A stretch of DNA of 63,605 nt, the filler included, from Octopus bimaculoides (Eukaryota), in assembly GCF_001194135.2 (NCBI RefSeq). It is 4 parts of 4 records of this genome, joined end to end, with 100 filler letters (N's around TTAATTAATTAA, not from the genome) between each part and the next. Parts side by side here need not be neighbours in the genome. Positions count along the whole stretch, not along the records: positions 1 to 15,557 come from NC_068984.1; 3 more parts are not named here. One strand, written 5' to 3'. A program made the position numbers and the translations under genes. The number at the start of each line of letters is the position of its first letter. Positions within the stretch are counted from its first letter, which is position 1. Below the pieces are notes generated by a model. That model searched no databases. It had not been told where the DNA came from and worked only from the letters and a program-made list of their open reading frames with translations. Positions 1 through 63,605 of this stretch are shown here, one piece after another.

Positions 1-1306
1 AAAAACCACCCACAAGATGTGGTACAAACACACACAAAGAAAATTCAAAGAAATGAAATGTACACTTGTGAAATACATGCATGCAATGTATAAATGAAAT
101 GACAACCGTGATGACAACTGTCCAGGAAACTGGAATCACGCGATGTAAAAGTCTTGAGTGTTTGTTTTCCTTGAAAGGAAAGAAAATGTATGAGTGCACA
201 AGTGTGTGTGTGAGAGAAAAAACACAGAACAAGTGAAAGTGTCTGTAGTATAGACTGCGAAAAATCCCAAAACACCGAGATAGAGTACATTGATGAAGAC
301 GTCGGCGCAGAAACTGCTATAGCTGTGTTCTGTATGTGTGGTGGTAACGATGTTGACAGTGGTAGTGATTCAGTTGAAACTTGGCGACGTCGCGGGGAAA
401 GCTTGTAATTGATGGTAGTAATTGTTGTCGTCACGGTGGTAATCTTGGTTGGCGCACGACGCTGGTGGCGAAAAGGCTGTTTGGTGATGAGTATTTGAAG
501 AGGTATGCTTTTACAGAACGATCGACAGACAAATCTCTGTACGACCATTAGCGAAAACCTCGAAGAAAAATTTTCTTAACCCAAGATGAAAGNNNNNNNN
601 NNTAGGTGGTAAACATATAAACACATCTTTACTGTCCATGTTCATGGTCGGCCGACCGTAAAAGAGCTAGCTGTCTAGTGTAGAGAGACAGCTTAAACAC
701 ACGTCCATGCTCAATCGCTGGCCAGCATGAAAGAGAATGAATTGAGCGGGAAACGCTTGCTTGTTTAATTCTACACATGCGCAGGCGTTACTACAAGACT
801 ATTGATTATTGTAGAGAGGTTCAACTTTCGATACTCCTAATTTAACAGCATTTCCGTAGTTACTGATAGGCACATGTTCATTCCTTTACTTATATTTCCC
901 TATCCAAGATGATTTCTTTTCAGGAGTTTGCATAGCTTCTCTCTCTCTCTCTCTCTTTCCATCACCCAGTCTTTTCCCTGTTTCTCTCTTTTTCTCTCTA
1001 TTACTTATTTCTAAATATGTAGACACTCTCTCTCTCCCTCTTCTCTTTCTCTCTTCCTCTCCCTGTTTCTTCTCTCTAAAGATATAGACACTCCTTCTCT
1101 CTTTCTCTATCTCTTTACTTTACTCCATCACACCATCTTCCTTCTCTCAGACCCTCAATCTCTCTTTTCCTCTTTTCTCTCGCACAGAAGCCAGACAGCT
1201 GCTCTGGCAATGATCACGCTCGGACGGTGCTGTTAGCACTCCACTGGCACGGGTGCTAGTCATCGAAATATAGTGTATATATATATGTATACATACATAC
1301 ATACAT

Positions 1307-1387
<81 letters not shown>

Positions 1388-2035
1388 NNNNNNNNNNNNN
1401 NNNNNNNNNNNNNNNNNNNNNNNNNNNNNNNNNNNNNNNNNNNNNNNNNNNNNNNNNNNNNNNNNNNNNNNNNNNNNNNNNNNNNNNNNNNNNNNNNNNN
1501 NNNNNNNNNNNNNNNNNNNNNNNNNNNNNNNNNNNNNNNNNNNNNNNNNNNNNNNNNNNNNNNNNNNNNNNNNNNNNNNNNNNNNNNNNNNNNNNNNNNN
1601 NNNNNNNNNNNNNNNNNNNNNNNNNNNNNNNNNNNNNNNNNNNNNNNNNNNNNNNNNNNNNNNNNNNNNNNNNNNNNNNNNNNNNNNNNNNNNNNNNNNN
1701 NNNNNNNNNNNNNNNNNNNNNNNNNNNNNNNNNNNNNNNNNNNNNNNNNNNNNNNNNNNNNNNNNNNNNNNNNNNNNNNNNNNNNNNNNNNNNNNNNNNN
1801 NNNNNNNNNNNNNNNNNNNNNNNNNNNNNNNNNNNNNNNNNNNNNNNNNNNNNNNNNNNNNNNNNNNNNNNNNNNNNNNNNNNNNNNNNNNNNNNNNNNN
1901 NNNNNNNNNNNNNNNNNNNNNNNNNNNNNNNNNNNNNNNNNNNNNNNNNNNNNNNNNNNNNNNNNNNNNNNNNNNNNNNNNNNNNNNNNNNNNNNNNNNN
2001 NNNNNNNNNNNNNNNNNNNNNNNNNNNNATATATA

Positions 2036-2301
2036 TGTTGTGTGATGGAGGAAAAAGACAACAGAAAAAGAAGCAAAAGGAAGAAAGAAATACAGAGATC
2101 GGATCTTACCTGTTGACCGAGGCGGGATGAGCGATCACTGTCATGAAAAAACATGTCCTTCCACACTAGCTGTCTCTCATCGAACTGCCCCACGTGCTTT
2201 CTGCCTGCGCATGCCCCCATGGCTCTACCACCGGTCCCTGCAGTCTTCACTTTTGTTTACCTCATCAGCAATCCTCTTCATCAACATAACAAACACCCCC
2301 A
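2036..2301 (-). repeat. 3' LTR of the Gypsy element
   Basis: Ends ...CCATCACACAACA on the minus strand. 2038-2127 recurs at 4778-4859 and about 2139-2301 recurs at about 5198-5384. Confidence 0.75.
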
Positions 2302-2403
2302 CCCCACTGTTCTACAGGGGCCTGAGTTCCTGTTATGCTGCTGCTGGCTTCATCATCTTGCCTACTGCTGCTGTCTTCATCTTCTTGCCTACTGTTATTG
2401 TCT

Positions 2404-4157
2404 TCATCTTCTTGCCCACTGCTGTTGATTCCATCCTCTGAGGCATTGACAATCTTCCGCACGTCCAAAACATGGCGTGGCATACCATCGACAGAGATGT
2501 TCTTCGAATTGATGGAGGTTATTGTTCCCTTTCCCCATCGTGATGTACACCTGCATGAAGGCATGCTCTTCCTCTCCCCTGTGTCGCATTGATGCAGTAC
2601 ATGGATGCCTCCACTCATATCTGAATATTGCTCTGTGTGTCACCAACTCCTCAGCCTGTCCTGACCTGGACGACATATTGTACCAAAATACGGCCACAAT
2701 TGGTGAAATGTGGCCCCTCTCTGCCATGGTCTTTATGGTACGATGATGCCTTTCCACCACCCCATTTCCACTTGGCCGCCCTGAAGAAGCAGCTGACCTC
2801 CCACCCATCAAGCATTTCTTTCAGCACCTCCGAGCGAAATGCAGTGCCATTATCCAGAAGCAGCTCATCCATGGGGCCTCGTTCCAGGAATGTCTCATTT
2901 AGTACTCTCACAATTTCTTCTGTGGTCCCTGTCTTCATCTTCTTCCATATGGCCAGCCACCCCGGTTCGCAGTCAACCATTGAGAGGTATGTCTCCTGCC
3001 GGTAGTGTGTTATGTCCACTGCCAGTCATTTCCAGTTGTGGTCCACTGGAATACTTCCCACCTCATGTACGCCCGGAGCAGGGTCGATGGACTGGCACCT
3101 GTAACAGCTGCTAACCACTCTCTGCATGCTCTGTCTTGTTCCATCGGAGTCGACTTTCCTGGCTAGGAACAACGTCCTGTCCACCCTCATGTGATGCATG
3201 GTATGCAATCTCCTCAACTCCGAGTCACTCAGATGGCATACTGCAGCCACAGCCGGCTCCGCATCCTCTGGCACCTGCAACCAGGTTCGCTTTACCCTGG
3301 TCAGACATCTGCTCTGTTCTTCTCAGAAAGCACAAAGATCACACTCAGTTTCAGGTCGAACTCAACGGTTAGTTCACGCAGTATCCCCAATTGACGCTTT
3401 ACCAACATCTCTGTGGCCCCTTTGGTTTGCACCCTCTGCTCATTGGTGATGACTGCCGTCACCCAACCAAGTACAGTGGCCAAATCAGTCCTAATTTCTA
3501 TGGTGCGCAGGCCCCACTTCAAGGCTAGGTTCACTCCCTTCAACGCGGCATCCAGCTCACACCATACGATCCCGCTCTTTGATTTGGGAACATACCAACT
3601 GCCCCTCTCTGGATCCTCTGCTCTCACTCTGACCAAGACTTNNNNNNNNNNAAGGCTAGGTTCACTCCCTTCAACGCGGCATCCAGCTCACACCATACGA
3701 TCCCGCTCTTTGATTTGGGAACATACCAACTGCCCCTCTCTGGATCCTCTGCTCTCACTCTGACCAAGACTTCCTGCATCATGTCGGTTGTCTTCTCCCC
3801 CACTTTATCGTTCCACTTCACTCCTTCTGTTCATCTCTTGATGAAGCTACATGCTGTCCGGAGCCATCCTGCAATAGGGTAGTGTCCCACCAGATTCCCA
3901 CACACCAAGAACAGTTCCTGTCTACTCATGCTGGTTCCCAGTTCGGGGATCTTGTTCCCTCACTGGAACACCAACATGCCAGCCTTGTCTCTCCATAGCT
4001 TGAGGCCCAGTGCAGCACCTCCCCCCATCACCTCTGGTGGCTTGGCGATCAGTCCAAAACTCTTCAGGTGGCCTATGACCTCCGTTGCTAGCATTACGGT
4101 TTCATCCAGCAGGATGTCATCGATATACGAATTGGTGGCCCTTTTTACTCTGTCCAC
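2404..4157 (-). pseudogene. pol: Gypsy pol remnant (RT C-terminus, RNase H, integrase), frameshifted
   Basis: RT motif SYIDDILL (3960-4157). RNase H-like CELDAALKGVNLALKWG...IRTDLATVLGWV (3301-3636). Integrase zinc finger H..HH..DRTLFLARK..C..CQSIDP (3026-3280). Integrase core DITHY/MVDC/LLDNGTAFRS (2651-3019) and GNGVVERHHRTIK (2404-2811). 3652-3770 duplicates 3523-3641 across a 10-N gap. Confidence 0.9.
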
Positions 4158-4174
4158 CTTAAGATAGTGTCCAC

Positions 4175-4777
4175 CTTAAGATAGTGTCCACTTTATCGGT
4201 TGGCTATGAACATATTGATTTGAAGGAATGCAAAGCATGCAACATCATTGCGTGTAACTTGTTGAAGATATCCACCGATTGTGTTTCAGAGTTTGCGGTT
4301 ACTTTAGTGTTGGCAGTTAGTAGACGCATTGAAGAAGGTATTGCCGCTGTTTGAAATGACAACTGGGGCCTCTGGAAACCAATGTGGATTTTGGGATCTA
4401 GTTTTGCAAACTGTACCATAGGAATTCTTGGTATAGGCAGAATTGGATATGGTGTGGCTTGGCATATGAAAGCTTTTTGTATTTCTCGTTTAGTCTGCCA
4501 TGATATCAAAGAGTCATCATTTGCCCAAGAACTTGGAGCAGAATTTGTTGATCTGGAAACCTTACTGAAAGATTTGGATGTCATCTGTATTTGCTGTAAC
4601 CTGACACATCACCAGCAACGTATCATCTCTTCAGCAAGGAGAACTTCAAGAAGATGAAGAATAGAGCAATTCTTATCAATACTAGTTGTGGTGGTGTCAT
4701 CAATCATGCACTAAAAAGTCATGAAATTGGTGCTGCCAGACTTGATGTCACTGAACCTGAACCACTGCCGAAATTGC
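4175..4777 (+). pseudogene. GRHPR: Intronless glyoxylate reductase/hydroxypyruvate reductase-like (D-2-hydroxyacid dehydrogenase family) processed pseudogene fragment
   Basis: Translates LKIVSTLSVGYEHIDL...DCVSEFAVTLVLAVSRRIEEG..*..WGLWKPMWILG...TIGILGIGRIG (Rossmann GxGxxG)...LDVICICCNLT, then after a frameshift PATYHLFSKENFKKMKNRAILINTSCGGVINH..ALKSHEIGAARLDVTEPEPLP. In-frame TGA at 4352-4354, frameshift near 4610, no introns. Confidence 0.88.
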
Positions 4778-5384
4778 TTGTATGATGGGGGGAAAAGACA
4801 ACAGAAAAAGAAGCAAAAGGGAGAAAGAAATACAGAGACCTCACCTGTTGACCGAGACGGTGATGACTGCCGTCACCCAACCAAGTACAGTGGCCAAATC
4901 AGTCCTAATTTCTATGGTGCGCAGGCCCCACTTCAAGGCTAGGTTCACTCCCTTCAACGCGGCATCCAGCTCACACCATACGATCCTGCTCTTTGATTTG
5001 GGAACATACCAACTGCCCCTCTCTGGATCCTCTGCTCTCACTCTGACCAAGACTTCCTGCATCATGTCGGTTGTCTTCTCCCCCACTTTATCGTTCCACT
5101 TCACTCCTTCTGTTCATCTCTTGATGAAGCTACATGCTGTCCGGAGCCATCCTGCAATAGGACTACCCCACGTGCTTTCTGCCCATGCATGCCCCTGTCA
5201 AGAAAAAACATGTCCTTCCACAATAGCTGTCTCTCATCGAACTACCCCACGTGCTTTCTGCCCATGCATGCCCCTGTGACTCTACTGCCATCCCCTGCAG
5301 TCTTTGCTTCCGTTTACCTCATCTGCAATCCTCTCCACCAATACAGCATAGCTCATCACAGCCCATAACACTACAAACACCACA
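4778..5384 (-). repeat. 5' LTR of the Gypsy element, interrupted by a second copy of the RNase H region (4860-5160)
   Basis: LTR halves match the left LTR. 4860-5160 repeats 3447-3878 minus the gap-associated duplication. About 37 bp duplicated at 5162-5198 and 5241-5277. Confidence 0.75.
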
Positions 5385-5889
5385 ATATATGTATATGTAG
5401 ACACACATTCTCTCTCAGCCCCTCAATCTCCCCAAATATTGTGTACATATATATATATATATATAGACACACTCTTTCTCTCTCCAACACACAAGCTTTC
5501 TTCCCCCCAGCCCCTCAATCGCTGTTATAGACACACACTTCCTCTCTCTTTCTCTCACTTTCTCTCTCTCTTTTTTTCTTCTCATTTCTCTTAAACAGTT
5601 TTTCTTCTCTCAACCTTTCAACCTCTATTATAAGCACATATTCCCTCTCTCTTTCTCTCTGTCTCTTCACTTCTCTCCGTCATGCTGTCTTTCTTCTCTC
5701 AACCTCTCAATCTTCCTAAATATATAGACATATACACACATACACACTTTCTCTCTCTCTCTTTGTTCCTCTCTTCTCTCAGCCTTTCAATCTCTCTAAA
5801 TATATAGACACACTCTCTTTCTCACACACTTTCTCTATTTCTTCACCACCCTCCATCACACCGTTATATAATAAATAAATAATCCATAA

Positions 5890-8800
5890 AAATGTCTAGA
5901 AACTGGAGGAGGATGGAATTGGTATTGTATTTGAGAGCTTGGCAGTGTGCTGAAGGAGATAACCCAAACAATATCATCACAGCTGCACTGAAGAGTAATG
6001 GCTACTCAAGAACTTTAGCACAGATAGAGCAAAAGAAGCAGGAGTTTATACGCTCCTACGCTCTCATACGATCCTACATCAGCACTCTTGATACTATCTT
6101 TGATAATGAGCACAGCAAAAATGACAGGGATGGAGGCACAGATGTAGATGAAAGATGTCCCCCCCCCCACTTGGTAGACACTCAAGGAAACAAAGAAGAA
6201 GGTTTAAGCGAGAAACCTGCCAGAAAAATAAACCCAAGTGCAAGTGCACCTACCACCATCAGAGTGAAAAATCATGGAGGTGACAGAGCCAAGAAAAAAC
6301 AACTGAAAGGAGCAAAAACAAAAGATGAAACAACCAAAGAAAGAAGCAAATCTAACTGCCCATACAACAAAAAGAATAAAAAGAGACAGCACACACGAAT
6401 GTGCAAATTTTACTTCAAAGGTGCCTGCTAGCATGGATAGGGAGGTGCAAGCTGCTGTTTTTCACATCAAAGACCCTACCACACCAACATGAAACAGGGT
6501 GGAAACCACCTGCTAAAAGGAAAGGGCCACGCACTACCTGCCCCAAAACGGAAATATGCAGATGTAGTGCGTGCTACAAACCAGTCCTATCAATATGTTG
6601 TTGAAAGGACAGCTACTGAATAACACTATTTTGTGCATGGCACAAAAGATTGTACAGCAACTGACCTGGCTATATCAATCTCACAGATGGGACTATCCCC
6701 AATATAGAAGACCACCACAGTAAATGGACCCAAGGTGGACATCACTGGCAACCACACAGACGACACATCAGTGCTCTTACTGAACATCAGAGGACTGTTA
6801 ACACTTAGTAACAGGACAAAAATTCTTTTCCTGAGAGACCTTGTTCCATGCAATCAAGCCTTACGGAAACACACCTGAAACCAGATATAGCAAATGTAGA
6901 AATACACATACCACAGTATATTGTATTACGGACCAACAGGTCCTTTTGTCACACTCAAATTCAGTATGTGACACACTAATTGTACATACAAGACAACTCA
7001 ATGTACTACATATCACCTTCCAGATACTCCAAAGCATGCAGACAAGTTTGAAGACTGCCTTACAAAAATAGAAGTTCTAGTTACATTACAACAACACATA
7101 AGTGTACTTTTTATGGGAGACTTCAATCTGCCCAATATTGGATGGCCTGAGGGCCTTTCTCTCCCAGGAAAGGCATGATGCAAACAAGGACAGGTGAAGT
7201 CCCTTCTGAACCTCAGGAACACCTTGTACATGGAACAAATAGTACTCCAACCAACCAGGGTAGGTAACATACTGGATCTCTGCTTCACAAATCATATGGA
7301 TCTCATCCATAATGTGAAAGTGACACCAACGCTACTATTGGATCACATCATGGTAGAGCTGACCATGTACAGACCAAAAAAAAACATGGACATGAAGCCT
7401 ACAAAATACTCTCAAAATCTTTGCAGCTTGAACTTCCATAAGGCAAACTGGAAACAAATTGAGAAAGATGTCCTCAAACAAAACTGGCCTAAATGTCTCT
7501 CTTCACCAGACATTGACATGAAACTTCAACAATTCATGTCTGGAATACAAGCCATATGCTACAAATGTGTTCCAGAGAGAAAGGCCACTGTACACAAGAA
7601 CAAAATTCCCAGGGAGAGGAAAATTCTTATGAGAGGGTGTGAAAAAATTTCAAATCACCTAAACAAACAAATTGAAAGCAGTGAAAAGTCCCACATGAAA
7701 ATGCAACTGCTGGAGATTGAAAAAAATCTGCAACTCTCCCTTGAAAAAGAAAGAGCAGACAAAAAAAGCCTGGGCTATAGACAATATAAAACTAACCTCA
7801 GAGCCTTCTACAAGTTTTCCAAAGAAACAGCCTCAGTGCACTGCAGGGTAGGGCCACTCCTCGAAAAAGATGGTTCACTCACAGGAAACCCAATGAGTGT
7901 AAGTGAAATACTAAATGAGTAATTCAAAAGTGTTTTCACTCCACCCCTAGGACACTTGCAAGTCAGCAATCCAGCTGACTTTTTTTACCACTGCAGATAT
8001 AAAAACAGAGGCAGTGATGATTGATTACATCAATATAATAGGACGAAATAAGGGCTATAGATGAAATGAGCCCAAACTCAGCTACTGGCCCTGATGGATT
8101 CCCAGCAACCCTTCTAAAAACATGTGAGTGCTAGCAAGACCACTGCAGTCCCTCTTTCAGAGATCCCTTGCAACTGGCAAACTTCCAAGTTGAAGGAGGG
8201 TAAAATATTGCCCTATTTATAAAGAAGGTAGCAAAGCAGAGGCCAAAAGCTGCAGACCCATTTCCCTGACCTCGTACATCAGCAAAGTCATGGAACGAAT
8301 AGTCAGAAGAAAACTAATCACCTTCCTTAAGGAAAATGACTTGCTGACTGACACCCAACATGGTTCCCAACCAGGAAAAAGTTGCCTGACTCGCCTCTTA
8401 CAACACTATATCTCGACTTCGCAAAGACCTTCGATAAAGTCGATCATGGAATGATATGTCACAAACTGCCTGATCTCGACATAGTCGGGAAATTGGGAGA
8501 ATGGCTGCATGACTTTCTGAAAGATAGAAGTCAGGTGGTAGTAGCCAATGGGGCTACCTCCAACGACACGCAAATAGTGAGCGATGTTCCGCAAGGCACT
8601 GTTTTGGGACCACTATTGTTCATAATGGCCCTCTCAGACATGCCCTCAGCCACACAGAGAGCCACGATCACAAATTATGTAGATGATACAAAAGTCTCAC
8701 AGGTGATACAGAACCCTGAAGACACTATGCACCTGCAATGTGAGCTAGATTAAATATACAAGTGGGCTGAAAAGAATAGCATGCAGTTCAATGCTGAAAC

Positions 8801-9660
8801 GTTTCAAGCCTTGTGCTATCAGCATGTAAAACTAAATGCAATACCAATTAAATACACTGGACATGGAGGGATTGCAATCCCAGAGACACAGTCTGTGTGA
8901 GACCGGGGCATTTACATGAGTAATGATGCATCCTTCCATGTACATGTTGCTAAGTTGGCAATGAAATGCAGGCAACTGACCAGATGGATTCTTAGACCTT
9001 TTAGAACAAGAGATCAGGAAACCATGATGGTCCTCTGGAGGACACTTGTCCTAAGCCACTTTAACTATTGCTCCCAGCTATGGTTACCAACCAGCATCAA
9101 ATTAATTGCAGAACTTGAGGCAATCCAACAAAGCTACATGAAGAAGATAGCCTCTATGAAGCATATAAGCTCCTGGGAAAGACCCAAGAGATTAAGTCTC
9201 TGTTCCTTAGAGTGTAGGTGAGAAAGATATGCCATAATATACATCTGGAAGATGCTGGAGGGACTTGTCCCAAACTTAGACATCAAGAATTACACTAATA
9301 CTAGAACAAGGCACCACTTCATAGTGCCAAGGACTCCAAATTTGCCATCAAGATATAGGACAGGATACTACAAGAGCCTGGGCTTTACAGCTCTTCAATA
9401 TCCTCCCGAAGGACCTGAGAGACCTGCATGGGGTGGATGTAGGTGTTTTCAAAACAAAACTGGACTTCTTATTGTCAAGTGTCCCAGATGAATCAACTTC
9501 ACAGCAGGAAGTGCAGATGAGGGCAGCAGTTTCAAACTCCCTCATGCACCAAATGTCAATTTCTAAAAAGAATTAGTGAAGTAAAATTATGTAGCAACAC
9601 CAAATGGCGGTGCCCCAGCATGGTCACAGCTTATGAGCTGAAACTAGATCTAATCAAATC
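5890..9660 (+). mobile_element. CR1-like LINE, near full length, decayed (ORF1, APE endonuclease, RT)
   Basis: EN motifs LLNIRG, TETHL, MGDFNLPNI, GNILDLCFTN, LDH. RT motifs SATGPDGFP, RPISLTS, YLDFAKTFDKVDH, VPQGTVLGPLLF, YVDDTKV. CR1-type C-terminus LSHFNYCSQLW...SLECR*ERYAIIYIWKMLEGLVPN. Multiple stops and frameshifts. Confidence 0.9.
5892..6600 (+). pseudogene. LINE ORF1 remnant with CCCH-type zinc-finger region
   Basis: 179-aa ORF ending RMCKFYFKGAC*, reading on as HG*GGASCCFSH. Lys-rich linker. Directly upstream of the endonuclease. Confidence 0.6.
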
Positions 9661-9669
9661 ATATATATA

Positions 9670-10873
9670 TCTACTACATATGTGGAAAATCAGTGTGTGT
9701 TTGTTTGTGACATTGTTAGCTAACTACTCCTACATCGTTTTGCTGATTTTGATGAAACTTGACACGTGAGTAGAACTCATGTGTGGAAACTTCGTGACAT
9801 ACATAAATTGTTGAAAAAATCGATAATACGGCCCCTGGAAGGAACATTTATATCTACCTCATATAACCTATCTTTTTTAAACACCCAAGGGGAATAACCC
9901 ATAGCATCTGTACAATAATTTTTGCTAAACGCTCAAGGGAAATAACCCATTTTAATTGTTTATGTTCGATTGCTTCGAATATTGATTTTTTTGTGTGTCC
10001 TATTTCTAATTTTTGCAGACAATATCACTTTTATACTTTATTTGACACGTGAGTAGAACTCCTGTATTGAAACCTTGTGACATACTTAGATTGTTGAAAA
10101 AATCGATAACAGGGCCCTTCCAGTGGATCCTTCTATCTACTAAATATTACTAATATTTTATTTAAACAACCCAAGGGAAATAAGCTATACCACCTGCAGA
10201 TTTTAGCAAAGCAATCAACATTTGATTCTCACGATCAGCCAACCTAATTCTGCATTTCACTACTCACAGTTTTGAACTGCTAAACATTATTATTGCAATT
10301 CCTTAATTTGAATCTTAGACCTTAAATTTCATACATTCATACATTTCTATACATACCTGCATTTTAGAATGCCCATTACTCCGATAATTCTGCATTTTTA
10401 CAGTTACACTTTCTCCATGGCAGTAAAGTTTTTATTCCACAATGTATCTGTAGTGGCTTCATGCAGGTATAGCGTGGATTCGATCCTTGAATGCCAAATT
10501 TCAATTAACACTTCGACAGCGCTTTTCTCACTGTAAAACAATAGTTTTACTGTGAATGACAGCAGTTATACATTTCCCAGATGCCTTCGCTAAGCAGAAC
10601 AAAATCTTTGCCTCTCACCAACCTCCGCCTACCTCTCTCACCAACCTCCGCCAACCTCTCTCACCAACCTCTGACAATCTTTCTCGCCAACCTCCGAAAA
10701 CCTCTCTCGCCAACCTCCAACAATCTCTCCCTCCTCCAGCTGTTAGTTTTTTGTACTTTTTCACCACGGAAAATACACCTTTTGTGGTAATTATAACAAA
10801 ATTGCTTTCTTATATCAGAGTAAAAAGGCGTTTCATATCATTACCCCCGCGAATTACCAGGTACACCAGCTAG
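9670..10873 (+). mobile_element. Non-autonomous Helitron-like element
   Basis: 5' A|TCTACTACATA followed by GT-rich TGTGTGTTTGTTTG and CTGATTTTGATGAAACTTG. 3' GC-rich subterminal segment CCCCGCGAATTACCAGGTA then CTAG (10870-10873). Internal direct repeat about 9760-9900 / 10040-10190 and a CCTCTCTCRCCAACCT minisatellite at about 10610-10730. Confidence 0.6.
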
Positions 10874-10952
10874 CATATATATATATATATGCACACACAC
10901 ACACACACATATATATATACACACACACACATATATATATACATACATATAC

Positions 10953-10990
<38 letters not shown>

Positions 10991-10993
<3 letters not shown>

Positions 10994-11130
10994 AGAGTAA
11001 GTACATAAATGTGAAACAAGGTGGAAAAAGTAGTACTTGAATATTGAGAGTAATATGTTTTATTAATACAGCTGCAAAGACATCACAAAATCTGTTACTC
11101 AGAGTTTCACATTCCTGTTCGTTGGACAGT
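10991..11130 (-). mobile_element. Penelope-like/retrozyme-like remnant with degenerate hammerhead
   Basis: Minus strand 11129-11092 reads CTGT-CCAACGA-ACA GGAA TGT-GAAA-CTC T GAG-TA-ACAG, a three-stem hammerhead topology with two core substitutions. Confidence 0.45.
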
Positions 11131-11149
11131 TTTCATTGAGAATGGGTAT

Positions 11150-11480
11150 CTAGTTGAAGTTTATGAAAATTTTAAAATTTGGTATATTAATATACTTTTC
11201 CAAGCTGAATTGCTAGAATTATTTCACTTTTTCCAGAAAATGTTTTTAAAAAGTTATAAAGGTTTAAATTTTGGTCGTTTTCACCCAGTCAAAAAACAGG
11301 ATTTGGAAGCTGTAATTTTGCGTGTGACTGCACATGTCAGCATTCTGAAAACAGCATGTTTTTATATGAAACTGTAAAGAAATCAAATTCTGCTTAACGC
11401 ACAAAATATAACCATTTACAACTTCTTAAAATTTGGAATTTTTAGAAAATTTTTGTGAATTTGTACTCTACACATAGGAA
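11150..11480. mobile_element. Degenerate MITE-like inverted repeat
   Basis: TTTTAAAAAGTTATAAAGGTTTAAATTTTGGTCG (about 11255) is an imperfect reverse complement of CGCACAAAATATAACCATTTACAACTTCTTAAAA (about 11398). Confidence 0.35.
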
Positions 11481-12099
11481 TCCATACAATTATGCCAAAA
11501 AAAATTTTCAATGGGAGGTGGGCGTGATTTAAGGCCTATTTAGCTGTTATTTTCAGCATAACTCATGACCAGAGTACAAGCAACAGATGGGCACAAGCAA
11601 CAGAACACAGCGTCAACACACATGACATCACACAGAATATATTTGTCAACACACATGCTTTCTCACTGACAAAAGAGTTCTCATATTTGTCTTGTGGAAA
11701 CAGGCATGAATGTGTCTGTGGCTTACAATTGGCTAAAATTGCTAGTAGCTCTTTATTTATTGATTTATAGCAAAAATGATTTTCATTAGCCTATAAAAGT
11801 GTATCATTACACTGAATATGAAATCAATTTGAACAGAAATTGATGCTGACAGCCAAACCAACTAGATCTGAGAATGAAACAAAAAATAAGGTTATATGTA
11901 TAAATATACAATTACGTTGATAGATACACATTTGAAAATGGTTTTGTTTCATTGGTCCTTCCAACTAACGGTCTTTTCAATAACTGGTTATATGAAATTA
12001 CATTTCTGATTTAAAATCATATTATAATATGGGCAGAAGCAACAGAACACAACGTCAACACACATGACATCACGCAGATTATAATATTATAATAGTATA

Positions 12100-13298
12100 G
12101 GCATAGGAGTGGCTGTGTGGTAAGTAGCTTGCTTACGAACCACATGGTTCCGAGTTCAATCCCACTGCATGGCACTTTGGGCAAGTGTCGGATCTTTTTG
12201 GTTTGACGGGCAACACTTGCTTTCTTAATGAAACACTTTCAAACTTGGGATACTGGTAGAATGTGTCATATAAAACATCTTTTTCTCTTAGCCTTCTTAA
12301 CAAATTTAGTTCTTAATAAGTTATTTCATGTTAAAGTTGTCGTATTTGTGTAATTTCAACCAATCACTGACGTCTATTGAGCTGAAAACAATTACTGCCG
12401 TGGAATGTAAACAACGGTGTCATGGGATCTTTTCCCTTGAATAAAATTAGTGCCGTTGTTTGTCAACAACAACTATCGGCGGTAGTTATTTATAACATTG
12501 TTTGTGCGTTTGGGTTAGGGTTTGGGTTTTAGAGTTAGGGTTAGGGTTTTAGGGTAAGAGTTGGGGTTAGGGTTATGGTTATGAGTTATAGGGTTTTAGG
12601 GTTAGGGTTATGAGTGAGGTTATGGCAAAAATAATCATAACCCTAAAGCTAAAACCAGTACAAACGCACGAACAATGTTATAAATAACAGTACCACCGAT
12701 AGTTGTTGTTGACAAACAACGGCACTAATTTTATTCACTAATTTTATTCTAACACCGTTAGAATATGTTGTTTACATTCTATGGCAGTAATTGTTTTCAC
12801 CTCAATAGACGTCAGTGATTGGTTGAAATTACCGAAATACGACAACTTTTTACATGAAATAACTTCGAATACAAAAATTTTTATCTGTTCTATAACACAA
12901 AATATACAAGTATACGAAGTTTGAAAGTGTTTCGGTACCAAAAACACTACATAAAACATAAATGAAAAATGTTGCCCGTCAAACCAAAAAGATCCCAAGT
13001 GTCTTCTACTATAACCTCGGGCCGACCAAAGCTTTGTGAGTGGATTTGGTAGACGGAAACTGAAAGAAGCCCATCGTATATATATGTATGTGTGTGTGTC
13101 TGTGTTTCTCCCCCCCCCCTAACATCGCTTGACAACTGATACTGGTGTGTTTACGTCCCTTAGCAGTTTGGCAAAAGAGAACCGATAGAATAAGTACTAG
13201 GCTTACAAAGAATAAGTCCTGGGGTCGATTTGCTTGACTAAAGGTGGTACTCCAGCATGGCCGCAGTCAAATGACCGAAACATGTAAAAGAGTAAAAG
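12100..13298 (+). mobile_element. tRNA-derived SINE (main family, CORE-like), interrupted by a MITE
   Basis: Head GGAGTGGCTGTGTGGTAAG...GAGTTCAATCCC, CORE-like TTGGGCAAGTG, central (GT)n, tail CCAGCATGGCCGCAGTCAAATGACCGAAAC. Many copies in the window. Confidence 0.85.
12190..12995. mobile_element. MITE with long TIRs, 8-bp TSD and internal telomere-like repeats (Merlin-like termini)
   Basis: Termini GGATCTTTTTGGTTTGACGGGCAAC / GTTGCCCGTCAAACCAAAAAGATCC are perfect inverted repeats. TSD CAAGTGTC at 12182-12189 and 12996-13003. Arms complementary over about 300 bp. Degenerate TTAGGG at about 12511-12625. Confidence 0.9.
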
Positions 13299-13478
13299 TG
13301 TAATAAAAATCAAATAAAACCTTAAAATTAGCTTTAGTAGAAGGGAAAAAAACCTGTATACACAGGGTAAATTAATTAATGGTAAAATAAATTATAAAGA
13401 ACTAACATCATAAAAATACATATACATTTAGTAATACATGCACATTCCAAAAACTCTATATATACATATATACACTAA

Positions 13479-13858
13479 ACATACAAACGTTGGTACATGT
13501 CTACATTCATACACAAGCAAATACAAGCAAAACAAATATATATAGACTAATATATAGGTATCCACGTACATATATATGCACGCATAATATTTCTCCATGT
13601 GTATTTCAAATATACAAGCTAGTTGTTACAAGCTAGAGAAAGAAAACGAAACGAAAATCAGAGAATAATAAGTGGTGGGAGAGAAAAAGAAAAGAGAAAT
13701 GGTGGAAGACAGAGAAAGTTAGAAAGAGCAAGAGAAATACACATGACGTATTATCTATGTATATACATGTACGTAGAGACCTATATATGCATTAGTATAT
13801 ATATGTTTTGCCTGTATTTGTTTGTATATGTATGTAGGCATGTACGAACGTTTGTATG
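13479..13858. repeat. Imperfect inverted repeat (arms 13479-13607 and 13734-13858)
   Basis: ACATACAAACGTTGGTACATGTCTACA...GTGTATTTC is the reverse complement of GAAATACAC...TGTAGGCATGTACGAACGTTTGTATG. Confidence 0.75.
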
Positions 13859-13904
13859 CTGCACCGGTGAAATCTGCAAGTTTTTTTCATTCTCTCGCTG
13901 TCTA

Positions 13905-14040
13905 TCTTCTCTTATTTCTTTCTGTTGAAGAGCGTATGCTTAAAACGTGAAAGACTTTTTCATTTTGCCGCCGAGTGTCAAACTAATACACTTACTTGTT
14001 ATTCATACACTTGTCTTTGTCTTTTGTTTTTCTTTAAATT
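13905..14040 (+). mobile_element. Penelope-like terminal-repeat fragment; second copy inverted at about 24907-25016
   Basis: CTGTTGAAGAGCGTATGCTTAAAACGT resembles a hammerhead CTGANGA-A-GAGC GTAG GCTC-GAAACGT. The downstream ~100 bp matches the reverse complement of 24907-25016. Confidence 0.5.
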
Positions 14041-14061
14041 TCAATGATAGATAGATAGATA

Positions 14062-15557
14062 TCTTTCTTTATTAGCCATGCAGGTCCAAACTCAGAGGGG
14101 ACAATACAAAGTAGAACTTAACTTTTCGAAGGAAAAAAAAACAAACCAATCAAAAGGTATCGAAAGCGTTTGTGACATGTAAACAGCAAAAAAAAAAAAA
14201 AAAATGCAGCGTAAAAATGTAAAAGAGGTTTATCCATGAAAAGAAAAGCCTACGGAAAAGACCACAGGAACCTCAGGCAGGAAAAGTAACACATGAGAGG
14301 AAAATGCGCTCTCTCTCTCTCTTTTGGGTTTACAGGATCATGCTTAAAGTGGTTTCATCATTCACACATACCATCTTTGCTACATTCACCCACATTTTAT
14401 TGAAACTTTTATGAGACAAACCTTCCCTCTCTATTCTCACTTTCCTTTTCAAGTGGTACTTGAAAAAGTTGATGAGTGATTGGTCAGAGAGGAAAGTGTT
14501 TGTCTCTAAACCTTTTGCTTAAGTCCACCACATACATTCTTTCACCATAACCACCAGTACAATGAAAACTGCCTTGCTTTCCCAGTTAAAGGAAGGTAGT
14601 GAGGCAATGTTCATGATAGACTCGGCTGATAAGCAAATTCATCCTACACATGATAGCAGCCGTTTAACATAAGCCCACAGGTCTGAAATTGTTGGACACT
14701 GCACGAGTGCGTGCAGAATAGTTTCATCGCTCTGACCACATCTCAGGCAAGTCGGTCCGGTGTATCTCGAACTGTGCCTGTAGAGCTTATCCCGAATGGG
14801 CAATGCTTCCCAATAGCACTGCCAGGCCAGGGACCGCTGGTGATTGTCCATAGGTCCCAACCCAAAAGTGGTCCTGAAGAGGTGGGTCAGGTGTTTCCTG
14901 TCGACGCCCAGATTCTCCCCAAGAATGTCATTGCACCTCCCCTCCACTAATCCTCTATAGAACGCCTTCATGGAAATGAAGTCGCGCAACTTTATTCCGG
15001 ATGGCAGAGCTGCTCAAGAGTAAGGTGGCACTTACAGTGCCTTTTGTCTAGCCTCGGTCTCTGTTTGATCTATGACTGCAGTTCGACCAAAGAGACGAGC
15101 TGTGGGAAAGCGCATCTCACGAATGGCGACCACACCTGTTCACCATTGTCTATGAAGCACCAGAGATGTCGCAGTTTCAGTGCATGTCTGTGCATCATCA
15201 ACCACGGCAAGCCCAGCCCTCTGTTTAGTGGGTGTTGACAGTAAATGGATTGCCTAACCAATGGAATGCTTGCCTTCCACAAAAAGCCGAAGAGTATGCA
15301 TTCCAGTTTGGTGATGGTAGGATCAGGACAAGGCATGATGGTCAGACGGTAACAGATGATGGATGCAATGTACGTGTTCGCCACCTCTGCTCAACCTTTT
15401 AGGGATAGCTTCCTCTCAGCCCATTGCTGAGTGAGAGTGGCCACCCTACTCATTATCTCGTCCTAGTTCTTCTCCATTTGGAGGTCCGGTCTGAACCAGA
15501 CCCTGAGCAATTTAACCAGTCCATCGGTCCAGTGTCCCATGATGGAGATGCTGTTGG
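14062..15557 (-). mobile_element. Tx1/L1-clade LINE, 3' fragment
   Basis: KLECILFGFLWKASIPLVRQSIYCQHPLNRGLGLPW and C-terminal zinc knuckle LAWQCYWEALP...CLRCGQSDETILHALVQC. 3' UTR with AATAAA abutting (GATA)n. The 5' side runs into an assembly linker. Confidence 0.8.
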
Positions 15558-15657
15558 NNNNNNNNNNNNNNNNNNNNNNNNNNNNNNNNNNNNNNNNNNN
15601 NTTAATTAATTAANNNNNNNNNNNNNNNNNNNNNNNNNNNNNNNNNNNNNNNNNNNN
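15558..15657. other. Assembly linker N44-TTAATTAATTAA-N44
   Basis: Exact 100-nt construct found three times. The 12-mer gives stops in all six frames. Confidence 0.9.
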
Positions 15658-16474
15658 ATGTATGTATGCATAAATACGTTGACAAATACGCGAACACATA
15701 CACAAAAAAACCGCGTTACTTTATCTTCATAATCATTCATAATTAACCGTTATGACGGGTTCTGTTTATGTTAACGGTTCTTTCATTTTATTTTGTTATT
15801 TATATTTCGGAGGTTTTACCCTTTTTATATCTAGTTCTCGTTTTGTTTATTCCACCTTCCACCTCTTCCAAAACGCCAAGAGGTTCTACCGATTCTGGAT
15901 TCGTTCGTCGAACACTCTAAGTGTATATTACCGCTTTACCTCGCTGTCTCAGTGCAGTGCTGCAATTTAAACCAAATGAACTGGAAAATTCCGCACACAC
16001 ATACACAGTTACACATATAAGTATGTGTATGCATGTATGTATGTATGTATGTTTAGGTATATCACTGCGTAAAGCTATATTTTGATATATACACTATACA
16101 CATGCTGACACGCGCAAACCTCGCTCAAGAACGTATACATATGTGAGTGTATGAGCGTGTGTGTGTGTTTCTGTGTTTGCGTATGTGCGCATATGTGTGC
16201 GTGTGTGTGTGGACATATGTGTTTATATAAATAAATGTGTATATGTACATATCTGTATGTTTTATTATGTTGCATCATATTATTTTCTTTTATATTATGT
16301 TACTAAAAGTTAAGATGTCTTAAAATCGTAAATTTTTGCTTCATGCAGTCAATTCTAAAAACGATTGATGACTTCGCAACTGAAAATTAGAACTTCTGAA
16401 TAATGAGTTTCTTGCAAAGGATATACTTTCATCACAGCCATTCTCAACAAAACGCTTACAAGCCACAGACTCAC

Positions 16475-16585
16475 ATTTGCAGATATAATATATATTTCAC
16501 ATCCGTTGACTGTTCCATCTTCACACATGGTTACCGTCTCTTTGTGCTTTTTTGTTGTGGATGGCATTTTTGACTTTCCATCCAT
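16475..16585 (-). CDS. Candidate first coding exon of an unidentified gene (exon about 16475-16755 including 5' UTR)
   Basis: Acceptor TTATTTCTTCAG at 16756, ATG in GTCATGG context after an in-frame TGA, 37 codons MDGKSKMPSTTKKHKETVTMCEDGTVNGCEIYIISAN, then phase-0 donor GTGAGT at 16474. Unique, non-repetitive sequence. No homology recognised. Confidence 0.3.
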
Positions 16586-17010
16586 GACTTCCCGGATGAC
16601 TATTCAGTCCCGTTGCAGATCTGCAGGATTCCAATTATAAATGACAGACGAAAGTCGTGACTTCATGTGCACGTCCACTGGTTGACGTCTGCACACGTCA
16701 CTACTCTTCCATCGGCATAGGAATTTCAGCAGCGCGAATGACAAATGAGGTCGCCCTGAAGAAATAACTGTACGTTATTGGATTATAGTGATAAACGCTT
16801 GTGTAATGCGAGAACAACTACGTGATTAGTACCTTGTGACTGGCCCAAATCAGATGACCAACAATCACATGAAACTGCAGGTTTTACATCAGAATGTCCT
16901 CATCGTAGAAGGAAGAAAAGACATACATACATACAAACACACACACACATATATATGCATGTAGACATCACACATGTGTTTGTGTGTGTGTGTGTAAATA
17001 TATTTATATA

Positions 17011-17041
<31 letters not shown>

Positions 17042-19227
17042 NNNNNNNNNNNNNNNNNNNNNNNNNNNNNNNNNNNNNNNNNNNNNNNNNNNNNNNNNNN
17101 NNNNNNNNNNNNNNNNNNNNNNNNNNNNNNNNNNNNNNNNNNNNNNNNNNNNNNNNNNNNNNNNNNNNNNNNNNNNNNNNNNNNNNNNNNNNNNNNNNNN
17201 NNNNNNNNNNNNNNNNNNNNNNNNNNNNNNNNNNNNNNNNNNNNNNNNNNNNNNNNNNNNNNNNNNNNNNNNNNNNNNNNNNNNNNNNNNNNNNNNNNNN
17301 NNNNNNNNNNNNNNNNNNNNNNNNNNNNNNNNNNNNNNNNNNNNNNNNNNNNNNNNNNNNNNNNNNNNNNNNNNNNNNNNNNNNNNNNNNNNNNNNNNNN
17401 NNNNNNNNNNNNNNNNNNNNNNNNNNNNNNNNNNNNNNNNNNNNNNNNNNNNNNNNNNNNNNNNNNNNNNNNNNNNNNNNNNNNNNNNNNNNNNNNNNNN
17501 NNNNNNNNNNNNNNNNNNNNNNNNNNNNNNNNNNNNNNTAAAGTATATATATATTGTATATTAGCATATGAACTAGATGTTCCACCAGTTTTAGTCGTGT
17601 CCTTTATAAAAATGGAGAAGACCATATAAAAATTATGTAAGTACCGAAGCATACATATATCCAATATATAAACAAAAGATTATGTTTGGTAAACGTCAGG
17701 GTACGCAGCATAAATGGTATACTGCCAAACCGGTGCCATTGTAGTCTGTCTAGTTGTCTTCAGGTTCGCATTTCACTGTCCACGAAAGAAGTCTTTTGAG
17801 AAGGCGCGAACTATTTAACTGTTGAGTTACAATGAGATTTGTTGTCTCTCGTTGTCAATGCCGCTCATACGGAAAAACGTAATGTCGTAAGGTTGAATTG
17901 CTAAATTCTTGCAATCCTGAAATGTTTTCTACAAGCTATACCTATTTTGATATTATTTTCTTGAAGGCTTTAGAATTGCTGCAATCATTTCTCACCAGTT
18001 TTCAGCCCCTTAGATAAGTATGCACCATATTCCTTTGGTAGTTTCTACCCCGGTGACATATTTCAAGGGTCGAGAACTGATAAACGGTAGTCTCCCAGAA
18101 ACAAATCAAGTGCAACAGTTTTTGTTTTGCTTCTTTTAATGAGGTAACAACTCTTTATCGTACATCTCTGCATTGCTCAATCGCCAATCCTCAGTTTTCA
18201 TTTGATATACGGTTTCAAGAGAAATATAATTAAATGAGATTTTGCCGAGGCAAATATCAACATTTTCCTTGAATTAATGAATTTCCATTCAAATTATAAA
18301 CCTAATTAAAAACGTGATCAAAATCCTTCCACAGCACAAGTTCAAATCCAGCTTGGTTTTTTTTTCTTCTTTATAATTTAAGTAAACTACTATTGATTTA
18401 TGACTTACAGAAATTACCTCTAGGGGGCGTTGTGCATTTATGATGTAAATACTTAATATACTTTATATAGTTTGTTCAATATTTTCAAATTCGAAATTGT
18501 GCAAGCAATTAGTAAATATAAACTTCAACAAGGAGTGTTTAAAATGCTAAAACGTAACAAGCGGCAAAAGAAATTCCGATAATATCAGGCAATAGAATTT
18601 TTCAAAGTCAACAGAGAGAGGATATCATTTTTTAATTCAACTGATGAAGACAACGGACATGTAACAAAAATAGTATGGCTCTGTTATACCTCGGAGGCCA
18701 ATGATTATATGTTTATCTAAGATGTAAGAAATGAGATGGCATTAAGAGCAACACGAAGCCAGTACATTTATCTTTGTTTCTCATTGATTCATTTATCACT
18801 AATTTGTTCGTTTATCGCTGTAATTTTTCGAACCAAAACATCGTGGTTAACAAGAAATAAGTACCAGTCACATACTTGAGTCAATATGATCGATAGAAGT
18901 TGTGCAAAAATTCATATTTATCCAAGAAGTCAAAATTTTAAATGTCTTTCATAATGAACTGTGATGATTTCGTAAAACTGAAGGCATGTATGTGTATGAG
19001 AGTATGTGAGTGCGTGTGTGTGTGTGTGTGTGTGTGATTTTATGCATAAGATAAAGAGAAAAAAAAGAGAGAGTGAGGTATAGTTTGAAGACCTTACATA
19101 CACATGGACATGTGTATGTAGCCTGTGTGTATGTATATACATACATATATATATATAAATACACATACGCACACACANNNNNNNNNNATATATATATATA
19201 TATATATATATATATTACTGCATCGAA

Positions 19228-20200
19228 GGAGAGAGTTATAGCGAGTGGAGTGCTTCAGGGAAGTGTCTTGGGGCCGCTGCTCTTTAGAAGATGCCATAGG
19301 TTACACAGACACCCACACTTACTAGATATGCTGACGGCACAAAAGTTGTAAAAAGCAATCAAGGAACCTTCCGATGCAAGTCTTCCACAGAAAAACCTGG
19401 ATGTCCAATATAAATGGGCTGAAGAAAACAACATTCAATACAATGCAGGAAGATTCCATGACTTCCGCCACCAGCAAGTTCGTTCTAATATACCGCAACA
19501 AAATTACTTTTGAGCAAAAGTAGCGGCAATCCCCGAGTCGAGTTAAGAACATTACTTGGGGTTTGATATGAACTTCTAATAATACTGCAACAAAGATACT
19601 TTTGAGCAAAAGTAGCGGCAATTCCCGAGTTAAGAACATTACTTGTGGATTGATATGAACAACGACGCCCCATTTCATGTACAGATCACCAAGATGGTAT
19701 CAATGTGTAGGCGAATGGCTGGATGGACTCTGAGAACTTTTAGAACACAAGTGACCAGGACACTATACGGGTTCTAAGGCGGATATTTCTCCCCAGCCCT
19801 CTTGGACAACTGCTCTCGACTCTGGTCACTCGGATTGTCAAATTAGTAGCGAGGTTTGAGGCAGTTCAGCGGTGCAATATCAAGAAGGTTGTGTCAGTGG
19901 AACAGCTGAGCTATTGTGAGTGACTAAAAGGGTTATAACTCTACTACCTGGAGCGAAGACAAGAAAGATATTTGGCGATATGCATATGGAAACTCCTTGA
20001 AGATTTGGCGCCATCGCAAAAATCGACGAACAGTGGGGAGCACTACAAAACAAAGATACGCCACGTGGCAGTACAACATCATCAGATAACGCCGGTCGAA
20101 AGACTGATGCCTGAGGATCACATCAAGTGGCTTCTAGTGGCGGAAGTCCAAACTACGACTGGTTTGTCCCACAGAGAATTTTTAGGTTACTTTTGGGACC
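19228..20200 (+). mobile_element. CR1-like LINE 3' fragment, highly decayed
   Basis: VIASGVLQGSVLGPLLF, YADGTK, YKWAEENNIQ, and LYYLERRQERYLAICIWKLLEDLAP. About 90-bp tandem duplication at 19483-19660. Confidence 0.75.
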
Positions 20201-20236
20201 CCCACGTATATACCTATTCGTATATATATGAATATA

Positions 20237-20281
<45 letters not shown>

Positions 20282-20745
20282 NNNNNNNNNNNNNNNNNNN
20301 NNNNNNNNNNNNNNNNNNNNNNNNNNNNNNNNNNNNNNNNNNNNNNNNNNNNNNNNNNNNNNNNNNNNNNNNNNNNNNNNNNNNNNNNNNNNNNNNNNNN
20401 NNNNNNNNNNNNNNNNNNNNNNNNNNTATACACATACATATTTACATATACACACATACATGCATATCAATGTGTGTGTGTGTACATATATACCACACGT
20501 TTATATGTATGTATGTACGTATGTATGCATGTATGTATGTATGTATGTATGTATGTATGTATTTATGCATGTGTGTATGCATACATGTGTTCATCTTTCC
20601 CTACCAGATATATATATATCATGCTTCCATCCTGACATTTTCCATTAAAATGATATGCTGAATTAATATTTGTTTTGCGCTGTTATCTACTTTTTTTTTT
20701 TAAACTTTTTTCTCGTTTCTTGTCAATTTCTTTGATTTCATTGTT

Positions 20746-20785
<40 letters not shown>

Positions 20786-21520
20786 ACATCATCGTTATTA
20801 TTGTTGTTTGTAGTTATGTTATCACTTTATTATTTTTTTTCAGTTATTTCTTAAGGAAAAGAAAACAAACTCTGGGTATGTTGTGAGAGGATACAGAGAG
20901 AGCATGAGAGGAAGAAGGGGAGAGAGAGAGAGAGAGAGAAAGAAAGAGAGACAGGCAGACAAAGAGGGAGAGAGGGAGAGAGAGAGAAAGAGTGACAGAG
21001 GGAAAAAGAGGGAGACAGAGTAGAATTGGAAGAGGAAGATTTGAAGGTAGGATAGGAATCATCTCTTTCGGATTTAAAGCAGATTACAAAACGCAGCCCG
21101 TTGAGACGTCTCAGCGATTTGATTACTTTAACAGAACCGTTGCTTTCTAACTTGAGTGCAGTGAGATGAAGAAAAGACCTGAGGAGACTCTTTGGGTGGC
21201 AACCCTCTCGCTTCCCAACACTCGTTTAACTCAGAGCTGTGCATGTGGAAGTCCGTATAGTTCACGTGCTGCTTTCACTCTCACAACCACATAATTACGA
21301 TATATACATATATATATATGGTAAGCGAACTTTGATTATAGTAGACACACAGGCATCCACATATATATATATATATATATATATATGAACTTATGCATGT
21401 ATATGTATGTATATGTGCATATATGTAATATGTCTAGGAAAATACATGTGAGCGTGTATATGGATATATATAATGCAAGATTACGTTCAAGTATACGTGT
21501 ATGTATTGACAGACAGACAT

Positions 21521-21551
<31 letters not shown>

Positions 21552-21732
21552 TACATACATACATACATACATGGAGAGATAAATAGAGAGATGCTCACAC
21601 GTACATAAATTGTTTTTATTTGAGTCAAAATATAGGAGAGATTTTCCTCATAATCACATGATATATATATATGGTAAGCGAACTTTGATTATAGTATACG
21701 CACAAACACACACACACACACATACAGATTCA

Positions 21733-21781
<49 letters not shown>

Positions 21782-21784
21782 AGG

Positions 21785-21838
<54 letters not shown>

Positions 21839-23935
21839 NNNNNNNNNNNNNNNNNNNNNNNNNNNNNNNNNNNNNNNNNNNNNNNNNNNNNNNNNNNNNN
21901 NNNNNNNNNNNNNNNNNNNNNNNNNNNNNNNNNNNNNNNNNNNNNNNNNNNNNNNNNNNNNNNNNNNNNNNNNNNNNNNNNNNNNNNNNNNNNNNNNNNN
22001 NNNNNNNNNNNNNNNNNNNNNNNNNNNNNNNNNNNNNNNNNNNNNNNNNNNNNNNNNNNNNNNNNNNNNNNNNNNNNNNNNNNNNNNNNNNNNNNNNNNN
22101 NNNNNNNNNNNNNNNNNNNNNNNNNNNNNNNNNNNNNNNNNNNNNNNNNNNNNNNNNNNNNNNNNNNNNNNNNNNNNNNNNNNNNNNNNNNNNNNNNNNN
22201 NNNNNNNNNNNNNNNNNATATATATATATGCACACATGCCTGATTGCATGTATTGTGTGTGTTTGTATGTATGCGTATGTGTGTGTGTGCGTATGTGTGT
22301 GCTTGCGTGTGTGTTCGTTTTTGGTTTTAATTTTGAGTTTAGCACACCGGACGAAGGGTTTGCTCGTAGCCTAGAAGCAAGTCTCTTTCATTAGAATTTA
22401 GACGAAATCAACCTGTGTAGCCCTGTATGGTTATATATTCAGTCACCATTTCTTTGCATTTCTTACTACTCGTCCCAGATGGTTGGAAATGGCTTCTAAC
22501 AAGAAAAAAAAAAGACCATTATTAACAAGTGTTGCATTACAACAATGTTAATGGTTATATATTGAACTGTAGGAAATTCTTTTTACTGTTCCATTTACAG
22601 ATTGTATTTTTAATGTTCGTGTTAGTATCTTTTTCTGCTCAAAAATTCCAGTTGTTCCAAATGGTCATTTATAAGCCTACTAACATAACCATCTCCACCA
22701 ACGGTTACTGATACGAATGTGAATTTTTAATCAGATAAAAGAAGATATTGTTTCGAAGTAACTGTCCAGAAATCTTCTTCTACTTTTCTAGATCAAGAGT
22801 TATTCAACAAATCCTCAATTAGCCTTCTTTCAAATTGTTTGTTTAGCTAAGAGGATAATGTTATTTTCACTGTGATCTTAGAGGAGTAGATTCAGACAGG
22901 TCGTGTACAATTTTTACATGAGATTTTGCCATGCAGTTGGCCAGTAGTTTTTTATCATTTCAATGGCATTCTTTATATGTTCTCTTCCTAGTTTTAATTA
23001 TCTGAAACATTCCTGTAAGCGAGGAGCTTCTTTGAAACAAACGGTACAAAGCACCGACGCTGGAATTTAGATAACAAACCTAGTATTACAATTTGAACTT
23101 TAGAGAGGTTTTGCATATTTGTATTGGTGCTTTCACATGATGCACACACAAACACACATGATAGAAGTACATACATACAGACATAAGGAGAGTAAAAGAT
23201 AGAGAGAGAGAAAGAGAGGGTGTAAATACATAGTACATGGATATATGCATGTATGTATTATGTATGCATGCAATTATGTACATGTAAGTATATATATGGG
23301 TGTATCTGTGCGTGCATTTCGATATGCATATATATTCATATATCTATAAATGTGTAGATATACATAAGCACAAATAGAAAGATAGACAGATAAAATATAT
23401 TGATATTCGGGTATTTATGCGTATACGTATGCAAGTATACGTTTACGTAAGTACACACACAGCAATCACACACATATATATACATATACGTACATACATA
23501 CATACATACATACATACATACCTACATATTAAATGTATATATGTATGCATGTATATATATAGACTTATATACATATATATGTGTGTGTATGCATGCGTGT
23601 ATATATGTATATGGGGTATGCCTATATATTTCTGTGTGTATTTGTGTATGTGCTTCATTAAACCAACTTCCATAAATTTATTTAGCTCTCTATTCCCAAT
23701 TGAAACTGCGATGTTTCCAATCCACTTAACCTATTTAAAAATATATATCTCGTGAGAAATTAATACCGCACCATTAAAGCTTGCCTTATTCTTCGATCTT
23801 TGCAAAAATCTTACTTTTCATATATCTTTCTCTATTGCTTCTTACTCGTAGCGTTCCGATGGAAATGAATATACAGTCAGGAATCTATAGAGATGCAGTG
23901 AAGAAATAGAAATAGCCCATCCACATTAACACACT

Positions 23936-23973
<38 letters not shown>

Positions 23974-50857: not shown

Positions 50858-51163
50858 AGTACTAATAAAATACAAAAGAACAGGTATGCTATTCAATGCT
50901 TTATAGAACATACATGCATTTCAGCATTTACCATCATGATTGTGTAATTGCTGTTGAAACATTATATAATCATGTAATTTACCTCTTCAGTGTTCAGCAA
51001 GAAATATTTCTTGCTGAAATATTTCTTGAAGAGGTGAATTACAAGATTACAAGATTATATGTTTCAACTACAATTATGCAATCATGATGGTAATATGTTG
51101 AAATGCATATATGTTCTATAGAACATTGAATACCATACCTGTTTTCTGTATATTATTAATACT
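50858..51163. mobile_element. Fold-back MITE with palindromic centre
   Basis: About 130-bp imperfect arms (e.g. TTTACCATCATGATTGTGTAATTG / CAATTATGCAATCATGATGGTAA). Centre TTCAGCAAGAAAT-ATTTCTTGCTGAA. Confidence 0.8.
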
Positions 51164-51764
51164 ATTACATGGCTCATATTCCACATGCACTAACCTATCC
51201 CATGGTTTGATGCCCCACATTGTGCTGTACTGTCTATAGGAGTGGCATGTGGGAACCAAACTTAGGCTGTATGTTGCGCTTCACAACATGTATATTCTCT
51301 TCACTACATATACACTAATACTTCACATCAACCACACCTCCATCTTTGTTCATCATTCGTCATAGTCACTTCTATCCCCATCTCTAACCATCTGTTACTT
51401 TCCCCTCATGCTTTTATGAATGTGTTCATTCTCTCCTCCCATTCCATGACCCACAGCCCATATCTGTTCTTACGCTCACCTCCTTGTACCTTGAATGTTT
51501 GCTCTGGCGCTCCCTCCATCATTACCTTCTTTTATCTCTTTTCTCAACTCCTCCCACCCCTATATAATATGGGGTGGCCATGTATCTCTTCCACAGCAAG
51601 ACACCTGCACTTGTCTCTTAATCATGCTTTGTCCTTTCACAACCTGGCATAAGCCACCACCACCACCCCATCTCAAATGCACCCCCACCAACTTAGTAGC
51701 AGCAGCTTTTTCCTTTTCCTTTAGCCCTGGTCTTTCTCTGTCTTGCAAGTTACTCAGCAATGCC

Positions 51765-51970
51765 ACTCATGCCAGTGGCATAAAAAATGTACCTAGAATG
51801 CACTGTAATGTGGTTAGGAAGGACATCCAATAGTAGAAACCATGCCAAAGCCGACACAGGAACTCAGTGCAACCCTGCAGCTTGCCAAATCATGTCAAAC
51901 CATCCAACCCATGCCAGCATAGAAAACAAATGTTAAATGATGATGATGATGATGATGATGATGATAATGA
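51765..51970 (+). mobile_element. RTE-type LINE/SINE 3' tail ending in (ATG)n
   Basis: GTGGTTAGGAAGGACATCCA...CAAACCATCCAACCCATGCCAGCATAGAAAAC...TAAATGATGATGATG. Confidence 0.6.
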
Positions 51971-52118
51971 TGTACATTCTAAATGACATTCATGAATCTT
52001 CTGCAATGAAACTGCTTCAGTTTCACCACACAAGCTTAGATCAAGTCACATGCCAATGTCTTATGCCTGAAATTTGGTAGACAGAAACTGTAAGAATGCT
52101 CGTGTGCATGTGTGTGTT

Positions 52119-52160
<42 letters not shown>

Positions 52161-53574
52161 TGTGTGAGTGAGTGTGTGTGTGTGTGTGTGTCTGCGTCTG
52201 TGTGTGCATGTACACGCATGCATGTGTGCACGCTTTCACATTGACATGGCTTGGATAGTGATGATATTTATGCCCCCATGAGCAACATTTCCTGCAACTC
52301 CACAGTCAGATATGCTTAGATCAAAAGAAGAAAGTACCTTACTTGAAAACAAGTAAGTGTTGGCACTATGAAGCGAATCTGGCTATAGAATACCGCCTTA
52401 ATGAGTTTCATTCTACCCAGGCCAGCATAGGAAAAGCGCACATGAAAATGGTGCTGCTATTCATCATGATGATGATGAGGAGGAGGAGGAGGAGGAGGAC
52501 AACGATGACAATGACAATGATTATGATGATTATTCATTAACTACATTCACAGGTAAAACTACTTAGCATAACCGCCTTACAGTGTTAAAAATCCTTCTAC
52601 AAACAAAACTACAAGCAAAATATTTTTGTATTCACCATTTACTAGTTTACACATGTTTGAGCATTCATAAGTGCACCACAGGGGCCTTCATAGGAATTTT
52701 TCAAGAAAATAGTTTTTTTATAGATTTTACACTTTATTTGTAGAGTTTTTCTATAGAAATATTTATATTTTCTGAACATTGAAATTTGCCCACATGTGGA
52801 ACCTCTAATTCATGCCAAGTTGTTTTCAGTGGTAGATGAGCAGAATCAACCTTGTGTATATACACAAGCTTCAAATATCATATCTTTTGCCTGAGGAACA
52901 GAAACAAGAAATTTCAAGTAAGCAACACACAGATTCAGCTTTTAATAAATATATTACATGCATATATGCATACATACATACATACATACATACATACATA
53001 AGTATGTGCGTACATGCATACATACATACATACATACATACATACATACATACACACATACATAAGTATGTACGTACATGCATGCATACATACATACATA
53101 CATACATACACACAAACACATACATACACAACACACACACATACGTAAACACATTTACACTCAAACTTAAATACAAGAAAATAAAGCAATTTAAGGTTTT
53201 ATATAAATGAGTGGCCTGTTCAACTCACATTCGATTTAAGCTTTGCCTATTTTTGTCAATAGCCAAAGCAGACACCTCTTGTCATCAATATTATATCTAT
53301 TGCCTCCATTTGCTCCACCCACTGTTACGAACTAAGATCAATTTTCTCTTCCTACTATACCAAGTATCAACCATTATAGTCACAAGCTAAAATTCTTTCT
53401 TCTTGGTGCTGCAATCCTGACACTCATCCTCTTATTCACCAGCAACTGCTATTTTCATACTAATAGACGTTGAGAGGAGGGGGAGGGGGAGGGGGGAGTG
53501 TGGGTGATGTCTTTCTGTTTACACTGCAATGATGCTTTCGGTTACATTTTAAAAGGAAGATAAAGTTGTACATA

Positions 53575-53802
53575 TAGGTGCAGGAGTGGCTGTGTGGTAA
53601 GTTGCTTGCTTACCAACCACATGGTTCCAGGTTCAGTCCCACTGCATGGCACCTTGGGCAAGTGTCTTCTACCATANNNNNNNNNNGTTCCAGGTTCAGT
53701 CCCACTGCATGGCACCTTGGGCAAGTGTCTTCTACCATAGCCTCAGGCTGACCAAAGCCTTGTAAGTGGATTTGGTAGACGGAAACTGAAGGGAGTTCGT
53801 CG

Positions 53803-53842
<40 letters not shown>

Positions 53843-54068
53843 TATGTATGTATGTATGCATATGTTTGTGTGTCTGTGTTTGTCCCTCCCAACATTGCTT
53901 GACAACTGATGTTGGTGTGTTTACGTCCCTGTAACTTAGCAGTTCGGCAAAAAGAGACCAATAGAATAGGTACTAGGCTTACTAAGAATAAGCCTTGGGG
54001 TCGATTTGTTCAACTAAAGGTGGTGCTCCAGCATGACTGCAGTAAAATGACTGAAACAAATAAAAGAA
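53575..54068 (+). mobile_element. Main-family SINE, full length (about 50-bp duplication across a 10-N gap)
   Basis: Head, CORE-like segment, (GT)n and tail all present. Many CpG to TpG/CpA changes relative to the other copies. Confidence 0.85.
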
Positions 54069-55550
54069 TATAAATTAAGATATAAATATTGTTTACATCC
54101 TTAAAAAGGATGTTTGTAAGGATGTCTGTAAAGCATAGCTAAATTGGTTATGAAGTTTTTTATAGAATTTCTAGATCTCTGGTTCAATCCTGATGTATGG
54201 TACTTTGATCAACTATCTCCTAATGTAGCTTTGAATAGAGATAAGCCCTGTAAGTGAAACTGGGTTGACAAAAATTGTGTGGAGCCTATTAGACAGACTG
54301 TACTTGTAATTAAAAGGCTCCAGCCTTGTCACTTACTGCATCATGCAGATTCTATCTGTGAATTGCATTATGAGTACAAATCTATGAGAAACACTTAACC
54401 TTTTATACTATGATTCTATGAAGAGGTAGTTCTATTGATTGAACAGCTAAAACAGTCATTGTTGAGTGAGTTTGTTTCAACTTAATTCAATAAACAAACA
54501 TGACCAAAGGTTTTTTTCTACTTTTTGTAGCTATTTCTCTAATATAAATTAAGACCTTGGGAAAACCTTCAGGTCAAGTTGAGTCAACAAGAAAACCTGT
54601 AGGTGGTTACTCAATCTACAAGATATAGCAGCCAACAAATTTTCATTAAATAACACCTAACCATCTTAACACTTCACTACCTGAAAAACTGAAAAAGAAT
54701 GAGATAATCATAGCTGAAATGACTTTGATAGTAAGTTCTCAGCAGAACAGCTGACCTAGAGCTAACATATAGCAATATTGAGGTCAGAACTCATTTCAAC
54801 ATTCCCTAATGTCATAGGACCAACTGTCTGACGAGGGATGTCTGAGATCATAAAAGGTCAAGAAATAGACCTTATAGCTTTTGTTTATGGAACACCATAT
54901 ATATATATATATATCGTCGATTTGTGCAATCTCTATTGGATTGATTCAGGAGAACGAAACACACACGTCCTTCTTCAACGAAACCGGAAGTATATATTCT
55001 CAAATATCATCATTTCTAAAAATAGATTTGACATCAATTCTAAAAATAGCCAAACACCTACTGCTGCTGTCCAAAGGAATTGGTATAAAAGACAGAAAAC
55101 CAGCCAGCCTATTACAGTCTGTTAAAGTCTGTCATACCGGCCATGATGAAATACTACAAAGTATAGAAAATATGAAATACCACAAGGTATAGAAAATATT
55201 TGCCTTTATATATTTATATATTTANNNNNNNNNNNNNNNNNNNNNNNNNNNNNNNNNNNNNNNNNNNNNNNNNNNNNNNNNNNNNNNNNNNNNNNNNNNN
55301 NNNNNNNNNNNNNNNNNNNNNNNNNNNNNNNNNNNNNNNNNNNNNNNNNNNNNNNNNNNNNNNNNNNNNNNNNNNNNATATTATATTATATATTGTATAT
55401 TCCATATTCTATATCCCACATTGGTTTTGCAGGAATATAAATAAAACATAAAAAACAGACAGTGTTGGAACTCTTTTAAACAAAATAATATATTCCTCTA
55501 TACATAATCATACAAAAAAAAAAAACCTTTTTTTTGTATTTATTTTTACT

Positions 55551-55596
<46 letters not shown>

Positions 55597-57417
55597 TACA
55601 TACATACATACATACATACATACATACACACAAACCTATATTGATACATACATATATAAACATATGTATATGCACACACATGCACATGCTCACACACACA
55701 CACACAAACACTCACACACAAAGACAAAAGAATGGAGAATTACACATTCTTTAATCAGCTTTGCACATTTTAGATCAATTGGCAAGTTCCAAAACTCTGT
55801 GATGCAGTAATCATGCAAATTAATCAATCCCATGTTTGACTAAGATTCCACAGAGATACAGGAATTTAACATCATCCTGTCTTTATCAAAGCTATGCCAC
55901 ACTGGAACAGAGAACATTTTAAGGAGTTAGAGAGATCTTTAGCAGACCTACTTAGGAATTGTATGTATCAGAACATGCTAGAATTGTAATAAAATCCTTA
56001 GTTTTTTTCAATCCCACTCATCAACTTGAAGAATGCTTATGGCAAAATTCATACCCTATTCAAACTATTACTGACCAATTCAAATACACAGAGGAGGTAT
56101 GTATGTAGAACCAAGATATTCGGCAAATAATTGTTTAGCTCATGATGGAGATATCATTTGATCAGCATCAATTCTAAATTCAAACTATGAGTATGAGAAT
56201 TTTAAAGAAATAAACTATTAGATATTATTCACTAAGGAAGATATTCTATTTCAAAAAAATTGTTTTCCTTAAAAGAATAAATAGTTAAAAAATAAAATAA
56301 TTGTAATATGAACTTGCCAATCTATCTGAAGTGTGCATAAGCTGATTAAAGAATGTATAATTCTCCATTCTTTTTGTGTTTTGCTTCTATACTCTGTCAC
56401 CTTATATTAAATTTATTTGGCGTTTGAACTTTGGATTTACAAACTGGACAGGCAGTGGAAAGTAATTTTTATGACCTAATGGATTATAATATTACAATTG
56501 TTCCATTTGCCAAAGGGTTTGCAAGGTAGCAGCAGGCCTCAAAAGAGACATTCATGTCCATAGAACATGATTAACACTTTATTTTACTGAACCTTCATTT
56601 GTCATTCACAACAAGAGAATCCATCATATATATATATACATATATATGTATGTATGTATGTATGTATATATATATGAACATCTCCAAAATCCAACAATTT
56701 TCAAGTCACAAATAGAAACTTCTAAAAAGTACTTGGGAGATTCCTTTAAAATTTTTAGCTGTTGTAAACCATGTGTGAGCCATCATCTGTTGAAAGTAAC
56801 ATCACTCACGCTGGTCTGGGTTGAGCAGATTCATTTTGGCAAGAACCATACACTCCAAAGAGAAACCGTTTAATGCATGAGATTAAACTAGCACATAAAA
56901 CTAACTGCATAGAATATGTATAAAGTGTATTATGAAATGTAAATGGATTATATATTTAGATATGAGTCCTGCCCCAAAACTGTCCTATTGTGTAGATGCA
57001 AACATGCAACCATTCTAAAATGTGAAAAAAACACAAAATACAAAGCACTTTCAGTTCCAAGTAGTTCAGACAAAGGACTATTAACTGAAGTAATGATTTA
57101 TCATGCTTTATTCAGATCCAGCACGCTACTATGGATCATTAATATTGCATACAAATCTAATATGAACAGGCTAAGCAGATCTGATCAGATACTACCTCAT
57201 TTTGTTATGCTATGTACTACCTAAAGAGGTATAATAGCACAACTATCAACCTATAAAAGGCTTTCTTTATCACACTTGCACACACATACACTTCACTATA
57301 AGGACACTCACTCTGGCCTGGATGGTCACAGTAAGAACAATAATAACACTCTTATCTTCAAAACATTAGTAATCTTGTAAATAAGAACATTATTACCTTC
57401 ACTTTAGAAATAAAGAA

Positions 57418-57555
57418 GAGCAGTCAGAATCATTAGAGCGTTGGACAAAATGCTTTAGGTCTTTTTCTGGCTCTTTGCAGTTCAAGTTCTATCAAGATCA
57501 ATTCTGCATTTCATTATCCTGGGGTCAATAAAATAAAGTACCAATCAAGGTGTTA
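57418..57555 (+). mobile_element. Second-family SINE head, diverged
   Basis: CAGAATCATTAGAGCGTTGGACAAAATGCTT...GTTCAAGTTC...CCTGGGGTCAATAAAATAAAGTACC. Confidence 0.5.
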
Positions 57556-57849
57556 GAGTGGAACCCTCTCTCTCCCACCTCTACTATCATATCTTTGAAG
57601 GTTTTGCTGGCTCTCAGGTGCAAGGGTCAAGAAAGTATCTGTCTGCTCTTGACTAGACAGGCATCCAAAATAGGAGTGAAGGCATGATATATGCTACTAT
57701 CAAGTAATAGTTAACTAGCGTTACTTATGTAAATTTCATGGTTATTTTGAATATTGCATGATGGAATTGTATATTTTCTGAAACATTTTGATTCTTGAGA
57801 TGTACAATTCCACATAGATAGTATTAGATAGTACTGAAGGTACAATCAA

Positions 57850-57914
<65 letters not shown>

Positions 57915-57930
57915 CCTTCTATCCTTCATT

Positions 57931-58030
57931 NNNNNNNNNNNNNNNNNNNNNNNNNNNNNNNNNNNNNNNNNNNNTTAATTAATTAANNNNNNNNNNNNNN
58001 NNNNNNNNNNNNNNNNNNNNNNNNNNNNNN
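57931..58030. other. Assembly linker N44-TTAATTAATTAA-N44
   Basis: Identical to the other two linkers. Confidence 0.9.
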
Positions 58031-58778
58031 GTCTCCACCGTCATGATTTTGTTCCCAACTTTTTATTACCTTAAATCCTAAATTTTATTTTAGAATTTAC
58101 GGGATCAACTTTTAGAAAAGTTGCTGGGGTCGATTTGTTCTACTAAAATTTGCTAAGGCGATGCCCCAGCATGGCTGCAGTCTATCGACTGAAACAAGTA
58201 AATGATAAAGTACATATATATATATATATTTGATTAATAAATTCAAAAAGGGATAAAACTCTTTTACAAGAATTTTATCAAGAAGCCAGTGTGTAAAAAA
58301 TTCATAAGGGAAATTTCTATTCCCAAGAATATAATTATTCGTTTATATTTATATAAGGGGCGTTACTACAGAAAAATAATGCCACACACTGGACTTCCCA
58401 AAATAAACACATTTAGTACCGAATGCGAGGAAAAACAACCAACAGAAGAAGACCAACTTTCTTTTAAATAACTCAACTATGTATCGACCGATTTCGCGAT
58501 TATTAGAATGAATCTAGACTCCGCTCATCAGCATAGTATTGTTTAAGTACATAACTGTTGTAGCTTTTTTGCAACAAATTTTATTCAACAAAAACAATAA
58601 CAATATTTAATAAAAACATATTTAAATGATTATTCCGGAGCATATTCAACATCTACTTCAATTACTGCTTCCCATTTGCTTGGCAGACGGTCAGACTGTC
58701 ATTTAAAGATGTTTTTCTTAAACACACACACACACTCTCTCTCTCAAGCATACACACACACTCTCTCTCTCGCTCTCT

Positions 58779-58822
<44 letters not shown>

Positions 58823-58999
58823 CTCTCTCTCGCTCTCTCAAACACACACACACACTCTCTCTCTCTCCCTCTCTCTCAAACACACATACATTCGTATAAT
58901 GGTTTAAACGTTTAATTTTGCATTGATAAGCATGAAAATATTTGACGCTGTGGCTCTTTATTATCCTTATTTTGTTTCTGAAAGTTATTCAAATCATAT

Positions 59000-59690
59000 T
59001 TGAAATAGAATATCTTCAACCTGGAATTGAAACCGGCCATTGATACACGAAGAATGGTAATCCTCAAATGCGTATAACCTTGCCAGGTTGTCTCACAAGC
59101 CATGAATTATTAAAAATTCTTAGATATCCATTGATTATCCCAGACGCAACACCAATAGTTTTGAGAAGGAAGAGTATTCTAACAAATGGTGGATTTCACC
59201 GAAGGACATGACAAAGTCTGATATAAATACAATAAAAGGTGCCAATAAGAGATTAATTATCAATTTTTATCGATCTTTTTAAAGCCATTAAACTGCCTTG
59301 CTCTGTCAAGAGGTACCTTTAAGTAAGTTTCCGAAGTTAAAATACAGCTAAATTTTTACTCTCCCACGCCAAAAGTCAAAGTGTACGCAAAAATAAGTAT
59401 CGACTGTTCCCACTTGATTACCAACCATATTTACTTCTGTTGAGGACAAAAAGAGATTTCGATTCTTTAAAAAGACCCCCATATCGCAATCTATAAAGGA
59501 ATTTTAAGAACATCTCTTCCTCTGTATATACATACAGATTATTGAAAAGGTTGCAAGACGCAACGAAAATTTTAGAAAAATTAAAATAAGTGGAAATTTT
59601 ACCGGTGAGTGTGTTAAATTATAAGGTACCAAAAGAGAATGACTCTCCCCAGACACAACAGAATATGCTTCAACACACGAACTCACATAA
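59000..59690 (-). pseudogene. Possible Helitron Rep-region remnant
   Basis: LLVPYN...SIICMYIQRK (cf. VVPYN...KYICKYINKG) followed downstream by DNQWIS...ACETTW (cf. RWIS..EA.WR). Very degraded. Confidence 0.4.
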
Positions 59691-59711
59691 AGAATCTTGC
59701 AAACCGAATAT

Positions 59712-60087
59712 TCTTTTATTCTTTTACTTGTTTTCAGTCATTTGACTGCGGCCATGCTGGAGCACTGCCTTTAGTCCAACAAATCTACTCCAGCACTTAT
59801 TTTTTGTAAGCCTAGTACCTATTCTATCAGTCACTTTTGCCGAATCGCTAAGTTACGGGGACGTAAACATACCAATATCGGTTGTCAAGTGATGGTAGGT
59901 GCAGAAACACAGACACACAAATACGACAGGCTTCTTTCAGTTTCCGTCTACCAAATCCACTCACAAGGCTTTAGTCAGCCCGAGGCTGTAGTAGAGAACA
60001 CCTGCACAAAGTGCCACTGAGTGGGAGTGAACCCGGAACCATAGGGTTGGGAAGCAAGCTTCTTACCACACAGCCACTCCTCCACCT
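59712..60087 (-). mobile_element. Main-family SINE, full length
   Basis: Tail TTTCAGTCATTTGACTGCGGCCATGCTGGAGCAC through head CTTACCACACAGCCACTCC. Confidence 0.85.
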
Positions 60088-60886
60088 GCTAGATTTTTCT
60101 GAATCTTTTCATTCTGAAGAGTGCAGAGTACTTTCCATCGATCGAATAATTATATTTCGGCGGTTGGATGGTACTTAGGAACAATAAACGGCAAAAAACA
60201 ACAATAATACCAACAACAACAGAAAGTGGGAAAGAAATAGAGGGAGAGAGGGAGAGAGAGAGAGAGGGAGGGAGAGAGAGAGAGTGCCCTTCTTGTTGCC
60301 NNNNNNNNNNCAACAGAAAGTGGGAAAGAAATAGAGGGAGAGAGGGAGAGAGAGAGAGAGGGAGGGAGAGAGAGAGAGTGCCCTTCTTGTTGCCAACTGT
60401 GTCGAAAGAAGAGAAAAGAGCAAGGTGAAAACTTCATTTAAGCGATAGGCGTTGGTCAAATAAAAGAAAAGATTAAAAGCAAAAATGAAATCAATGATTA
60501 AAAAGCCTAAGATAATTCTTAAATGTGCGTTACCAGTTTTGCCCAAGACTCATACACGCACGCACACACACACACACACATGCATACAAACCGCGACACA
60601 CACACGCACACATACAGACACACACGCACGCACACACAGACACAGACGCGCGCGTGCATACAAACCGCCACACATGCACGCACAAATACAAACACGCGCG
60701 CACACCTCACACACACACGTACATACACACATACGCACACACACACACAGACACACAAACCGCCACACACACACGCACACACACACACATACATACAGAC
60801 ACACACGTACGCACACACGCATACAAGCCGCCACACTTACACACACACGCACACATACAGATACACACATGCACACATCTCATATA

Positions 60887-61415
60887 AAGTAATCCCTCAA
60901 CTATCGCGAGTGTTACGTTCCAAAATCCCCCGCGATAGGTAAGAATCCGCGAAGTAAAAACAGTTCTGTGCTGTATATATTTTATTATCATTTTTATAAT
61001 TTGTATGTATTTATTGAGTAGACAACTCAACGGAAAGATGACGTCATCCATGGTCAGCGATGACCGACGGAGGCCTATGACACACTCGCCTCCCGAGTTT
61101 CATTTTCCATACAATATGTGCAATTCTTTGTTTCTTTATCTACGGTATTTTCTTTTAATATATTTTAATTAACTTGTTATACAGTGCAGTGCTGTACTTT
61201 GTTTTAATTAACTAATTAATTAATTTTTACGCGTCAAAATGCTTATTATACCACAGAAATAATTTAAATCGTAAAAGAAATATAAATACCTATCAGCCAC
61301 AGATGCCCGCGATAAACTGAGGAGTCCGCGATATAAATTTACATATATCAACCAGAAAAATCCGCGATGTACTGAAGGCGCGATAAGTGAACCGCAATAT
61401 GGCGAGTGATTACTG
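60887..61415. mobile_element. Tc1/mariner (pogo/Tigger-like) MITE
   Basis: Termini TA|AAGTAATCCCTCAACTATCGCG and CCGCAATATGGCGAGTGATTACTG|TA. Repeated CCGCGAT motifs in both subterminal regions. Confidence 0.7.
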
Positions 61416-61539
61416 TATATCGTTTACGTCATACGAGTTTAGAAACATGGAGAGTTTCTAAACCCTTCGATTTTTTTCATCCTAAAGGCGACATCATGAC
61501 CGCTGCTCTGAGAACAGTGTAAAAGCTGTAAGACGTAGA

Positions 61540-61850
61540 CAGCCGCGACGCAGTCTACGTAGCCACGGCCAACAGAAGCGTGACGGTCTTTGGATGGTCG
61601 GACTTTGATTCTCAGAGGGTTTCTCCGCCTTCCCACTCCGTCCTCCCGATTCTAATCGCATGGATTGCGATCTGTGGATTACGGAGTTGAGAAAGAAAGA
61701 CACCAATCGTTCTGCCTGCAACACCAAGGCTGAGCTGGTGACCAAGATCAAAACGGTGTTCGAGGATCTTCCCAAGGAAACAGTGAGGAACGCACGTTCC
61801 AGGTTCCGGATCCGTTTCGAGGCGATTTCAGTAAACTGTTCTCTCCCGAT
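61540..61850 (+). pseudogene. Tc1/mariner-superfamily transposase C-terminal remnant
   Basis: PPDSNRMDCDLW (cf. WPPNSPDLNPMDY.VW), then DTNRSACNTKAELVTKIKTVFEDLPKETVRNARSRFRIRFEAI. Confidence 0.7.
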
Positions 61851-61913
61851 TATAATCGAGATAATGTATTTTAAGATGCTTTTGTTTTTGGATGGGATGG
61901 TTTTTTTCCTTTT

Positions 61914-61956
<43 letters not shown>

Positions 61957-62689
61957 CATACACACATACATACAAACACACATACATACATACACATATA
62001 CATGCACACACATACACACACATACATACACACATACATACACACATACATACGCACACATACATATATACATACACACATACATACACACACATACACA
62101 CACATACGTACAAACACATACACATATATACACACACATACACACACATACATACATACGCACGCACACACACAAACATACACACACATACATACATACG
62201 CACGCACACACACACACATATATGTATATATCCGTGGTATTTTCCGAAAATCTCTTTGGAATTTCATGATTCCAGAGAAGAAATTACCGGACCGACTAAT
62301 TCTTTAGAACATCAGACAAAATTCCCTCGGCGTATTTGTTCTGGATCCTTACATTCTAGGTTCAAATCCACTGAGATCAATGTTTACGCTTAACTCTTAA
62401 CCTTTAAATCTTCCGAAATTAATGAAATAAAGGGCCGACCAAATACTGAGGTCAATTTAATCTGCTAATCTCCAATTCCGCAGATTTTGTGACCTTAATC
62501 CGATATTAGAAGCAATTTTCAAATCGATGTTATTCAAATTTACTACATACCTAAATGCACAGATTCAGATTTCTCATCCATACACATGGAGGTGCCCCAG
62601 AATGGCCGGTGTCCAATGACTGAAACAAGCAAGAGAGAAAAGATAAAAGACACACATACATACATGCGAAAGGCACACGTATATCTATG

Positions 62690-63010
62690 TGGCTTAGTGG
62701 TTAGGGCAATCGGCTCAAGATCGTAAGGTCGTGCGTTCAATTCCCGGCGATGCGTTGTGTCATTTTATTTAAAGAGAGACACTTTATTTCACGTTGCCCC
62801 AGTCCACTCAGCTGGTAAAAATGAGTAGTACTTCTATTTCAAAGGGGCCAGCCTTGTCACACTCTGTGTCACGCTGAATATCTCCGAGAACTACGTTAAG
62901 GGTACACGTGTCTGTGGAGTGCTCAGCCACTTGCACGTTAATTTCACGAGCATGCTGTTCCGTTGATCGGATCAGTTGGGATCCTCGTCGCCGTAACAGA
63001 CGGAGTGCTC
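62690..63010 (+). mobile_element. Third tRNA-derived SINE family, ending in (TACA)n
   Basis: A-box GTGGCTTAGTGG, B-box GTTCAATTCCC, unique body. A fragment of the body recurs at about 54310-54370. Confidence 0.7.
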
Positions 63011-63200
63011 CTACATACATACATACATACATACATACACACGCATACATATGACTATGAACGGAAACCCACACACACGCACCCACATCGTATACATGTA
63101 TACGATGTGGGTATATAAATTCATTTACACTCTGCGTAACATTGAGTTCTTTCATAATGCCATTATAGCCATGTCGGAATCTTCAGTGTGCCTGTATATA

Positions 63201-63381
63201 TTCTTTTATTCTTTTGCTTGTGTTAGTCAATTGACTGCCGCCATGCTGTAGCACCGCCTTAAGTCGAGCAAATCGACCACAGGACTTAATCTTTGTAAGC
63301 CTAGTACTTATTCTATCGGTCTCTTTTGCCAAAGACCTAAGTTTACGAGTACGTAAACACACCAGAATCGGTTGTCAAGCG
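63201..63381 (-). mobile_element. Main-family SINE, 3' half
   Basis: Reverse complement of the family tail. Confidence 0.8.
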
Positions 63382-63570
63382 TTCGGGTCAACAACTGAAC
63401 ATAACAGCACCCCTCGAAAAAGCAATCATATATGAAAAATACACCATGGTCCACAAACACATAAGAAAAAATATATAATATAAATAATACGTATACATAA
63501 AACACACTGTAAAAAATACATATATTCTAATAAAATACAGATATATCTAATCCGAGTTGAAAATATAACA

Positions 63571-63605
<35 letters not shown>

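What the first reader, a model, noticed from the sequence alone, without database searches (positions are those of the whole stretch)
2036..5384. Host metabolic-gene retrocopy (GRHPR-like) captured inside a Gypsy LTR retrotransposon
Seen: an intronless ~600-bp GRHPR-like segment (4175-4777) sits between the truncated RT and the 5' LTR, antisense to pol, where PBS, gag, protease and the RT N-terminus should be. Two LTRs and a possible ATATA TSD flank the unit. Established: LTR-mediated retroposition of host mRNAs by template switching is documented in plants, Drosophila and mouse. Inference: this is a cephalopod case of host-mRNA capture by an LTR element. The antisense orientation and missing PBS suggest the chimera formed in the last integration event, or afterwards, and did not spread.
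Basis: partly seen in the sequence, partly recalled or inferred. Interest (0 to 1): 0.8.

Follow-up and report, generated by a model that had tools for sequence, protein, structure and literature searches.

The report
Octopus retrotransposon carrying antisense GRHPR retrocopy
An old, dead LTR retrotransposon in an octopus genome has had its front half replaced by a spliced, backwards copy of part of the host GRHPR gene; this kind of gene capture is known in other animals, but here the gene is joined on exactly at the element's unusual primer-binding site.

Summary
Window 2036-5384 is one LTR retrotransposon on the minus strand, with two LTRs and the family's 5-bp target duplication (ATATA, weak in an AT repeat). 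Window 4161-4773 (+) is an intronless copy of Octopus GRHPR, from exon 2 nt 9 to codon 274. The parent gene has three coding exons, and the exon 2/3 junction is spanned exactly. The copy replaces about 1.7 kb: most of the leader, gag, protease and the N-terminal half of RT.

Corrections:
- The N gap at 3642-3651 sits between two perfect 121-bp copies. It is an unmerged contig overlap, and pol is continuous across it.
- The primer-binding site (PBS) is kept (4767-4778). In this family it is a conserved 12-mer complementary to nt 1-12 of tRNA-Phe.
- The GRHPR junction lies inside that PBS, at an 8-nt microhomology (TGCCGAAA). The pol junction has 3 nt (AAG) plus a 17-nt tandem duplication.
- The 5' LTR holds a much younger 340-nt insert copied from the element's own RNase H region.
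- "Gypsy" is supported only by domain order.

GRHPR-specific divergence (5.1%, no codon bias) is about half the LTR-LTR divergence, so capture and integration have the same age. Best reading: LTR-mediated retroposition in which the mRNA mimicked the primer, which would explain the antisense orientation. It is a new member of a known kind.

The parts
2031..2035 (.). Left copy of the putative 5-bp target-site duplication (ATATA)
   Evidence: Identical to 5385-5389. Relatives have 5-bp TSDs (ACCAG, GTTAA, ATTTC). Weak evidence: the site is an AT microsatellite and a 641-N gap starts 7 nt to the left.
2036..2300 (-). 3' LTR of the element (LTR1). Its outer end ...CACACAACA matches the family's LTR end
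   Evidence: Aligns to LTR2 with 27 mismatches in 245 nt, K2P 0.12, and to the L004 3' LTR end.
2296..2313 (-). Polypurine tract (AGAACAGTGGGGTGGGGG in element sense) abutting the 3' LTR
   Evidence: Read directly from the sequence. L004 has a matching tract upstream of its 3' LTR.
2301..3641 (-). pol remnant: C-terminal part of RNase H, H2C2 zinc finger, rve integrase core and C-terminus. There are at least 3 frameshifts, a stop at 3026-3028, and the RT-RNase H reading frame ends at a stop at 3301-3303
   Evidence: Pfam rve and Integrase_H2C2 hits. 88-92% nt identity to O. sinensis copies L004-L006. Frame map.
3642..3772 (.). Assembly artefact: 10 N plus a second copy of the 121 bp that precede the gap
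   Evidence: 3521-3641 = 3652-3772 at 100%. Relatives and the copy at 4859-5161 read straight through.
3773..4160 (-). pol remnant: RT from just before the YIDD motif, the DUF7047 'tether' and the start of RNase H. In-frame stops at about 3960 and 3831. A 108-nt RNase H deletion relative to relatives removes the DAS catalytic motif
   Evidence: Homology to relatives stops at 4160 (= L004 8031).
4152..4185 (.). Perfect 17-nt tandem duplication (GTCCACCTTAAGATAGT x2) at the pol/GRHPR junction, lying between two GTCCAC hexamers, one from pol and one from GRHPR
4158..4160 (.). 3-nt microhomology (CTT on the plus strand, AAG in element sense) at the pol/GRHPR junction
   Evidence: pol relatives read ...GGAAAG|GTGGACAG and the parent antisense reads ...CTTCAG|ATTAGGAC. 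The chance of 3 nt or more is 0.05.
4161..4773 (+). GRHPR retrocopy: exon 2 from nt 9 (CDS nt 214) through exon 3 to CDS nt 822 (codon 274). The exon 2/3 junction is at 4337/4338 with no intron. Disabled by a TGA at 4352-4354, a 5-nt insertion at 4605-4609 and a 15-nt deletion after 4705. No 3' UTR and no poly(A)
4766..4773 (.). 8-nt microhomology (TGCCGAAA on the plus strand, TTTCGGCA in element sense) shared by the GRHPR mRNA and the element's PBS/leader
   Evidence: GCCGAAA occurs once in the parent CDS, exactly here. The chance of 8 nt or more at a random junction is 1e-4.
4767..4778 (-). Primer-binding site of the family (AGCAATTTCGGC; family consensus AGCTATTTCGGC), the reverse complement of tRNA-Phe nt 1-12, directly abutting the 5' LTR
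   Evidence: The same 12-mer follows the 5' LTR in L005, L006, L007 and L008. tRNA-Phe sequence taken from PMC11706605.
4779..4858 (-). 5' LTR (LTR2), inner (U5-side) part
   Evidence: Aligns to 2036-2120.
4859..5161 (-). Young duplicate of the element's own RNase H region (= 3445-3641 + 3773-3878) inserted in LTR2, in the same orientation
   Evidence: 1 mismatch in 303 nt, a CpG C>T at 4987, against 11% between the LTRs.
5162..5198 (-). 37-nt perfect duplicate of LTR2 5241-5277, part of the same composite insert
5199..5384 (-). 5' LTR (LTR2), outer (U3-side) part, starting TGTGGTGT in element sense
   Evidence: Aligns to 2142-2300 and to the starts of the L004 LTRs.
5385..5389 (.). Right copy of the putative 5-bp target-site duplication (ATATA)
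   Evidence: The flanks on both sides belong to the same CT-rich/TATAGACACAC repeat family (families D3, D4, D6).

Best explanation
This is a dead-on-arrival chimera made in one aberrant round of reverse transcription of a compact (~4.3 kb) gag-PR-RT-RNaseH-IN LTR retrotransposon in an octopus, probably O. bimaculoides.

Shown:
- A spliced GRHPR mRNA fragment (exon 2 nt 9 to codon 274) replaces the rest of the leader, gag, PR and the RT N-terminal half.
- It is antisense to the element.
- Its 3'-side end is joined inside the element's 12-nt PBS through 8 shared bases.
- Its 5'-side end is joined to RT through 3 shared bases.
- Both LTRs, the PBS and the PPT are present.
- The GRHPR part has evolved neutrally for about as long as the two LTRs have been diverging.

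Inferred mechanism:
- The family's PBS pairs with the first 12 nt of tRNA-Phe (GCCGAAAUAGCU). The GRHPR mRNA contains GCCGAAA exactly once, at the junction.
- Either a cleaved GRHPR mRNA paired with the PBS and primed minus-strand synthesis in place of the tRNA fragment, or the 3' end of plus-strand strong-stop DNA (...AGCTATTTCGGC) annealed to the mRNA instead of to the minus-strand PBS copy.
- In both cases plus-strand synthesis then copied the mRNA towards its 5' end. That makes antisense, intron-free GRHPR DNA attached to U5-PBS.
- This strand then paired at AAG with the minus strand in RT, and the product was completed and integrated by integrase.

Later events:
- Point mutations and indels accumulated.
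- Much more recently, a local microhomology-mediated copy of 303 nt of the RNase H region plus 37 nt of LTR was inserted into the 5' LTR.
For: - Parent and splicing.
- Replacement rather than insertion: relatives L004/L005 carry about 1.67 kb of leader-gag-PR-RT-N where the window has 0.6 kb of GRHPR.
- Junctions: the 8-nt TTTCGGCA microhomology lies inside the conserved PBS. GCCGAAA is unique in the CDS. Random junctions reach 8 nt or more at 1e-4 and 3 nt or more at 0.05.
- Age: 31 window-specific substitutions in 604 nt (5.1%), spread 10:9:12 over codon positions. LTR-LTR divergence is 11.0% (K2P 0.12), about 5.5-6% per copy.
- Integration as a unit: complete outer LTR termini, a 5-bp flank repeat as in relatives, and the same repeat family on both flanks.
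- Not a LINE-type copy: the fragment has no poly(A) or 3' UTR.
- Not a mis-join with the parent gene: it is 6.6% diverged from the O. bimaculoides parent, so it is a separate genomic sequence.
- Precedent: the structure matches published LTR-mediated retrocopies, where ORF parts are replaced, both LTRs remain and median microsimilarity is 6 bp (PMC5131818).
Against: - This is a single locus in a draft assembly, with a gap 500 bp away and another 7 bp from the left LTR. No read-level or second-assembly confirmation was possible.
- The strand-transfer and priming steps are inferred from the end product only. The two sub-models cannot be told apart.
- The octopus tRNA-Phe sequence and the real primer of this family were not determined.
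- The TSD is uninformative in an AT repeat.
- The published minus-strand template-switch model predicts sense orientation, so this case needs a different step.
- The pol-side microhomology is short (3 nt).
- The LTR and GRHPR ages are similar, but each rests on about 30 substitutions.
Confidence: 0.6

Rival explanations
1. Post-integration DNA repair. A normal element was integrated. Later a double-strand break or deletion removed about 1.7 kb, and microhomology-mediated end joining sealed it with a free GRHPR cDNA fragment captured as filler, in a random orientation.
For: - Both junctions have microhomology, and the pol junction has a templated-looking 17-nt duplication.
- The same element shows a separate, clearly post-integration microhomology-mediated insertion in LTR2, so such events happen at this locus.
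- Orientation is free under this model.
Against: - One breakpoint would have to fall by chance inside the 12-nt PBS, out of about 1.7 kb (roughly 1%).
- It would also have to use the only GCCGAAA in the mRNA.
- The GRHPR neutral divergence equals the per-copy LTR divergence, so the repair would have to follow integration almost at once.
Confidence: 0.17
2. Earlier capture followed by trans-mobilisation. The chimera formed in a previous cycle and this locus is one copy of a small non-autonomous family.
For: LTRs, PBS (11/12) and PPT are all present, so mobilisation in trans is structurally possible. Tan et al. describe re-mobilised chimeras.
Against: - The GRHPR divergence is not older than the LTR pair.
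- No pseudogene-like GRHPR ORFs other than the parent cluster were returned from 5.8 billion proteins, and no exact ORFs of this locus are on record. That database does not cover unannotated octopus DNA well, so this is weak evidence.
Confidence: 0.1
3. Nested or independent events. A LINE-made GRHPR processed pseudogene already lay here, and LTR element(s) or a solo LTR were inserted into or next to it and then rearranged.
For: The window is rich in non-LTR elements: RVT_1 at 8382-8753 and zf-RVT at 14639-14989.
Against: - There is no poly(A), no 3' UTR and no GRHPR sequence beyond either LTR.
- Flanks outside both LTRs are the same simple-repeat family.
- Junctions fall at the PBS and inside RT with microhomology, not at LTR termini with a TSD.
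Confidence: 0.05
4. Assembly chimera. The GRHPR segment or the LTR2 insert was mis-joined by the assembler or gap closer.
For: - A demonstrable assembly artefact lies at 3642-3772.
- The near-identical RNase H copies (1/303) are the kind of repeat that confuses short-read assembly.
- The 641-N gap is 7 nt from LTR1.
Against: - The GRHPR part carries 31 private substitutions plus indels, so it is not parent-gene or cDNA reads.
- Junction overlaps of 3-8 nt are far shorter than assembly k-mers.
- Both GRHPR junctions lie inside one gap-free contig.
- The two RNase H copies differ at a CpG site, and both halves of the split copy agree with each other against the LTR2 copy.
Confidence: 0.06

Closest known systems
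LTR-mediated retroposition chimeras (Tan et al. 2016, Genome Res, PMC5131818; earlier yeast Ty, maize Bs1, rice, HERV-K/FAM8A1)
   Same: - A partial, intron-free copy of a host mRNA sits inside an LTR retrotransposon.
- It replaces part of the element's ORFs.
- Both LTRs are retained.
- There is microsimilarity at both fusion points.
- It has no poly(A).
   Different: - The copy is antisense to the element. The published minus-strand template-switch model between co-packaged RNAs does not produce that for a spliced sense mRNA.
- One junction is inside the PBS.
- The host is a cephalopod. No octopus case turned up in the library.
- The copy is old and degenerate, not polymorphic or expressed.
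Retroviral and retrotransposon priming variants: Tf1 self-priming, copia/Ty5 use of internal or 5' parts of initiator tRNA-Met (own knowledge)
   Same: - The family's PBS lacks the usual TGG and does not pair with a tRNA 3' end.
- A primer would have to be made by cleaving an RNA at the end of a short (12-bp) duplex, as in Tf1.
- That would let any RNA with a PBS-complementary stretch act as primer.
   Different: - Here the complementarity is to nt 1-12 of tRNA-Phe.
- No complementarity to the element's own LTR was found.
- The priming mode itself is not demonstrated.
LINE-mediated processed pseudogenes
   Same: Intronless and non-functional from birth, evolving neutrally.
   Different: - No poly(A) tail.
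- No own TSD.
- Truncated at the 3' end as well as the 5' end.
- Embedded between parts of one LTR element.
Ty3/Gypsy (Metaviridae) versus BEL/Pao versus retroviruses
   Same: - Full-length relatives have zf-CCHC gag, an aspartyl protease, RVT_1, RNase H, H2C2 and rve in Gypsy/retrovirus order.
- 5-bp TSDs and TG...CA LTRs.
   Different: - No RT_RNaseH/RT_RNaseH_2 hit. Instead there is DUF7047 plus an RVT_3/PF00075-type RNase H.
- The best solved-structure matches are retroviral integrases and RTs at weak E-values.
- No Peptidase_A17, so it is not BEL/Pao.
- The clade was not determined.

Membership tests
LTR-mediated retrocopy (sensu Tan et al. 2016) | The copy lacks introns that the parent gene has | tested here: met
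   The parent has introns of 28.5 kb and 2.2 kb in O. bimaculoides. The exon 2/3 junction is contiguous at 4337/4338. Only one junction is covered.
LTR-mediated retrocopy (sensu Tan et al. 2016) | The copy is flanked on both sides by parts of one LTR retrotransposon whose internal region is replaced, not interrupted | tested here: met
   PBS on one side and mid-RT on the other. About 1.67 kb present in relatives is absent.
LTR-mediated retrocopy (sensu Tan et al. 2016) | Microsimilarity at the fusion points beyond chance | tested here: met
   8 nt (P about 1e-4) and 3 nt (P about 0.05).
LTR-mediated retrocopy (sensu Tan et al. 2016) | Both LTRs present and the unit integrated with the element's own TSD | tested here: inconclusive
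   Both LTRs have complete outer ends. The 5-bp ATATA repeat fits the family rule but lies in an AT microsatellite next to a 641-N gap.
LTR-mediated retrocopy (sensu Tan et al. 2016) | Same transcriptional orientation as the element, implied by minus-strand switching between co-packaged RNAs | tested here: not met
   GRHPR is on the plus strand and pol on the minus strand. The paper does not state orientation as a criterion.
LINE-type processed pseudogene | 3' end of the mRNA with a poly(A) tail and flanking 7-20 bp TSD | tested here: not met
   The copy ends at CDS nt 822 of 975 and abuts the PBS. No further GRHPR sequence is in the window.
Ty3/Gypsy superfamily | gag, PR, RT, RNase H, IN order with LTRs | tested here: met
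   The window shows RT, RH, IN order. Relatives P0186, P0223 and P0299 show zf-CCHC, Asp protease, RVT_1, DUF7047, RNase H, H2C2 and rve.
Ty3/Gypsy superfamily | RT/RNase H grouping with Gypsy clades (phylogeny, or Gypsy-type RT_RNaseH domain) | tested here: inconclusive
   No RT_RNaseH(_2) hit. The RNase H is of RVT_3/PF00075 type with a DUF7047 tether. PDB matches are weak and retroviral. No phylogeny was made.
BEL/Pao | Peptidase_A17 protease and DUF1759-type gag | tested here: not met
   Absent from 8 full-length relatives.
Functional GRHPR paralogue (retrogene) | Open reading frame and purifying selection | tested here: not met
   In-frame TGA, a 5-nt insertion, a 15-nt deletion, only codons 72-274 present, and private substitutions spread 10:9:12 over codon positions.

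The most novel reading that the evidence does not exclude
The capture happened because the GRHPR mRNA mimics the element's primer. This LTR lineage uses a PBS complementary to the first 12 nt of tRNA-Phe, conserved in copies whose pol is only 46-58% identical. An mRNA carrying GCCGAAA was accepted at that PBS, either as primer or as acceptor for plus-strand strong-stop DNA. That produced an antisense, spliced gene copy fused exactly at the PBS. If this is general, it is a distinct, sequence-predictable route of host-gene capture, and it makes LTR-driven antisense copies of host genes. It would also point to a priming mode (a 5'-terminal tRNA fragment) that my searches of the library did not find described for animal LTR elements.
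Probability: 0.35. Interest if true: 0.65.

Novelty: new member of a known kind. Interest (0 to 1): 0.42.

Why it matters
- It extends LTR-mediated retroposition to cephalopods. That mechanism is documented in yeast, plants, insects and vertebrates.
- It is an unusually readable example. Both junctions, the parent gene, related intact copies and two independent molecular clocks agree.
- The antisense orientation and the junction inside a conserved, non-canonical PBS suggest a testable rule for which mRNAs get captured: those carrying a short match to the primer.
- They also draw attention to an LTR lineage whose PBS pairs with the 5' end of tRNA-Phe.
- The GRHPR copy itself is a neutral pseudogene with no sign of function. 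At birth, an LTR-driven transcript of it would have been antisense to the parent mRNA. That is speculation.

Tried and rejected
- **Exact look-up of ten ORFs from the locus, including three that span junctions.** None is in the 15-billion-protein collection. An exact look-up of the neighbouring LINE ORF also failed. So the window could not be placed on a named contig, and no independent assembly of the junctions was found.
- **Other GRHPR pieces in the window.** tblastn and blastn of the whole parent locus found none.
- **Capture through a read-through or spliced chimeric transcript.** I considered this because the copy starts 8 nt from the exon 2 acceptor, and because a 95-nt LTR fragment of the same family lies in intron 1 of the O. 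bimaculoides parent. I rejected it as the main explanation. The junction is not at the exon boundary (pol-derived GTGGAC plus AAG explain it). The orientation is wrong for read-through. The fragment is tiny.
- **BEL/Pao identity, which I suspected at first.** Rejected.
- **Self-priming, with the PBS complementary to the element's own LTR.** No match beyond 6-9 nt.
- **tRNA genes in the fetched loci, to obtain the octopus tRNA-Phe.** None found.
- **Source names for long relatives.** Uninformative.
- **Literature on DUF7047 and on unusual PBS or primer types in LTR retrotransposons (tRNA-Phe, self-priming).** Nothing relevant found.
- **The third homology search.** I ran no further search on junction ORFs, because the first search showed that the database lacks ORFs from this locus.
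Full report
**1. Assembly check first**

The window has N runs at 593-602, 1388-2028 and 3642-3651. The 10-N gap inside the finding is flanked by a perfect 121-bp direct duplication, 3521-3641 = 3652-3772.

Removing the gap and one copy gives a sequence colinear base for base with related elements: window 3641 and 3773 correspond to adjacent bases 8419 and 8418 of L004. It is also colinear with a second copy of the same stretch at 4859-5161, and it keeps one reading frame. The gap is therefore an unmerged contig overlap, and pol is continuous across it.

The parent-gene locus from the O. bimaculoides assembly shows the same style of gaps, with variable lengths and a 10-N minimum. The O. sinensis and O. 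vulgaris loci have none. The window therefore probably comes from the O. bimaculoides assembly. This is an inference.

**2. The element**

*Outer structure*
- LTR1 is 2036-~2300. LTR2 is 4779-5384.
- They align with 27 mismatches in 245 positions (11.0%, K2P 0.12) plus several indels, once a 340-nt insert in LTR2 is set aside.
- In element sense (window minus strand) the LTRs start TGTGG and end ...ACA, as in relatives.
- Relatives have 5-bp target duplications: L004 ACCAG, L007 GTTAA, L008 ATTTC.
- The window has ATATA on both sides (2031-2035, 5385-5389). This fits the rule but is weak evidence inside an AT microsatellite, and only 7 bases are read on the left.
- Both outer flanks belong to the same CT-rich/TATAGACACAC repeat family.

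*Coding remnant on the minus strand, from 4160 downward*
- RT from just before YIDD, a DUF7047 domain, an RVT_3/PF00075-type RNase H, an H2C2 finger and an rve integrase core.
- The RT-RNase H frame has in-frame stops near 3960 and 3831 and ends at a stop at 3301-3303. The integrase part has a stop at 3026-3028 and at least three frame shifts around it.
- RNase H lacks 108 nt, including the DAS motif.
- A polypurine tract lies at 2296-2313.

*Relatives and classification*
- O. sinensis copies L004-L006 are 88-92% identical in pol.
- L004 is a roughly 4.25-kb element. Its gag starts about 25 nt after a truncated 5' LTR, and PR-RT starts near 7110.
- Full-length relatives from other animals have zf-CCHC gag, an aspartyl protease, RVT_1, DUF7047, RNase H, H2C2 and rve.
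- None has Peptidase_A17, so the family is not BEL/Pao.
- None has the Gypsy-type RT_RNaseH domains. The nearest solved structures are retroviral, at weak scores.
- 'Gypsy' is therefore supported by domain order only.

**3. The host segment**

- Translation of 4184-4773 (+) matches D-isomer 2-hydroxyacid dehydrogenase domains. It is 87% identical to Octopus GRHPR: P0001 = BAB33312, deposited as D-lactate dehydrogenase; XP_052828101 in O. bimaculoides.
- The three parent loci have three coding exons. In O. bimaculoides these are L001 3001-3205, 31692-31862 and 34090-34688.
- The window segment aligns to CDS nt 214-822, meaning exon 2 from its 9th base and exon 3 to codon 274. The exon 2/3 junction is contiguous at 4337/4338. 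It was therefore copied from spliced RNA.
- It has an in-frame TGA at 4352-4354 (CGA>TGA), a 5-nt insertion at 4605-4609 and a 15-nt deletion after 4705.
- It has no 3' UTR or poly(A). No other GRHPR piece exists in the window.

**4. The junctions**

*PBS side.* In four relatives whose LTRs do not align with one another, the 12 nt right after the 5' LTR are AGCTATTTCGGC: L005 (one mismatch), L006, L007 (pol 46% identical) and L008 (58%).
- This is the reverse complement of nt 1-12 of tRNA-Phe-GAA, using the human sequence printed in PMC11706605. That the octopus tRNA is the same is my assumption, based on metazoan conservation.
- No TGG-type PBS follows any of these LTRs, and no complementarity to the element's own LTR was found.
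- The window reads, in element sense, ...CATCATACA|AGCAATTTCGGCA|GTGGTTCAGG... The PBS is present at 4767-4778 (11/12). The switch to antisense GRHPR lies within TTTCGGCA, which the PBS/leader and the GRHPR antisense strand share.
- GCCGAAA occurs once in the 975-nt CDS, at exactly this place.
- Random junctions between the replaced part of a relative and the GRHPR antisense strand reach 8 or more shared bases at a frequency of 1e-4.

*pol side.* Relatives read GGAAAG|GTGGACAG and the parent antisense strand reads CTTCAG|ATTAGGAC. The window has CTTAAG|GTGGACAG, a 3-nt overlap (P about 0.05).
- GRHPR has its own GTGGAC 11 nt away. The window carries a perfect 17-nt tandem duplication between the two hexamers at 4152-4185. 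This is consistent with either slippage or repeated template switching.
- The segment starts only 8 nt inside exon 2. I treat this as coincidence, because VD (GTGGAC) is pol sequence in the relatives.

**5. Timing**

- Against the three parent sequences, the segment has 31 private substitutions in 604 aligned positions (5.1%). They are mostly C>T and G>A and are spread 10:9:12 over codon positions. That indicates neutral evolution from the start.
- It shares 13 states with O. bimaculoides and 9 with O. sinensis/O. vulgaris. It therefore arose near the split of those lineages.
- Half of the LTR-LTR divergence is about 5.5-6%. The host fragment has thus been neutral DNA for about as long as the LTRs have been separate copies. 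This argues that the chimera was made at, or very close to, integration.
- By contrast, the RNase H copy in LTR2 (4859-5161) differs from the pol copy at one CpG site in 303 nt, and the adjoining 37-nt LTR duplicate (5162-5198 = 5241-5277) is perfect.
- That composite insert replaced about 15 nt of LTR2, with 0-4 nt overlaps at its three junctions. It is far younger and is a local DNA-level templated insertion, unless reads show it to be an artefact.

**6. Mechanism**

The end product matches LTR-mediated retroposition as described by Tan et al. 2016: a partial intronless copy replacing ORF sequence, both LTRs kept, and microsimilarity at the fusion points with a median of 6 bp.

The published model, in which the minus strand switches between co-packaged RNAs, gives a sense-oriented copy. 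An antisense copy that is nevertheless spliced in the gene's own sense needs a step in which the mRNA is copied as a continuation of the element's plus strand.

The junction inside the PBS suggests how. This is inference.
- (a) The mRNA paired with the PBS through GCCGAAA, was cleaved at the end of the duplex and primed minus-strand synthesis. The family's normal primer must also be cleaved, since it pairs through its 5' end.
- (b) Alternatively, plus-strand strong-stop DNA ending in ...TTTCGGC annealed to the mRNA instead of to the minus-strand PBS copy.

Either way, RT then ran along the mRNA towards its 5' end. The new 3' end paired at AAG with the minus strand in RT. The two strands were completed on each other, deleting gag, PR and the RT N-terminus, and integrase inserted the product.

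I put about 0.6 on capture during reverse transcription with PBS mimicry. The two sub-variants cannot be separated here.

**7. Rivals**

- **Post-integration end joining with a captured cDNA (0.17).** It explains the microhomology and the free orientation. It must, however, place a breakpoint in the 12-nt PBS by chance and act right after integration.
- **Earlier capture and later trans-mobilisation (0.10).** It is structurally possible because LTRs, PBS and PPT are present. The clocks give no extra age, and copy number could not be measured.
- **A pre-existing LINE-type pseudogene with nested insertions (0.05).** It lacks poly(A), further GRHPR sequence and TSD-flanked LTR ends.
- **Assembly chimera (0.06).** It is unlikely for the GRHPR junctions. 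The segment has 31 private substitutions, the overlaps are 3-8 nt and both junctions lie in one gap-free contig. Read-level proof is still missing.

**8. Verdict**

- The PBS is present, and the junction is inside it.
- One exon junction is spanned, not several.
- The Gypsy label is unproven.
- The LTR2 insert and the gap artefact were missed.

This is a new, cephalopod member of a known class of events, an old neutral pseudogene. Its instructive twist is the antisense capture at a non-canonical, conserved PBS.

I did not build a full-length consensus of the element. Comparisons were made piece by piece.

Noticed in passing
window 4767-4778; L005 5363-5374; L006 123-134; L007 4689-4700; L008 4443-4454: The LTR family has a conserved 12-nt PBS (AGCTATTTCGGC) directly after the 5' LTR. 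It is the reverse complement of nt 1-12 of tRNA-Phe-GAA, not of a tRNA 3' end. It is identical in copies with only 46-58% pol identity and unalignable LTRs. This implies priming by a 5'-terminal tRNA fragment or another unusual primer.
   Followed up: partly
window 4859-5198: The 5' LTR is interrupted by a composite insert: 303 nt copied from the element's own RNase H region (1 mismatch) plus a perfect 37-nt copy of nearby LTR sequence. It is at least ten times younger than the LTR pair. It looks like a local microhomology-mediated templated insertion, and it probably caused the contig break at 3642-3651.
   Followed up: yes
L001 27706-27800 (intron 1 of O. bimaculoides GRHPR): A 95-nt fragment of the same LTR family (89% identical to window 5287-5379) lies 3.9 kb upstream of exon 2 of the parent gene, in sense orientation. 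It is absent from the O. sinensis and O. vulgaris loci. It is probably a coincidence, and its relation to the capture is unknown.
   Followed up: partly
L004 6290-6340: The O. sinensis relative has lost the last ~80 nt of its 5' LTR and most of the PBS. The deletion runs between two similar motifs, GCTGATTTCGCC in the LTR and AGCTATTTCGGC at the PBS. This is another rearrangement anchored at the PBS.
   Followed up: partly
window 5892-9300 (+) and 14639-15384 (-): Non-LTR (LINE-like) retrotransposon remnants. RVT_1 lies at 8382-8753 with a YVDD motif, and a zf-RVT domain lies at 14639-14989. Neither has a structural link to the GRHPR copy.
   Followed up: partly
window 12221-12942: A foldback/MITE-like element with nested inverted repeats (up to 98% complementary) around degenerate TTAGGG-like repeats at 12496-12625. 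Related sequence (window ~12100-13300) occurs many times in the introns and flank of the GRHPR locus.
   Followed up: no
window 900-1387 and 5385-5900; 10612-10749: The element sits in a CT-rich/TATAGACACAC minisatellite-like array that continues on both sides. A separate 23-nt tandem repeat (CTCTCACCAACCTCCGCCTACCT, about 5 copies) lies at 10612-10749.
   Followed up: no
window 4161-4168 versus L001 31692-31699: The GRHPR copy begins only 8 nt inside exon 2 of the parent. pol-derived GTGGAC explains the bases at the junction, so I treat this as coincidence. An origin from an RNA whose 5' end lay at the exon boundary is not strictly excluded.
   Followed up: partly
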